Source: Marivivens sp. (GTDB taxonomy: Bacteria > Pseudomonadota > Alphaproteobacteria > Rhodobacterales > Rhodobacteraceae). Taken from it: 64,000 nt of DNA. The position numbers were made by a program, and so were the translations under genes. The notes beneath the pieces are model-generated. The model did no database searches and was not told the DNA's origin. It was given only the letters and a program-made list of their open reading frames with translations. Positions 1-64,000 of the stretch are shown here, in pieces. Within the stretch, counting starts at the first letter, position 1. The number at the start of each line of letters is the position of its first letter. The DNA lies in contig JAEPMR010000008.1 in assembly GCA_017643845.1 (NCBI GenBank), forward strand, positions 8,811-72,810. Reading direction: 5' to 3'.

Positions 1-509
1 ACCATCCCCACCGCCTGCATCCACGCATAAACAATCGTTGGCCCGCAAAACCGGAAACCGGCTTTCTTCAGGTCTTTTGACATCTGCTCTGACAACGGTG
101 TGTAGGCGGGCACATCTGCCAGCGTCTCCCAGCGGTTCTGGATCGGGGTGCCGTCCACATAATCCCAGCACCATTTCGCGAAATCGTCGATCTCCAGATA
201 GGCGCGTGCGTTGGTGATCGTCGCTTCGATCTTGCCGCGATGCCGGATGATCCCCGCATTACCCAACAGGCGCGACACCTCCACCTCACCCCAACCAGCG
301 ATCACCTCGGGGTGGAAGCCCTCAAACGCCGCGCGGAAATTCTCGCGTTTTTTTAGGATGGTGATCCAGCTCAGCCCCGCCTGAAACCCGTCAAGGATCA
401 GCTTCTCCCACAGCGCGCGGCTGTCCCATTCCGGCACGCCCCACTCACTGTCGTGATAAGCGATGTAGATCGGCTCCGGTCCGGCCCATCCGCAGCGGCT
501 GTCATCCAT
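1..509 (-). CDS. tag: DNA-3-methyladenine glycosylase I (3' end runs off the window)
   Basis: Manual translation, absent from the ORF track: MDDSRCGWAGPEPIYIAYHDSEWGVP...LILDGFQAGLSWITILKKRENFR...GFRFCGPTIVYAWMQAVG, Tag family motifs. Confidence 0.93.
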   Translation of the reverse strand, partial: MDDSRCGWAGPEPIYIAYHDSEWGVPEWDSRALWEKLILDGFQAGLSWITILKKRENFRAAFEGFHPEVIAGWGEVEVSRLLGNAGIIRHRGKIEATITNARAYLEIDDFAKWCWDYVDGTPIQNRWETLADVPAYTPLSEQMSKDLKKAGFRFCGPTIVYAWMQAVGM

Positions 510-596
510 GCTGTTCCCTCCCGCAAAACCACTCCAATTGTTCACAACTCCGGCGGTTTTTACCAGTCATTAGAACCTGCCGCGCAAATTACCTGC

Positions 597-1403
597 ATGA
601 GTTTTCACAACCCGCCAGCCGATCCTCTGGAATATGTCGCCGCCCGGTATGAGGGCGACGTCCCCTCCATGGTCGCCGCGGCGCTCAAGAACGGCCGCGC
701 GCGGCTGGCGGTGCATCCGGTTGTCACCGCCCGCGCCCCTCATCGCATTCTGTATCACGAGGGGCTTGTGCGCCTCCTCGATCCGCGCGGTGGGGTGATC
801 CCTGCGCGCCTATTCGTCGGAACGGTGGAGGAAACATCCCTCGGCCGCGCGCTCGATACCGCCGCCCTGCGCCTCGGCCTCGCCGCCTTGCGCCGCTATC
901 CCTCGCTCGTTTTGTCCCTGAATATGTCCCTGCGCTCCATGGGGGATGGCGACTGGCGCGCCACGCTCGACGCCGCGCTTGATAGCGCCGCAATCGGCCA
1001 CCGCCTGATCTTCGAGGTCGGCACGGCCTCCGCCATGGCCCTGCCGGAGCTGCTCGCCGATCTCATGTCCGTCCTGCGCCCGCGCGGCGTTACCTTCGCG
1101 CTGGATGATTTCGGCACAGCGCCAGTTGATCTCCCGCGCCTCGTCGCCAGTGATTTCGACCTCGTTAAAATTCACCGTAACGTCACCGCTGGCATCACCG
1201 ATTCCCCCGATCAGGAAGTTCAGGCAGAGGTTCTCATTGACATCGCCGATCACCTCGGGATGGAGGTCGTAGCCCAGGGTATCGAAACACCGGATCAGGC
1301 CCGCCTGCTGGCCCGCTTGGGTGCGCAATACCTGCAGGGCTTCCGCTTTGGCGCGCCCAAGCTTCTGTCCCTTGGACCACCGCAGACCGCGCGCCAGCGT
1401 TGA
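597..1403 (+). CDS. Stand-alone EAL-domain protein, degenerate
   Basis: HEGLVRL, LSLNMS, FALDDFG, LVKIH, VVAQGIET, YLQGFRFG. ATG 597 chosen because the longer ORF overlaps tag. Confidence 0.85.
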   Translation: MSFHNPPADPLEYVAARYEGDVPSMVAAALKNGRARLAVHPVVTARAPHRILYHEGLVRLLDPRGGVIPARLFVGTVEETSLGRALDTAALRLGLAALRRYPSLVLSLNMSLRSMGDGDWRATLDAALDSAAIGHRLIFEVGTASAMALPELLADLMSVLRPRGVTFALDDFGTAPVDLPRLVASDFDLVKIHRNVTAGITDSPDQEVQAEVLIDIADHLGMEVVAQGIETPDQARLLARLGAQYLQGFRFGAPKLLSLGPPQTARQR

Positions 1404-1414
1404 CTTCAGCGCAA

Positions 1415-1429
1415 TGCTGCAATGCAGCA
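1415..1429. promoter_or_regulatory. Putative PhaR operator upstream of phaA
   Basis: Palindrome TGCTGC-AAT-GCAGCA fits the CTGC-N3/4-GCAG PhaR-type motif, ~140 bp before phaA. Confidence 0.55.
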
Positions 1430-1565
1430 AAATCTTGCCGCATTTGCACAATTATGTTGCGATATTGGCCCTCTGCCCCTACAACACCCCTCAATTGCGG
1501 GGAGAGTCCCGCCCAGCGGCTCTCTCGCCTGCGGTCCAGATCGCATGAGAAAAGAGGAGTCCCTC

Positions 1566-2741
1566 ATGACCAATGTCGTAATCGCTTCCGCCGCACGGAC
1601 TGCCGTCGGCAGCTTCGGTGGTTCTTTCGCCAACACCCCCGCGCATGACCTCGGCGCCGCCGTGATCGAGGCCGTCGTCGCCCGTGCTGGCGTTGATAAA
1701 TCCGAGGTGAGCGAAACGATCCTCGGTCAGGTGCTCACCGCCGCTCAGGGTCAGAACCCGGCGCGTCAGGCCCATATCAACGCCGGCCTGCCGAAAGAAT
1801 CCTCCGCATGGGTTATCAATCAGGTCTGCGGCTCCGGTCTGCGCACCGTGATGCTCGGCGCCCAGCACATCATGCTGGGCGATGCCTCCATCGTCGTCGC
1901 TGGCGGTCAGGAAAACATGACCCTCTCGCCCCACGCCGCGCACCTCCGCGCCGGTCACAAAATGGGCGATATGAAATACATCGACACCATGATCCGTGAC
2001 GGTCTCTGGGACGCCTTTAACGGCTACCACATGGGCCAGACGGCAGAGAACGTCGCCGAACAGTGGCAGATCAGCCGCGAGCAGCAGGACGAATTCGCCC
2101 TTGCGTCCCAGAACAAAGCCGAAGCCGCACAAAAGGCTGGCAAGTTCATTGACGAAATCGTCCCCTTCATCGTGAAGACCCGCAAGGGCGACATCACCGT
2201 CGATCAGGATGAATACATCCGTCACGGCGCGACCATCGAGAGCATGCAGAAGCTCCGCCCTGCCTTCACCAAAGACGGCTCCGTCACCGCAGGCAACGCG
2301 TCCGGCATCAACGACGGCGCAGCTGCCACCCTCCTGATGTCCGCTGACGAGGCCGAAAAGCGCGGCATCGAGCCGCTCGCCCGCATCGCTTCCTACGCGA
2401 CCGCAGGTCTTGATCCGTCGATCATGGGCGTTGGCCCGATCCACGCCTCCAAAAAGGCGCTGGAAAAAGCAGGCTGGTCCGCTTCCGATCTCGATCTCGT
2501 TGAAGCAAACGAAGCCTTCGCCGCTCAGGCTTGTGCCGTGAACAAGGACATGGGCTGGGATCCGTCCATCGTGAACGTCAACGGCGGCGCCATCGCCATC
2601 GGCCACCCGATCGGCGCATCCGGCAACCGCGTCCTGAACACGCTGCTGTTCGAAATGAAGCGTCGCGACGCCAAGAAAGGCCTCGCCACGCTCTGCATCG
2701 GCGGCGGCATGGGCGTCGCGCTCTGCGTCGAGCGCCCGTAA
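1566..2741 (+). CDS. phaA: Acetyl-CoA acetyltransferase (beta-ketothiolase)
   Basis: [39 protein letters not shown]; SD GAGGAG. Confidence 0.96.
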
Positions 2742-2763
2742 GCGGCAAATCTGAACCGAATAA

Positions 2764-2799
2764 TGCGGCGGCGCAGCGAAACATTGTTGCGCCGCCGTA
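2764..2799. other. Intergenic stem-loop between phaA and phaB
   Basis: cggcggcgca...tgcgccgccg inverted repeat with no U-tract; possible mRNA stability element. Confidence 0.5.
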
Positions 2800-2847
2800 T
2801 ACGTTAATGTAGCAAGATTGCGCACAGAAATTCGAAGGAGAATCGAT

Positions 2848-3570
2848 ATGTCCCGCGTTGCACTGGTCACCGGAGGCTCTCGTGGCATCGGCGCCGCCAT
2901 TTCCAAGGCTTTGAAAGCCGAAGGTTACACCGTCGCCGCCACCTATGCCGGCAATGACGAAGCCGCCGCCGCGTTTACCGCAGAGACCGGCATCAAAACC
3001 TACAAATGGAACGTGGGCAGCTACGACGAATCCAAAGCTGGTATCGAGAAAGTCGAAGCCGAGCTTGGCCCGATCGAGATCGTCGTCGCCAACGCGGGCA
3101 TCACCCGCGACGCACCCTTCCACAAGATGACGCCCGAGCAGTGGCATCAGGTGATCGACACTAACCTCACCGGCGTGTTCAACACCATCCACCCGATCTG
3201 GCCCGGTATGCGCGAGCGCAAGTTCGGCCGCGTCATCGTCATCTCCTCGATCAACGGTCAGAAAGGTCAGTTTGCTCAGGTGAACTATGCCGCCACCAAA
3301 GCTGGCGACCTCGGCATCGTGAAGTCGCTCGCACAGGAAGGCGCCCGCGCTGGCATCACCGCCAACGCAATCTGCCCCGGCTACATCGCGACAGAAATGG
3401 TTATGGCGGTGCCGGAGAAAGTCCGCGAGTCGATCATCGGTCAGATCCCTGCCGGACGCCTCGGCGAGCCGGAAGAGATCGCCCGCTGCGTGGCCTTCCT
3501 TGCCTCTGACGATTCCGGCTTCATCAACGGTTCGACGATCTCCGCCAACGGCGCCCAGTTCTTCGTCTGA
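2848..3570 (+). CDS. phaB: Acetoacetyl-CoA reductase
   Basis: SDR motifs TGGSRGIG, NAGITRD, SSINGQKGQFAQVNYAATK; follows phaA. Confidence 0.96.
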   Translation: MSRVALVTGGSRGIGAAISKALKAEGYTVAATYAGNDEAAAAFTAETGIKTYKWNVGSYDESKAGIEKVEAELGPIEIVVANAGITRDAPFHKMTPEQWHQVIDTNLTGVFNTIHPIWPGMRERKFGRVIVISSINGQKGQFAQVNYAATKAGDLGIVKSLAQEGARAGITANAICPGYIATEMVMAVPEKVRESIIGQIPAGRLGEPEEIARCVAFLASDDSGFINGSTISANGAQFFV

Positions 3571-3593
3571 TCCGGTCCTGATAGCCGCATTTT

Positions 3594-3628
3594 ACGGCCA
3601 GTCCCTCGGGGCTGGCCGTTTTCGTTTT
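3594..3628 (+). terminator. Rho-independent terminator of phaAB
   Basis: acggccagtccc-tc-ggggctggccgt followed by tttcgtttt. Confidence 0.8.
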
Positions 3629-3662
3629 CATAACTTTGTCGGTGCTAAAAATTAACGACTCA

Positions 3663-3752
3663 GTAATTTTTCTGCGGGTGCGATATGCATAGAATGTGCA
3701 TCACTTGTGCATGGATTGTGCATCCTGTTTTTCGCCCCGTATTTTGCGCGTG
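3663..3752 (-). repeat. Dispersed ~85-bp element with four 11-bp ATGCA(C/T) units, copy 1
   Basis: Minus strand reads ATGCACAATCC ATGCACAAGTG ATGCACATTCT ATGCATATCGC ACCCGCAGAAA; homologous to 25378-25468. Confidence 0.85.
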
Positions 3753-3760
3753 CGGCATGT

Positions 3761-3787
3761 AAAAAGGCCGGTCAAATTGACCGGCCT
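3761..3787 (-). terminator. Rho-independent terminator of the DUF465 gene
   Basis: aaaaaggccggtca-aat-tgaccggcct; A-run on + is a U-tract on -. Confidence 0.8.
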
Positions 3788-3829
3788 GCGCACCCTTGAA
3801 CGGGGTCGATATCAGAGTTTTCCAGGCGT

Positions 3830-3997
3830 CTAGTGGGTACTGAGCCGTGTGATCTCTTCCTTGAGCTGCAGCTTTTGCTTTTTGAGCTGAGCGATTTGCA
3901 GATCATCAGATGATGGTGATTTCAGTGCCTCTTCCACTGCGTCCGAGAGGTGTTGATGTTTCTTCCTCAGTTCCTCTAGGTGCGAACTTAGGCTCAT
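3830..3997 (-). CDS. Small coiled-coil protein, YdcH/DUF465 family
   Basis: MSLSSHLEELRKKHQHL...IAQLKKQKLQLKEEI; SD GAGGAGG. Confidence 0.85.
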   Translation of the reverse strand: MSLSSHLEELRKKHQHLSDAVEEALKSPSSDDLQIAQLKKQKLQLKEEITRLSTH

Positions 3998-4107
3998 TTC
4001 AATCCTCCTCTTTTGTTGATGTCCTTCCAGTGCAGCACAGAATTTTCGATCTGTCATCTATCCTTCACATTAAAATGCGAAACTCTGCCGAGTGACCGCT
4101 GGGCGCG

Positions 4108-4869
4108 CTAATCAGATTTCATCTCCAATGCGCCGCCATTTCGCAAAATTTCCCTGATTTCAGGCGCATAATCGTCCCCATCGCGCAGATGGGCCGCTCC
4201 TTCATGCAGGATCAGCGGCGGCGACAAATGGAACTTTGCGCGGCCCGATTTTCGCGCTTGCAACAGGAATAAACCCGCCGCTCGCCCCTCACGTGCAGCA
4301 ACGGGGCGAATCACAATCGAACCCAAACGCGCCGCGACCAGACCGATTATTTCGGGCAACCGCTCGATCCTCTGGATCACGGTGAGCGTCCCCTTAGGTC
4401 GCAGGCGGCGCGCGGCGGCGTCGATCCAGTCGGCCATCGCGGTCTCCCCGCCCAGCGCAATATCGCGCCCTTGATCCTGTGACGGCGTGCTCGCCGCACG
4501 GTCGAAATAGGGTGGATTCATCATTACATGGTGAAATGAACGGGCGCGGATCGCCGGCGGTAATTCCCGCAAATCCGCCGTCACCACATCCAGTTTCAAC
4601 CCCGCCCTTTCTGCATTGCGGCATGCCAGTTCGGCGTAAAACGTCTGCATCTCGATTCCCGTCCCTAACAAACCGTTAACGCGAGAGAGCAAACACAGGC
4701 TCGCCACACCCACCCCACAGCCCAGCTCCAGCACGGTTTCACCGGCCCTGGCAGGCACAGCAGCAGCGAGCAGCACAGGGTCCACCCCCGCCCGATAGCC
4801 GTCCTTCGGCTGCAGGATATTGAGGCGGCCGTCGAGGAATCTGTCGTCGGTAAGAGGCGGTTCCGTCAC
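4108..4869 (-). CDS. SAM-dependent N6-adenine methyltransferase (tRNA1(Val) A37 TrmN6/YfiC-like)
   Basis: GYRAGVDPVLLA, VLELGCGVG, MNPPYF. Confidence 0.85.
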   Translation of the reverse strand: MTEPPLTDDRFLDGRLNILQPKDGYRAGVDPVLLAAAVPARAGETVLELGCGVGVASLCLLSRVNGLLGTGIEMQTFYAELACRNAERAGLKLDVVTADLRELPPAIRARSFHHVMMNPPYFDRAASTPSQDQGRDIALGGETAMADWIDAAARRLRPKGTLTVIQRIERLPEIIGLVAARLGSIVIRPVAAREGRAAGLFLLQARKSGRAKFHLSPPLILHEGAAHLRDGDDYAPEIREILRNGGALEMKSD

Positions 4870-5081
4870 TGGCCGGTATCTATCTCATGCTCCTTCAGGA
4901 TCGCCGTCGCGGTAAAGTGATCCTGATCGCGCACCATGATCCGTCGGGGCAAAATTCCGATGCTTCCTTCGAGGACGCTCATATTTACGTCCAATTCGAA
5001 GCAGTCTATACCTTCGCCGTCCAGGATGGCCTTGGCAAAAGCGATGACCGTTATGTCATTTGTGCGCAAAAGCTCTTTCAT
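4866..5081 (-). CDS. DUF2007-type small protein
   Basis: MKELLRTND...DVNMSVLEGSIGILPRRIMV; 4-bp overlap with the methyltransferase. Confidence 0.8.
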   Translation of the reverse strand: MKELLRTNDITVIAFAKAILDGEGIDCFELDVNMSVLEGSIGILPRRIMVRDQDHFTATAILKEHEIDTGQ

Positions 5082-5135
5082 ATCCTAGACCTAAGGCGCT
5101 ATTCCGCCTTTGTCCATTCACACGACGGAATACCC

Positions 5136-6134
5136 ATGAGCCTCGACGCGTCCGCCCCCAAACCCCACGAGAGACTGGCCACAGCGCTCGGGTCCGATAT
5201 GGCTCTGGTCAATGATATGATCCGTCAGCGCATGGCCTCCGAACACGCACCGCGCATCCCCCAGGTGACCGCCCATCTGATAGAGGCCGGCGGCAAGCGC
5301 CTTCGCCCGATGCTGACCCTCGCAGCCGCCCGCATGTGCGGCTATGATGGTCCCTATCACATCCATCTCGCCGCGACGGTCGAGTTCATCCATACCGCAA
5401 CGCTCCTGCATGACGATGTGGTAGATCAAAGCGAGCAGCGCCGTGGCCGCCCCACCGCCAATCTCCTGTGGGACAACACCAGCAGCGTTCTCGTCGGGGA
5501 TTACCTCTTTGCCCGCTCGTTCCAGCTGATGGTCGAACCCGGCTCACTGCGCGTGCTCGACATCCTCGCCAATGCCGCCGCCACGATTGCCGAAGGCGAG
5601 GTGCTCCAGCTCACCGCTGCACAGGATTTGTCAACGACTGAGGAAACCTATCTAAAGGTCGTTCGCGGCAAGACAGCCGCTCTCTTTTCCGCCGCAACTG
5701 AGGTCGGCGGCGTCATCGCGGGTGTCGAAGAGGCGCAGATCAAGGCGCTCTATGCCTATGGCGACGCACTCGGGATTGCCTTCCAGATGGTCGATGACGT
5801 GATTGACTACGGCGACCCAGAGGTCACGGGCAAAAATGCAGGCGATGATTTCCGAGAGCGAAAGCTGACCCTGCCGCTGATCAAAGCTCTTGCCCACGCC
5901 ACTCCCGAAGAGCGCGTCTTCTGGGACCGCACGATTGCGAAAGGCAAACAGGAAGACGGAGATCTTGATCAGGTGTTCGCCATACTTGCCCGCACCGGCG
6001 CGTTGGAGGCCGTTACGGCCGAGGCGCTCGGTTGGGCGTCAAAGGCGAAGTCCGCACTGGAAGATCTCCCCGATCACCCGATCCGCCACATGCTCGCTGA
6101 TCTGGCAGATTACGTCGTGTCCCGCATCAGCTAA
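5136..6134 (+). CDS. ispB: Long-chain polyprenyl (deca/octaprenyl) diphosphate synthase
   Basis: GGKRLRP, LLHDDVVD...RRG, FQMVDDVID. Confidence 0.92.
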   Translation: MSLDASAPKPHERLATALGSDMALVNDMIRQRMASEHAPRIPQVTAHLIEAGGKRLRPMLTLAAARMCGYDGPYHIHLAATVEFIHTATLLHDDVVDQSEQRRGRPTANLLWDNTSSVLVGDYLFARSFQLMVEPGSLRVLDILANAAATIAEGEVLQLTAAQDLSTTEETYLKVVRGKTAALFSAATEVGGVIAGVEEAQIKALYAYGDALGIAFQMVDDVIDYGDPEVTGKNAGDDFRERKLTLPLIKALAHATPEERVFWDRTIAKGKQEDGDLDQVFAILARTGALEAVTAEALGWASKAKSALEDLPDHPIRHMLADLADYVVSRIS

Positions 6135-6985
6135 CGTGCCATTGGCGCTGCCGTGATCCACCAGTCGAAATGCTCGGCCTGAAGCGCAGACGCTGCGGCC
6201 CGTGCAGCGTCCATGTCGTGGCAAACCCCCACGCAGGTCGCGCCGGAGCCTGACATGACAGCCGCGTGAATCGCATCCTGTCCGTTCAGTGCCGCCAGTA
6301 CGTCGCGGATCACGGGCGCGATCTCGCAAGCGGCGTCCGTCATGTCATTGCGCTGCGCGGCGACCCAGTCGACGAAGCCCGGATAGTCGATGCCCTCCGG
6401 CACGCGCCGCATGGCGGGGTTATGCTTGCGCCGCATCCGTGAAAATATCTCGCCGGTCGGTACGATCACTCTCGGGTTCACCAAGACCAACGCAGCATCG
6501 GGCAGGTGGTGCAGCGGGGTCAGAACGTCACCGATCCCTTCCATCCGATGCGGAACGGGCGCGCCCATGCAGACCGGGACATCGGCACCCAGCGCCAGTG
6601 CATCCGAGGCGGGCAGCGGCGGAACATCCCACAGCTCCGCCAGTGCCGATAGTGCCGCCGCCGCGTCCGCCGACCCACCGCCAATCCCCGCGCCGTGCGG
6701 CAGGTTTTTCTCAAGCTGTATCTCCGCACCGGCCTCGATGCGGTGAGCGCGCCTCAATGCCTCGGCGGCACGCAAGACGATGTTGCCGTGATCGCACGGC
6801 ACCCCGTCTGAAAATGGCCCGCTGACATCCAGCGTCAGCGTCTCTGAGGGTCGGACCCTGATCCGGTCTCCAAACTCCGCAAACACCACCAGACTGTCGA
6901 GAAGGTGATACCCGTCTTCCCGCTGGCCGGTCACATGCAGCGTCAGATTGATCTTCGCCCGTGCGAGCCGCTCAATCGGCGTCAT
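6131..6985 (-). CDS. ispE: 4-diphosphocytidyl-2-C-methyl-D-erythritol kinase
   Basis: AKINLTLHVTG, KNLPHGAGIGGGSADAAA, GADVPVC, MSGSGAT. Confidence 0.95.
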   Translation of the reverse strand: MTPIERLARAKINLTLHVTGQREDGYHLLDSLVVFAEFGDRIRVRPSETLTLDVSGPFSDGVPCDHGNIVLRAAEALRRAHRIEAGAEIQLEKNLPHGAGIGGGSADAAAALSALAELWDVPPLPASDALALGADVPVCMGAPVPHRMEGIGDVLTPLHHLPDAALVLVNPRVIVPTGEIFSRMRRKHNPAMRRVPEGIDYPGFVDWVAAQRNDMTDAACEIAPVIRDVLAALNGQDAIHAAVMSGSGATCVGVCHDMDAARAAASALQAEHFDWWITAAPMAR

Positions 6986-8672
6986 CGCCCCGCTCCAACG
7001 GGTCCGCGCCTTCCTCGGCCAGAACTGCGTCCAGCCCCACTTCCAGCTTGCGCCGGATGCGGTCGGCCTCCGCCTCCTCCGGTTCAAAGGACAGCGCCCG
7101 CCGCCATTGGAACTGAGCCTCTATCTCGCGCCCCACGGCCCAAAGCGCATCGCCCAGATGATCGGTGATGATCGGATCAACAGGCTCCAATTCCGCCGCG
7201 CGTTCGAGGTTCTTGACCGCCTCGTCATAGCGGCCCAGCCGGAATTGCGCCCATCCAAGGCTGTCAACGATTGCACCGCTCTGCGGCCGCTCTGCGACAG
7301 CGGTCTCGATCATACCCAAGGCCTCTTCCAGATTGGTCTGCTTTTCCACCAGTGAGTAGCCCAGATAATTCAGCACAGACGGATGATCCGGGTTCAGGTC
7401 TAACGATGCTCTGAAATCGGCCTCTGCTTCCGGCCACTTCCCCTGCCGCTCGCGCGTGATCCCGCGCGTGTAGAGCACGAACCACTTTGATGGATGGTCC
7501 CCCTCGAATTGTTCCAACGCCCTGCTGTAAGCCATTTCCGCTTCGGCCATCTGATCGTCCCAGCGTAGAGCATCCCCAAGCGCTGCCTGCACCAGTGCCC
7601 GTTCGGGGAAGGTCGCGGCGAGTTCGGTGAGCGCCGTAATCCCGGCCTCCGCCTCTCCACTCCGCCGCAGCGCTTCGGCCCGTGCCATCTGCGCTTCGGC
7701 AAAGGTTGGATTGTTTTCCGGGACCTTCTCGTAGGCGGCAATAGCCAGCGCGTAGCGGTCCAGCCGTTCCAGATACTGCGCCGCCAGCGTGATCGCATGG
7801 ACATGATCCGGCCAGATCGCCTCCGCGCCACGGGCATAGATCAGGCCAACAGCCGGATCGTTTTCGTCCTGCAACACGGCACTTACATTGAACAGCACCT
7901 CCGCGATGCCCTCTTTGGCGTTACGTGCAAAACTGCGCGGCAATGTCTCACCGGCCTCCAGCGCCGCACGCATCTCCACAAACACCTGCTCGGGATTGCT
8001 TCCCAGCATCCCGTCAATCATAGCAATCGCCGCGTCGGTGCGTCCTAGCTGACTGAGAATTTCCGCATGCGCCTGAACCGAACGCAGCGTCGGCTGCATG
8101 CCCTCGCTTGCGGGTAAGGCGAAAATTGCCTCCGCACCTTCCAGATCGCCGACTGCAGCCAGTGCCAAAGCCTTGTGATACAATCCATAGGACCGCAGGC
8201 CCCGCGCCGCGATCACGTCGTCAAACGCTTCAACAGAGCGTTGCACACGGCCCTCGCCATAAAGCGCCCATGCCTGCATCAGCCCGTCCACCAGAGATCC
8301 CGCCGTGCGACCGCTTTCGAGGAGGGCAAATAGATCGTCCCAGCGTTCGTTGAGTGTGGCATCGACCATCAAGGTGATTGTCGCGATCTGGCTGACCTGC
8401 CCGCTCTCATCCAGACGCTGCGCAAACGGCACCGCTTCCTCCCAAGCACCCATACCAATGGCTGCCTGAATGCGTGCTTCCAACAGTCGCGGGTTATAGG
8501 GCTCTTCATCCAGCGCACGGTCAAGGTAGCGTTGCGCATCCTCGAAGGCATAGGCGCTGCTTGAAGCTTGCGCTGCCAGATAAGCACCCGCATCGGCTCT
8601 GAGTGCGGATGGTGCGGCAGTCGTCGTTCCAATCGCCACAAAGGCGGCAAGTCCCAGTTGGATCAAACGCAC
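6972..8672 (-). CDS. Exported TPR-repeat protein
   Basis: Signal peptide, TPR repeats, VLNYLGYSL and IVDSLGW motifs; directly upstream of ispE. Confidence 0.88.
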   Translation of the reverse strand: MRLIQLGLAAFVAIGTTTAAPSALRADAGAYLAAQASSSAYAFEDAQRYLDRALDEEPYNPRLLEARIQAAIGMGAWEEAVPFAQRLDESGQVSQIATITLMVDATLNERWDDLFALLESGRTAGSLVDGLMQAWALYGEGRVQRSVEAFDDVIAARGLRSYGLYHKALALAAVGDLEGAEAIFALPASEGMQPTLRSVQAHAEILSQLGRTDAAIAMIDGMLGSNPEQVFVEMRAALEAGETLPRSFARNAKEGIAEVLFNVSAVLQDENDPAVGLIYARGAEAIWPDHVHAITLAAQYLERLDRYALAIAAYEKVPENNPTFAEAQMARAEALRRSGEAEAGITALTELAATFPERALVQAALGDALRWDDQMAEAEMAYSRALEQFEGDHPSKWFVLYTRGITRERQGKWPEAEADFRASLDLNPDHPSVLNYLGYSLVEKQTNLEEALGMIETAVAERPQSGAIVDSLGWAQFRLGRYDEAVKNLERAAELEPVDPIITDHLGDALWAVGREIEAQFQWRRALSFEPEEAEADRIRRKLEVGLDAVLAEEGADPLERGDDAD

Positions 8673-8781
8673 GGTTCAATTCCTTTTTACCTTTTCCCTC
8701 TTACCTAGAACCCTCGGCAGCTTACCGCAATGTGAACACTCGCTTGTGATCGGATTTCGCACTTTAAACGGCCAAAACAAC

Positions 8782-8805
8782 AAAAGGGCCGCACAATGGC
8801 GGCCC
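8782..8805 (-). terminator. Terminator after ETF-QO
   Basis: aaaagggccgc-acaatg-gcggccc. Confidence 0.7.
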
Positions 8806-8810
8806 AAAGC

Positions 8811-8826
8811 TTAATTTCCGGTTAAC
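8811..8826. promoter_or_regulatory. CtrA-box match
   Basis: TTAA-TTTCCGG-TTAAC, full TTAA-N7-TTAAC consensus. Confidence 0.45.
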
Positions 8827-8835
8827 GGCAGCCCG

Positions 8836-10488
8836 TCACATATTCGGGTAATTCGGCCCGTCGCCGCCTTGCGGCACAGTCCATGTGATGTTCTGGCTCG
8901 GGTCTTTGATGTCGCAGGTTTTGCAGTGCACGCAGTTCTGGAAGTTGATGACGAACCGCGCGTCCTTGCCTTCTTCTTCAACCACTTCGTAGACACCCGC
9001 AGGGCAATAGCGCTGCGCCGGTTCCGCATATTTCGGCAGGTTGACGCTAATCGGCAGCGACTCGTCTTTCAGCCGCAGATGCGCAGGCTGGCTTTCCTCG
9101 TGGTTCGTCATCGAGAAGCTGACATTGGTCAAACGGTCAAAGCTCAGCTTGCCATCAGGCTTCGGATAATCAATCGGCTTGTGCTTGCTGGCTTCTTCAG
9201 TGGCTTCTGCGTCGCTCTTGCCGTGCTTCAAAGTGCCGAGCAGGGACAGGCCGAACAGGTTGTTGGTCCACATATCCAGTCCGCCAAGCCCCAGTGAAGC
9301 CATCAGTCCGTAGCGCGACCACAGCGGCTTCACATTGCGTACTTTCTTGAGGTCTTTGCCCACCGGTCCGTCACGCAGAGCAGCATCGTATTCGCTCAAT
9401 GTGTCACTCTGGCGTCCGCCCGCGATTGCGGCATGCGCGGCTTCTGCCGCGTGAATACCGGAAAGCATCGCGTTGTGGTTGCCCTTGATGCGCGGCACGT
9501 TCACGAGCCCCGCCGAACACCCGAGGAGACACCCGCCAGGGAAGGCCGTCTGCGGGATCGACTGATAACCACCCTCAGAGATCGCCCGCGCACCATAGGC
9601 CACGCGCTTGCCGCCCTTCAGTAGCTCCGCGACCATCGGGTGATGCTTGAAGCGCTGGAATTCCATGTAGGGGAACAGGTGCGGATTTGCGTAGTTCAGG
9701 TGCACCACAAAACCCACATAAACCTGATTGTTATCAAGATGGTAAATGAACGATCCGCCGCCCGCATTCGACCCGAGCGGCCAGCCCATCGTATGGGTTA
9801 CGGTGCCTTCGCGATGCTTCGCTGGGTCGATCTCCCAAATCTCTTTCATGCCGATGCCGAACTTCTGCACATCGCTGTTCTGGGTCAGATCGTATTTCGC
9901 GATCACCTCTTTCGAAAGCGATCCGCGCACCCCTTCAGAGAGGAAGACGTACTTGCCATGCAGCTCCATCCCCGGCTCGTAAGCGGGGCCGGGGGTGCCA
10001 TCGGCGTTCTTGCCAAATTCACCGGCAACCACGCCTTTTACTTCGCCATTCTCGCCGTAAACCAGCTCTGAACAGGCCATGCCCGGGAAGATTTCGACGC
10101 CCATTTCCTCGGCCTGTTCCGCCATCCAGCGGCAGACATTTGCCATGGAAACAATATAGTTGCCGTGGTTGTTCATCAGCGGCGGCATTGCGACATTCGG
10201 AATGCGCAGTGCACCGGCCTCACCCAGCATGTAGAAATTGTCTTCCTTCACTGGCACTGTGATCGGGGCACCTTTGGCCTTCCAGTCAGGGATCAGACGA
10301 TCCAGCCCCGACGGGTCCAGAACGGCGCCAGAAAGAATATGCGCACCAACCTCTGACCCCTTCTCCAGAACCACCACATTCAGATCGGCATCAAGCTGTT
10401 TCAGACGGATCGCCGCAGACAGCCCAGCCGGACCCGCCCCGACGATCACCACGTCATATTCCATTGCTTCGCGTTCGATCTCGGCCAT
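8836..10488 (-). CDS. Electron transfer flavoprotein-ubiquinone oxidoreductase
   Basis: GAGPAG, GAHILSGA, YCPAGVYE, NCVHCKTCDIKDP. Confidence 0.96.
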   Translation of the reverse strand: MAEIEREAMEYDVVIVGAGPAGLSAAIRLKQLDADLNVVVLEKGSEVGAHILSGAVLDPSGLDRLIPDWKAKGAPITVPVKEDNFYMLGEAGALRIPNVAMPPLMNNHGNYIVSMANVCRWMAEQAEEMGVEIFPGMACSELVYGENGEVKGVVAGEFGKNADGTPGPAYEPGMELHGKYVFLSEGVRGSLSKEVIAKYDLTQNSDVQKFGIGMKEIWEIDPAKHREGTVTHTMGWPLGSNAGGGSFIYHLDNNQVYVGFVVHLNYANPHLFPYMEFQRFKHHPMVAELLKGGKRVAYGARAISEGGYQSIPQTAFPGGCLLGCSAGLVNVPRIKGNHNAMLSGIHAAEAAHAAIAGGRQSDTLSEYDAALRDGPVGKDLKKVRNVKPLWSRYGLMASLGLGGLDMWTNNLFGLSLLGTLKHGKSDAEATEEASKHKPIDYPKPDGKLSFDRLTNVSFSMTNHEESQPAHLRLKDESLPISVNLPKYAEPAQRYCPAGVYEVVEEEGKDARFVINFQNCVHCKTCDIKDPSQNITWTVPQGGDGPNYPNM

Positions 10489-10715
10489 GATCTTTCCCTT
10501 GTTTCAGCGTGGGCAGTCTGCCCGAAATAATGTTTCGTCTTGGGTTAACGTAACCCAGTCTCAAGGGCAATCTCGACGCGACGCAATTTGTCGCAGCCGC
10601 GACGTTGCAGGCGTCTGAATGCCCTAATAAATATGGACGCTTGCACTTGCAGCCGGTTTGCCGCATCACGGTGCAACGCAATTTGAACTCAAAGAAAATT
10701 CCTCTCGGAGGTCTC

Positions 10716-11186
10716 ATGGAAAAAATCCCTCTGACCCGCGCTGGTTTCGATAAGATCGATGCGGAGTTGAAAACGCTCAAATCTGTTGAGCGTCCCGCCA
10801 TCATCCGCGCAATCGCGGAGGCCCGCGAACATGGAGACCTGTCCGAGAACGCCGAATATCATTCTGCTAAGGAAAAACAGTCCTTCATCGAAGGTCGCAT
10901 CAAAGAGCTTGAAGGCGTGATTTCGCTGGCGGATGTCATCGATCCAGCCAAGCTCTCTGGCGCGATAAAATTTGGCGCGACGGTTGCGCTTGTTGACGAA
11001 GATACGGATGAGGAAAAGACCTATCAGATCGTCGGTGAATACGAAGCCGATATTGAGCGCGGCTTGCTTAACATCAAGTCACCTCTCGCCCGTGCCCTGA
11101 TCGGCAAGGAAGAGGGCGACAGCGTCGAGGTCCGCACACCGGGGGGCGAGCGGAGTTATGAAATCCTGAGCATCGCCTACAAGTGA
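10716..11186 (+). CDS. greA: Transcription elongation factor GreA
   Basis: [24 protein letters not shown]. Confidence 0.97.
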
Positions 11187-11208
11187 TCCAGTCTGGACCG
11201 GGGTGGCC

Positions 11209-12210
11209 ATGACTGACCGCAGAAATACCGAAATTAGCCCGCCGGCACAGGTTTTTGCCGGATTTTCCATTATGGAATGGATCGTGATTGCAGCCGCGCT
11301 CGCATGGGCTGTTCTTGTGGGCATTGTGTCCTTCGGCGGCGCGGGCCCGGCGGCGGTGGCCGAGGTGATTCTCGCGCTTATGGCGGGCGTAGTGCCTGCC
11401 TTGCTGGTGTGGGTGACGATGACCACACGCCGCGCCGCTCGCAGTTTGCGCGACGAAGCCGCCCGGCTTGGTGTCGCGGTTGATGCGCTCCGGCAAAGTC
11501 TCTTGGCCGAGCGCCAGAATAAAAGCGGCTCTGTCGAGAATTCCGTTGAAAAGCGGCTCAACGAAATTGCCCGTGCTGCGCGGCAGACAGAAACCGTCCT
11601 CGCGATGTTCACCTCGACCCGTGATGCAACAGCCCATGCCCAGCCCGTACCTGCTCAGCCTTCGCAACCCGCTCCCGCGCCTCGCGAGGAGGATCAGCCT
11701 GCATTGGCGCTTGGCACGTCGAACGAGGATATGCAGCCGCCCCTTTCGAACGGCGATCTGATCCGTGCGCTGAACTTCCCAGAAACCTCTGAGGACGAGG
11801 CGGGATTTGCAGCATTGCGACGCGCATTGAAAGATCGCGAAGCGCGTCAGCTCGTGCAGGCGAGTCAGGATATCCTGACCCTGCTCAGTCAGGACGGGAT
11901 CTACATGGATGATCTCCACCCCGATCGCGCTCGCCCTGAAATCTGGCGTCGCTTCGCCCGGGGGGACCGAGGAAAAGCGGTCGCCGCGCTAGGTGGAATT
12001 CGGGATCGCTCAAGTCTGGCGCTCACGGCGGGCCGGATGCGCGAAGACACCATTTTTCGCGATGCCGCACACCATTTTCTAAGGCGATTTGATCGCACCC
12101 TCGTTGCTTTCGAGGAAGGCGCGACTGATGCAGAAATCTCTGAATTTGCCGATACGCGTACGGCCCGTGCTTTCATGATTCTCGGGCGTGTGACAGGCAC
12201 GTTCGACTAA
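11209..12210 (+). CDS. Membrane protein: 2 TM, coiled coil, Pro-rich linker, helical C-terminal domain (possibly TipN/GPR-like)
   Basis: Two hydrophobic helices, heptads, PAQPSQPAPAP linker. Confidence 0.75.
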   Translation: MTDRRNTEISPPAQVFAGFSIMEWIVIAAALAWAVLVGIVSFGGAGPAAVAEVILALMAGVVPALLVWVTMTTRRAARSLRDEAARLGVAVDALRQSLLAERQNKSGSVENSVEKRLNEIARAARQTETVLAMFTSTRDATAHAQPVPAQPSQPAPAPREEDQPALALGTSNEDMQPPLSNGDLIRALNFPETSEDEAGFAALRRALKDREARQLVQASQDILTLLSQDGIYMDDLHPDRARPEIWRRFARGDRGKAVAALGGIRDRSSLALTAGRMREDTIFRDAAHHFLRRFDRTLVAFEEGATDAEISEFADTRTARAFMILGRVTGTFD

Positions 12211-12788
12211 CGCAGCCGCCGCTCCATTGTTATCGTCCGGCGAAAGCCGAAGATATGCCGCAATATGCCGATAGACGCGCCACCGCTCTTTCTGAAACCC
12301 CGCCGTTCATAGAGCGCTTTGGCGCGGAAGTTGTCATCGACGACCTCCAGCCTGAGCATGTCGTATCCTTGTCTGTTTGCCTCCCGCGCAAGGGCCTCAA
12401 TCAGGTCCGTTCCGATCCCATTTCCCCTGTATTCCCGCGCCACAACAATTCCGTCGATAACGAAACCGCCGGTGCCGAATGGGGACTTGAGAAGCGAGAA
12501 CATAATGCGCCGCCAGACGGCTCCAATACGCCCGTAATGATCGACAAGGTATTTCGGATTTCCACGCAATAGACCCCCTTTCGGGGTTTGATAGCCCGCG
12601 ATACCTGCGATCGAGCCGGCGGCAGTTCTGGCGCAGAAAATATGATCGGAATTCAATGCGCAGGCGATGTAGGCCACCGCCCGCTCCTGCGGCCCCAGCA
12701 TTCTGCCAAGTTTCTCGCCAAATCCCTGCCAGTAGAGAGCGGCAACGTGTTCGCGCTCGCTTTGCTGTATGCCTTTTTCTATCTGCAC
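12207..12788 (-). CDS. GNAT acetyltransferase
   Basis: VAREYRGNGIGT, NFRAKALYERRGF. Confidence 0.85.
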   Translation of the reverse strand: MQIEKGIQQSEREHVAALYWQGFGEKLGRMLGPQERAVAYIACALNSDHIFCARTAAGSIAGIAGYQTPKGGLLRGNPKYLVDHYGRIGAVWRRIMFSLLKSPFGTGGFVIDGIVVAREYRGNGIGTDLIEALAREANRQGYDMLRLEVVDDNFRAKALYERRGFRKSGGASIGILRHIFGFRRTITMERRLR

Positions 12789-12872
12789 GCCTATGCCTGA
12801 CTTGGCTTTCCTTGACGTCGCCAGTCTAGCAGCACTCGGCCCTGATCGGTGAAGCGGAAAATCGTTTGATCT

Positions 12873-13463
12873 TCAGAGGCCGTCTGTCGCGAGGTTCTGA
12901 CCCTCGTCCTGCTCCCAATATTCGCTGCGGCGCACTCCTGGAATTGCACCGAACTGCTCAGCGAGGACTTCTGGGAAGAATGAGACCCGGAAATGCGCAA
13001 ACTGCGGAATTTCCTTCAGAATCGTGGTTGTAGAGATCGTGCATTGGGCCTTCGGAACAGCCCCATACGCCATCACCAGTTGAAGCACACGCTCCGCTGT
13101 TTCCGCAGAAACAACTAGCTCCATGATCTCGATGTAGTAGGTCTCTCGGGCATGATATGAACGGTAGATCCGCTCAATCTGTGGTGTGATGCCAAAGATC
13201 ACGTCGTTCCGTTCTGGAAAGGTCTCATGCTTGAAAGTGCCAGCAGGATCCCACATGACCCGCTGGCTCGCATTGATCATAAGACCGGTATGCGCGCCGG
13301 AGTCACTGCCGACGTTGCGAACGGTGTAAAGTGTAAGAGAGGGCGGACCCGGATGCCGGTATACACTGCGTGCAACTTGCTCATCCGGCGCCCAGACAGG
13401 CTCAGCCGCGCCGCATCCGACAAGTGCCAATGGCGCTCCGGCAATGAACAGCCGCCGATTCAT
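12873..13463 (-). CDS. Putative lipoprotein
   Basis: MNRRLFIAGAPLALVGC lipobox. Confidence 0.75.
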   Translation of the reverse strand: MNRRLFIAGAPLALVGCGAAEPVWAPDEQVARSVYRHPGPPSLTLYTVRNVGSDSGAHTGLMINASQRVMWDPAGTFKHETFPERNDVIFGITPQIERIYRSYHARETYYIEIMELVVSAETAERVLQLVMAYGAVPKAQCTISTTTILKEIPQFAHFRVSFFPEVLAEQFGAIPGVRRSEYWEQDEGQNLATDGL

Positions 13464-13469
13464 GCTCTC

Positions 13470-13604
13470 TTAGGCGTTGACCAGCGCGAGCAGGATGAGA
13501 GCGACGATGATGACAACGACGCCGCGCGTCGTGAATTTCATGAAGCCATCAAATGTCTTCTCCTGAACGGAGATATCCATTTCGCCATGCTTGTGATCGG
13601 CCAT
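13470..13604 (-). CDS. ctaH: aa3-type cytochrome c oxidase subunit IV
   Basis: MADHKHGEMDISVQEKTFDGF plus one TM ending LVNA; SD GAGGA. Confidence 0.85.
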   Translation of the reverse strand: MADHKHGEMDISVQEKTFDGFMKFTTRGVVVIIVALILLALVNA

Positions 13605-13702
13605 GTGAGTGTCCTCTGAATAACAGTTCGAAGGGTGATTAGACGATTCAGTCGGCGCTGTCACCATCAACCGAAGGACAGCTTGTCACAGTTTTCGCAA
13701 GT

Positions 13703-14497
13703 TTAGCTACAAGTTGCCGCCATACACTGCCGTCCGTCCGGCCCCCGAACCCAAAGCTCGCGGTCCCGCCAGCAAAACGTGCCTTCTTCGCCGCATATTA
13801 AAGGGGCTGTCGCACGATACCGAAATTCTTCAATCGGGCGGCCAAGCATCTCGGTCGCAAAGAGCATCAATAGCTGGGCGAGGAGCGGCCCATGCACTAC
13901 CAAGCCGGAATATCCTTCGACTGTCCGGGCGTAATCCGCATCGTAGTGAATGCGGTGGCCGTTAAACGTCAGCGCGGAGTAGCGAAACAGGAGCGTGCTG
14001 TCGAAGCGATGAACCTTGCGATCAGTTTCATCGGTGCGAGCGCGCGGCGGCTGGCCGCTCTGGGCGTCCAACTCGCGATAGACGAGTTCTTGCCACTCGG
14101 TCAGTGCCAGCCCATGCCTCTGTCGAAAATCATGGCGCAGCGTGACAAATCCCAGCGGCCCGCTCTTGCCGCTCTTGCGTGTCACATTCTCAATGACAGT
14201 TTCCCTTTCCGCCTGAATGCCAGCCAGAAGTGGTCGGTGAAAAACCAATCGCCCCGCAGCCCACATCCGGCGCGGAAGTCCCAGATCGGGAATAAAACCT
14301 CCGACCTTTGGATGTCCGTCGCGCCCTAGTTTCTCGGGGGGTTCAGGCGTCCAGAAATAGAGCTGATGAAAAAAAGGTGGGAGCGCGCTCCCTTGGGTAA
14401 TATTTCCCTCCAGTCCGAGCGCGACTTGTAAAGCTGACGCGCGCGCTGGATCAATCTGGTCCGATTTCGTATCGCGTTGCTGGCCGGAGGAAGTCAT
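13703..14497 (-). CDS. Double hot-dog acyl-CoA hydratase (itaconyl-CoA/mesaconyl-C4-CoA hydratase, HTD2-like)
   Basis: LGRDGHP, RRMWAAG, LLFRYSALTFNGHRIHYD, LVVHGPL. Confidence 0.85.
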   Translation of the reverse strand: MTSSGQQRDTKSDQIDPARASALQVALGLEGNITQGSALPPFFHQLYFWTPEPPEKLGRDGHPKVGGFIPDLGLPRRMWAAGRLVFHRPLLAGIQAERETVIENVTRKSGKSGPLGFVTLRHDFRQRHGLALTEWQELVYRELDAQSGQPPRARTDETDRKVHRFDSTLLFRYSALTFNGHRIHYDADYARTVEGYSGLVVHGPLLAQLLMLFATEMLGRPIEEFRYRATAPLICGEEGTFCWRDRELWVRGPDGRQCMAATCS

Positions 14498-14528
14498 ACT
14501 TGGGTCACCACAGGGATTTGGGGTTGAA

Positions 14529-14921
14529 ATGCAGGTAGCCGCACTGGATCATTTGGTTCTAACAGTCGCCAATCTAGAGCAGACCGTGGACTTCTACCAA
14601 TCGGTTTTGGGGATGGAGAAAGTCACCTTTACCGGCGCTGACGGGGCAGAACGCGTGGCGCTCAAGTTCGGATCCCAGAAAATTAACCTGCATCCCATAT
14701 CAGCACCGCTTCAACCGCACGCGAGGGCTCCGACCGGCGGCAGCGCGGATTTGTGTTTTCTGACGGAACAGTCGATCCCGAATTGGCAAAAGCATCTTAC
14801 GCACCTCGGCGTCGAGGTGGAAATCGGTCCGGTTCCTCGAACAGGGGCCGAATTCCTGCTTTTGTCTCTCTATATCCGCGATCCCGATGGCAACCTGATT
14901 GAAATTGCCACTCAGAATTGA
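14529..14921 (+). CDS. VOC/glyoxalase family protein
   Basis: LDHLVLTV, FGSQKINLH, GSADLCF, GPVPRTGA, YIRDPDGNLIE. Confidence 0.9.
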   Translation: MQVAALDHLVLTVANLEQTVDFYQSVLGMEKVTFTGADGAERVALKFGSQKINLHPISAPLQPHARAPTGGSADLCFLTEQSIPNWQKHLTHLGVEVEIGPVPRTGAEFLLLSLYIRDPDGNLIEIATQN

Positions 14922-15445
14922 CCGACGAGCTTCTTGAGATCGGCCATCTGTGTTTCCAATGCCGCCCTGTAACGGTCGTTGGACAGTCGACCATCAGCAT
15001 CGAACTGATCCTTTGCTTGAGCGATGAGAACCTCGCGCCCCGTCAGCAATTTTGGCCCAAAGGGGCTGATAACAAGCCGCAGAGAGTTCTGCGCTCTTTC
15101 CCCACCAGATCGTCCAGCAGTTGCTGACATGATCGCAACGGGCGTGTCCCGCCATGGATTACCTTCGGCGCGGCTCACCCAGTCGAGCGCGTTTTTCAGA
15201 ACGCCAGAGAGCGCCTTGTTATATTCGGGCGTTGAGATGATCACTGCCTCGGCTGCCTCGATTTGCGCGACGAGTGTTTTCACGACTTCAGGAATTCCAT
15301 GCTCAGCCTGCAAATCCGCGTCAAAGAGCGGAAACCTGATGTCAGCCTCGATAAAGTCATCTGTGCCGTAGATCCGCCCTGCTTCGCGAATCAGTTTCCG
15401 GTTGTGAGAGTCGCGCCGTAACGAACCTGATATTCCCAGTAGCAT
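14912..15445 (-). CDS. NAD(P)H-dependent FMN reductase (ChrR/SsuE-like)
   Basis: GISGSLRRDSHN, TPEYN, LKNALDWVSR. Confidence 0.9.
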   Translation of the reverse strand: MLLGISGSLRRDSHNRKLIREAGRIYGTDDFIEADIRFPLFDADLQAEHGIPEVVKTLVAQIEAAEAVIISTPEYNKALSGVLKNALDWVSRAEGNPWRDTPVAIMSATAGRSGGERAQNSLRLVISPFGPKLLTGREVLIAQAKDQFDADGRLSNDRYRAALETQMADLKKLVGQF

Positions 15446-15567
15446 GATCGAATCCTTTGCTTCCCCAATGAGGTAGGCGCTCAAGCCTCGACCGCAAGGC
15501 CACAAGCGCTTGCGGTTCTGTTCGCCTTCGCACATGGTCCTCGCAGATTCTGAGGGAATGAGAATTC

Positions 15568-17205
15568 ATGTCACACGGTGGTCAGATTGTTGCGGAAACA
15601 CTTGCCAAACTTGGTGTAACGCGGGTGTTTTCCGTCCCGGGGGAAAGCTTTCTCGCGGTTCTCGACGGATTACATGACAGCAAGATTGAAAATATCGTCT
15701 GCCGCCACGAGGGAGCGGCCGCGATGATGGCCGAAGCGCATGGCAAAATGACAGGCGAGCCTGGCGTCGCATTTGTCACACGGGGACCAGGCGCTACGAA
15801 TGCCTCTGCAGGTGTCCACGTGGCATGTCAGGATTCTACGCCGATGATCCTCTTTGTGGGGCAAATCGATACGGCGCATCGGGATCGTGAGGCATTTCAG
15901 GAGGTCAACTATCGCGCTGCATTTGGTCCGATCGCGAAATGGGCAACCGAGGTCGAAGATTCCGCCCGACTGACTGAATATGTTCGCCGCGCTTACAAGG
16001 TTGCTGTCTCCGGTCGTCCCGGTCCGGTGGTCGTAGCGCTTCCTGAAAATGTGGTGTCTTGCCCTGATGTGTCTCTCTCTAGAATAACCAAGCCTGTTCC
16101 GCTCCGGCAATCGCTCGCGGAACCTGCTCGCGCAGCAATGGACTGGTTGGCGGAAGCCGAGCGCCCGCTTGTTATTGCCGGTGGCCCTCACTGGTCGAAA
16201 GGCGCGGCCGAAGCCCTCGCGACATTTGCAGAAACCCAGGGGCTGCCTGTCGCTGTCGGGTTTCGTAGACAGGACTACATCGACAACCGGCATACGAACT
16301 ACGCTGGCGATTTGAATGTCGGGGTGAATCCGAGGCTCGCGAAACGCCTGAGGGAAGCAGACCGGCTTTTGGTGCTGGGTTCGCGACTGGGCGACATCGA
16401 AACTCAGGGCTACACATTGGTAGACCCCGCATCACCAACCCAGCTGATCTGTCACATCCACGCTGATGAAAACGAGATCGGTCGGGTCTATCCGGTGGAA
16501 ATGGGCTTTGCGACCCGCGCGGATCACTTTGTCGAAGAGCTGGCAAAGCTCCCTCCAGTTTCGGGGGATTGGACTGACTGGACCACATCCGCGCGTCAGG
16601 ATTACGATCACTGGCTCTCGCCTCAGCAAAGCCCTGGTGACGTCAAGCTCGAGCAGGTCATAGGTTGGCTCTCGGCCAATCTTCCTGAAGATGCGATTAT
16701 CACAAATGGCGCAGGCAATTACGCCGCGTGGCTGCACAGATATTTTGTCTACAAAACCTATGGAACCCAGCTTGCTCCAACGTCCGGTTCAATGGGGTAC
16801 GGCTTTCCGGCATCGATTGCGGCGTCATTGGAACATCCTGACCGCCAGGTGGTCTGCCTTGCCGGGGACGGCTGCTTCCAAATGACACTTAACGAGATGT
16901 CCACCGCAATCCAAAGCGGGGCGAAGCCAATTGTGATCGTCGTCAACAATGGGCGTTACGGGACGATCCGAATGCACCAGGAACGCACCTACCCTGGCCG
17001 GGTCAGCGGCACCATGTTGGCAAACCCCGATTTCGCGGCACTTGCGCGTGCCTACGGGGGGCAAGGCGAGATTGTAGTTTCAGGCGATCAGTTTGCCGAC
17101 GCCTTTGCCCGATCAGTGGAGGCAGGAACGTTGGCCGTGATCGAGTTGCGGGTCGATGAGGACGCGCTCTCCCCGTCACTTACTCTGAGTGGATTGCGCA
17201 GTTAG
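15568..17205 (+). CDS. Thiamine-diphosphate enzyme (acetolactate synthase large-subunit-like, no small subunit nearby)
   Basis: [27 protein letters not shown]...NN motif. Confidence 0.88.
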
Positions 17206-18101
17206 TCAAACGTGGATGGAGGCGAGAAACCGAGCAGCGCTTCTTTGGCCGCCATCGGACGTTTTCCCTCACGTTGCAGCCGCGTCACTTCGATAGCGCC
17301 TGATCCGCAGGCGACAACAAGGTCGTGCAGGACATGACCCGCAGAGCCGGACTCTTGTGCAACGCGCGAGCCAAGGAGCTTGATCCGTTCGCCTTCAGCT
17401 TGCGTCCATGCGCCGGGAAAAGGGGAAAGTCCCCGAATTAGGCGGTCGACGTCCTCGGCTGGTCGGGTCCAGTCGATCCGTGCTTCGGTTTTGTCGATCT
17501 TGCTGGCGTAGGTCACACCCTCTGCCGATTGCGCGACGGGGATAAGGTCATGCAGACGGTCGAGCGCGTCAACAATCGCCTCCGCCCCGAGCGCAGAGAG
17601 CCGATCATGCAGCTCCGCAGTTGTTTCCTCTGCCTTTATTGCGGTAGCGCGTCGGAGTAGCACATCCCCCGTATCTAGCCCTTCATCCATTTGCATAATG
17701 CAAATGCCGGTTTCAGTGTCACCGGCCATGATTGCCCGATGGATCGGTGCCGCGCCACGCCATCTGGGGAGGAGGGAAGCATGAATATTCAGGCATCCGT
17801 TCAGAGGGGCATCTAGGACTTCCTTTGGTAGAATGAGCCCGTAGGCCACAACAACTGCAACATCGGCATTTAACGCCGCGAATTCGATTTGCGCGGCTTC
17901 GTTTCTCAACGACGTCGGGTGCCGAACGTCCAGTCCGAGTTCCACTGCGCGGCTGTGGACTGGCGTTGGGCGGGGCTTCTTGCCGCGTCCAGCTGGGCGG
18001 GGCGGTTGGCAATAGACCGCAGCGATTTCATGACCGGCCTTGATGAGAGCATCCAGAGCGGGAACAGAAAAATCTGGCGTACCCATAAAGACAACACGCA
18101 T
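17202..18101 (-). CDS. fmt: Methionyl-tRNA formyltransferase
   Basis: [30 protein letters not shown]. Confidence 0.97.
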
Positions 18102-18110
18102 GTTATCCTC

Positions 18111-18605
18111 CTAACGGAATTTTCTGGCTTTCTTGATCAGCATTTCACGTTTTACCTTGCTTAGCCGATCAAAATACATCCGGCCGTTGAGATGGTCGAT
18201 CTGGTGCTGAACGCTTGTCGCCCAGAGAGAGACGAAATCGCGTTCCTCTGTTTCGCCTTCGGCGTTGAGGAACCGAACGGTCACCGCGCGGGGGCGGGAA
18301 ATTTTTGCACTAACGCCAGGAAGATTCGGGGACGCTTCCTCATGGATGCGTGGTTCGATCGAAGCATGCAGGACTTCTGGGTTGGCCATTCGAATGACCT
18401 GGCCTCGAGCTGTAGAGGCATCGACAACGGCAAGTCGCAATGGAATGCCCAATTGCACTGCCGCAAGGCCAACGCCTGGCATTGCCTCCATAGCATCAAT
18501 CATTTCGTCCCAAATCGACCGGATTTCATCCGTGATCTCCGTCACCGGCTCGGCTGGCGTCCTCAGGCGCTTGTCGGGCCACATTACAAACGGACGATGG
18601 GGCAT
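18111..18605 (-). CDS. Peptide deformylase-like protein, probably inactive
   Basis: GVGLAAVQ retained; EASPNLP replaces EGCLSIP; QHQIDH replaces QHEIDH. Confidence 0.88.
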   Translation of the reverse strand: MPHRPFVMWPDKRLRTPAEPVTEITDEIRSIWDEMIDAMEAMPGVGLAAVQLGIPLRLAVVDASTARGQVIRMANPEVLHASIEPRIHEEASPNLPGVSAKISRPRAVTVRFLNAEGETEERDFVSLWATSVQHQIDHLNGRMYFDRLSKVKREMLIKKARKFR

Positions 18606-18607
18606 GC

Positions 18608-19132
18608 TCAGCCGCCTCTTGCGCGCTCGCGCTTGAGCTTTTGCATTTTGCGCGTGATCATCTGGCGACGGAGAGGTTTGAGGTAGTCGATAAAGAGTCT
18701 TCCGTTGAGGTGGTCTATCTCGTGCTGGACGCACGTGGCCCAGAGACCATCGAACTGTTCTTCTACTGTCTTTCCGTCAAGTCCGAGCCAACGGACCTTC
18801 ACCTCGGCGGGGCGTTCAACTTCTGCGAACTGCTCGGGGATAGAAAGACAGCCCTCCTCGTGGATATTTGTCCCTTCAGACTCCCAGAGGATCTCGGGGT
18901 TGATCAGAACCATTGGTTCGGGGGTCGCATCCTCGTCTTTGACGCAATCCATCACGACGACACGGTTCAGCAATCCGATTTGAGGCGCGGCAAGACCGAT
19001 TCCCGGGGCGTCATACATCGTTTCGAGCATGTCGTCGGCCTGCTTGCGGATGGTATCCGTAAGCTCGGTAACGGGGTCGGCTACCTTTTTCAGGCGCGGG
19101 TCGGGGTGTATGAGGATCGGTCGCAGCGTCAT
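18608..19132 (-). CDS. def: Peptide deformylase
   Basis: GIGLAAPQ, EGCLSIP, QHEIDHL all intact. Confidence 0.97.
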   Translation of the reverse strand: MTLRPILIHPDPRLKKVADPVTELTDTIRKQADDMLETMYDAPGIGLAAPQIGLLNRVVVMDCVKDEDATPEPMVLINPEILWESEGTNIHEEGCLSIPEQFAEVERPAEVKVRWLGLDGKTVEEQFDGLWATCVQHEIDHLNGRLFIDYLKPLRRQMITRKMQKLKRERARGG

Positions 19133-19228
19133 GAGGGGCATTTAGGGGATGGAGAAGGTCAGCGCAACATGGGCTTGCATCATCTTGCGATGCGGTTAGC
19201 GTGCGAACGAACCGAAGCAGGAGCTCTT

Positions 19229-20404
19229 ATGAATTTCGACGAATTGATCGATCGGCGCGGAAAATCTGTCACAAAATGGGACGCGATTGACCTTCTCTAC
19301 AAAATGCCGACCGACGATGCACTTGCGATGTGGATTGCTGATATGGACTTTCGGCCCGCAGCTTGTGTTCAGCAGGCCGCCGAAGAGCTCCTGAAAAGAA
19401 ACGATTACGGGTATTTCACCCATTTCGATCAATATTACGAAGCGGTCTGCTGGTGGGCTCAGAACCGGCATGGATGGAAGGTAGAACCGGACTGGATCAC
19501 GATAACTGGTGGTCTGGGAAATGCCATTGCACTTGCCATTCAAACCTTCACCGATCCAGGTGATGAAATTGTGATATTCACACCCGTCTACCAGGAATTC
19601 GCGATGAAAACCCGTAACGCGGGACGGGCTGTCCGAGAATTGCCGCTTGCGATCGGTGACGACGGTAAATTCGTGATGGATTTTGACCGATACGATGCGC
19701 TTTTGACCGGCAAGGAGCGTCTTGCGATCCTGAGTTCACCGCATAATCCTGCCGGCCGTGTCTGGTCTGCGGAGGAACTGCGTGCTCTTGTCCGGTTCTG
19801 CCGGAAGCACGGGCTCTTGCTGATTTCAGACGAGGTGCATCAGGACATCGTTTTCCCGGGACATCAGCACACGACGATTCTGAACGCGGTTCCTGATGCA
19901 GCGGACATGACGGTGGTCATGTCCTCAGCTTCCAAGACATTCAACCTAGCTGGTCTCAGGACTGGAAATGTGATCATTCCTGATCCCAATCTGCGGAAGA
20001 AATTCAAGAGCTTCTGCCGTAGCCTCGATATGTCGCCTAATTTGTTCGGAATTCGGATGACCCAAGCTGCCTACAGCCCTGCTGGGGCCGCATGGGTGGA
20101 TGCCTTGTGCGTCTATCTTTCCGAAAACGCGAAAGTTTTCCTTGAAGGTGCTCGCCAGATCAAAGGCGTGACGGCCATGGACATGGAGGCGACCTACCTC
20201 GCGTGGCTCGATTTCGCAGGCACGGGCCTACCGGTAGAGGAGATTCAGGATAGGGTCGTGAATACTGCTCACATAGCGCCGACGCCGGGTGTCCCGCTGG
20301 GAACGGGAGGGGAAACCGGGCTGAGGTTCAATCTTGCCTTGCCGCGCATTCGGATCGAGGACGCAGTTGACCGGCTCCAGAAAGCTTTTAATGACGTGTC
20401 GTAG
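19229..20404 (+). CDS. MalY/PatB family PLP enzyme (cystathionine beta-lyase-like)
   Basis: MWIADMDF, SPHNPAGRVW, SDEVH, SKTFNLAG; SD AGGAG. Confidence 0.92.
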   Translation: MNFDELIDRRGKSVTKWDAIDLLYKMPTDDALAMWIADMDFRPAACVQQAAEELLKRNDYGYFTHFDQYYEAVCWWAQNRHGWKVEPDWITITGGLGNAIALAIQTFTDPGDEIVIFTPVYQEFAMKTRNAGRAVRELPLAIGDDGKFVMDFDRYDALLTGKERLAILSSPHNPAGRVWSAEELRALVRFCRKHGLLLISDEVHQDIVFPGHQHTTILNAVPDAADMTVVMSSASKTFNLAGLRTGNVIIPDPNLRKKFKSFCRSLDMSPNLFGIRMTQAAYSPAGAAWVDALCVYLSENAKVFLEGARQIKGVTAMDMEATYLAWLDFAGTGLPVEEIQDRVVNTAHIAPTPGVPLGTGGETGLRFNLALPRIRIEDAVDRLQKAFNDVS

Positions 20405-20421
20405 ATTTCCAGATTGGGCGT

Positions 20422-20769
20422 TTACCGCGGGAGAAGTGCGACCGGCTCGTCGTTCTCACGCTCGAAATCTGCGGCGGGCCTGTCGGCTACAGGGGCGTGC
20501 CACTTGAATTCGTAGATCCGCTCACCGTCCTCCTCTCGGGAGGTGTAGACGAGACATTGATAGAGGTGCCGCGCGCCGTCATATAGCTCAACATGACCGC
20601 GCAAATTCGGTGCATTTTCCGCGTCCATGGCAAAACCGCCGTCCCAGAAACGCAAAACGCGGTGAACGTTGTCGCCATCGTGTACGCAGAGACGCGACGA
20701 TCGTCTCTGTGCAGCCTTGCGCGCGTCTTCGAGCCCTTTTCGAACCGCTTCTGGCAGAAAATCAGTCAT
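20422..20769 (-). CDS. Hypothetical protein
   Basis: 115-aa ORF with strong SD GAGGAGG that fills the gap. Confidence 0.75.
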   Translation of the reverse strand: MTDFLPEAVRKGLEDARKAAQRRSSRLCVHDGDNVHRVLRFWDGGFAMDAENAPNLRGHVELYDGARHLYQCLVYTSREEDGERIYEFKWHAPVADRPAADFERENDEPVALLPR

Positions 20770-20869
20770 CTCCGTGCCTCCTCCTCATCGAAGAACATCT
20801 CCGATTGGTGATGAAATTCAAGATAAGGATCACAGGCTTGCGATTTCCGTGCCACGATGCGTTGCCGAT

Positions 20870-21646
20870 TTACACGGCCTCCTTGCGAGCCTTTGGGCGC
20901 AAAACATGCGGGCGTGCTGCATCGTAAAGCGCACTATCCGGGAAGCCGTGCTGATCCGAGAGCGCGGGACCGACGAGGATCAAAGCAGTGCGCGTGATCT
21001 TGGCCTCGCGTACTTTTTCACGCACGGTCGCAAGGGTGCCGCGGATGATTTGTTGATCGGGCCACCCGACACGGTAGATCACTGCAACGGGGCAATCTTC
21101 GCCATAGAATGGGATCAATTGGCGTTCGATTTCGCGCAGTGCCCGGATGCCGAGATGGATAGCGAGGGTAGTTCCGGTGCGGGCAAAATTCTCCAACGTC
21201 TCGCCTGCGGGCATCGAGGTCGATTTCATCGACATGCGGGTGAGAACGATAGATTGAGCGACTTCAGGAATGGTCAATTCCTGCCCGAGTGCCGCCGCCG
21301 CAGCGGTGTAGGCAGGGACGCCGGGAATGATCTGATAATCAATGTTATCCTGACGAAGGCGCCTGATTTGCTCTGCGATCGCGCCATAAAGCGAAGGATC
21401 GCCGGAATGCACACGCGCGATATGCTGCCCTTTTTCGTGGGCCGCGACGATTTCCGCATGGGTTTCATCCAGCGTCATCGGCGCGGTATCGAGCACGCGC
21501 GCATCCTTGGGGGCGATTGCAACGACCTGTTCGGGCACCAGTGACCCTGCATAGAGGCAAACGGGGCATTCGCCGATCAGACGTGCGGCCTTGAGTGTCA
21601 GAAGTTCGGGATCGCCCGGCCCTGCGCCGATGAAATAAACAGTCAT
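20870..21646 (-). CDS. cobM: Precorrin-4 C11-methyltransferase
   Basis: FIGAGPGDPELLT, LYAGSLV, RVHSGDPSLYGA. Confidence 0.95.
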   Translation of the reverse strand: MTVYFIGAGPGDPELLTLKAARLIGECPVCLYAGSLVPEQVVAIAPKDARVLDTAPMTLDETHAEIVAAHEKGQHIARVHSGDPSLYGAIAEQIRRLRQDNIDYQIIPGVPAYTAAAAALGQELTIPEVAQSIVLTRMSMKSTSMPAGETLENFARTGTTLAIHLGIRALREIERQLIPFYGEDCPVAVIYRVGWPDQQIIRGTLATVREKVREAKITRTALILVGPALSDQHGFPDSALYDAARPHVLRPKARKEAV

Positions 21647-23466
21647 GCCTGCGCTTCCTTCTTTTTGGAGAGATCGCCGTCGATTTTTCGGGCGTATCCC
21701 CTCGGTGTGAACATTCGCGGGCCTTCGCCCAACTGTGCTAGGCGGGAGTTCGACGAGCCGATCAGAACCACAGTCAGCATATCGACCTCATCGACCTCCA
21801 AATCGGCAAGCTTGCGATAGCGGATATGTTCTTCGGGCCTGCCAAGGCTTGAAGCTAGCATCACAGGCGTATCCGCTGGACGGTGCTCAAGCAGGATGTC
21901 ACGTGCCTCGGCAAGGAGCGTGCGCCGTGTCTTGGAGACCGGATTGTAGAATGCGATGACAAAATCGCCTTCTGCGGCGGCCTTCAGGCGTCGGATGATG
22001 TCATCGCGGGGGGTGAGCAGGTCCGAGAGGGAGATCGTGCAGAAATCATGACCTAACGGAGCACCAGCACGGGCAGCAGCCCCTTGCAAGGCAGACACAC
22101 CGGGGGAGCAGACGACCTCGACCCGATGCGCGGCATCCGAGACGCCGTGCTGATCTGCGTCGCGGTCCAGCAGTTCGAACACCAATGCACCCATGGCGTA
22201 AATGCCTGCGTCACCAGAGCAGACAAGGGCGACATTCTTGCCCAAAGCTGCCTGCTCCAGCGCATAACGGCAACGGGCCTCTTCACCACCAAGCGGGAAA
22301 TCAGAGCGTTGTTTGCCTGCTGCAAGCGGGCCTAGGAGGTCAATATAGAGGCCGTAGCCAACAAGCTCTTCAGCGTCGGCGACAAGGCGCGAAACTTCGG
22401 GCGTGCGCCAGCTGGATTGGCCGGGCCCAATCCCAACAATTGAAAGCCTGCCGCGTGCGCGGCCACGCAATGTGGTAATGGGGGCAGGGGCTTTGGAGAT
22501 TGCGCAAGTCGCATTCGCAGTTTTGCGTTTGGTCACATGCAGGGTGCCTTCAGATCCAACCGCTGCGAGTGCTGCGGCCTCGGAAACGCCATGGCAGCCC
22601 ACCTCGGCAAAGACCACATCGGATGGATTGGCGAGGCGCGGGGTTTCTTCTTCCAGTTCGGAGGCGTCGAAGAGGCGGAATGGAACGCCCAGACGCCGCG
22701 CAACCTCATTGATTGCTTGTTCGTCCGCCTTGAGGGCGACGGAGTTGACGCAAGCGATTGCGCCTGTGGCGATGCCAGCCTCTGCAAGTGTGGTTTCGAC
22801 CAAATTCCAAAGCTCGTCGGGGTCCGCATTGCGGGCGCAACCAAGTCCGAGGGCATAGGACTGTGGGTGATAGACGAGTGTTTGGCTGTCGCCATCCTTT
22901 GGTGCCTCGGTGACGACAAGCGTCACGGTTCCATTTTCGCTGCTTTCCAGATCGAAAAGATCGGGGCCTTCGACGCGTGGTTTCGCACCATTGAGCAAGG
23001 CGGCCATGACGGACTTGGCGTCCTGCGGATTGGCAAGACGATAGCCTGAGGGCGGTGCGTCCAGCGCGGCGCCAATGGCCAGATCGCCAGCGGTTGTGAC
23101 GGCCGCGACGCCGCCGAGCGCTTCGGCGATTTGCCGGGCGAGCCTGTTTGCGCCGCGATGGCCGCCAAGCAAGGGGATGACGACGCTGCCATCATCGGCG
23201 ACGGAAATGACCGGTGGCTCGGTTGTTTTGTCTGCAAGTAGCGGGGCAACGCCACGGATCAGAATGCCACTTGCGCAGACGCCGATTACAGGCACTCCGG
23301 CGGCAAAGAGATCGCGGGTATGATCGAGGGCATTCGGGAAAAACGCGTCTGCCTCTGCAACGCGGCCTTCCCGGCCATGAACGGCGAGATCAAGTGTTGT
23401 GGCGATGCGATGGGCTGTGGCCTCGCCAGAAGCTGAGAGTGCGAGGACGACTGGTTTCAAAGCCAC
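21643..23466 (-). CDS. cobJ: CbiG/CobE-like domains fused to precorrin-3B C17-methyltransferase
   Basis: N-terminal EPPVISV, LLGGHRGAN, GVSEAAAL; C-terminal VGIGPG, SGDAGIY, GHDFCTISLSDLLTP. Confidence 0.92.
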   Translation of the reverse strand: MALKPVVLALSASGEATAHRIATTLDLAVHGREGRVAEADAFFPNALDHTRDLFAAGVPVIGVCASGILIRGVAPLLADKTTEPPVISVADDGSVVIPLLGGHRGANRLARQIAEALGGVAAVTTAGDLAIGAALDAPPSGYRLANPQDAKSVMAALLNGAKPRVEGPDLFDLESSENGTVTLVVTEAPKDGDSQTLVYHPQSYALGLGCARNADPDELWNLVETTLAEAGIATGAIACVNSVALKADEQAINEVARRLGVPFRLFDASELEEETPRLANPSDVVFAEVGCHGVSEAAALAAVGSEGTLHVTKRKTANATCAISKAPAPITTLRGRARGRLSIVGIGPGQSSWRTPEVSRLVADAEELVGYGLYIDLLGPLAAGKQRSDFPLGGEEARCRYALEQAALGKNVALVCSGDAGIYAMGALVFELLDRDADQHGVSDAAHRVEVVCSPGVSALQGAAARAGAPLGHDFCTISLSDLLTPRDDIIRRLKAAAEGDFVIAFYNPVSKTRRTLLAEARDILLEHRPADTPVMLASSLGRPEEHIRYRKLADLEVDEVDMLTVVLIGSSNSRLAQLGEGPRMFTPRGYARKIDGDLSKKKEAQA

Positions 23467-24158
23467 GGATCGGCTCCCTTCGTGAGTAGAATCATGGAGA
23501 AATAAGGTGCTTTTTCAGGAGCTTGCGCGAGCGGCAGGCAAACTTCTTTGGGCAGGCTGGCGCGTTCTATGTAGACAGCCTGATTTTGCAAGCCGAGCGT
23601 CTCGAGGACACGACGGATCTTTGCGAGATGACGCCCGACTTTCATGATGACCACGCTATCGGCGCGAGAGATTTCGTCGGTCAGGGCGTCTTCCGGAAGT
23701 GGGCCGGGCAGGATGGTCAGGCGCTCATTGCGCGCTGCGAGCGGCAGCGCGGCGCGCGCGGCGCAGGCGGTGACCGACGTGACGCCTGGCACGATTTCGA
23801 CGGTGTAGCGCTCTTTTAGGCGGGCGTGGATGTACATGAACGAGCCATAGAAAAGCGGATCCCCTTCACAGAGGCAGATGACGTCCTCTCCTGCATCCAG
23901 AGCGGCGGCGATCTCGACCGCGCCGTTGTCATAGGCCGCCTGCGCTGGTCCCCGCTCGGTGCTCATCGGGACATCCATGATGATTTCGCGGGCGGTGGCG
24001 GGGATGAGATCAGCCGCGATGGAGCGGGCGAAACTGTCACCACCTGCGAGCGTCGGGTAGGCGATGACCGTTGCGGATTCGATCAGACGGGCGGCGCGAA
24101 GGGTCAGGAGGTCAGTCGCGCCGGGACCTAGGCCGACGCCGTAGAGGGTGCCTGTCAT
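23457..24158 (-). CDS. cobI: Precorrin-2 C20-methyltransferase
   Basis: LYGVGLGPG, LCEGDPLFYGSF, PYFS. Confidence 0.95.
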   Translation of the reverse strand: MTGTLYGVGLGPGATDLLTLRAARLIESATVIAYPTLAGGDSFARSIAADLIPATAREIIMDVPMSTERGPAQAAYDNGAVEIAAALDAGEDVICLCEGDPLFYGSFMYIHARLKERYTVEIVPGVTSVTACAARAALPLAARNERLTILPGPLPEDALTDEISRADSVVIMKVGRHLAKIRRVLETLGLQNQAVYIERASLPKEVCLPLAQAPEKAPYFSMILLTKGADPWL

Positions 24159-25357
24159 CGTTTCACGAGGCTCCATTGGGTGACGGGCATGAGCGGGCGC
24201 CAGCCGGTGAGGCGGCCAACAGGCTCGGCGCGGTTGACCGCGATTTTGGTCAGCATTCCGCCGTGGGTTTTATGAAGCGCGAGGAGCTGCGCCTCGCTTT
24301 CGAGGGTGACGGCATTGGCGACGAGGCGGCCGAGGGGACGCAGGGCTGACCATGCGGCGTTGAAGGTTTCGTCCGACATGCCGCCGCCGATGAAGATCGC
24401 GTCGGGCGCGGGGAGATCGGCAAGGCAATCGGGTGCGGTGCCTTCGATCAATTCAAGTTTTGGTGCGCCCAAGGCGAGCGCGTTCGCGGCGGCCATCGTG
24501 CGACGGTCCGCGCGCGGTTCGATGCCGATGGCGCGGGCGTAATGTGCCGCGCGCATCCATTCGATTGCGACAGAGCCGCAACCGCAGCCGATATCCCACA
24601 AAAGTGCGCCGCGCATCGGCATCAGCTTGGCGACGGTGACAGCGCGCACTTCCTGCTTGGTCATCGTTCCGTCGGACTGGAACAGCGCGTCGTCGAGGCC
24701 GGGGATGCGTGGAAGCAGTGCAGCATCGGGGTCTGCAATACACTCTACGGCCAAAGTGTTAAATTCGGGTACTACATGCGCCCAGCTTTCCGCGATGCCG
24801 TCAAAACGCGCTTCATCCGCGCCGCCCATGGCCGCCAAAACCGTCATGCGGGAGCGGCCATATCCGCGCTCGGACAGAAATTTTGCAATTTGTGCAGGGG
24901 TTTGCGCTCCGGTGGTGAGGACGAGGAGGCGTTGGTCGGGCTGTATGAATGCGATCATTTGCTCGACGGGGCGGCCGTGGACGGTCAGGGTTTCAACGTC
25001 TGGCAGCGACCAGCCCATGCGGGCGGCGGCGAGCTGGAAGGCGGAGAGCTGCGGGTGGTAGACGATTTGGGATGGATCAATCGCGCGGCCGATGCGAGCC
25101 CCGACAGAGAACCAGAGCGGATCGCCCGTGGCGAGCACGGCGACGCGGCGACCACGGAAGGATTCAAGCTGTTCTATCAACGCGTTAAAGGGACTGGGCC
25201 ACGACAAGCGCTCGGCTGTTATGCTGGCCGAAAGCGTATGATGGCGGTCCCCGCCGATAATGATTTCGGCGGCTTCGAGCACCGCGCGGGTGGCCGGAGA
25301 AAGGCCTTCCAGACCGTCCTCTCCGATGCCGATAATGTGGAGCCAAGGGTCAGACAT
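24155..25357 (-). CDS. cobL: Precorrin-6B C5,15-methyltransferase/decarboxylase (CbiE-CbiT)
   Basis: IIGIGEDG, ATGDPLWF, MTKQEVR, WDIGCGCGSV; start MSDPWL after SD GGAGG. Confidence 0.94.
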   Translation of the reverse strand: MSDPWLHIIGIGEDGLEGLSPATRAVLEAAEIIIGGDRHHTLSASITAERLSWPSPFNALIEQLESFRGRRVAVLATGDPLWFSVGARIGRAIDPSQIVYHPQLSAFQLAAARMGWSLPDVETLTVHGRPVEQMIAFIQPDQRLLVLTTGAQTPAQIAKFLSERGYGRSRMTVLAAMGGADEARFDGIAESWAHVVPEFNTLAVECIADPDAALLPRIPGLDDALFQSDGTMTKQEVRAVTVAKLMPMRGALLWDIGCGCGSVAIEWMRAAHYARAIGIEPRADRRTMAAANALALGAPKLELIEGTAPDCLADLPAPDAIFIGGGMSDETFNAAWSALRPLGRLVANAVTLESEAQLLALHKTHGGMLTKIAVNRAEPVGRLTGWRPLMPVTQWSLVKR

Positions 25358-25377
25358 GGGGCGCCTCCAAAGTGTTT

Positions 25378-25468
25378 GCAGGTGCAGCGAAACGGGCCGA
25401 ATCGGGGGATGCACAAGTGATGCACAATTCATGCACATTCCATGCATATCGCACCTGCAGAAAGTTAA
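25378..25468 (+). repeat. Dispersed ~85-bp element with four 11-bp ATGCA(C/T) units, copy 2
   Basis: ATGCACAAGTG ATGCACAATTC ATGCACATTCC ATGCATATCGC ACCTGCAGAAA (units at 25409, 25420, 25431, 25442); inverted relative to copy 1. Confidence 0.85.
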
Positions 25469-25480
25469 CAGCGCGGGCGG

Positions 25481-26122
25481 TCATGAACGCTCCTCCGGCA
25501 GGCCGCCAGCGGCGAGCGCATTGACGGCGGCAGAGGCGATAGCAGAGCCGCCGCGACGCCCGCGCAATGCCACGAAATCGCAACCGCGCGGGTCGGCGGC
25601 GAGCTCGGCCTTTGACTCCGCCGCGCCGACGAAGCCTACCGGGAAGCCGAGAATGACAGCGGGTTTGGGCGCGCCCCCGTCGATCAGTTCGAGGAGGTGG
25701 AAAAGTGCGGTGGGCGCGTTGCCGATGGCGACGACTGCACCTTCCAAGCGCTCGGCCCAGAGCCGCACGGCCGCGGCGGAGCGTGTGTTTCCGATCTCGG
25801 TGGCGAGTGATGGCACGGACGGATCATTGAGGGTGACGATGACCTCGTTACCAGCGGGCAGGTAGCGGCGGATGATGCCCGCGCCGACCATTTCGCAATC
25901 ACAGAGGATCGGCGCGCCGTTCTTCAACGCTGTATGCCCGGCCTCGAACGCCGAGGGCGAAAACGCGAGGCGATCTGCAATCTCGACCATGCCGCAGGCG
26001 TGGATCAGACGTGTCGCCATGGCCTGCATCCCGACGGGGAAACGTTCCAGCCGTGCTTCGCGACGGACGGTGGCGAAACTTTCGGCGTAGATGGCCTTCG
26101 GATCTTTTTCGTAGGGGCGCAT
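25481..26122 (-). CDS. cobH: Precorrin-8X methylmutase
   Basis: IYAESF, RLIHACG, AIGNAPTAL, PVGFVGAAESK, GRRGGS. Confidence 0.96.
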   Translation of the reverse strand: MRPYEKDPKAIYAESFATVRREARLERFPVGMQAMATRLIHACGMVEIADRLAFSPSAFEAGHTALKNGAPILCDCEMVGAGIIRRYLPAGNEVIVTLNDPSVPSLATEIGNTRSAAAVRLWAERLEGAVVAIGNAPTALFHLLELIDGGAPKPAVILGFPVGFVGAAESKAELAADPRGCDFVALRGRRGGSAIASAAVNALAAGGLPEERS

Positions 26123-26174
26123 GGCGGGTCTTTCGCGCCGGGCCGATTGGCGCGGCTGGGGTGATGCGCGGCGG

Positions 26175-27455
26175 TCAGGCCTTGCGTGATTTCAAGGCGC
26201 TTTGTGGCCCGTGCGGATGATCCGCGTGCGGGTAGGGCGCATGATGATGGTGGTGGTCATGATCGTGATGATGATGGTCGTGGCTATGACCGTGATCATG
26301 GTGATGATGATGATCGTGCCCGTGATCATGACTGTGATCATGATGATGGTGGTGATGATCGGCTTGCAGGCGGCACAGGCCGGTGCAGAACGTATCACAC
26401 AGGGCGCAATCGGCAACGTTCGAGCCGGGTGCGGACGCGCCTTGGCCCTCGACGTGGTGATGGTGGCTTTCCTGTACGGCGCCGACCTCGGATTCAAAGC
26501 CCAGAACCTGCGTGCGGTATTTGCACAGAACACAGGTTGGCGGCGGCACGTCACTAAAGGCAGGGTGGCCTGCGCCCTTTTCAGCGGCGAGCGCGGCGCG
26601 CTGCTCGGGGGTGATTTCGGTAACGGTTCCGTCCTCGATGGCGAGCACCTGTGTGCGATACTGGCAGGTGCCGCAATTTGGTGGGGGGACAGCATAGGTT
26701 TGCTCGCGAACGCGCTCGGCAAAGGTTTCGAGCACTTTCGGGTGGTCGCCCAAGTAACCTGCCTTGATGAACTGCATGTGGGGGTGTTCGGCGGCGACCT
26801 GATCGGTGAATCCGTAGATGCGGTCGATCAGGATGCCGGAGAACAGGAAGTAGGGGAACACGATGGCGCGTTTGTAGCCGAGTTTTGCAACGTGCTGGAG
26901 GCATGGCTCGACAAGCGGGAAGGTCACGCCGGAATAGCCGACTTCGCACCAACCGAAGCCCATGCCTTCCTGCAACATGCGGGCGATCTTGGCGACGTTG
27001 CCGTTGGCATCGGGGTCGGATGCGCCGCGCCCGATGACCACGAGGCAGGTTTCGTGCAGGCTGACGGTGCCGTGCTTTGCGTTGGCGCGGTCAACGGCCT
27101 CCTGAATGCGGGCACCGGCGGCTGCGATCATCTTGGGGTCGACGCCGAGTTCGCGGCCATAGGAGATTTGCAGGCCGTGTTTGGCGGCGTAGGTGTTGAG
27201 CACGGTGGGGATGTCGTTTTTGGCGTGCATCGCGGCAAAGAGCATGCCCGGAACGGCGAGGATGCGCTCGCAGCCCGCTTCGCGCAGGCGGTCGAGACCA
27301 TCGCGGATCACTGGATTGGCGAATTCGAGATAGCCGTAGTCGATCTCCCACTCGTCAGGCAGGTAGGCAGGGAGCTTTTCAGCCAAAACCTTGAATTCAT
27401 CGACGGCGGACTGGCTGCGTGAGCCGTGGCCGCAAATCATCACACCGGTTTTCAT
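26175..27455 (-). CDS. cbiX: Long-form CbiX chelatase-family protein with Cys clusters and His-rich tail
   Basis: CGHGSR, YLEFANP, HAKNDIP, GRGASDPDAN, PYFLFSG, CxxC motifs, poly-His. Confidence 0.9.
   Translation of the reverse strand: MKTGVMICGHGSRSQSAVDEFKVLAEKLPAYLPDEWEIDYGYLEFANPVIRDGLDRLREAGCERILAVPGMLFAAMHAKNDIPTVLNTYAAKHGLQISYGRELGVDPKMIAAAGARIQEAVDRANAKHGTVSLHETCLVVIGRGASDPDANGNVAKIARMLQEGMGFGWCEVGYSGVTFPLVEPCLQHVAKLGYKRAIVFPYFLFSGILIDRIYGFTDQVAAEHPHMQFIKAGYLGDHPKVLETFAERVREQTYAVPPPNCGTCQYRTQVLAIEDGTVTEITPEQRAALAAEKGAGHPAFSDVPPPTCVLCKYRTQVLGFESEVGAVQESHHHHVEGQGASAPGSNVADCALCDTFCTGLCRLQADHHHHHHDHSHDHGHDHHHHHDHGHSHDHHHHDHDHHHHHAPYPHADHPHGPQSALKSRKA
26240..26360. repeat. Low-complexity His-codon repeat (CbiX tail)
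   Basis: gatgatggtggtg...gatcatggtgatgatg runs. Confidence 0.8.
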
Positions 27456-27667
27456 GCGGCGGCCTCTTCGGTGTCTTCGTCTTCGATCTCTTCCTCGGTG
27501 GACGCGTCTTTGCCCTTTAGCGCGCCGCGAATGCCGAGCAGGATGGCGAGGCCGAGTGCAATACCGGCAACCCAGTGATCATGGCCGGCGATTTCGCCAA
27601 GATGGCCGGGATGGGCGGCTGCCGTGCTGGCGAGCACGGTAAAGAAGAAAGCGAGCGCGTGGCGCAT
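27452..27667 (-). CDS. Small membrane protein: signal peptide, HPGH...HDH, TM, acidic tail (DUF6732-like)
   Basis: MRHALAFFFTVLASTAAA-HPGHLGEIAGHDHW; SD AAGGAGG; 4-bp overlap with cbiX. Confidence 0.8.
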   Translation of the reverse strand: MRHALAFFFTVLASTAAAHPGHLGEIAGHDHWVAGIALGLAILLGIRGALKGKDASTEEEIEDEDTEEAAA

Positions 27668-27805
27668 GATCGGACCTCCTTGTCGGGCAGAAACCAGAGG
27701 CCCGCGGCTGTGCGGGGTCAAGTGACGATGCAATCTTCTGGCCCCCTATTTGGGTCGACCCACCGATTACCAACCTCTCTGGCCCTTGCCGGGCTTCGTC
27801 TGTTG
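27668..27805 (-). ncRNA. Candidate structured 5' leader of the cbiX-cob operon (unassigned)
   Basis: Closing stem GGCA.GGGCCAGA...UCUGGUUU.UGCC with internal hairpins, ending just before the SD. Confidence 0.5.
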
Positions 27806-27810
27806 GCCTT

Positions 27811-27839
27811 CGTATAGGGGGCGTGTGGCTTTGGTGCAA
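27811..27839 (-). promoter_or_regulatory. Sigma70-type promoter for the cbiX-cob operon
   Basis: TTGCAC-N17-TATACG on the minus strand. Confidence 0.5.
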
Positions 27840-27971
27840 ATGGTTAAACGTCGCACGGAGAGCTGAATCCGACTTGTGCGTATGTGCGGAGGCGGCTGCG
27901 CGGTGATCCGCGTTTTCACCCGTCGGATCTTGGCTATCTCAGACCTGACAGTTTGAGAAAAGGAGCATGTG

Positions 27972-28973
27972 ATGGGACGCCTCGTCGACGGTAAATGGGA
28001 AGATGTCTGGTACGATACGAAAAAGAGCAAAGGCGCGTTTGTGCGCACTGAGGCCAAGTTTCGCAATTGGGTGACGGCTGATGGCAGTGCGGGACCGAGC
28101 GGCGAGGGTGGTTTCAAGGCTGAAAGCGGTCGTTACCACCTCTATGTGAGCCTTGCCTGTCCCTGGGCGCACAGAACCCTGATTTTCCGCAAGCTAAAGG
28201 GGCTTGAGCCGCATATCGACGTATCGGTCGTACACCCCGACATGCTGAGCGATGGATGGACATTCGATGCTGAGTTCGAGGGTGCGACAGGTGACCAGCT
28301 GCATGGCGCGGCCTTCATGCGGGATGTCTATTTGCGGGCAATGCCGGACATGAGCGGTCGCGTGACGGTTCCTGTGCTCTGGGACAAGGAGCGCGACACC
28401 ATCGTTTCGAATGAGAGTGCGGAGATTATCCGTATGTTCAATTCCGCGTTTAACGAGGTGACCGGGAATAACGATGATTACTGGCCCGAGGACATGCGCG
28501 ATGAGATCGAGGAAGTGAATGTGCGGGTGTACGACACCGTGAACAACGGGGTCTACAAAAGCGGTTTTGCGACCACGCAGGTGGCGTATGATTCGGCTGT
28601 TGTGCCGCTCTTTGAGACCCTCGACTGGCTGGAAGAACGGCTGTCGCGCCAGCGGTATCTGGCAGGGGACCGGATCACCGAGGCGGACTGGCGGCTGTTT
28701 ACGACGATGGTGCGGTTCGACGCGGTTTATCACGGGCATTTCAAGTGCAATCGCGCGCGGCTGGTGGACTATCCGAACCTCTGGGCACATACGCGCGAAC
28801 TGTATCAGTGGCCCAGCGTGCGGGAGACCGTGGATATGGCGCATATCACCCGACACTATCATTACAGCCACGAGAGCATCAATCCGCACCGGATCGTGCC
28901 AATCGGACCGCGCCCCAATTTTGATGCGCCGCATGGACGGGGGGGAAGCGCCAAGATGTCGCTTGCCGGTTAG
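27972..28973 (+). CDS. Glutathionyl-hydroquinone reductase (YqjG/ECM4, Xi-class GST)
   Basis: YHLYVSLACPWAHR, VTVPVLWD, IVSNESAEI, NNGVYK. Confidence 0.93.
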   Translation: MGRLVDGKWEDVWYDTKKSKGAFVRTEAKFRNWVTADGSAGPSGEGGFKAESGRYHLYVSLACPWAHRTLIFRKLKGLEPHIDVSVVHPDMLSDGWTFDAEFEGATGDQLHGAAFMRDVYLRAMPDMSGRVTVPVLWDKERDTIVSNESAEIIRMFNSAFNEVTGNNDDYWPEDMRDEIEEVNVRVYDTVNNGVYKSGFATTQVAYDSAVVPLFETLDWLEERLSRQRYLAGDRITEADWRLFTTMVRFDAVYHGHFKCNRARLVDYPNLWAHTRELYQWPSVRETVDMAHITRHYHYSHESINPHRIVPIGPRPNFDAPHGRGGSAKMSLAG

Positions 28974-29046
28974 ACTGCGACGGAACTGCTTGAGCTTCGG
29001 CCGGAATTCCGGTTGAAGCCTTGCGGCGAACAGATGGGAGTCCGGT

Positions 29047-29421
29047 ATGACGAGTTGGATCACGGTATGTGACACCTGCAAGCGTGAAGGCTGGGCCGAG
29101 AGCGGCGCGGCGCAGACGGATGGCGAGGTGCTTGCGGCGCTGGTCGAGGCCGCTGCCGAAGGGCAGGAGCAGGTGCGCACGCGGCGGGTATCGTGCACGA
29201 TGGGCTGTGACAGAGCCTGTAACGTGGTGGTTCAGAGCGCGGGAAAACTGTGCTATTCGCTGGGGAAATTCGAACCCACCGAAGAGGATGCCGCTGCGAT
29301 CGTGGAATATGCTGCCAAACATGCGCAAAGTGAAACCGGGCAGGTGCCATTCCGAGAATGGCCTCAGGGGGTGAAGGGGCATTTTGTGAGCCGCCATGCT
29401 CCGCTGCCCGCAACCGAGTAG
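29047..29421 (+). CDS. DUF1636-type Cys-rich metal-binding protein
   Basis: ITVCDTC...SCTMGCDRAC. Confidence 0.8.
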   Translation: MTSWITVCDTCKREGWAESGAAQTDGEVLAALVEAAAEGQEQVRTRRVSCTMGCDRACNVVVQSAGKLCYSLGKFEPTEEDAAAIVEYAAKHAQSETGQVPFREWPQGVKGHFVSRHAPLPATE

Positions 29422-29427
29422 ACGCGT

Positions 29428-30366
29428 TTGGGCAACGGACGGGATCACGGAGGGGGGCTGGACGCCGCCATCGCACGCTGGGGCGGTGATCGCGCGGGGT
29501 GGCTCGATCTGTCTACCGGCATCAATCCCGTTGCCTATCCGACGGATGGTCTGAGCAAAGACGCGTGGACGGCGCTGCCGGATGCCGGTGCCTTCGAACG
29601 GTTGGAGCGCGCCGCACGCGCTTTCTGGAACGTGCCGGACGAGGCGGAGATCCTACCCGCTGCGGGCGCTTCGGCGCTGATCGCGCGCTTGCCGCAACTG
29701 TGTGAAACCGGAGCGGTCGCGATTGAGAGGCCGACCTATAACGAGCACGAGGCGGCCTTTGCCGCGTCTGGCTGGACAGTGTCCGGCAAAGAGGGCGCCA
29801 ACGCACAGGTCGCGGTGCATCCGAACAATCCCGACGGCCGCATCTGGGGTGCGGATGAAATCACTGCACCATTTGCGGTGATCGACGAGAGTTTTTGTGA
29901 CATTGCCCCCGATGCGAGCCTGATCAGGCTGGCAGCGGACGAGGGCCGCGTGGTGCTCAAGAGCTTTGGCAAGTTCTGGGGGTTGGCCGGACTGCGGCTG
30001 GGATTTGCGATCGCACGCCCAGAGGTGCTGGCCCCGATGAGGGATATGCTGGGGCCGTGGCAGGTATCCGGCCCTGCGCTGGAAATCGGGGCGCGGGCGC
30101 TGACCGATACCGGCTGGGCTACAGAGACCCGCCTGAGGCTGCAAGCCGATGCGGTGCGTCTCGATGCGCTGATGCAGGGGCATGGTGCACGGGTCGTGGG
30201 CGGCACGACGCTCTTTCGTCTATACGAGGTTGATCGCGCGGATGATTGGCAGGCGCGGCTGGCGAAGGGCCATGTGTGGAGCCGGATCTTCCCCTATTCG
30301 GATCGCTGGCTCCGGCTGGGGCTGCCGCATCCCGATGCATGGGGCCAGTTGGAAGCAGCATTATGA
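29428..30366 (+). CDS. cobC: Threonine-phosphate decarboxylase (alphaproteobacterial CobC)
   Basis: DHGG, DLSTGINP, PNNPDG, IDESF, KSFGKFWGLAGLRLG; TTG start. Confidence 0.9.
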   Translation: MGNGRDHGGGLDAAIARWGGDRAGWLDLSTGINPVAYPTDGLSKDAWTALPDAGAFERLERAARAFWNVPDEAEILPAAGASALIARLPQLCETGAVAIERPTYNEHEAAFAASGWTVSGKEGANAQVAVHPNNPDGRIWGADEITAPFAVIDESFCDIAPDASLIRLAADEGRVVLKSFGKFWGLAGLRLGFAIARPEVLAPMRDMLGPWQVSGPALEIGARALTDTGWATETRLRLQADAVRLDALMQGHGARVVGGTTLFRLYEVDRADDWQARLAKGHVWSRIFPYSDRWLRLGLPHPDAWGQLEAAL

Positions 30367-31271
30367 CGGTATTGTTGGCGATGGTCCTCGACGCCCTGTT
30401 TGGTGAGCCCAAATGGATATGGGATCGAATCCCCCATCCCGCGGTCGTGATTGGGCGTCTGATCAACTGGGCGGACCGGCAGTTCAATCACGGGGCAATG
30501 CGCCGCACTAAGGGTGCAGTTCTGTTGGTTGCTCTCGTTGCGGGCGGAGCGGCACTGGGCGCAGTGATCGAAGGGGTTTTGGGCGGCTTTGGCGTGGTTC
30601 TTGTGGGTGCAGTGCTGCTGGCGCAGCGCTCGCTTGCCGATCATGTAAAGGATGTGGCGGATGCGCTGCGGATTTCCGTTGAAGACGGGCGCATGATGGT
30701 GGCGCGGATCGTCGGGCGGGACACTGCCGAGATGGGCGAGGCCGATGTCGCACGGGCGGCGATTGAAAGTGCTGCGGAGAATTTCAGCGACGGTGTTATC
30801 GCGCCGCTTTTCTGGTTTCTGGTGGGCGGGTTGCCGGGACTGATTGTCTATAAGGCGGTGAACACGGCGGACAGTATGGTGGGCTACCGGACGCCGCGCC
30901 ATGAGGAGTTCGGCTGGGCAGCTGCGCGGTTTGATGATCTGTTGAATTTGATCCCTGCACGGCTGACGGCGGTGCTGATCCTGATTGTGACAGGTCAGGG
31001 ACGCTGGGCCGAGATCGCCCGTGATGCGCGGCGGCACCGCTCCCCCAATGCGGGCTGGCCCGAAGCGGCATTTGCCCGTGGGCTGGATGTGGCGCTTGCG
31101 GGACCGCGCCGCTACCACGGAGTGCTGACCGACGATCCGTTTGTGAACCCAGCGGGGGCGAGAGAGATCGGGCCGGATTCGGTGGACAGGGCGGTCGCCT
31201 TGCTATGGCGGGTGTGGTCGCTGGTGGCGGTGCTCGTTGCCGTGACGACCATCGCGTGTGTGCTATTCTGA
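30363..31271 (+). CDS. cobD: Adenosylcobinamide-phosphate synthase (CbiB)
   Basis: PHPAV, IVGRDT, AIESAAENFSDG, YKAVNTADSMVGY, SPNAGWPEAA. Confidence 0.95.
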   Translation: MTVLLAMVLDALFGEPKWIWDRIPHPAVVIGRLINWADRQFNHGAMRRTKGAVLLVALVAGGAALGAVIEGVLGGFGVVLVGAVLLAQRSLADHVKDVADALRISVEDGRMMVARIVGRDTAEMGEADVARAAIESAAENFSDGVIAPLFWFLVGGLPGLIVYKAVNTADSMVGYRTPRHEEFGWAAARFDDLLNLIPARLTAVLILIVTGQGRWAEIARDARRHRSPNAGWPEAAFARGLDVALAGPRRYHGVLTDDPFVNPAGAREIGPDSVDRAVALLWRVWSLVAVLVAVTTIACVLF

Positions 31272-31334
31272 TCCCTGCTTGATCGACCCGATTGGGATGC
31301 TAGGCTTTCCGGTAAGAACTGTCAGGAGGCGGGT

Positions 31335-32504
31335 ATGCGTTGGGTATCGGTGATCGGGGTAAGCCTTTGGGCTACGGCGGCGGCAGCACAAGGGTGCGGC
31401 GGGTCGTTTGGTGGTTTTGTATCGGAGATGAAGGCCGAGGCGCGCGCGATGGGGTATCCGGCTGCGGTGGTGGACGGTTTCTTTGACGGCGTGAGTCAGA
31501 ACCAGTCTGTGCTGGCGAGCGACCGGCGGCAGGGGATTTTCCAGAAGGATTTCATTGATTTCTCACAATCGCTGATCTCGCAATATCGCTTGCAGAAGGG
31601 CGCGGAGAATGCGCAGCGCTATGACGCGGTATTTGATTCAATCGAGCAGAGCTATGGTGTGCCGCGTGGGGTGCTTTTGGCATTCTGGGCCTTCGAGACA
31701 GATTTTGGTGCGTTTCAGGGCGATATAAATACGCGCGACGCGCTGGTGACGCTGGCGCATGATTGCCGCCGGCCGGAACTTTTCCGACCACAGGTTTTTG
31801 CGGCGCTGGAACTTTACCGGCGTGGTGGAATGGACCCTCAGGGAACCACGGGCGCTTGGGCGGGTGAAATCGGGCAGGTGCAGATGCTGCCGGAAGATAT
31901 TCTCGAAAACGGGGTGGATGCGGACGGCGACGGCCGCGTCGATTTGAAGGGGTCGGCACCGGATGCGCTGTTTTCGGCGGCGCGGATGCTGAGCGGTCTG
32001 GGATGGCGCGCGGGCGAACCATGGCTTCAGGAAGTGGTGATCCCCGAAAGGCTGGACTGGAGCGAGACCGGTATCGAGCAGAGCAAGCGGGTATCGGACT
32101 GGGCGCGGCTGGGCGTGAAGGCGCGGAGCGGGGCGCTGCCAAATGGCGGGCTTTCGGCCTCTCTCCTGCTGCCGATGGGGCATAAGGGGCCAGCCTTCCT
32201 CGCCTATCCCAATTTCAATGTCTATTTCGAGTGGAACCAGTCGATGGTCTATGTGACGACCGCCGCTTATTTTGCCACGCGGCTGTCGGGTGCGCCGATT
32301 TATGACACGCGCAACCCGGACCCGGGACTGACAGGGCCGGAAATGCAGGAATTGCAGCGCAAGTTGCAGGCACGGGGGCATGACGTGGGCGGGATTGACG
32401 GAATCCTCGGCGCGGGCACGCGGGGCGCGGTGCAGATCGAACAGAAGCGGCTAGGGCTGCCTGCGGATGCGTGGCCGACGCGGGCGCTGCTGGAGCGCCT
32501 GTAA
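31335..32504 (+). CDS. MltB-family lytic murein transglycosylase with PG-binding domain
   Basis: WAFETDFG, GAWAGEIGQVQMLP, VDADGDG, GIDGILG. Confidence 0.9.
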   Translation: MRWVSVIGVSLWATAAAAQGCGGSFGGFVSEMKAEARAMGYPAAVVDGFFDGVSQNQSVLASDRRQGIFQKDFIDFSQSLISQYRLQKGAENAQRYDAVFDSIEQSYGVPRGVLLAFWAFETDFGAFQGDINTRDALVTLAHDCRRPELFRPQVFAALELYRRGGMDPQGTTGAWAGEIGQVQMLPEDILENGVDADGDGRVDLKGSAPDALFSAARMLSGLGWRAGEPWLQEVVIPERLDWSETGIEQSKRVSDWARLGVKARSGALPNGGLSASLLLPMGHKGPAFLAYPNFNVYFEWNQSMVYVTTAAYFATRLSGAPIYDTRNPDPGLTGPEMQELQRKLQARGHDVGGIDGILGAGTRGAVQIEQKRLGLPADAWPTRALLERL

Positions 32505-32507
32505 AGG

Positions 32508-35500
32508 TCAGGCGACCATTGCCTCGGCTTTTTTCAGATCAACGGAGACAAGCTGGCTGACGCCCTGCTCGCCCATGGTCACGCCAAAGAGCCTGTCCAT
32601 CCGGCTCATCGTCACTGCGTGGTGGGTAATAATCAGGAAACGGGTTTCCGTGCGGCGGGTCATTTCGTCCAGCAGATCGCAGAAGCGGCCAACATTGGCG
32701 TCATCAAGCGGGGCGTCGACCTCATCGAGCACACAGATCGGTGCGGGATTGGCGAGGAAAACCGCAAAGATCAGGGCCAGAGCGGTCAGTGTCTGCTCAC
32801 CGCCGGAAAGGAGCGACAGGGTTGCGAGCTTCTTGCCTGGCGGCTGACACATGATTTCGAGGCCGGCATCGAGCGGGTCTTCGCTTTCGACCATCACGAG
32901 CTTTGCTTCGCCGCCGCCGAAGAGGTGGGTGAACAGAAGGCCGAAGTTTTCGTTGACCTGCTCGAACGCGGTCAGCAGGCGCTCGCGCCCTTCGCGGTTG
33001 AGGCTGGCGATACCGGTGCGGAGTGCTTTGATTGCCTCTTCGAGATCGGTTTTCTCGCCCAAGAGGGTGTCGTGTTCTTCCTGCACCTCTTTGGCGTCTT
33101 CCTCGGCCCGCAAATTCACCGCACCGAGCGCGTCGCGCTGGCGCTTGTAGGCGTTGACCTGCGCCTCGATCTCTTCGGAAGGGGGCATTTTTTCGGGGTC
33201 GGCGTCGAGGCTTTCGAGCAGCTTGTCGGGCGTGACTTCCTGTGCCTCCATGATCCGCTCAGCGGCATAGGCGACGGTTTCGCGGGCGGCGTCGTTGCGG
33301 GCCTCTGCACGGGCGCGGGCTTCGCGGGCTTCTGAGGCCAGGCGTTCGGCGTCGCGTTCGGCAACCTGAGCGTCACGGAGCGCGTTTTCCGCTTCGGCCA
33401 GTTTGTCGGCCGCGGCTTTGCGGCGGGCTTCGGCCTCGTCGATCGTGTCGGCCAACTCGGCACGCTTGGCGGCGATTTCGTTGGGCGCGGTCGTGGCTTC
33501 TTTCAGTTCGGTCTCTGAGGCGGATTTGCGTTCGGCCAATTCAGCGGAGCGTTTGGAGGCGGTTTCGAGCCGGTGTTTCCAACCCGAGATTTCCTTGGTG
33601 ATCTCTTGTGACCTGCGCAGACGGCTCTCGCCTTCGCGGCGGACCTCGTCATGGGCGGAGCGCTTGGCCATCATCGTCATACGCGCGGCTTCGACGGTCA
33701 TTTTGATGTCTTCAACGGCGGCGCGGGCATCTTCGAGAGAGGCCAGTTCGCGTTGGCCGCGCTCTGCTTCGGTGACAGACTTGCGGGCGGTGATCGCTTC
33801 CTCTTCGTGGCGTTTGAAGGCGAGACCGGAATTTTCCAACTTGCCTTGGGCGAGGTTGCGATCCGCCTCGGCGCGGGACAGGGCGCGGGCGGCCTCGGCA
33901 ACGAGCCTATCAGCTTCGCGACGGGCTTCGCGGGCTGCGCGGTCTGCCTCTGTGAGGCGGGCAAGATCTGCAGTAAGGGCGTCGTGGGCCTGCGCCGCGC
34001 CGATGGCCTTGGCGTTTGCCTCTTCAAGATCGCGTTTCAGTTCGACGAGACGGTTCAGTTGCTGGAGCCGCAGGGCGGCGGCGGAGGGGGCGTCCTCTGC
34101 GGCGGCGCGGAAACCATCCCAACGCCAGAGATCGCCTTCGAGGCTGACGAGGCGCTGACCGGGCTGGAGGGCCTCCTGAAGGCGGGGACCGTCGGCGGGA
34201 TCGACAAGGCCGATCTGACCCATGCGACGGATCAGAACCTCTGGCACGGTGACGAAATTCGTCAGCGCCTGCACCCCTGCGGGCAATGCTGGAGGGCTGG
34301 CGTAGCCTGCGAGCGTCGCCCAGCCAGATTTGATGCCTTCGCCACCAAGCACCGGTGCACGGAGATCATCGGCGAGGGCTGCACCAAGAGCCTTTTCGTA
34401 GCCGCTTTTGACCTGCAGGAGATCAAGCACCTGCCCGCCTTCGGCGGTATCGCGCTCGACGAGCCTCGCCAGTGCGTTGACTTCTGCGCGGAGTGCGTTC
34501 GCCTCGCCCTCGGCATCAGAGCGGGCCGCGCGGGCGTCGACTTCGCGGTCCTGAGCGGCGGCCCGGGCCTCATCGGCGGCGGTGAGTGCGGTATCGGCCT
34601 CTTCGGCACGGCGGGCGGCTTCGGCATCGGCTTGTTGCGCTGTGGCGAAGTCCTGCTCGGCTTTGGCGACGGCAGTTTCCGCTTGCGCCATTGCGGATTT
34701 GGCCTGCTCGGCGGCGGCTTCGGCTTTGTTCAGGGTGGTGCGGCTGTCGTCAAGGAAGCGCTGGGCAGACTGGTGCCGCGCGGCAAGGCGGGCGACGTCT
34801 TCGGTTAGCTGCGAGAGATCGGTCTCGCGCTCTTGCAGGACGCCGGCAGCTTCGTGGGCGGCGCTTTGCGCAGCGGCGAGGCGGTCATTGTGACCCTCGC
34901 TGGCCTTTGCGATTTCGCGAGCTTCCCATTCGAGACGTTCGATCGTTTCGCCTGCGTCGCGGTTCAGGCCTGCTTCGCGGTCGATGTCGCGGGCGAGCTG
35001 CTCGATGCGGGATTTGAGAGTCTCGATGGTGTCGAGCGCGCGGGTTTCTTGCTCGGCCAGAGAGTCGCGCTGGACTTGCAAGCGCTGGAGCACGGCACCG
35101 GCGATGGCCTCTTCCTCACGCAAGGGTGGAAGGGCGGATTCACATTCGGAGCGCAGTTTGCTTGCGCTGCGTGCTTCCGATTCTGCGCGGGAGGCAGCGA
35201 CGGTGCGTTCTTGGAGCTGGGTGACGGCGGCAAGCCGTGCTTCTTCTGCCTCTTTCCAGCGGCGGTAGAGCAGGAGGCCCTCGGCGATGCGCAGCTTGTC
35301 ACCGATTTCGCGATAGCGGGCAGCCTGGCGGGCCTGACGTGCCAGTTGCTGAAGCTGGTTGGCGAGCTGTTCGATCACGTCGTCGACGCGGGCGAGGTTT
35401 TGCTCGGCGCCTTTTAGCTTCAGTTCGGCTTCGTGCCGGCGCTGGTACAGCCCAGAGATGCCGGCGGCCTCTTCGAGGATCCGCCGGCGTGCCTTGGGTT

Positions 35501-35966
35501 TGGCATTGATCAATTCGGAAATCTGACCCTGACGGACCAGAGCGGGAGAGTGCGCGCCGGTTGATGCATCTGCAAAAAGCATTTGCACGTCGCGGGCCCG
35601 GACTTCCTTTGTTCCCACCTTATACGCAGAACCGGCGTCGCGGGTGATGCGGCGCACGATGTCGAGCGTATCGCTGTCATTAAAGCCTGCCGGGGCGAGC
35701 CGGTCGGAGTTGTCGATACTGAGGACAACCTCGGCATAATTGCGGGCGGGGCGTGTTGAGGTGCCTGCGAAGATCACATCTTCCATGCCGCCCCCGCGCA
35801 TTGCTGTGGGTCGGTTCTCGCCCATCACCCAGCGCAACGCTTCGAGCAGATTCGACTTGCCGCACCCGTTGGGGCCGACGACGCCGGTCAGCCCGTCCGC
35901 GATCATCAGATCGGTCGGGTCGACGAAGCTTTTGAAGCCGTTGAGCCTGAGTTTGGAAAACCGCAA
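32508..35966 (-). CDS. smc: Chromosome partition protein SMC
   Basis: GFKSF, GPNGCGKSN, long coiled coil with hinge, LSGGE, LDEVDAPLD. Confidence 0.97.
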   Translation of the reverse strand: MRFSKLRLNGFKSFVDPTDLMIADGLTGVVGPNGCGKSNLLEALRWVMGENRPTAMRGGGMEDVIFAGTSTRPARNYAEVVLSIDNSDRLAPAGFNDSDTLDIVRRITRDAGSAYKVGTKEVRARDVQMLFADASTGAHSPALVRQGQISELINAKPKARRRILEEAAGISGLYQRRHEAELKLKGAEQNLARVDDVIEQLANQLQQLARQARQAARYREIGDKLRIAEGLLLYRRWKEAEEARLAAVTQLQERTVAASRAESEARSASKLRSECESALPPLREEEAIAGAVLQRLQVQRDSLAEQETRALDTIETLKSRIEQLARDIDREAGLNRDAGETIERLEWEAREIAKASEGHNDRLAAAQSAAHEAAGVLQERETDLSQLTEDVARLAARHQSAQRFLDDSRTTLNKAEAAAEQAKSAMAQAETAVAKAEQDFATAQQADAEAARRAEEADTALTAADEARAAAQDREVDARAARSDAEGEANALRAEVNALARLVERDTAEGGQVLDLLQVKSGYEKALGAALADDLRAPVLGGEGIKSGWATLAGYASPPALPAGVQALTNFVTVPEVLIRRMGQIGLVDPADGPRLQEALQPGQRLVSLEGDLWRWDGFRAAAEDAPSAAALRLQQLNRLVELKRDLEEANAKAIGAAQAHDALTADLARLTEADRAAREARREADRLVAEAARALSRAEADRNLAQGKLENSGLAFKRHEEEAITARKSVTEAERGQRELASLEDARAAVEDIKMTVEAARMTMMAKRSAHDEVRREGESRLRRSQEITKEISGWKHRLETASKRSAELAERKSASETELKEATTAPNEIAAKRAELADTIDEAEARRKAAADKLAEAENALRDAQVAERDAERLASEAREARARAEARNDAARETVAYAAERIMEAQEVTPDKLLESLDADPEKMPPSEEIEAQVNAYKRQRDALGAVNLRAEEDAKEVQEEHDTLLGEKTDLEEAIKALRTGIASLNREGRERLLTAFEQVNENFGLLFTHLFGGGEAKLVMVESEDPLDAGLEIMCQPPGKKLATLSLLSGGEQTLTALALIFAVFLANPAPICVLDEVDAPLDDANVGRFCDLLDEMTRRTETRFLIITHHAVTMSRMDRLFGVTMGEQGVSQLVSVDLKKAEAMVA

Positions 35967-36060
35967 ATGCCTGCCTCTGGTGATTCTGATCTAACAAATC
36001 TGGAGGGGAGATGGTCGTCGAGTCAACGTTTGACCCCATGATGCAGCGGTATTCCGCGAC

Positions 36061-36080
36061 TTATCCACAAGATATTGCGG
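36061..36080. promoter_or_regulatory. Perfect DnaA box overlapping an NrdR-box-like palindrome upstream of smc
   Basis: TTATCCACA (36061-69); CCACAAGATATTGCGG (36065-80). Confidence 0.4.
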
Positions 36081-36177
36081 TTATCTGCACAATGTCTCGG
36101 GTTTGTTCTCTGCCGCAAGATCAACGCGGGATGTCGGAATCAACCTTGACGGGGACAGGGATCAAGGCGCATGAAGG

Positions 36178-36374
36178 TGACGCATGGTTCCCCGATCCGA
36201 CGCAAAGCGTCCGGGGATGAAATGGGAATGTGGTGCGCGCCGATCCAGACAGGAGGCACAAGACCACAGCCGCCCCCGCGACTGTAAGCGGTGAGCGCCC
36301 GTCATTGGCCACTGGGACACCCCCGGGAAGGCGACGACGCGCTACGACCCGCGAGCCAGGAGACCAGCCTTGCG
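36178..36374 (+). ncRNA. Cobalamin (AdoCbl) riboswitch
   Basis: GGTTCCC...AATGGGAATGTGGTG...GCCCCCGCGACTGTAAG...GCCACTG...GGGAAGG...GAGCCAGGAGACC; cccgtc/gacggg hairpin next to the cbtB SD. Confidence 0.96.
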
Positions 36375-36420
36375 AGTGCAACCCAATCCCCGTCGGGTGT
36401 GACGGGACAGGAGAAAAGAC

Positions 36421-36594
36421 ATGACCAATTCTTTCGCAACCGCCAAGGCCGCTGCTTCCAACGATCTGCTGGCTATCGGTTTTGCTGCGCTGTTCGGCCT
36501 CGGGCTGGTATTCGCGGCCGGTTTCAGCCACGCATCGGCAATGCATGATGTGGCCCACGACCAGCGCCACGCCATCGCGTTCCCGTGCCACTAA
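36421..36594 (+). CDS. cbtB: Cobalt transporter subunit CbtB
   Basis: Manual translation, 57 aa: one TM, then MHDVAHDQRHAIAFPCH. Confidence 0.92.
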   Translation: MTNSFATAKAAASNDLLAIGFAALFGLGLVFAAGFSHASAMHDVAHDQRHAIAFPCH

Positions 36595-36615
36595 GCGCTG
36601 ACTGACACCAGTCCA

Positions 36616-37293
36616 ATGGCTAAAAATCTGCTGACCAGCGCGTTGTTCGCTGGTGTGACTGTGGGCGTGCTTGCAGCAATCCTACAGTTCATTTTCGTGG
36701 TTCCCCTGCTGATGGAGGGGGAGCTGTATGAAACGGGCGCGCGTGTGCATTTCAGTGCAGGCGTAGCTGAATCGGAGGCCGGTGCGCCGGCAATCTGGGG
36801 CGATATCGGTCGCCACATCGGGACCGTGGCGATGAACCTCGTGGCCTATACCGGCTTTGCCTTTGTCATGGTGGCCGGTTTCGCGCTGGCGCAGCGGGCG
36901 GGGCATTCCGTCGACGCGCGAAGCGGTGCGATCTGGGGTCTGGCCGGATTTATTGCTGTGCAACTGGCACCAGCGGTCGGTCTTCCGCCCGAGCTCCCGG
37001 GCACTGTCGCTGCGGATCTCGGTGCGCGGCAGGTCTGGTGGGCCGGATGTGTGCTGGCGACGGTGCTGGGTATTGCCGCGTTGGCGTTCGTTCGTGGCTC
37101 TGCCGGGGTCATTGGCGGCGTGGTGCTGATTGCCCTGCCGCACGTGATCGGCGCGCCGCATTTGGATACCTATTACGGTATCGCGCCGCCTGAGCTTGCG
37201 TCGCATTTCGTGACAAGTTCGCTGGGTGTTGCGGGGGCCAGTTGGGTTCTGCTTGGGACCATCGCGGGCGCGCTCTGGGCCCGCAAAGCCTAG
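36616..37293 (+). CDS. cbtA: Cobalt transporter subunit CbtA
   Basis: WGLAGF, PAVGLPPELPG, RQVWW, LPHVIGAP; follows cbtB. Confidence 0.92.
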   Translation: MAKNLLTSALFAGVTVGVLAAILQFIFVVPLLMEGELYETGARVHFSAGVAESEAGAPAIWGDIGRHIGTVAMNLVAYTGFAFVMVAGFALAQRAGHSVDARSGAIWGLAGFIAVQLAPAVGLPPELPGTVAADLGARQVWWAGCVLATVLGIAALAFVRGSAGVIGGVVLIALPHVIGAPHLDTYYGIAPPELASHFVTSSLGVAGASWVLLGTIAGALWARKA

Positions 37294-37619
37294 GCCGGAA
37301 TGCGGCCGATCAGTTTGAACCGCAATTCACCGGCCGGGCGGGCGTCTTCGATGATCCCGCCCGGTGCGGCGTCATACAGAACGGCGAACGCGGCGAGTTC
37401 GGCCGCCTGCGCTGCGGGATCGACGCCTGAAAACAGATATGCGGCCTTGCCTTCAGCGCGGACCGAGACTGTCACGGGTTCGCCGCAGACGATCATGCAG
37501 TCGATCTGGGCCACTTCGGTCGCCAGCCCGAGCTCTGCGATTCGAGCACGTAGATCATCGGCGAGAGCCTTGCCTGAGCCGTCCGCGCATGTGCCACAAA
37601 TGGTGATCCGATCTGCCAT
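37290..37619 (-). CDS. Second DUF1636-type protein, antisense to its neighbours
   Basis: MADRITICGTC...DCMIVC...GKAAYLF...ARPAGELRFKLIGRIPA. Confidence 0.8.
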   Translation of the reverse strand: MADRITICGTCADGSGKALADDLRARIAELGLATEVAQIDCMIVCGEPVTVSVRAEGKAAYLFSGVDPAAQAAELAAFAVLYDAAPGGIIEDARPAGELRFKLIGRIPA

Positions 37620-37691
37620 GAATTGCGATCCCGACCTTTCAATTCCGGCCCGTTTGGGCCACATCAGATACGCCAGATAACGGAGTCCATT

Positions 37692-38765
37692 ATGCCTGCC
37701 AAGATTCCCTGCACCGTCGTGACCGGCTTTCTCGGTGCCGGCAAGACAACATTGATCCGCCATATGCTGCAAAATGCCAATGGCAAAAGGATCGCGCTCA
37801 TCATTAACGAATTCGGCGATTTGGGCGTCGATGGCGATATCCTGAAAGGCTGCGGGGAGGAAACCTGCACCGAAGAGGATGTGATGGAGCTGTCGAACGG
37901 CTGCATCTGCTGCACCGTTGCGGATGACTTCATCCCGACGATGGAGAAACTCCTTGAGCGGGAGAACAAGCCGGATCACATCGTGATCGAGACCTCCGGC
38001 CTTGCGCTGCCGCAGCCGCTGGTGCGGGCGTTCAACTGGCCGGGGATTTCGACAAAGGTGACGGTCGATGGCGTGGTAACGGTGGTGGACGGAAAGGCCG
38101 TGAGCGAAGGGCGATTTGCGCATTCGGTGGCGGCTGTTGATGCGCAGCGCAAGCTGGATGAGAACCTTGATCACGAAACACCGCTTTCGGAGCTGTTCGA
38201 GGATCAGGTGGCCTGTGCCGATATGATCGTAGTCAACAAGACCGACCTGCTGACTGCCGAAGAAGTAGAGGCACTCAGCGCCAAGCTGAAGGCCGAGAGC
38301 CGCGACGGGGTGCAGGTTGTCAAAGCCACCATGGGGGCGCTGCCGGTTGATGTGCTGCTGGGGCAGGGCATCGGCGCGGAGAGCGATCTGGAGGCGCGCC
38401 ACGAGGTGCATCACCATCATCATCACGACGATGATGACCATGATGAAGATCACCATCACGACCATGAGCATGAACACGGGCATGACGAGTTCGAAAGCTT
38501 TGTGGTGACTCTGGGTGAGATTGCCGATCCGAAAGGCTATTCCGAGCGGGTGGCAGATGTGATCCGCGCGCATGATATTTTGCGGCTCAAAGGATTTGTC
38601 GCCGTTTCGGGCAAACCGATGCGGATGACTTTGCAGGCCGTGGGGCCACGGATTGAGACCTATTTCGATCAGCCCTTTGGTGCTGCGCCACGCCAGACAA
38701 GGCTGGTGGTGATCGGTGAGGCGGGGCTGGATCGCGCAGCGATTGAGGCCGCGCTGGTGGCATGA
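37692..38765 (+). CDS. cobW: Cobalamin biosynthesis GTPase/metallochaperone CobW
   Basis: TGFLGAGKTT, NEFG, NGCICC, ETSG, NKTD, His-rich linker. Confidence 0.95.
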   Translation: MPAKIPCTVVTGFLGAGKTTLIRHMLQNANGKRIALIINEFGDLGVDGDILKGCGEETCTEEDVMELSNGCICCTVADDFIPTMEKLLERENKPDHIVIETSGLALPQPLVRAFNWPGISTKVTVDGVVTVVDGKAVSEGRFAHSVAAVDAQRKLDENLDHETPLSELFEDQVACADMIVVNKTDLLTAEEVEALSAKLKAESRDGVQVVKATMGALPVDVLLGQGIGAESDLEARHEVHHHHHHDDDDHDEDHHHDHEHEHGHDEFESFVVTLGEIADPKGYSERVADVIRAHDILRLKGFVAVSGKPMRMTLQAVGPRIETYFDQPFGAAPRQTRLVVIGEAGLDRAAIEAALVA

Positions 38766-39235
38766 GCATCCGCGTCCGGCAGGCAGATCCGCTGAGCGCG
38801 GAGGGGCGGGCGCTATTGGCGCAGAGCCATGCGTTCATGGCGGCGAAATATCCGCCCGAGCATGTCTTTGCGCTGCCTGCCGAGGCATTAGCGGAACCGC
38901 ATGTTCGCTTTTTCATTGCCGAGTTTGAAGGCCGCGCGGTCGGATGTGCCGCGCTGTCGAACAAGGGTGCCTATGGCGAGGTGAAATCCGTCTTCGTGGC
39001 GCCCGAAGGACGTGGGCGCGGGGCTGGCGCGGCATTGGTCGAGGCGCTTATCGCGGCGGCAGAGGCGCAAGCGCTCCCGTGGATGCGGCTGGAATCGGGT
39101 GACGACCTTTATGATGCGCATCGGCTCTATGCGCGGAATGGCTTTGCCATGAGCGGGCCGTTTGGCGACTATCAAGAAGGGCCGCATTCGATCTTTATGG
39201 AGCGCCGCATGGGCATGCCTGAAGGGGGTGCCTGA
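38762..39235 (+). CDS. GNAT acetyltransferase coupled between cobW and cobN
   Basis: GEVKSVFV, RGRGAG, RLESG, LYARNGF, PFGDY. Confidence 0.88.
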   Translation: MSIRVRQADPLSAEGRALLAQSHAFMAAKYPPEHVFALPAEALAEPHVRFFIAEFEGRAVGCAALSNKGAYGEVKSVFVAPEGRGRGAGAALVEALIAAAEAQALPWMRLESGDDLYDAHRLYARNGFAMSGPFGDYQEGPHSIFMERRMGMPEGGA

Positions 39236-42200
39236 TGCATCTCCTCGCCGCCACGCCGGGCAGTATTGACGACGGGAAAGAGCCTGTCGATCTGGGGCAG
39301 ACGCCTGCGGATGTGGTGGTGATCTCTGCCGCCGATACAGAGCTTGCGGGGCTGTCGGTGGCGCGGGCGGAGATGGATGCGCCGCCACAATTGCGGCTGG
39401 CGAATATGATGCATCTTCAGCATCCGATGTCCGTCGATCTGCATCTGGATCAATGCGCGACCCGCTCGAAGTTGGTGATCGCGCGGGTGCTGGGCGGTAT
39501 GGGATACTGGCGCTATGGCGTCGAGCAATATGCGGCGCGGTTGCGCGAGGCGGGTGTGCCGGTCGCGTTCCTTCCCGGGGATGACAAGCCGGATGCGGAG
39601 TTGCGGGCGCTCTCGACAGTTGAGGAAGCGGATTACGATGCGCTTTGGGCCTATCTGGTAGAGGGCGGGCCGCAGAACGCGGCGGCGTTCCTAACCTATG
39701 CGCAGGCGATGTTGGATGGTCGTGAGAAGCCGGAAGCAGCGCGACCCTTGCTGCGGGCGGGCATCTACTGGCCGGGTGCGGATCGAGCCGCTCTTGCGGA
39801 TGTGCAGGCCAGCTGGACCGAAGGCGCACCAGTGGTGCCAGTGGTGTTTTATCGCGCCTTGGTGCAGGGCGCGGGTCTGAACCCGATCAACCGTTTGACG
39901 CGCGCCTTGATGCGGGCGGGGCTGAACCCCTTGCCGGTGTTCGTGGCATCACTGAAAGATCCGGTGAGTGTGGCGACGCTTGAGCATCTGTTCACTGCCG
40001 CGCCGCCGAGCGTGATCCTGAACTGCACGTCTTTCGCGGTAGGCAGTCCGCATGAGGGTGATGACGGAACGGCCAATCCGCTGGCAATGGCGGCGGCGAA
40101 TGATGCGCCGGTGTTTCAGGTGGTGCTGTCGGGTGGATCGGAGGCGAGCTGGGATGAAGGGCTGACGGGCCTGTCGGCGCGCGACATCGCGATGAACGTG
40201 GCGCTGCCGGAGGTGGACGGACGCATCCTGAGCCGTGCAATCAGCTTTAAGGGCGAGGCGTTCTTCGACGAGGCGACCGAATGCCCGATCGCCACCTATC
40301 AGGCGCGGGGCGACCGGATTGATTTCGTCGTGGCGCTGGCGGAATCTTGGGCACGGCTGCGGGGTAAGGAAGCGGAAACGCGGCGCGTGGCGCTGGTGCT
40401 GGCGAACTACCCCAACAAGGACGGGCGGCTGGCGAATGGCGTCGGCCTGGATACGCCAGCGGGAACCGTGCATGTGATCCGTCTGTTGGAAGGGGCGGGC
40501 TATCGCACCCATGCGGCCCCTTCTGACGCCAAAGCGCTGATGGACCAGATGATGGCGGGGCCGACGAACTGGCTGACTGACCGCGCGGTGCGGACGGGCG
40601 GTGTGGACCTGTCGCTGGGTGACTACGAGCGGGCCTACGGGCAGTTGCCGTGGGAGTTGCGGCGGGACATCGAAGCGCGCTGGGGCAAGCCGGACGCGGA
40701 TCCGTTTTTCGAGGCGGGTGAAGTGGATTGCGGGCGGTTCAAGCTGTCGGTGATGCAATACGGCAATGTGGTGGTAGGGCTGCAACCGGCGCGGGGTTAT
40801 AACGTCGATCCGACGGAGACATATCACGCGCCGGATCTGGTGCCGCCGCACAATTACCTCGCCTTCTATTTCTGGCTGCGGAATAGCTTTGACGCCGATG
40901 CGATTGTGCATATGGGCAAGCACGGGAACCTTGAATGGCTGCCGGGCAAGGCGCTGGCGCTCTCTGAAACATGTTGGCCGGAGGCGATCCTCGGGCCGGT
41001 GCCGCATCTCTATCCGTTTATCGTCAACGATCCCGGTGAGGGAACACAGGCAAAGCGGCGTGCGCAGGCGGTGATCATTGATCACCTGACGCCGCCACTG
41101 ACCCGCGCCGAAAGCTATGGACCGCTGCGCGATCTGGAAGCGCTGGTGGACGAATATTACGAGGCGGCAGGCGTGGACCCGCGCCGGATTACGCATTTAC
41201 GCAAGGAAATCCTCTCGCTTTCCGAGGTGACGGGGCTTGCCGCCGATGTGGGGATGCAAGGCGATGCGGAGCAGGATCTGGCCAAACTCGATGCATACCT
41301 TTGTGAATTGAAAGAGGCGCAGATTCGCGACGGGCTGCATATCTTCGGCCAGTCGCCCGAGGGTGTGCAGGCGCGTGATCTGGCGATTGCGCTGGCGCGG
41401 GTACCAAGGGGTGCGGGCAAGGGGCGGGATGCGTCCTTGCTGCGGGCGCTGGCGGATGATCTGGCGCTTGGGTTTGACCCGCTGGATTGCGATATGGCGG
41501 AAGCTTGGGGGGCAGCGCGGCCTGAGGTGCTGAATGTGCTGGATGCGGGTCTGTGGCGCAGTGCGGGCGATACGGTTGAGCGGCTGGAGCTGCTGGCGGC
41601 GCAGATGGTGGACGGTTTGGCGAAGGCTCCGGGGGCGGCATCGGCTGAGGTATTGGCAGAAATCCGCGAACGGATCATGCCGACCGTCGCGGCCTGCGGG
41701 CCGGAGGAAGGGGTTGCGCTCTTGCGCGGGCTGGAGGGTAGGGCGATCGCGCCGGGGCCATCCGGTGCACCGACGCGGGGGCGGATGGATGTGCTGCCGA
41801 CGGGGAAGAATTTCTTCAGCGTGGACAGCCGTGCCGTGCCGACGCCGACCGCATGGGCGCTGGGCTGGAAATCGGCAAACCTGTTGATCGAGAAATACCT
41901 GCAAGATCATGGCGATTGGCCGCGTACGATGCTGGTGACGGCGTGGGGCACGGCCAATATGCGGACCGGTGGCGATGACATTGCGCAGGCGCTGGCGCTG
42001 ATGGGCGTAAAACCGAAATGGGACAGCGCAAACCGTCGGGTGACGGGGTTCGAGATATTGCCGGAAGGCGTATTGGGACGGCCGCGCGTGGATGTGACGC
42101 TGCGGGTTTCGGGCTTTTTCCGCGATGCGTTTCCGCAGCTGATCGCGCTGGTGGACAGCGCCGCCCGTGCGGTTCAGGCGCTGGACGAAAACGCGGACCA

Positions 42201-42945
42201 AAACCCCGCCGCAGCGCGGGTGCGCGAAGGGGGTAATGCCGCGCGGGTCTATGGCTCGAAACCGGGCGCCTATGGTGCGGGTTTGCAGGCGCTGATCGAC
42301 GAGCGGGTCTGGAACGACAAGGCGGATCTGGGCAATGCCTACCTTGAATGGGGTGGTTATGCCTATGGTGCGGGTCAGGAAGGCGTGCGCGACCGCGAGG
42401 GGTTTGCCGCGCGGTTGGGCGAGGTGGAAGCCATCGTGCAAAACCAAGATAACCGCGAGCACGACATCCTCGACAGTGATGACTACTACCAGTTCGAGGG
42501 CGGCGCGGCGGCGGCTGTGTCGAGCCTGCAAGGGCGCGACAGGCCGATTTATCACAACGACCATTCACGCCCTGAACGCCCTGTCATCCGCACGCTGGAC
42601 GACGAGATCGGCCGTGTGGTGCGCAGCCGCGTGGTGAACCCGAAGTGGATCGAGGGTGTGAAACGTCACGGCTACAAGGGCGCTTTTGAGTTCGCGGCGA
42701 CGGTGGATTACCTCTTTGCCTTTGCGGCGACCACGGGCGCGGTGCGCGGGCATCACTTTGATCTGGTGGAGAGCGCCTTTCTTGAGGACGACGCCACGCG
42801 CGCATTCATTGAAGAACATAACGAACCGGCGCTGCACGAGATTGCCGAGCGGTTGCAGGAGGCGATTGATCGCGGGCTGTGGCAGCCACGGTCGAATTCC
42901 GCGCGGGCGCGGATTGCGGCGATGGTGCGTGGAGACCTGCCATGA
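39235..42945 (+). CDS. cobN: Cobaltochelatase subunit CobN
   Basis: MHLLAATPG, PEVDG, HMGKHGNLEWLPGK, PTGKNF, NPKWI. Confidence 0.97.
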   Translation: MHLLAATPGSIDDGKEPVDLGQTPADVVVISAADTELAGLSVARAEMDAPPQLRLANMMHLQHPMSVDLHLDQCATRSKLVIARVLGGMGYWRYGVEQYAARLREAGVPVAFLPGDDKPDAELRALSTVEEADYDALWAYLVEGGPQNAAAFLTYAQAMLDGREKPEAARPLLRAGIYWPGADRAALADVQASWTEGAPVVPVVFYRALVQGAGLNPINRLTRALMRAGLNPLPVFVASLKDPVSVATLEHLFTAAPPSVILNCTSFAVGSPHEGDDGTANPLAMAAANDAPVFQVVLSGGSEASWDEGLTGLSARDIAMNVALPEVDGRILSRAISFKGEAFFDEATECPIATYQARGDRIDFVVALAESWARLRGKEAETRRVALVLANYPNKDGRLANGVGLDTPAGTVHVIRLLEGAGYRTHAAPSDAKALMDQMMAGPTNWLTDRAVRTGGVDLSLGDYERAYGQLPWELRRDIEARWGKPDADPFFEAGEVDCGRFKLSVMQYGNVVVGLQPARGYNVDPTETYHAPDLVPPHNYLAFYFWLRNSFDADAIVHMGKHGNLEWLPGKALALSETCWPEAILGPVPHLYPFIVNDPGEGTQAKRRAQAVIIDHLTPPLTRAESYGPLRDLEALVDEYYEAAGVDPRRITHLRKEILSLSEVTGLAADVGMQGDAEQDLAKLDAYLCELKEAQIRDGLHIFGQSPEGVQARDLAIALARVPRGAGKGRDASLLRALADDLALGFDPLDCDMAEAWGAARPEVLNVLDAGLWRSAGDTVERLELLAAQMVDGLAKAPGAASAEVLAEIRERIMPTVAACGPEEGVALLRGLEGRAIAPGPSGAPTRGRMDVLPTGKNFFSVDSRAVPTPTAWALGWKSANLLIEKYLQDHGDWPRTMLVTAWGTANMRTGGDDIAQALALMGVKPKWDSANRRVTGFEILPEGVLGRPRVDVTLRVSGFFRDAFPQLIALVDSAARAVQALDENADQNPAAARVREGGNAARVYGSKPGAYGAGLQALIDERVWNDKADLGNAYLEWGGYAYGAGQEGVRDREGFAARLGEVEAIVQNQDNREHDILDSDDYYQFEGGAAAAVSSLQGRDRPIYHNDHSRPERPVIRTLDDEIGRVVRSRVVNPKWIEGVKRHGYKGAFEFAATVDYLFAFAATTGAVRGHHFDLVESAFLEDDATRAFIEEHNEPALHEIAERLQEAIDRGLWQPRSNSARARIAAMVRGDLP

Positions 42946-43295
42946 TCCTGCATCTGACCATACTGCTCCTGTATCAATTGGGAGGTGAGGTTGCCGCGCG
43001 GGTACTGGGCCTGCCGCTGCCGGGGCCAGTGATCGGGATGGCGGCGCTGTTCATAAGCTTTGTGCTGTTTCCCAAACTGGCCGAGTTGATCCAGCCGACG
43101 ACCAAGGTGCTGCTGGCGCATCTGTCGCTGCTGTTCGTTCCGGCAGGGGTTGGCGTCGTCGGACATCTGGACAAGCTTTCCGCGCACGGACCCGCGCTCG
43201 CGGTGGCGATTGTGGGGTCGACTGTGCTCACGATTCTGGCCGGTGTGGGAACGTTCCTCCTCGTCGGGCGGCTGGTGGGGGCGCGCGATGAATGA
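42942..43295 (+). CDS. CidA/LrgA family membrane protein
   Basis: LPLPGPVIGM, LLFVPAGVG; ATGA overlap with cobN. Confidence 0.9.
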   Translation: MILHLTILLLYQLGGEVAARVLGLPLPGPVIGMAALFISFVLFPKLAELIQPTTKVLLAHLSLLFVPAGVGVVGHLDKLSAHGPALAVAIVGSTVLTILAGVGTFLLVGRLVGARDE

Positions 43296-44025
43296 TGTGA
43301 CCCAGATCTGGAGCTATCTGGCGCAAGACCCGCTCTTGTGGCTGACGCTGACACTGGTGAGCTATGTTATCGGCGATGCAGCGTTCCGCGCGGCGGGGCG
43401 GCGGCCCTTGGTCAATCCGGTGCTGATCGCGGTGGCGCTGTTGGCGATTATGCTGCGGGTGACAGAGACCGAATACGCAACCTATTTCGAAGGTGCTCAG
43501 TTCATCCACTTCATCCTTGGGCCTGCGACGGTGGCGCTCGCGGTGCCTCTTTACGCCAATCTGGGGCGGATACGGGCGACTGCCGTGCCGATGCTGGCCG
43601 CACTTGTTGCGGGGTCGGTGACGGCGATTGCCAGTTCGGTGCTGATTGCGGGCTGGATGGGGGTGGATCGGGCGATGTTGCTGTCGATCGCGCCAAAATC
43701 TGCAACCGCACCTGTGGCGCTGGGGGTATCAGAAGCGATGGGTGGTGCGCCGACGTTGACGGCGGTGATGGTGATCCTGACGGGGATTACCGGCGCGATT
43801 GTGGCGACGCCGCTGCTGAACCTGCTGCGCATTCGCGATTATCGCGCGCGGGGCTTTGCGCTAGGCGTGGCGAGCCATGGGATCGGGACAGCGCGGGCGT
43901 TTCAGGTCAATGAGACCGCTGGCGCATTTGCCGGTGTTGGCATGGGGCTGAATGCTGTGCTGACGGCATTGATCGCGCCGTTGCTGGCGCCGTGGCTGAT
44001 TGGGCTGGTGAGCGGGTTAAATTAG
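43288..44025 (+). CDS. LrgB/CidB family membrane protein
   Basis: LGPATVALAVPLY, APKSATAP, GVASHGIGTARA. Confidence 0.92.
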   Translation: MNDVTQIWSYLAQDPLLWLTLTLVSYVIGDAAFRAAGRRPLVNPVLIAVALLAIMLRVTETEYATYFEGAQFIHFILGPATVALAVPLYANLGRIRATAVPMLAALVAGSVTAIASSVLIAGWMGVDRAMLLSIAPKSATAPVALGVSEAMGGAPTLTAVMVILTGITGAIVATPLLNLLRIRDYRARGFALGVASHGIGTARAFQVNETAGAFAGVGMGLNAVLTALIAPLLAPWLIGLVSGLN

Positions 44026-44077
44026 AGTTGTGCCTGTTGCGGTGCTGCCGCAGGGTGGATGTAAGATGGAGGACGAT

Positions 44078-44686
44078 ATGACCGAGGATGCAGACCGCCA
44101 CGCGGTGAAGATGGCCAAGAAGAAGGCCGCCCGCGACAAGATCATGGCCACCAAGACCGACAAGAAGGGCCTGATCATCGTCCATACCGGCAAGGGCAAG
44201 GGGAAATCCTCCGCCGCGTTTGGGATGATCTTCCGCTGTATCGCGCATGGGATGAAATGCGCGGTGGTGCAGTTCATCAAGGGCGGTATGGAATGCGGCG
44301 AGCGCAACCTGATCACGGAACGTTTTGCAGATGTGTGCGAGTTCTATACGATGGGTGAGGGCTTTACCTGGGAAACCCAAGACAAGACCCGTGACATCGA
44401 AATGGCGCAGGCGGCGTGGGAGAAATCCAAGGAGCTGATCCGCGATCCTGCGAATACGATGGTGCTATTGGACGAGATCAACATCGCGATCCGCTATAAT
44501 TATGTGGACATCAAAGAGGTGGTGCAGTTCCTCGTGGAGGAAAAGCCGGAGATGACTCACGTCGTCTTGACGGGGCGCAATGCGCATGACGACTTGATCG
44601 AGATTGCCGATCTGGTGACGGAAATGGAGCTGGTGAAGCACCCGTTCCGCGCAGGTATTAAGGCGCAGATTGGCGTGGAATTTTGA
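44078..44686 (+). CDS. cobO: Cob(I)yrinic acid a,c-diamide adenosyltransferase
   Basis: HTGKGKGKSSAAFG, VQFIKG, LLDEI, TGR, KHPF. Confidence 0.96.
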   Translation: MTEDADRHAVKMAKKKAARDKIMATKTDKKGLIIVHTGKGKGKSSAAFGMIFRCIAHGMKCAVVQFIKGGMECGERNLITERFADVCEFYTMGEGFTWETQDKTRDIEMAQAAWEKSKELIRDPANTMVLLDEINIAIRYNYVDIKEVVQFLVEEKPEMTHVVLTGRNAHDDLIEIADLVTEMELVKHPFRAGIKAQIGVEF

Positions 44687-44719
44687 TTTTTAGAAATCAA
44701 AAATAGCATTTTAAAATGC

Positions 44720-44752
44720 AAAAAGGACCGCTTGGTGCGGTCCTTTTCTTTT
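44720..44752. terminator. Bidirectional terminator between cobO and dapA
   Basis: aaaaaggaccgc-ttggt-gcggtccttttcttt. Confidence 0.85.
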
Positions 44753-44767
44753 GTGCTGTCGAGGGAA

Positions 44768-45640
44768 TTAGTTGATCAGGCCAGCGTGCTTCATCGCGTC
44801 TTTGATCGAGAGGCGGGTGCCGTCATCGAGCGGGGTGAGGGGCGAGCGGACCTCATCTTTGCATAGACCCAGAAGCGACATCGCATATTTCGCGCCGACG
44901 ACGCCGGGCTCCATGAAGATGGCTTCGTGCAGAGGCATCAGGCGGTCAAGGAGTTCCAGAGCGGCGGTGTAGTCACCGCGCAGTGTCGCCTCCTGAAACT
45001 GGCTGCAGAGTTTCGGTGCGACGTTGGCGGTGACCGAAATGCAGCCGGTGCCGCCATGGGCGTTGAAGCCGAGCGCGGTGGCGTCTTCGCCTGAAAGCTG
45101 GATGAAATCGGTGCCGCAGCAGCGGCGCTGCTTGGGGACGCGGGCGAGGTCGCCGGTGGCGTCCTTCACGCCGACAATCATCGGGTGCTTCGCCAGTTCG
45201 CCCATCGTCGCGGGCGTCATGTCCACGACCGAGCGGCCCGGGATGTTGTAAATGATAATTGGCAGGCCACACTCCGCGGTGGCGAGGAAATGGGTCAGCA
45301 GTCCGCGCTGGGTCGGCTTGTTGTAATAGGGGGTCACGACCAGGGCGGCATCGGCGCCAGCATTTTTGGCGGCTTCGACGAGGCGGACTGCTTCGATTGT
45401 GTTGTTCGAGCCGGCACCGGCAATCACAGGAACGCGGCCAGCGGCGGTCTTGACGACAGTTTCGACGACGAGGTCGTGCTCGGCGTGGCTCAGCGTCGGG
45501 CTTTCGCCGGTTGTGCCGACGGGGACGAGACCATGACTGCCCTCGGCTATATGCCATTCGACGAGTTTTTTCAGCGTGTCGAGATCGAGCTGGCCGTTGT
45601 CGAATGGGGTGACAAGTGCGGGGAGAGACCCACGGATCAT
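44768..45640 (-). CDS. dapA: 4-hydroxy-tetrahydrodipicolinate synthase
   Basis: GTTGES, PYYNKP, YNIPGR, GVKDATG. Confidence 0.96.
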
Positions 45641-45790
45641 GACGCGCTTCCTTTGCAGGGGCAGACGAGTCTGCCCGAATAAAACCGCGCGGAACCTAGA
45701 CGGGTTTCCGCCGATTGCCAAGTTGATGAATTGCTATTGTGCCATGGCAAGCTAGGATATCCAAAAAGAGACAAGAGGCAGTTGGTTTCG

Positions 45791-47875
45791 ATGAGACGGG
45801 TTTTCCTGACCCTTGGTGTGTGCCTGTGTCTTGCCGCAGGTGCCGCAGCGCAGATTGCGGCAGACGATCCCGCAGTGGCACGGGTGTTTGACGCGGCGCG
45901 GGATGGAGATTGGGCGACGGCCCAGAGCGCAGTGCCTGCCGATGATCCGCTCCTGCGCGATCTCGTGACGTGGTTGAAGATCCGAGCTGATGCGGCGGAT
46001 TTCGAAACAGCGCGCACGTTTCTGGCGCGGCGCGGGGACTGGCCGCGCCAAGATGATCTGCAGGCTGCTGCCGAGAAGGTGATTCCTACGGGGCTCAGTG
46101 CGGACGAGGTGATTGCGTGGTTCGGCGGTCGCGCGCCCAAAACGGGATTTGGCGTTTTGAGGCTCGCGGAGGCGCATCTGGCGGCGGATGATGCTGTAGC
46201 CGCAGCGCTGGTTTTGCGCGAGGGCTGGCTGTCACTTGTCATGGATGAGCCAGAGGAAGCGGCGCTGAGGGCGCGGTTTGAAAACGGTTTGGCACTGCTG
46301 CATGGCGAGCGGGTTACGGCGCTGCTGGATCGGGGGGCGGTTGCGGCAGCGGAGCGTTTGTTGCCGATGCTCGAGGGTGCGGCGCAAGCCGAGGCGGCGC
46401 TGCGGATCGCTGTTCAACGCGGCGGAGAGGCAGGAGATGCCGCCTATGATGCCGCGCCATCGGCGCTGAGAAATCTATCCAGTGTTGCGGCGGATCGGTT
46501 CAACCAGATTGCAGCGCGCGGCGACTGGACGGACGCGATAGCGCTGTTGGAAGAGCAGAATGCGATTGAGGAGGCGGAGCGGTGGTCTGGCTGGCGCCGT
46601 GTGCTGGCCCGTTGGGAAATGCGCGAAGGGCGGGACGGCTCTGCCTACCGGCTCGCGGCGACGCATGGGCTGACGCCTGAGGCGGGAGAGAACTATGCCG
46701 ATCTGGAGTGGCTGGCAGGCTATGTGGCGCTACGAAAACTGGATCGGCCGGAGGTCGCGCTGACGCATTTCCAGCGCGTAGAGCAAGCTGTGGATGGCGC
46801 CATTTCACTGTCCCGCGCCGGATATTGGATCGGGCGAGCGCATGCGGAGCTTGGAAACGCGATCGCTGCGCAGGAAGCCTATGCGCGGGCGGCACAGCAC
46901 CAAACCGCTTTTTACGGCCTGCTGGCAGCGGAACGTCTGGGACGGCCGCTGGATCGGATGCTGGCCGGACGGGGGAATTTGCAACAATGGCGTGGAAGTG
47001 AGCTGGCTCAAGACAGCCGGTTTCAGGCGCTACAGCGGCTGATTGCCGGTGGTGAACGTAGCGGTGCGGTGTCATTCGTCGCGCAGCTCGCGCGTGAGCT
47101 GGAGGCTGGTTCTCTCGCGCAGTTGGGCTATTACCTTGAGGAGAAAGGCGAGCCGTTTTTCGAAGTTCTTGCAGGGAAGACTGCAGCGGCGCGCGGTATC
47201 CAGATCCCGGCGCTACTGTTTCCGATCCACCCGATGGCGGAGCGGAGTTATCCGGTCGCGCCGGAGATCGGACTGGCTTTTGCGCGACGGGAGAGCGAAT
47301 TCAATCCGGTGGTGGGAAGCCCGGCCGGTGCGCTGGGGCTGATGCAGCTTATGCCGGGTACCGCAGAGGAAATGGCGGGACGGTTGGACATGCCGTATTC
47401 GCGGGGGCGGCTCACGGCGGATTGGCCCTATAATGCGGAATTGGGCACGGGCTATCTGGCGCGACTCTACGAGCGGTTCGGGGACGGGCTGACGCTGGTC
47501 GCTGTTGGGTATAACGCCGGACCGCGCCGATCAGACGAGTGGATTGTGGCGCGTGGTGATCCGCGTGAGCCGGATGTCGATGTTATCGACTGGATCGAGC
47601 ATATCCCGTTTCGCGAGACGCGGAATTATGTGCAGCGGGTGGCCGAGGCGGTCATCGTCTATCGCGCGCGGTTGGGCGGTGGCGGAGGTGACGTGGGTAT
47701 CGAGGCGCTTTTGCGTGACGGGCTGACACCTGTTCCGCTGCGGCCGGTTTCAGATCTGGTGCCCGTGGCCACGCCGACGCCTGTGGCACGGCCCGGTTCC
47801 GAAGGGGTGCCGCCCGCGCCGTCGGAACTGGTGCCGGATCGGACGCCTCTGCCCGTTGCGCGACCGGGAGGATAA
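45791..47875 (+). CDS. Soluble lytic transglycosylase (Slt70-like)
   Basis: Signal peptide, helical repeats, RRESEF, GLMQLMP, YNAG, IPFRETRNYV. Confidence 0.92.
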   Translation: MRRVFLTLGVCLCLAAGAAAQIAADDPAVARVFDAARDGDWATAQSAVPADDPLLRDLVTWLKIRADAADFETARTFLARRGDWPRQDDLQAAAEKVIPTGLSADEVIAWFGGRAPKTGFGVLRLAEAHLAADDAVAAALVLREGWLSLVMDEPEEAALRARFENGLALLHGERVTALLDRGAVAAAERLLPMLEGAAQAEAALRIAVQRGGEAGDAAYDAAPSALRNLSSVAADRFNQIAARGDWTDAIALLEEQNAIEEAERWSGWRRVLARWEMREGRDGSAYRLAATHGLTPEAGENYADLEWLAGYVALRKLDRPEVALTHFQRVEQAVDGAISLSRAGYWIGRAHAELGNAIAAQEAYARAAQHQTAFYGLLAAERLGRPLDRMLAGRGNLQQWRGSELAQDSRFQALQRLIAGGERSGAVSFVAQLARELEAGSLAQLGYYLEEKGEPFFEVLAGKTAAARGIQIPALLFPIHPMAERSYPVAPEIGLAFARRESEFNPVVGSPAGALGLMQLMPGTAEEMAGRLDMPYSRGRLTADWPYNAELGTGYLARLYERFGDGLTLVAVGYNAGPRRSDEWIVARGDPREPDVDVIDWIEHIPFRETRNYVQRVAEAVIVYRARLGGGGGDVGIEALLRDGLTPVPLRPVSDLVPVATPTPVARPGSEGVPPAPSELVPDRTPLPVARPGG

Positions 47876-47939
47876 CGCGAGGTCTGTTTGAAAACGCTTG
47901 TGTTTAGGATCAGGGGTGCGGTTCAATTTATGGAACCGA

Positions 47940-48554
47940 ATGAAACCGGAGCGGATACGGGACATGCGCAGGGCATTTGCGGCAAGCAAGGGGCAGGTGA
48001 TCTTTCACCCCGGGCAGGAATGCCCAGGGTATCTGGTCCTGTCAGAAGGGTCGATAAAGGTTACGCTGACGGGCTCCAGCGGGCGGGAGGTTGTGCTCTA
48101 TCGCGTGCGTCCGGGGGAGGTATGCCTGCAGACGTTTTCCTGCCTTGTGGAAGGCACGACCTATGCAGCCGAAGGTATAGCGGAAAGTGATCTGGCCGGA
48201 GAGTTGATCCCAGCAGAACAGTTCGCGGCACGCATGGAGGAAGATCGTGCATTTCGCGAGCAGGTGCTGGGCTCGGTCGCGACGCGGTTCGGCGAATATC
48301 AACAACTGATCGAAGAGGTTGCTCTGACCGGCTTCGATGCACGGCTGGCGCGGGTGCTGTTGAGGCTGTCAGCCGGTGAGGGTCTTGTTGTCGCGACGCA
48401 TAATGCATTGGCGGCGGAGACCGCTTCGGGCCGCGCCTATGTGAGCCGGAGACTGGCAGATCTGGCGGAGCGCGGGATCGTCGCGCAGCGGAAGGATGGT
48501 ATTGCCATTCTCGATCTGGCTGGCCTGCAACGCATTGCCGCAGAGGATCGGTGA
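47940..48554 (+). CDS. Crp/Fnr family transcriptional regulator
   Basis: cNMP-like beta-roll (GSIKV, GREVVLYRV) and HTH (THNALAAETASGRAYVSR); start uncertain. Confidence 0.88.
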   Translation: MKPERIRDMRRAFAASKGQVIFHPGQECPGYLVLSEGSIKVTLTGSSGREVVLYRVRPGEVCLQTFSCLVEGTTYAAEGIAESDLAGELIPAEQFAARMEEDRAFREQVLGSVATRFGEYQQLIEEVALTGFDARLARVLLRLSAGEGLVVATHNALAAETASGRAYVSRRLADLAERGIVAQRKDGIAILDLAGLQRIAAEDR

Positions 48555-48565
48555 CTAAGTCACCG
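48549..48565. promoter_or_regulatory. Palindromic operator for the DUF2892 promoter
   Basis: CGGTGAC-TAA-GTCACCG over the Crp stop codon; TG-C-TAAAAT extended -10 at 48583-91. Confidence 0.6.
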
Positions 48566-48624
48566 CCAGCCAAGGCGTCATTTGCTAAAATCAGGAATGA
48601 ATTCAGCAAATGGAGGCATTTGAG

Positions 48625-48816
48625 ATGACCAGAAATGAAGGAACGCTTGACCGTGTCGTGCGGGTTGTATTGGGGCTGGTGCTGCTGTCGCTGGTCTTTA
48701 CTGGACCGCAGACGGCGTGGGGCTGGATCGGTATTGTGCCGCTGGTGACGGGGCTTGTCGGTTTCTGCCCGCTCTACCGCATTTTCGGGGTGAGCACCTG
48801 CGCCCTCAAAAACTAG
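48625..48816 (+). CDS. DUF2892 (YgaP-like) small membrane protein
   Basis: NEGTLDRVVR, two TM, GFCPLY...STC; SD GGAGG. Confidence 0.9.
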   Translation: MTRNEGTLDRVVRVVLGLVLLSLVFTGPQTAWGWIGIVPLVTGLVGFCPLYRIFGVSTCALKN

Positions 48817-48844
48817 GATTTTTTCAAAAATGCGTGGCGCGTTT

Positions 48845-49711
48845 TCAGCGGGCCGCGCGGTTTTCGCGCCAGAAGGTGAAGAGGCCAGCGGCCATGACAA
48901 TCGCTGCGCCGACCGCCACGTTTGGGCGGAGCACTTCGCTGAAGATGAGAATTCCGAAGCCGGTGCCAAAGATAAGCTGCATATAGGCAAAGGGCTGGAC
49001 GGCGCTTGCCTCGGCAACCTCATAGCACTTGATCAGGAGCCAGTGACCGCTGGCGCCGGTGAGGCAGAGGAGCGCCATCCAGCCCCAGTCTGGCGCGGTC
49101 ATCGGTTCCCAAAACCAGATGCCGATGAGCGTAATGGCGGCGGCACCTGAGACGCCTGTCCAGAAGAACGAGGTCGCGGTGCTGTCACGTCGCGCAGCGA
49201 AGCGGGTGAGCAGGCCATAGACGGCGAACATCGTGGCCGAAAGCAGCGGCACCAGAGCGGCGGGGCTGAACACTCCGACCCCGGGCTGGAGGATGATCAG
49301 CACGCCGATAAAGCCCACGCCAATCGCAGACCAGCGCCGCCAACCGACTTTCTCCCCCAGAATGGGACCGGACAGGGCGGCGATGATCAGGGGATAGGCG
49401 GTGAACACGGCGAGGCTCTCGACAAGCCCCAAAAGCGTGAATGCATAGACCATCACGCAAATTTCGGCGACGAGGACAAGACCACGCCCGATTTGCAGGA
49501 TTGGCTGGCTGGTTGCGGCGGCGGCGCGCACCGAGCCTTCGCGGCGGGTGGCGACCGTGATGACGAATGCGGCGAAAAACCAGTAGCGGATCATGACCAC
49601 CATCAGCACGTTATATTCGCCTGCGAGGTGGCGGGAGATGCTGTCTTGTGCGGCGAAGATGAAGGTGGTGGCAATCATCAGGAGGATGCCGAGGCGCGTA
49701 TTCGTTTGCAT
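48845..49711 (-). CDS. DMT/EamA family transporter
   Basis: About 10 TM, LGEKVGWRRW, ASAVQPFAY. Confidence 0.9.
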   Translation of the reverse strand: MQTNTRLGILLMIATTFIFAAQDSISRHLAGEYNVLMVVMIRYWFFAAFVITVATRREGSVRAAAATSQPILQIGRGLVLVAEICVMVYAFTLLGLVESLAVFTAYPLIIAALSGPILGEKVGWRRWSAIGVGFIGVLIILQPGVGVFSPAALVPLLSATMFAVYGLLTRFAARRDSTATSFFWTGVSGAAAITLIGIWFWEPMTAPDWGWMALLCLTGASGHWLLIKCYEVAEASAVQPFAYMQLIFGTGFGILIFSEVLRPNVAVGAAIVMAAGLFTFWRENRAAR

Positions 49712-50385
49712 CAGGCGGGCATCCGTGCGCGGGTCATGTGACGTTTGCGACCAAATCCGGGGGTGCGTGTGACCTCAAAGCCGGCTGCGGCCAATGCGCG
49801 ACGGACGTGACCGGCGGCGGTATAGGTGGCAAGCGTGCCGCCTGCGGTGGTGTGGGCTGCAACCTCGGCCATCAGATCGGCTTGCCAAAGTTCGGGATTT
49901 TTGGCGGGGGAGAAGCCGTCGAGATACCAGGCGTCTGCTTTGCCCTGCCAGGCGGGTAGTGTCATTCGCGCGTCACCGATGATGACCGAGAGGGAGATCG
50001 GGCCGTGCTGCATCTGCCAGTGGCCTGCCTCGACCATTTGAACGATTGGCTGTGCGAGATCGGTCAACTGCGGGAATGCGGCAAGCGCAGCGGCCATATC
50101 CTGTGCTGACATCGGAAAGGCCTCGAACGAGGTGAACGTAAGGGGCGCGGAACTTCCGCTGGCAATATGGGCCGACCATGTGGCGAGGAAATTTAGCCCC
50201 GTGCCAAAGCCAAGCTCGGCAATCGACAGGGGTGCGCTCAGCCGTGCGGGAATACCATTTCCCTGCAAGAATACGTGGTCGGTCTCGGCCAGCCCGTCAT
50301 CGAGCGAGAAATAGGGATCGTCGAATTGCCGCGACACAGGAATGCGCGCATCACGCCATTCGAGATCGGCTGTCTGGTGAGTCAT
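49711..50385 (-). CDS. mnmD: tRNA mnm5s2U34 methyltransferase (MnmC N-terminal domain)
   Basis: FDDPYFS, ELGFGTGLN, DAWYLDGFSPAKNPELW, GFGRKR. Confidence 0.92.
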   Translation of the reverse strand: MTHQTADLEWRDARIPVSRQFDDPYFSLDDGLAETDHVFLQGNGIPARLSAPLSIAELGFGTGLNFLATWSAHIASGSSAPLTFTSFEAFPMSAQDMAAALAAFPQLTDLAQPIVQMVEAGHWQMQHGPISLSVIIGDARMTLPAWQGKADAWYLDGFSPAKNPELWQADLMAEVAAHTTAGGTLATYTAAGHVRRALAAAGFEVTRTPGFGRKRHMTRARMPA

Positions 50386-50429
50386 GGCAAGTTGTCCTAG
50401 TTACGGGCGGAGAGTGGCGAGAGGACGCG

Positions 50430-51473
50430 GTGAAGGCAATGGTCGATGTGACGGTTCTGGGGGCGGGAATATTCGGCCTGTCGGTGGCCTATGCCTGCGC
50501 AATGCGGGGTGCAAGGGTCCGTGTGATTGATCCGAACGGTGTAGGTTCTGGTTCAAGTGGCGGACTGGTGGGGGCGCTGGCGCCGCATGTGCCGGAAAAC
50601 TGGAACGACAAGAAAGCATTTCAGTTCGAAAGTCTGATCATGGCCGAGGCGTTCTGGCGGGAGGTGGCCGAAAAAAGCGGGCACGACCCGGGGTATTTGC
50701 GGAGTGGGCGCTTGCAGCCGCTGCCTGATGAACGGGCGGTGGAACTGGCGCGTGCCCGCGGGGAGAACGCGAAAGCGCTGTGGCAGGGTAAGGCCGAGTG
50801 GCGCGTCATTCCTGCATCTGATGCAGGGAGCTGGGCGCCCATGTCACCAAGTGGATGGCTGGTGCATGACACTCTTACAGCGCGGCTACATCCGCGGAAG
50901 GCATCGCAGGCGCTTGGAGCGGCGGTTGAGGCGCTGGGGGGTGAAATTCTGGCGAAAGGCGAGGCGGTTGGCCGCGTGGTGCATGCAACCGGCTGGCAGG
51001 GCATGGTGGAACTCTCCGAGGCACTGGGAAAGACCGTGGGCAATGGCGTGAAGGGGCAGGCGGCATTGCTGCGCTATGAGGCAGCGGACGCGCCGCAGCT
51101 TTTTGCGGATGCGCTGCATATAGTGCCCCATGCAGATGGAACGGTTGCGATCGGATCGACGTCCGAGCGGGAGTTTGATGCGCCGGAGGTGACCGATGCG
51201 CTGCTCGATGATGTGATTTTGCGGGCGCGGGCGGCGTTTCCGGTCTTGGCGGATGCGCCGGTGATCGAGCGCTGGGCGGGCGTGCGACCGAGGGCCAAAA
51301 GCCGTGCGCCGATGCTGGGTGCGCATCCGTTGTTTGAGGATGCGTTTATCGCCAATGGCGGGTTCAAAATCGGCTTTGGCATGGCGCCGAAAGCCGGTGA
51401 GATGATGGCTGATCTGGTGTTGGAGGGGCGGGATACGATCCCCGAAGGATTTAGGCCGGAGGCGAGCCTGTAG
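50430..51473 (+). CDS. FAD-dependent oxidoreductase (DAO family, MnmC C-terminal-like)
   Basis: VLGAGIFG, GSSGGLVG, VKGQ, WAGVRP; start 50430 or 50439. Confidence 0.82.
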   Translation: MKAMVDVTVLGAGIFGLSVAYACAMRGARVRVIDPNGVGSGSSGGLVGALAPHVPENWNDKKAFQFESLIMAEAFWREVAEKSGHDPGYLRSGRLQPLPDERAVELARARGENAKALWQGKAEWRVIPASDAGSWAPMSPSGWLVHDTLTARLHPRKASQALGAAVEALGGEILAKGEAVGRVVHATGWQGMVELSEALGKTVGNGVKGQAALLRYEAADAPQLFADALHIVPHADGTVAIGSTSEREFDAPEVTDALLDDVILRARAAFPVLADAPVIERWAGVRPRAKSRAPMLGAHPLFEDAFIANGGFKIGFGMAPKAGEMMADLVLEGRDTIPEGFRPEASL

Positions 51474-52503
51474 ATTGCCACCGATAGGCGCCATCGTCCG
51501 CGAGCCAGCGGATGGCTTGACCGCTCTGATGCAGGTAGTTGAGATGGGCCAGAGCCTCGACGAGAGCGAGGCCGTATGTATTTGGCTGGATCTCGCGCTT
51601 GAAAAGAGGTGCGAAACAGTCGCCACCGCGTCTGGGCTGGGCGAGATGTTCGGTCAGGCGTTGCAGCGCACCGGTGTGATTTTCAATCAATTGTGACAGG
51701 CGCGTCGGCAAGCCGATGTATGGCAGTTTGTGACCGCCGAGCACGAGATGCTCTTCGCGTGCATGGGGTTGGAAAGCGGTGCAACTGTCCAGCCATTCGG
51801 CCAGCGGGTTGGCCTCTGGTTCGGTCGGGTAGACGCCGATATTCGGGCTGATGGAGGGCAGAAGCTGATCGCCGCCAAGGACCAGATGATCGTCTCGGCT
51901 CCAGAACGTGGCGTGTTCGGGGGCGTGTCCGTCGCCCATACGGATGTCCCAGATGCGGCCTGCCATCCGGATGGTGTCGCCCTCTGCGATGCGGGTGAAG
52001 CCGGCGGGAAGGGCTGTGACACAATCGGCAAAATTGAACGGGCGTTCGTCGGCGCGGGCCTGAAGGATATTGGGGTCCATTCCGGCGCGGCGATAGAAGC
52101 CGATCGCCTCTTCCGTGTAGCGTGGCTGTTCGTCGAGGATCAGCATACGGGCCGTGAGATAGGCAGTTCGGGGGATCACCAATTCGGCGCCCTGCTCCAT
52201 GAACCATCCGGCAAGCCCAATGTGATCGGGGTGATGGTGGGTGATGACGACACGGCGCACAGGCTTGCCCGCCAAAGGGCCGGAAAGGGCGGCATCCCAG
52301 ATTGCGCGCGATTTTCGCGTATCGAGGCCGGTGTCGATCAATGTCCAGCCGTCGCCGTCGTCGAGGGCGTAGATATTAACGTGATCAAGCGCCATCGGCA
52401 GCGGGAAGCGCAGCCAGAGGATGCCGTCGGCGATCTCGATTGCGCTGCCAGCGTCCGGCGGAGTTTCGACCGGATAGCGGATCATGCGGGCTTCTATCGT
52501 CAT
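51451..52503 (-). CDS. Metallo-beta-lactamase-fold hydrolase
   Basis: LIDTG, THHHPDHIG, GHAPEH, GDQLL. Confidence 0.9.
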   Translation of the reverse strand: MTIEARMIRYPVETPPDAGSAIEIADGILWLRFPLPMALDHVNIYALDDGDGWTLIDTGLDTRKSRAIWDAALSGPLAGKPVRRVVITHHHPDHIGLAGWFMEQGAELVIPRTAYLTARMLILDEQPRYTEEAIGFYRRAGMDPNILQARADERPFNFADCVTALPAGFTRIAEGDTIRMAGRIWDIRMGDGHAPEHATFWSRDDHLVLGGDQLLPSISPNIGVYPTEPEANPLAEWLDSCTAFQPHAREEHLVLGGHKLPYIGLPTRLSQLIENHTGALQRLTEHLAQPRRGGDCFAPLFKREIQPNTYGLALVEALAHLNYLHQSGQAIRWLADDGAYRWQSTGSPPA

Positions 52504-54203
52504 ATGGCAGCGAGATCGTCTGGGGTTACATCCATCAAGCTGTCGTTGGGTGCGTGCACCTGAGCCAGATAACCGGCGTGCTCCGGCAGAAGTCGGGTGA
52601 TGTAGAAGCGGGCAAGGCGCTGCCTCTGTGTATCACCGTGGCAGGCGGCGGCGAGATGGTAATGCCCGCCAAGCACCCGGGCAAAGCCCATCAGGAAGGG
52701 AACTGCTGCTCCCATTCTATCGGCGGCATCGCGAGAAAGGAGTGTCTCTGTCGCTTCGCGCAGGGTCTCGGCAGACTGCCAGACGGCCTCGGCGAGATCC
52801 GGGTGCTGCGCGCGGGCGTTTTCGGCTCCGGTTTCGATTTCCTCCAAGAGAGCAAATGCGGCTTCGCCGCCGTCCATCAGCTTACGCCCTACAAGGTCCA
52901 TGGCCTGAATGCCGTTGGTGCCTTCGTAGATGGCGGTGACGCGCACATCGCGAAGATACTGGCTGGCGCCGGTCTCTTCGATGAAGCCCATGCCGCCATG
53001 GACTTGAATACCCATATTCGCGACGGAAATTCCTGTCTCTGTGCCAAACGCTTTGGCAATCGGGGTCAGGAATGCGGCGCGGGCGGTGGCGGCGGGATCG
53101 GCCGTGGCCGTGGCAATATCCAGCGAAATGGCACAATCGAGCGCGATGGCGCGGGCGGCGAATGTGTCGGCTTTCATCGTTGCGAGCATCCGGCGGACAT
53201 CCGCATGTTCGATGATGGCGCCGGTTCCGCCTGCACGGCCCTGTTTGCGGTCCTGCGCATAGGCGAGGGCATGCTGATAGGCACCTTCGGCGATGCCGAT
53301 GCCCTGTGTTCCGACACCGAGGCGGGCGTTATTCATCATGGTGAACATCGCGGCCATGCCGCCGTGCGGAGCTCCGACAAGCCAGCCAGTCGCACCTTCG
53401 TAGCTCATGACAGCGGTGGGCGAGCCGTGCAGCCCTGTTTTGTGTTCAAGGCTGACGACACGGAGGGCGTTTTTCTCGCCCGGTTCGCCGTTCGTATCGG
53501 GCAGCCATTTGGGAACCATGAATAGGCTTATGCCCTTTGTCCCTGTCGCGCCGTCTGGAAGGCGGGCGAGTACGAGGTGGCAGACATTGCCAGTGAAATC
53601 GTTGTCGCCCCACGAAATGTAGATTTTCTGGCCGGTGATGGCGTAAGTGCCATCCTCATTTGGCACGGCGCGGGTGGTCAGAGCCCCGACATCAGAGCCA
53701 GCCTGCGGCTCTGTCAGATTCATCGTGCCGCACCATTCGCCGGAAATCAGTTTCGGAAGATAGAGTGATTTGATTTCGTCAGAGGCGTGTTTTTCGAGGG
53801 CTTCGATCTGTCCCTGCGTCATCAGCGGATTGAGTTGCAGGGAGAGACAGGCACCGGCCATCATGTCATTCACGGCAGTTGCGAGGGTCAGTGGGAGGCC
53901 CATTCCACCATATTCAGGTGCAGAGGCAATGCCGATCCAACCGCCATCTGCGATGGCTCGGTAACCGTCCGCAAATCCGGGCGACGTGCGTACGACCCCG
54001 TTTTCCAGGTGGGCGGGGTGAAGGTCGCCTGCGCGGTTGAGCGGGGCGAGGACCTCGTCGCAAAGGCGTGCGGCCTCAGTCATGATGGCCGCAGCCATGT
54101 CATCTGTGGCTTCTGCAAAAACGTTTGTCTCTTGGACGGATTTGAAATCGAGCACATGCGATAGAAGGAAATCGAAATCCTTTACGGGACTTGCGTAGGG
54201 CAT
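52500..54203 (-). CDS. Acyl-CoA dehydrogenase (long type, DmdC-related family)
   Basis: GTMNLTEPQAGSDV, GQKIYIS, GTKGISLF, QVHGGMG, IYEGTNGIQAMDL. Confidence 0.92.
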   Translation of the reverse strand: MPYASPVKDFDFLLSHVLDFKSVQETNVFAEATDDMAAAIMTEAARLCDEVLAPLNRAGDLHPAHLENGVVRTSPGFADGYRAIADGGWIGIASAPEYGGMGLPLTLATAVNDMMAGACLSLQLNPLMTQGQIEALEKHASDEIKSLYLPKLISGEWCGTMNLTEPQAGSDVGALTTRAVPNEDGTYAITGQKIYISWGDNDFTGNVCHLVLARLPDGATGTKGISLFMVPKWLPDTNGEPGEKNALRVVSLEHKTGLHGSPTAVMSYEGATGWLVGAPHGGMAAMFTMMNNARLGVGTQGIGIAEGAYQHALAYAQDRKQGRAGGTGAIIEHADVRRMLATMKADTFAARAIALDCAISLDIATATADPAATARAAFLTPIAKAFGTETGISVANMGIQVHGGMGFIEETGASQYLRDVRVTAIYEGTNGIQAMDLVGRKLMDGGEAAFALLEEIETGAENARAQHPDLAEAVWQSAETLREATETLLSRDAADRMGAAVPFLMGFARVLGGHYHLAAACHGDTQRQRLARFYITRLLPEHAGYLAQVHAPNDSLMDVTPDDLAAI

Positions 54204-54309
54204 ATCTTCGATCCGCTGTTGTGTCCGTCGAGCAAGCAAGGTGTTGGCCTTCCAGCGCAATCCAGCGTATGGAACAGGCTCGGAGCTTCAATCGAAACGC
54301 GGCGTCACG

Positions 54310-55266
54310 ATGGACCAGAAACAGACAGTTACGTTGCGTCCCGACGAGGACGGCATTGCCGCTGCGGCGCAGCTGTTACGGTCGGGTGAATGCGTGGCGT
54401 TTCCGACCGAGACTGTCTATGGGCTGGGAGCGGATGCTTGCAATGATACAGCGGTCGCGGGCATCTATGCTGCAAAAGGGCGTCCGAGTTTTAACCCGCT
54501 GATCATCCACGTGGATTGTGTGGAAACCGCGCGGCGGTACTGCGACTTCACACCGGATGCGGAGCGTCTGGCGCAGGCTTTTTGGCCGGGGGCTTTGACG
54601 CTGGTGCTTCCGCTCAAGGCAGAAAGCGGGATTTCGAAACTTGTTACGGCAGGGCTGGACACCGTGGCTGTCCGTGCGCCGGACCATGCGGTAGGGCAAG
54701 CGCTATTGGCTGCATTTGGCAGACCGGTGGCTGCGCCATCGGCAAATCCGTCAGGACGGATCAGTCCGACAACGATGCAACATGTTCTGGCGGGATTGGA
54801 CGGAAAGATCGCGGCTGTGGTCGATGGCGGAGCCTGTGGTGTGGGGTTAGAATCGACGATTATAGGATGCACGGGGGCGCCTGTTTTGATGCGGGCGGGC
54901 GGATTGCCCGTCGAAGCGGTAGAGGCGTGCCTTGGCAGGCGGTTGATGACCGAGGAAGACCCGAGCGCACCAAAATCGCCGGGGCAGCTGCTGTCGCATT
55001 ACGCGCCGCGGGGGCGGGTGCGGCTCGATGTGACGGCACCCGATGACGGTGAGGTGTTGCTAGGGTTCGGAGAGGTAGACGGGGCGGCGCTGAACCTTTC
55101 GCCGTCCGGTGATCTGACAGAGGCAGCGGCAGGGCTTTTTGCGGCGTTACATCAGCTCGATAACATGGGGGCAGAGCGGATCGCGGTTGCGCCAATCCCT
55201 GATCACGGGTTGGGACGGGCGATCAATGACCGTCTGCGGCGCGCGGCGGCACCGAGGGGCGACTAG
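54310..55266 (+). CDS. tsaC: L-threonylcarbamoyladenylate synthase (Sua5 type)
   Basis: AFPTETVYGLG, KGRPSFNPLI, APSAN, PGQLLSHYAP. Confidence 0.94.
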   Translation: MDQKQTVTLRPDEDGIAAAAQLLRSGECVAFPTETVYGLGADACNDTAVAGIYAAKGRPSFNPLIIHVDCVETARRYCDFTPDAERLAQAFWPGALTLVLPLKAESGISKLVTAGLDTVAVRAPDHAVGQALLAAFGRPVAAPSANPSGRISPTTMQHVLAGLDGKIAAVVDGGACGVGLESTIIGCTGAPVLMRAGGLPVEAVEACLGRRLMTEEDPSAPKSPGQLLSHYAPRGRVRLDVTAPDDGEVLLGFGEVDGAALNLSPSGDLTEAAAGLFAALHQLDNMGAERIAVAPIPDHGLGRAINDRLRRAAAPRGD

Positions 55267-55592
55267 TTCCCCAAATTCTTGCGTTCGATAAAGGTGCGGA
55301 GTTCCTCTGCCTCACGGCGGGCATCGCGCAGACCGTCCATCGCGGCGCGAAGCTCTGCCTCGGTCTGTGACAGCTGGCTGCGGAGGGCGGCTTCGCTGTC
55401 TCTCTGGGCGGAAACGGCCGCATCGCGCTCTTCTTCAGCTTCGTGCAGGAGCTTTGCCATTTTTTCCAACTCGCCAACATCCGAGGCGGAAACACGGGTA
55501 AATCTGTGAACCAGCCAGTTGGCGAACCAGCCCAGACAGAAAGCGATAAACAGCACGATGGCGGTAGCGGTAATGAATTCTGTTCTGTTCAC
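55263..55592 (-). CDS. Small membrane-anchored coiled-coil protein
   Basis: GTG start after SD GAGGA; N-terminal TM (IVLFIAFCLGWFANW), then heptads. Confidence 0.78.
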   Translation of the reverse strand: MNRTEFITATAIVLFIAFCLGWFANWLVHRFTRVSASDVGELEKMAKLLHEAEEERDAAVSAQRDSEAALRSQLSQTEAELRAAMDGLRDARREAEELRTFIERKNLGN

Positions 55593-55596
55593 GTCG

Positions 55597-57558
55597 TCAT
55601 TCCTCTGACTCGGTTGCTTCGGGGGCCGGCTCGTCGCTTTCTTCTGCGGTGGCGTCAGGGCTTTCGGAACCTGGGTCTGCGTTTTCGCTTGTATCGGTCT
55701 CAGCGCTTTCTGTCGCCGCAGCCTCTGCCTCTGCCTCGGGGTCGTAGAGGTGGAATTCGATGCGGCGGTTGGCTTCGCGGCCCTCTTCGGTGCCGTTGTC
55801 GGCGATCGGGTTTTCTTCGCCATAGCCGATAGCGCGGAACGAGCCTGTGAGTACGCGGCGGCCACGCAGCGCGGTCAAAACGGCTTCGGCGCGATCCTGG
55901 CTGAGCTGCTGGTTCATCACTTCACGGCCCTGGCTATCTGTATAGCCTGAGACTTCCATGGGAAGTTCGGGGCAGTCCCTTAGGATTTTGGCAATGTCGT
56001 CAATCACTGGACGGGTTTCGGCTGTGAGCGTGGCGGAGCCGGGATCGAACAGGATTTTTGTCTCGTCAGTGATTTCGCGGATCGCGACCAGACATTCCTC
56101 GGGGGTCGGGCCTGTGTTTTCGGGCGCGAGTTCCTCGATATATTCGAGAGCGATGTCGAATGATTCCTCTTGTCCGAACTTTTCAATGAAAAGAGCGGGA
56201 ATGGCTGTGCTGGCCTCCGGATCGCTGGTCGTGCCGCGCAGTGCAATACTGTCTGGCTCGACGGTAACAACGCCGTTTTTGAGCCGGGATAGGGCCTCGA
56301 TTGCGGTCAGGACGCGGACGTTCCAGCCGGAGGGGACTGATGGCTCGACCTGGGTGCGCATGGAGACATTGCTGCGTCCGAAACGGGCGGCGGCGTAGTT
56401 TTCGGCGGTGAGTTTCATCAGATCGTCCCCCACCATTCCACGCAACTGCGCGAGACCTTCGGGGCTGAGGGTGCCGGTGAAGGATATAACGATGGCTTCC
56501 TCTTCGCCTTCGGGCGCTGGCGGTGCGGGAAGCTCTGCCTCAAGCGCATAGAGGGGCGGGAGACTCGCCTGTAAGGTATTGATCTCTCTGTCGTAGAGGT
56601 CGGGATCGGTTCCTTGCGGCGCGGTGATGTGTAGGTCGGTGTCGGTGACCGTCAATGTGCCACCGCCGAGCGCGCCGAGTGTCCCGATGGCGCGGCTGAC
56701 GATACCGGTCCAGCTGGGGGCGGGAGCGCCGATTGCGATCGGACAATTGGCCGTATCGTCGAACCCGAGGTCACGGGCCGCGGCAAGGATTTGATCCCGT
56801 TCGGCCGGGGTTTCGGCCACGCAGGCATCAAAGCGGGGGCCATCATCGTCCAGTGAGAAACGCACGGTGAATGGGGTGACAACCGGACGCGGCGCGGTGA
56901 TTGTGATGGTCGCCTCGACATTGCGCGGGGCCATTTTCTGAAGCTCGGCTTCGAGGCTGCGTTTTTCGGCAGCACTATTCGCAATGGCTGTGATATCGAC
57001 AGCGCCCGCCCGCACAGAGATCTTTGCGCGCGGCAGTTCTTCGAGAACGCGGGTGGCGTAGGTCATTGCGCTGCGCCAACCATCGGGGGCGGGGTGCTCT
57101 GCCGTTTCCAGAAGGTCCGTGATCCGCGCTTCGCCCGCGATTTCACTCAGCGAACGGGATAGAACTTCGCGGTCTGTTGTGGCGGGCGCGAGGCCGATCA
57201 GGGAGATGCCGCTGTCGCTACGCAAAATCTCGATAACGAATTCCGGGATGATGATATCGTCCCGCTGAACCACCGAAATATTGTCGATGACGCGGCTGGC
57301 GTCGACATGGCGACCGGCGATGCTCATGGCGCGGAAGCGGGCGGCCTCGGTGGGTGCTGTGCCTTCGATGACGACCTGCAGGCCATCGCCCAGCACATCG
57401 GCCCAGTCCTGACCATCGGTCACGAGCGCCTCATGAACGGCGGACCGGGACAGGTCCTCTACGAGTGACACGGCTATGCGGGCGCTGAACGCCGATATCA
57501 CAGCGGCAACCGCGAAGGCTGCGAGAGGCAAGAGGACCGAGGTAAAGCGCAGGTTCAT
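55597..57558 (-). CDS. Membrane-anchored BON-like repeat protein with C-terminal OmpA PG-binding domain
   Basis: N-terminal TM; ILFDPGSA, GYTDSQG, LSQDRAEAV, ANRRIEF. Confidence 0.88.
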   Translation of the reverse strand: MNLRFTSVLLPLAAFAVAAVISAFSARIAVSLVEDLSRSAVHEALVTDGQDWADVLGDGLQVVIEGTAPTEAARFRAMSIAGRHVDASRVIDNISVVQRDDIIIPEFVIEILRSDSGISLIGLAPATTDREVLSRSLSEIAGEARITDLLETAEHPAPDGWRSAMTYATRVLEELPRAKISVRAGAVDITAIANSAAEKRSLEAELQKMAPRNVEATITITAPRPVVTPFTVRFSLDDDGPRFDACVAETPAERDQILAAARDLGFDDTANCPIAIGAPAPSWTGIVSRAIGTLGALGGGTLTVTDTDLHITAPQGTDPDLYDREINTLQASLPPLYALEAELPAPPAPEGEEEAIVISFTGTLSPEGLAQLRGMVGDDLMKLTAENYAAARFGRSNVSMRTQVEPSVPSGWNVRVLTAIEALSRLKNGVVTVEPDSIALRGTTSDPEASTAIPALFIEKFGQEESFDIALEYIEELAPENTGPTPEECLVAIREITDETKILFDPGSATLTAETRPVIDDIAKILRDCPELPMEVSGYTDSQGREVMNQQLSQDRAEAVLTALRGRRVLTGSFRAIGYGEENPIADNGTEEGREANRRIEFHLYDPEAEAEAAATESAETDTSENADPGSESPDATAEESDEPAPEATESEE

Positions 57559-57613
57559 TCGTGAGTTTCTTCCAGACTTGCTTCTCTGTAGGTTGTGACG
57601 CGCTTGTGATCAA

Positions 57614-58585
57614 TCACGTGAATGCGGCAGCGGCGAAAAACAGCAAGGGGATCAGGCCTGCGTTCCGGTTCGAGCGAAACAGTTTGAGGAGGCGGGGGTG
57701 ATCAACCGGATCGAACCGGCTGAGCTGCCACATGAGATGCCAACCCATCGCCCAGGCACCGCCGATGGCAAGTACGAGAGAAAGGACGCTCCGGTCGATG
57801 GTGGCAAGCAGCGCTGACGCACCGAGCAGCGTTACGGTTCCGATCAGAAAGCGGCGCAGCCAGCGTGGGGCGTCGTTCCCGAACAGGCGGGCAGTGGATT
57901 TGATACCGATCAGCGCGTCGTCTTCGACATCCTGAAACGCGTAGATCGTATCGTAGAACAGCGTCCAGATGATGCCGGCGGCGTAAAGCAGAAGGGACTC
58001 CCATGCAAAGCGCCCCGATTGCGCGGCCCAGACCAGAAGCGCGCCCCAATTGAAGGCCAGCCCAAGGAAGATTTGCGGCCAGTAGGTGAATCGTTTGGCG
58101 AAGGGGTAGATCGCCACCGGAACCAGGGACAAAATACCAAGGAGGATCGCCACAGGGGGAAAGGTCAGGAGAACCAGGAACGCGACGAGGCATTGCGCGA
58201 CCATCCAGACCACGGCACCCCGTACTGTGACCTGACCGGACGGGATCGGCCGTGATCGGGTGCGGGCAACGGCACCGTCGAAATTGCGGTCGGTTATGTC
58301 GTTCCACGTGCAACCGGCGCCGCGCATCAGGAATGCGCCGATGCCGCATCCGAGCGCAATCCAAATCTCGTAGATGCCGAAGCGTCCTGTTTGCAGAGAG
58401 GACAGGGCAAGTGCCCACCAGCACGGAATGAGAAGGAGCCAGGTGCCAATCGGACGGTCCGCGCGGCTCAGGCGCAGATAGGAGCGCGTGACGGGGGGTG
58501 CATACCGGTCGACCCAGTTGCCTTGAACGGCATCCGCGACGGAATCGGGCGACGAAGTCTCTGGCGCTTGGCTCTTCTCGGTCAT
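57614..58585 (-). CDS. ubiA: 4-hydroxybenzoate polyprenyltransferase
   Basis: RADRPIG, GCTWNDITD, RTRSRPIPSG, YDTIYA..D..DD. Confidence 0.95.
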   Translation of the reverse strand: MTEKSQAPETSSPDSVADAVQGNWVDRYAPPVTRSYLRLSRADRPIGTWLLLIPCWWALALSSLQTGRFGIYEIWIALGCGIGAFLMRGAGCTWNDITDRNFDGAVARTRSRPIPSGQVTVRGAVVWMVAQCLVAFLVLLTFPPVAILLGILSLVPVAIYPFAKRFTYWPQIFLGLAFNWGALLVWAAQSGRFAWESLLLYAAGIIWTLFYDTIYAFQDVEDDALIGIKSTARLFGNDAPRWLRRFLIGTVTLLGASALLATIDRSVLSLVLAIGGAWAMGWHLMWQLSRFDPVDHPRLLKLFRSNRNAGLIPLLFFAAAAFT

Positions 58586-58597
58586 ATGGTCCGGCTC

Positions 58598-59317
58598 ATG
58601 GCATCCAAGGTTCGGCTCTATGTAGATCAGCCTTTGGGGGAAGGGCAAACGGTTCCCCTCGCGAAGGAACAGGCACATTACCTTTTCGGGGTGATGCGCC
58701 TGCAAACCGGCGCGGTGATTTCATTGTTCAATGGACGCGATGGCGAATGGGACGGCGAGGTGATCGAGGCCGGAAAGCGGGGGGGCGTGCTGGCCTGCCG
58801 TGAACAGAGCCGACCGCTGCAAATGCCGCCGGATCTCTGGCTGCTCTTTGCGCCGATCAAGAAAGCGCGCACGGATTTCATTGTGGAGAAAGCGGCGGAG
58901 ATGGGCGCGGCGCGGATTGTTCCTGTGCTGACCGATTTTACCAATTCGGAGCGGGTGCGGGTAGATCGGCTGCAGGCGCATGCGATTGAGGCCGCAGAGC
59001 AATGCGGCGGCACTTATGTGCCGGAAGTTGGCGAGCCGGTGAAGCTGGAGCGGCTTCTGGCAGACTGGCCGGAAGATCGGCAGATGATGTTTTGCGACGA
59101 GGCCCTTGTGGGCGCGGGCGAAGTGCTCCGGGGCGCGATGGCAGGTAAATGGGCGATCCTGATCGGACCGGAAGGTGGATTTTCCGAGGCCGAGCGCGCC
59201 CGGCTTGGGAAGCTGCCATTTGCGCATGCGGTCAGCTTGGGGCCGCGCATCCTGCGGGCTGACACGGCAGCGGTGGCCGCCATGACAGTCTGGCAGCAAG
59301 TGCTGGGAGATTGGTGA
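58598..59317 (+). CDS. rsmE: 16S rRNA m3U1498 methyltransferase
   Basis: HYLFGVMR, EKAAEMG, EAAEQC, IGPEGG, LGPRILRADTA. Confidence 0.95.
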   Translation: MASKVRLYVDQPLGEGQTVPLAKEQAHYLFGVMRLQTGAVISLFNGRDGEWDGEVIEAGKRGGVLACREQSRPLQMPPDLWLLFAPIKKARTDFIVEKAAEMGAARIVPVLTDFTNSERVRVDRLQAHAIEAAEQCGGTYVPEVGEPVKLERLLADWPEDRQMMFCDEALVGAGEVLRGAMAGKWAILIGPEGGFSEAERARLGKLPFAHAVSLGPRILRADTAAVAAMTVWQQVLGDW

Positions 59318-59832
59318 TGGCAAGGTTCATCCGACCCGAAGCGCGCGCCGCGCTTTGGAGATGGCGGGAGGTTCTCGCGGCGCTGCTGTTGGCAGTGGTG
59401 GGCCTGTGGTGGGGGCTGACCAGTTTCGGGCTTTTGATGTGGCTGGGATGGGCAATGTGCGGAGGTGGTGCTGTGCTCGCGTTTATCGGGGTGCAGCGTG
59501 TGCGGTTCGCCCGCAGTGGCGGGATCGGTGTGGTCACGGTGGACGAACGGCGTGTTGCCTACTTTGGACCGTTGACCGGTGGTGTTGTGGATTTGGATGA
59601 TCTTGCGCGTCTGGAAATCGAGCCGGAGGCTTATCCAGCGCCGCATTGGATCCTGACGGGACAGGATGGCACACGGGTCGAGATCCCAGTGGATGCTAAT
59701 GGATCGGATGTATTGTTCGATGCGTTTGCCGCCTTGCCCGGGCTTCGAACTGGTGTGATCGTCGATGTGCTTTCCCGCACACCGGCTGCGCGGACGGTGC
59801 TTTGGGCGCGGGAAATGCGGCAGCTCCATTGA
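59317..59832 (+). CDS. Hypothetical membrane protein (2 TM plus soluble beta domain)
   Basis: TGATG coupling to rsmE; hydrophobic N-terminus. Confidence 0.72.
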   Translation: MARFIRPEARAALWRWREVLAALLLAVVGLWWGLTSFGLLMWLGWAMCGGGAVLAFIGVQRVRFARSGGIGVVTVDERRVAYFGPLTGGVVDLDDLARLEIEPEAYPAPHWILTGQDGTRVEIPVDANGSDVLFDAFAALPGLRTGVIVDVLSRTPAARTVLWAREMRQLH

Positions 59833-59893
59833 CTTTGCCACCCGCCCGCGCCACCTGTGGCCTCTGACGAGACCCAGAAACGGAAATCACCCC

Positions 59894-61264
59894 ATGTCCA
59901 TTCCCCAGTCCGGCGGCGGCCCGATCGAGCGGCACGAGCAGCTTGCAGAGTTTCTGGCAGAGGGGTGCAAACCGAGGGACCAGTGGCGGATCGGCACGGA
60001 GCACGAGAAATTCGGCTATTGCAAGGATACGCTGCGTCCGTTGCCTTATGAGGGCGAACGGTCGGTTCTGGCTGTGCTTTCCGCTCTGAGGGATCGCTTT
60101 GATTGGTCGCCGGTCGAAGAGGCGGGCAACCTGATCGGCCTAAAAAAGGACGGTGCCAACGTGAGTTTGGAACCGGGCGGCCAGCTGGAGCTTTCGGGTG
60201 CGCCGCTGGAAAGCATTCATCAGACCTGCGACGAGGTGAACGAACACCTGAGGGAAGTGAAATCCGTAGCCGACGAGATCGGCGTGGGGTTCATAGGATT
60301 GGGCGCGGCGCCGGAATGGCAGCATGAGGACATGCCGATGATGCCCAAGGGGCGCTACCGGCTGATGACCGATTATATGGGCCGTGTAGGCACCCACGGA
60401 AAACAGATGATGTACCGGACCTGCACTGTGCAGGTGAACCTCGATTTCGGGTCGGAAGCAGATATGGTGCAGAAACTGCGCGTCGCGCTGGCCCTCCAGC
60501 CGGTGGCGACCGCGCTGTTTGCGAATTCGCCGTTTTTCGAGGGCAAGCCGAACGGCCACAAGAGCTGGCGCAGCCGGATTTGGCGCAGCCTCGATGATGC
60601 GCGCACGGGTATGCTGCCGTGGGTATTCGACGAGGGCATGGGCTTTGAGCGCTGGGCGGAGTGGGCGCTCGATGTGCCGATGTATTTTGTCTATCGCGAT
60701 GGAAAATACATCAATGCTCTGGGGCAGTCCTTCCGTGATTTCCTGAAAGGCGAATTGCCCGCGCTGCCTGGCGAGAAGCCGACGCTGAGCGATTGGGCCG
60801 ATCATCTGACAACTGTTTTTCCCGAAGCACGGATCAAGCAATTCATCGAGATGCGTGGCGCGGACGGTGGCCCGTGGCGGCGGCTTTGTGCCCTGCCGGC
60901 TTTTTGGGTCGGGCTGACCTATGATCAGGGCGCTCTGGATGCGGCGTGGGATTTGGTCAAGGACTGGGATGCCGAGACCCGCGAGGCGCTGCGCGTGGCT
61001 GCATCGGAGCAGGGATTGCAGGCCGAGGTGAACGGGCTGAAAATGCACGATCTGGCGCGTCAGGCTGTGGAGATCGCCGAAAGCGGGCTGAAAGCGCGCG
61101 CCGTTCCGGGTGCGGGTGGTCTTGTTGCGGATGAGACCCATTTCCTCAACGCGCTGAAAGAAAGCGTTGAGTCAGGTAAAGTGCCAGCGGACGAGCTGCT
61201 CGATGCCTACCACGGTGCGTGGAATGGTGATCTGAAAAAAATCTACAAAGAGTTCAGCTACTAA
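59894..61264 (+). CDS. gshA: Glutamate-cysteine ligase (plant/alphaproteobacterial type)
   Basis: IGTEHEKF, SLEPGGQLELSG, MPKGRY, QVNLDF, IEMRGADGGP. Confidence 0.95.
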   Translation: MSIPQSGGGPIERHEQLAEFLAEGCKPRDQWRIGTEHEKFGYCKDTLRPLPYEGERSVLAVLSALRDRFDWSPVEEAGNLIGLKKDGANVSLEPGGQLELSGAPLESIHQTCDEVNEHLREVKSVADEIGVGFIGLGAAPEWQHEDMPMMPKGRYRLMTDYMGRVGTHGKQMMYRTCTVQVNLDFGSEADMVQKLRVALALQPVATALFANSPFFEGKPNGHKSWRSRIWRSLDDARTGMLPWVFDEGMGFERWAEWALDVPMYFVYRDGKYINALGQSFRDFLKGELPALPGEKPTLSDWADHLTTVFPEARIKQFIEMRGADGGPWRRLCALPAFWVGLTYDQGALDAAWDLVKDWDAETREALRVAASEQGLQAEVNGLKMHDLARQAVEIAESGLKARAVPGAGGLVADETHFLNALKESVESGKVPADELLDAYHGAWNGDLKKIYKEFSY

Positions 61265-61267
61265 AGC

Positions 61268-61876
61268 TTAACCTTTTTGCCCGATCTTGGTCTCGGTCCC
61301 TGCGCGCAGGCGGCTGATATTGGCAGAATGGCGCCAGAGGATCAGGGCGGCGAGTAGCGCTATGACGATGACGAGCGTGACGTAGCCGAAGATCAGGGCC
61401 CAGATCGGGCTGGCAACCGCAGCGATCAGGGCTGCCAGTGACGAGAAGCGGAACAGGGCGGCTGTGACCAGCCATGTGGCACAGGCCGCAACGCCGACGG
61501 GCCATGCGATCGCGAGCAGGATGCCAAGGAAGGTTGCGACGCCTTTGCCACCTTTGAATGCGAGCCAGACGGGGAAGCAATGCCCGACGAAGGCTGTGAG
61601 AGCGGCCAGTTGCATGGCGTCCTCCGACGCAAATGCACTGGCGAGGAAAACGGCGGCTGCACCCTTTCCGCCGTCGAGGAGCAGGGTCAGGAAGGCAGCG
61701 GTCTTGTTCCCGGTGCGCAGGACATTGGTCGCACCGATATTGCCCGATCCGATTTGACGCAAATCTCCCAGATTCATGATGCGAGAAAGGATCAGCCCGA
61801 AGGGGACGGAGCCGAGGCCATAGCCAATGAGCGCCCAAATCATGAGTTGGGGCAGGGCGGTGGTGATCTCTGGCAT
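61268..61876 (-). CDS. plsY: Glycerol-3-phosphate acyltransferase
   Basis: GSGNIGATNV, GHCFP, FKGGKGVAT, RHSANI. Confidence 0.96.
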   Translation of the reverse strand: MPEITTALPQLMIWALIGYGLGSVPFGLILSRIMNLGDLRQIGSGNIGATNVLRTGNKTAAFLTLLLDGGKGAAAVFLASAFASEDAMQLAALTAFVGHCFPVWLAFKGGKGVATFLGILLAIAWPVGVAACATWLVTAALFRFSSLAALIAAVASPIWALIFGYVTLVIVIALLAALILWRHSANISRLRAGTETKIGQKG

Positions 61877-63156
61877 CAGGTCTCTCCGAAAACGCGGGCA
61901 CCTTTGACCCAAGTTCCGACTACTTTGCCCTGCATTCTGGCGCCGTCAAAGGGGGTATTTTTCGACTTCGACCGCAACGCGGCCCGATCGAGGATGAAAG
62001 GCGCATCGGGATCGAAGAGGATGAGATCTGCCGGGGCGCCTTCCAGAAGACGTCCGCTGGGGAGGCCGAGGCGGCGAGCGGGATTGAGCGACAGTGCGCG
62101 GAATAGTTCCGGCAAAGTAAGCTGGCCCTCGTGATAGAGCCGCAGTGCGGCGGGCAGAAGCGTCTCGAGACCGACCGCGCCGCTTGCGGCCTCCTCGAAG
62201 GGGAGGCGCTTGCTTTCTTCGTCCTGTGGGGTGTGCATCGAGCAAAGAATATCAATCAGACCGGAGCGCAGGGCGTCAATCACGGCGAGGCGGTCATCCT
62301 CGGAACGCAGCGGAGGGGTCAATTTGAAGAAGGTGCGGTAATCGGCGACGTCAAATTCATTGAGTGTAAGGTGGTGGATCGAGACGCCCGCAGTGATGTC
62401 GAGCCCGTTGCGTTTGGCCCGTTCCAGTGCTGGTAGCGCGCGTGCGGTGGTGAGCTGATCGACGTGATATTTCGCGCCCGTCATTTCCAGAAGCGAAATG
62501 TCGCGGTCCAGCCCCATTCGCTCGGCCATAGGGGACACATCAGGCAGGCCGCGCAGTGAGGCGAATTTTCCCTTTGTGGCGACGGCGCCCTCGGACAGTT
62601 GCGGTTCTTGCACGTGGCCTATGACCAACGCGTCGAGCGAGCGGGCATAGGTGAGCGCACGGGAGAGCACTTTTGTCTTGCTGACAACGCGGAGGCCGTC
62701 GGAAAAGGCCACAGCGCCTGCGTCTTGCAGGAAGCCGATTTCGGTCATCTCGTTGCCTTCGCGGCCCTTGGTGAGCGCGGCCATCGGAAGCACGTTCACG
62801 GCGCTGTCCTCTGCCGCGCGGCGGGCGACGAATTCGAGTGTTTCGGGGGTGTCGATCACCGGGAGGGTGTCGGCACGGGTGACGATCGTGGTGACGCCAC
62901 CAGCTGCTGCGGCAAGGCCCGCAGAATGGAAGCTTTCCTTGTGGCGCTCGCCCGGTTCCGAGACCTTTACCCCGATGTCGATGATGCCCGGCGCAAGGCA
63001 TTTGCCGCCACAGTCAATCACTGTGCCTTTGGTTTCCGGCGGGGTGCCGTCACCCGAGGCGGCGATGCTGCCATCTTTCACATGAAGCCAGCCGGATACA
63101 TCGGAAATGGCGACGGGGTCGATCAGGCGTGCGTTGGTGAACAGGATCTCGGTCAT
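61876..63156 (-). CDS. pyrC: Dihydroorotase-like protein (probably inactive PyrC' subunit)
   Basis: Amidohydrolase fold next to pyrB; DIGVK replaces DxHxH, SMHTP replaces DHAP. Confidence 0.9.
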
Positions 63157-64000
63157 ACCATCGTGCCTTTGTCTTTTTGCAGCTCGGCGCCGCGACGGGC
63201 GCGGAGGTTGCGGGCAAGGAGGTCCATCGCTGCCATGCGGACGGCGACGCCCATCTCAACCTGCGTCTGGATGACCGAGCGGTTGATATCGTCGGCGATA
63301 GTGCCGTCGATTTCGACTCCGCGATTCATCGGACCGGGATGCATGACGATGGCGTCATCCTTGGCAAAGGCCAGTTTCTCGGCATCAAGCCCGTAGCGGT
63401 GGTAATATTCGCGCTCTGAAGGGACGAAGCCACCGTCCATCCGCTCTTTTTGCAGGCGGAGCATCATGACCACATCGACGTCGCGCAGGCCTTCTTGCAT
63501 GTCGTGGAACACCTCGACGCCGAACTCTGATACGCCTGCGGGCATCAGGGTCGGTGGCGCGATGAGGCGCACGCGGTTTTCCATTTTGCCAAGGAGCATG
63601 ATGTTGGAGCGGGCGACGCGACTGTGCAGAATGTCGCCGCAGATGGCGACAGAGAGCCGATGCAGGCGGCCCTTGGCGCGGCGGATGGTGAGTGCGTCGA
63701 GCAGCGCTTGCGTGGGGTGTTCGTGGCGTCCGTCACCGGCATTCAGCACTGCGCAGTTGACCTTTTGCGAGAGCAGGTCGACCGCGCCGGAATTGGGGTG
63801 GCGCACGACGAGGAGATCAGGGTGCATCGCGTTGAGCGTCAGGGCTGTGTCGATCAGGGTCTCGCCCTTTTTGATCGAGCTGGCCTGCATCGCCATATTC
63901 ATCACATCGGCGCCAAGGCGCTTGCCTGCCAGTTCGAAACTCGCCTGTGTGCGGGTCGAGTTTTCGAAGAACATATTGATCTGGGTGAGACCTGCGAGCA
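63153..64000 (-). CDS. pyrB: Aspartate carbamoyltransferase catalytic subunit (5' end outside the window)
   Basis: [30 protein letters not shown]. Confidence 0.96.

Follow-up and report, generated by a model that had tools for sequence, protein, structure and literature searches.

The window analysed here (the whole stretch of 64,000 nucleotides from Marivivens sp.) contains a B12 operon on its minus strand, separated from a divergently oriented GST-like gene (27969, plus strand) by a spacer of ~300 nt; it is in this spacer, again on the minus strand, that the feature under study lies. The first gene of the operon encodes a DUF6732 protein (27452–27667, minus strand; 71 aa; Pfam PF20506, E 7.4e-27), the sequence of which reads as a signal-peptide-like start, an HPGH..GHDHW motif, a single hydrophobic helix and an acidic tail; no paper in the searchable literature mentions DUF6732 by name. 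Its stop codon overlaps the start codon of cbiX (as ATGA), which encodes the long form of CbiX, of the sirohydrochlorin cobaltochelatase family (26175–27455, minus strand; 426 aa; Pfam CbiX 1e-48), and is followed in order by cobH, cobL, cobI and a cbiG-cobJ fusion (Pfam: CbiC 2.5e-69, TP_methylase and CbiG_N/C). The preliminary description of this DNA had cbiX begin directly after the leader; the ATG at 27667 is that of the DUF6732 gene, cbiX being the second gene of the operon.

The leader extends from a predicted transcription start at ~27804 to the ATG at 27667 on the minus strand, a length of ~135 nt that agrees with the earlier estimate, and carries a Shine-Dalgarno (SD) region, AAGGAGGUCC (27672–27681, minus strand), recognised by sequence, with AAGGAGG before the ATG. 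The promoter proposed for it, TTGCAC-N17-TATACG, is present on the minus strand: the −35 box TTGCAC (27834–27839), likewise identified by sequence, is 17 nt from the −10 box TATACG (27811–27816), and the predicted start falls a few bases before the first helix (P1) of the RNA described below. The TTGC.. of the −35 box is kept in orthologous leaders, 44 of 50 of which have TATA(C/G/A)N with TTGC.. 16–18 nt upstream; in these 44, the end of the −10 hexamer is 5–11 nt, mostly 7–8 nt, from the first P1 base (10 nt in the window). A consensus promoter scan of the window leader returned no site, the scanner being too strict, and it is the comparison of the 50 leaders that recovers the promoter. Because the position of the promoter before the fold is conserved, the 77-nt RNA is placed, as judged from sequence, at the extreme 5′ end of the DUF6732-cbiX-cobHLIJ message. 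Two metatranscriptome contigs end at 27795 and 27791, and one spans 27612–27795; these ends fit the predicted start and are a weak hint of it, assembled contigs showing neither start, strand nor level.

A conserved three-way-junction RNA and its distribution

In a DNA search, related genomes from five other genera gave matches, in each case only over ~27800–27720, which points to conservation of a non-coding core. When one genome per species was scanned for an exact pattern, 120 loci were returned, mostly chance matches, but with 20 further true copies, for a total of 26; these 26 cores aligned readily and were used to build a covariance model, R1. The copy in the window, an aptamer-like domain at 27724–27800 (minus strand), scores 81.9 bits (E 1.6e-19) against R1 and is the single copy in its genome.

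The fold is a three-way junction, 72–83 nt long across copies. It is closed by P1 (GACGA/UCGUC; 27800–27796 with 27728–27724), a helix of 5 bp that covaries (AACGA/UCGUU, GACGG/CCGUC and GAGAG/CUCUC occur elsewhere). After a single unpaired base comes the P2 hairpin, GCCC-GGCAA-GGGC (27782–27794), of which the stem is kept, with double changes at two of its four pairs, and the loop is variable (2–11 nt). P2 is followed by the 11-nt J2/3 strand CAGAGAGGUUG (27771–27781), which is near-invariant and the most conserved unpaired segment of the RNA; it mimics the SD and is a partner of the anti-SD. The long P3 arm (27730–27770) starts with P3 itself (27770–27765 with 27735–27730), six pairs of variable sequence, and continues through an internal loop, P3a (GGUC/GGCC; GGUY with RRCC across the family), a GA bulge and P3b (CCC/GGG) to a 5-nt loop; compensatory changes are found at all six pairs of P3 and at seven of the eight pairs of P3a/P3b. 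A single unpaired purine precedes the 3′ strand of P1.

RNAalifold, applied to a MAFFT alignment, returned the same structure as the manual fold. In an alignment of 70 distinct sequences, fitted to the model and including 17 lower-scoring hits from the family and three divergent copies that R1 had first missed, standard pairs occupy 92.7% of cells, as against 33–49% when the partners are slid by 1–3 columns; double-sided changes occur in 19 of the 23 base pairs, and none of 500 shuffles reaches any of the observed measures. The unfitted alignment (A1) behaves similarly, with 93.1% paired versus at most 48% in the slid controls. The window sequence, when folded singly, is not better than its shuffles (z = −0.34), and its minimum free energy structure differs from the conserved fold; the support for the fold is thus comparative, not thermodynamic. 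Conservation and covariation among orthologous leaders, proposed earlier as the way to check for a cis-regulatory RNA before this operon, are therefore both found, and a conserved, structured and covarying aptamer-like domain in a 5′ leader, one of the hallmarks of a riboswitch, is present.

The details of the fold differ from those first drawn. A long-range helix had been taken to close the structure, and covariation backs P1 (GACGA/UCGUC), P2 (GCCC/GGGC) and the long P3 arm instead; the inner hairpins GGGUCGACCC and GAU-UGC-AUC have no comparative support, and their bases, with those of the GGGGCCAG/UUGACCCC helix treated next, sit in P3a/P3b, P3 and P1. Two helices had also been proposed to compete: one of them, the hairpin CCCGC-ACAGCC-GCGGG, has counterparts of differing sequence in relatives, whereas the GGGGCCAG/UUGACCCC helix was rejected, together with the inner hairpins, for lack of covariation. 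An alternative hairpin of our own, pairing GGUUGG of J2/3 with YGACC, was dropped since it is lost in divergent members.

With R1, exactly one copy per genome is found in 48 of 151 genera of the family Rhodobacteraceae, and one weak match was returned among 150 other families of the class. The named carriers are roseobacters (Yoonia, Loktanella, Marivivens, Aliiroseovarius, Marinosulfonomonas, Pacificibacter and Thalassobium). The gene context is uniform: all 50 distinct copies examined precede [DUF6732]-CbiX-CobH, with DUF6732 in between in 41 and absent in nine, and DUF6732 itself is single-copy in the family and almost always lies between the RNA and cbiX. Long CbiX is encoded in 55 of the 151 family genomes, 47 of which have the RNA at E up to 1e-3; of the eight that have no R1 match at this threshold, five hold divergent copies, seen with filters off. 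No cobalamin (Cbl) riboswitch precedes CbiX at the 9 + 20 loci examined in genomes without an R1 match. One genome (G175) keeps DUF6732 beside a GST-like gene, but has no cob genes there and no CbiX match, and the RNA is undetectable in it.

Elsewhere in the class, where 25 CbiX loci were examined, the models, trained on one family, detect the RNA at four, which belong to two other families. Copies before CbiX outside the Rhodobacteraceae are those at L191–L193, L206 and L158, the last (genome G254) from a third family and outside the 25 loci. These outside-family copies read GAUAG..GCCC-loop-GGGCUGAAACGAUUUCGGUG..arm..CCCGAACUGUC and, compared by eye, appear closer to the canonical UGAAAUGGGAAUGCGGUG..ACUGUAA.

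Pairings around the Shine-Dalgarno sequence

Between P1 and the start codon lie, in most leaders, 45–95 nt, which contain a variable hairpin followed directly by a pyrimidine-rich element (CCUCUGG, CCUCUCUG or GUCCUUUCUG). In the window, the linker hairpin is the CCCGC-ACAGCC-GCGGG mentioned above (27701–27716, minus strand), which abuts, with no spacer, the anti-SD CCUCUGGUUU (27691–27700, minus strand). A terminator called at 27716–27701 was rejected, as the orthologues have CCUCUGG after the hairpin and no U tract.

Together with the preceding GGG, the anti-SD can pair with either of two partners, namely GGGCCAGAG, which in the window consists of the P2 3′ strand and J2/3, or GGAGGUCC of the SD. 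The pairing with the SD is GGGCCUCU with GGAGGUCC in the window and CCUCUC/GAGAGG or UCCUUUC/GAAAGGA elsewhere, and the SD type (GGAGG, GAGAGGA or GAAAGGA) shifts together with the anti-SD type among lineages. The pairing with J2/3 is of CUCUGG with CCAGAG, or of CCUCUCUG with CAGAGAGG; where J2/3 has CGGA rather than CAGA its partner is often UCCG rather than UCUG, and where it has GAAAGG the partner is CCUUUY. The counts by column for this helix are A-U 32, G-C 5 and G-U 2, and G-C 27, A-U 8 and G-U 4. Both pairings are stronger than in shuffled controls: J2/3 with the leader gives a mean of −16.2 kcal/mol (−12.6 kcal/mol shuffled), and the leader with the SD likewise −16.2 kcal/mol (−13.5 kcal/mol shuffled), with none of 100 shuffles reaching the observed mean in either case. 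The best sites for the two overlap in 47 of 50 leaders.

The long-range complementarity of GGGCCAGAG and CUCUGGUUU seen earlier thus exists, exceeds shuffled controls and covaries; it is under selection as an alternative (or pseudoknot) pairing, not as a closing helix. The J2/3:anti-SD pairing also takes the P2 3′ strand in leaders of the window type and crosses P1 in every leader; some other leaders have an anti-SD that pairs with J2/3 alone, which would leave P2 intact. Mutually exclusive pairings that touch the SD, a further hallmark of riboswitches, are therefore found beside the covarying domain, and the preliminary description was right to expect an expression platform acting on the SD. 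Since both competing pairings covary, a translational switch is indicated, in which they would determine whether the SD is free, and in marine roseobacters the RNA is probably a means of turning translation of the operon on or off.

The direction of the switch was modelled with nearest-neighbour energies, ignoring pseudoknots. When the three-way junction is forced, with J2/3 unpaired, the predicted probability that the SD is unpaired falls from 0.56 to 0.25 in the window and from 0.39 to 0.33 in the mean. Compared with the P1-open state, the forced junction lowers SD accessibility in 20 sequences and raises it in nine; the p-value of 0.006 overstates the strength of this modest drop, the sequences being related. 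For the majority of sequences, the best fold obtained with the P1 5′ strand kept unpaired is as good as the unconstrained optimum. The modelling mildly favours an arrangement in which the locked junction corresponds to translation off, with the ligand-bound state as OFF.

Relation to the cobalamin riboswitch

The leader is not matched by any Rfam model at the gathering score; the only match in the window is a canonical cobalamin riboswitch at 36168–36386, before cbtA. Searches with E up to 10 over 27400–28100 gave no RF00174 or other clan CL00101 member and nothing meaningful, and there was no cobalamin match on 20 orthologous loci (E up to 0.1) and no CL00101 match on 20 small loci that included the outside-family copies (E up to 10). 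The permissive matches that did appear, for example to a human lncRNA fragment and a microRNA, are attributed to chance. The leader thus belongs to no Rfam family for E up to 10, in agreement with the earlier reading, which recognised no other riboswitch class in it. By reading, the B12 box/J6/3 (AGCCAGGAGACCUGCC type), the lack of which had also been noted, and the GCCACUG loop are absent from 27668–27800, and both are present in the 36168–36386 copy. A four-way junction of P3-P4-P5-P6 inside P1/P2 is not found either, the covarying fold consisting of P1, P2 and one long arm.

Nonetheless, kinship with the B12 riboswitch, which had been discounted on these grounds, is suggested by the central strand and arm. 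The leader RNA has the equivalent of a J3/4 strand and of a P4 arm with an inserted hairpin. J2/3 aligns with UGAAAUGGGAA (J3/4) of canonical cobalamin riboswitches, many of which carry, in this family, a hairpin inserted in the P4 loop, and some of these inserts have a GACCC- or GAUCC-5 nt-GGG(G)/GGAG tip like that of P3a/P3b. In an unfiltered R1 search of 30 canonical riboswitch loci from the family, the best match (17.9 bits, E 0.013) lay inside the riboswitch of one genome (G015), and the arm of R1 gave several local matches in the same place of canonical riboswitches. A sub-model of J2/3 and the P3 arm (R2) scores 18.3 bits on the riboswitch of the window itself, where its full length of 50 positions aligns with UGAAAUGGGAA-P4-insert-P4′, and it matches the same part of the riboswitch, in register, in three other genomes (12.6, 12.4 and 10.4 bits). 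The individual matches are marginal (E 0.013–4.5, the E-values being rough), and it is their common position that carries weight.

Because J2/3 and the P3 arm match J3/4 and the extended P4, the leader RNA is taken to be a truncated derivative: we accept, from these alignments, that it corresponds to the first hairpin, J3/4 and extended P4 of the cobalamin riboswitch, re-closed by a new P1, with its central strand and arm probably descending from, or closely copying, the J3/4-extended-P4 portion of the alphaproteobacterial form. By position, the J2/3:anti-SD helix would take the place of P3 of the canonical riboswitch.

The likenesses to RF00174 in its alphaproteobacterial form with the P4-loop insert are several. 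Each is found in the 5′ leader of B12 biosynthesis genes; in each a first hairpin is followed by a purine-rich strand (UGAAAUGGGAA in the cobalamin riboswitch, CCAGAGAGGUU in the leader RNA) and then by a helix with an inserted hairpin ending in the GACCC/GAUCC-5 nt-GGG(G)/GGAG tip; and in the leader RNA a distal strand containing CCU is the pairing partner of the purine-rich strand, as in P3 of the cobalamin riboswitch. In contrast, the leader RNA is without P5, P6 and its extensions, the B12 box/J6/3, the GCCACUG loop, the kissing loop and the outer P1/P2, and it has its own 5-bp P1 right after the P4-like arm, making a three-way rather than a four-way junction. It is also much smaller (72–83 nt versus ~190–230 nt) and occurs as one copy in one gene context. 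A resemblance between the window linker hairpin, read as CCCCGC-ACAGCC-GCGG, and the canonical CCCCCGC-ACUGUAA-GCGG was dropped, as it is not conserved in other leaders.

In each of the four family genomes without the RNA in which cobH was found, a full cobalamin riboswitch precedes it on the same strand, ~6 kb away, and in two of these four the operon reads cobalamin riboswitch, DUF1636, cobW, cobN, cobG, cobH. Since a cobalamin riboswitch heads the equivalent operon of sister genera, the leader RNA stands where the B12 sensor is placed. Genomes with the RNA mostly have one canonical cobalamin riboswitch, which in the genome of the window is the copy before cbtA; those without it have between one and six.

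Candidate signals and rival explanations

As the best explanation of the 77-nt RNA as a whole we propose an OFF riboswitch-like element of corrinoid type, a reading about equally likely to hold as to fail. Three elements would take part: the junction strand CAGAGAGG, which mimics the SD, the downstream pyrimidine-rich anti-SD, and the true SD. While the junction strand is free it would hold the anti-SD, leaving the ribosome site open; once the three-way junction is locked, most likely by bound ligand, the anti-SD would be released and the ribosome site closed, and, through the overlapping stop and start codons, cbiX and the genes after it would be affected as well. Were the ligand a corrinoid (B12 or a late intermediate), the outcome would be end-product repression. 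The dependence on a ligand, the OFF direction and the identity of the ligand are each what we infer. A corrinoid is our best guess for the signal, from ancestry and from the position of the operon, which favours a B12-related signal. In solved structures, the parts of the cobalamin riboswitch that hold B12 are J6/3 with the B12 box, P5, P6 and the L5-L13 kissing loop. The missing canonical pocket and the exclusive link of the RNA to the cobalt-insertion genes argue against a corrinoid, and a different signal is also argued for by the RNA never being found before other B12-related genes and by the cbtA of the same genome using a canonical cobalamin riboswitch. A further proposal, which we consider less likely than not, is that the truncated cobalamin-riboswitch descendant forms a riboswitch class of its own and senses Co2+ or an early cobalt-corrin intermediate, not coenzyme B12.

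The same observations may be read as pointing to an ON switch for a feed-forward signal (Co2+, sirohydrochlorin or cobalt-sirohydrochlorin), in which the ligand would stabilise the J2/3:anti-SD helix as a pseudoknot stacked on the linker hairpin, so that the SD would be open only when cobalt or a precursor is available. The strict tie of the RNA to cobalt-insertion genes (DUF6732, with its His-rich motif, and CbiX) and its absence from other B12 genes are consistent with such a switch, and with the cobalt transporter cbtA already under a canonical B12 sensor, a second and different signal would be parsimonious. The J2/3:anti-SD helix covaries and has the position of canonical P3, which is part of the folded aptamer, the linker hairpin directly abuts the anti-SD, and a size of ~75 nt is typical of ion sensors. 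As some anti-SDs pair only with J2/3 and spare P2, a pseudoknotted, ligand-stabilised ON state is possible. However, in window-type leaders the anti-SD pairs with the P2 3′ strand and crosses P1, and so competes with helices that themselves covary; the modelling favours OFF, neither the NiCo model nor other Rfam ion-sensing families match, and the equivalent operon in sister genera is regulated with B12, not cobalt. On balance we consider the ON switch unlikely.

Rather improbable, in our estimation, is a docking site for a protein, either an autoregulator encoded in the operon or an RNA-binding regulator, the binding of which would lock the junction and release the anti-SD, after the model of ribosomal-protein leaders. 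One copy per genome in a sole gene context, the missing B12 pocket, and the possibility that a truncated riboswitch arm persists as a scaffold recognised by protein would all suit this explanation, but the operon proteins show no candidate RNA-binding domain, the RNA persists without DUF6732 at nine of 50 loci, and a long near-invariant strand in a multi-helix junction is more typical of small-molecule sensors. That the RNA is a non-functional relic of a cobalamin riboswitch, in the course of decay, might be supposed from its resemblance to only the front part of the canonical form and from scores below every Rfam threshold. A dead relic is contradicted by the covariation: the RNA is kept in no fewer than 70 genomes, 19 of its 23 pairs show compensatory changes and its new P1 covaries, its promoter position is conserved, and its expression platform covaries as well. 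Moreover, in G175, the genome without cob genes at the locus or a CbiX match, the RNA is undetectable while DUF6732 is kept. We regard decay as very improbable.

With respect to known systems, the NiCo (czcD) riboswitch, RF02683, is likewise a cobalt-linked, cis-acting leader of similar size; it folds as a four-way junction, is found chiefly in Firmicutes and works through antitermination. Its model has no match on the window leader, on the orthologous loci or on the outside-family copies. It is the only cobalt-responsive riboswitch discussed in a review of cobalt and B12 (PMC7689651) and, unlike the leader RNA, controls a metal exporter (PMC7689651). The proposed expression platform is of the SD/anti-SD/anti-anti-SD kind seen in the TPP riboswitch of E. 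coli thiM, in which part of the aptamer core and the SD are rivals for the one anti-SD; the aptamer fold and ligand of thiM are unrelated, and the competing segment of the leader RNA is its SD-mimicking junction strand. The motif before cbiX is absent from the Breaker-lab surveys (PMC8632094, PMC11109978) and from the cobalt/B12 review (PMC7689651). We found no description of the leader RNA in the searchable literature, and it is in no Rfam 15 family; what it looks like, from its sequence, is a truncated relative of the cobalamin riboswitch that is absent from Rfam 15.

Among the main sources of vitamin B12 for marine algae are the roseobacters, and seawater holds little cobalt, so that control of the costly corrin pathway is of ecological interest. 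In about one third of the sampled genera of the family, the operon for cobalt insertion and ring synthesis carries an RNA that is invisible to genome annotation and is predicted to regulate it; a covariance model of the family would improve annotation of the B12 regulon. The RNA may also be viewed as a natural experiment in riboswitch evolution, in which half of a well-known aptamer has survived, closed anew and coupled to a new expression platform. Either outcome would be informative, since either a corrinoid is still sensed with a much smaller pocket, or the ligand or partner has changed. If the proposal of a class of its own is true, B12 synthesis in marine roseobacters and other Alphaproteobacteria would have its cobalt-insertion branch gated by that class.

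The DUF6732 and CbiX proteins

The DUF6732 gene (27452–27667, minus strand) lies between the leader RNA, a conserved 77-nt three-way-junction RNA at the 5′ end of the DUF6732-cbiX-cobHLIJ message, and cbiX; this position is nearly constant in the Rhodobacteraceae, in which DUF6732 is a single-copy gene. As read from its sequence, the protein comprises a signal-peptide-like start, a histidine-rich HPGH..GHDHW motif, a single hydrophobic helix and an acidic tail; these features, together with the position of the gene, suggest a role in cobalt handling. The searched literature contains no mention of the DUF6732 family. For the long CbiX (26175–27455 in the window) and its orthologues, the match is split in many genomes into two stretches (residues 2–270 and about 302–425), and the segment that joins the chelatase part to the Cys/His-rich C-terminal part therefore varies in both length and sequence.

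In one Rhodobacteraceae genome lacking a CbiX match (G175; locus L169, G175:C51:118600-124000), the DUF6732 gene is retained adjoining the GST-like gene, which in the window is the divergent neighbour of the operon; downstream, aminotransferase and deformylase genes are found in place of the window-type cob operon, and the leader RNA is undetectable at this DUF6732 locus.

Promoter region and transcript of the leader

Upstream of the −35 box (TTGCAC), the majority of orthologous leaders carry a GTCGC(A/G)AT-like word twice, approximately 21 nt apart; in the window the copies are GTCGGATT and GCGACGTTTAA (27844–27873, minus strand). The pair looks like a direct-repeat site for transcription factor binding, and the operon promoter may therefore also be under control, as an additional layer of regulation. 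One metatranscriptome contig, with zero mismatches, spans 27612–27795, reaching no further than 55 nt into the DUF6732 gene that follows the leader; cbiX is not covered by any contig from the same run. The leader may thus accumulate separately, although this is only a hint, because contigs cannot show abundance.

Canonical cobalamin riboswitches and chelatase type

The canonical cobalamin riboswitch of the window (36168–36386, plus strand) precedes cbtA, and its P4 loop holds an inserted hairpin, GCCGAUCC-AGACA-GGAGGC, which is like the tip of the long (P3) arm of the leader RNA; P4-loop inserts of this type are common to several riboswitches of Rhodobacteraceae. Genomes with the leader RNA mostly have one canonical cobalamin riboswitch (range 0–2), whereas those without it have one to six (31 genomes, a small sample uncorrected for relatedness). 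In leader-RNA-free roseobacters (loci L250 and L251, on G029:C5 and G008:C8), a canonical cobalamin riboswitch leads a DUF1636-cobW-cobN-cobG-cobH operon of the late cobalt-insertion route; what sets such genomes apart from those with the leader RNA is thus not the leader alone but also the type of chelatase.
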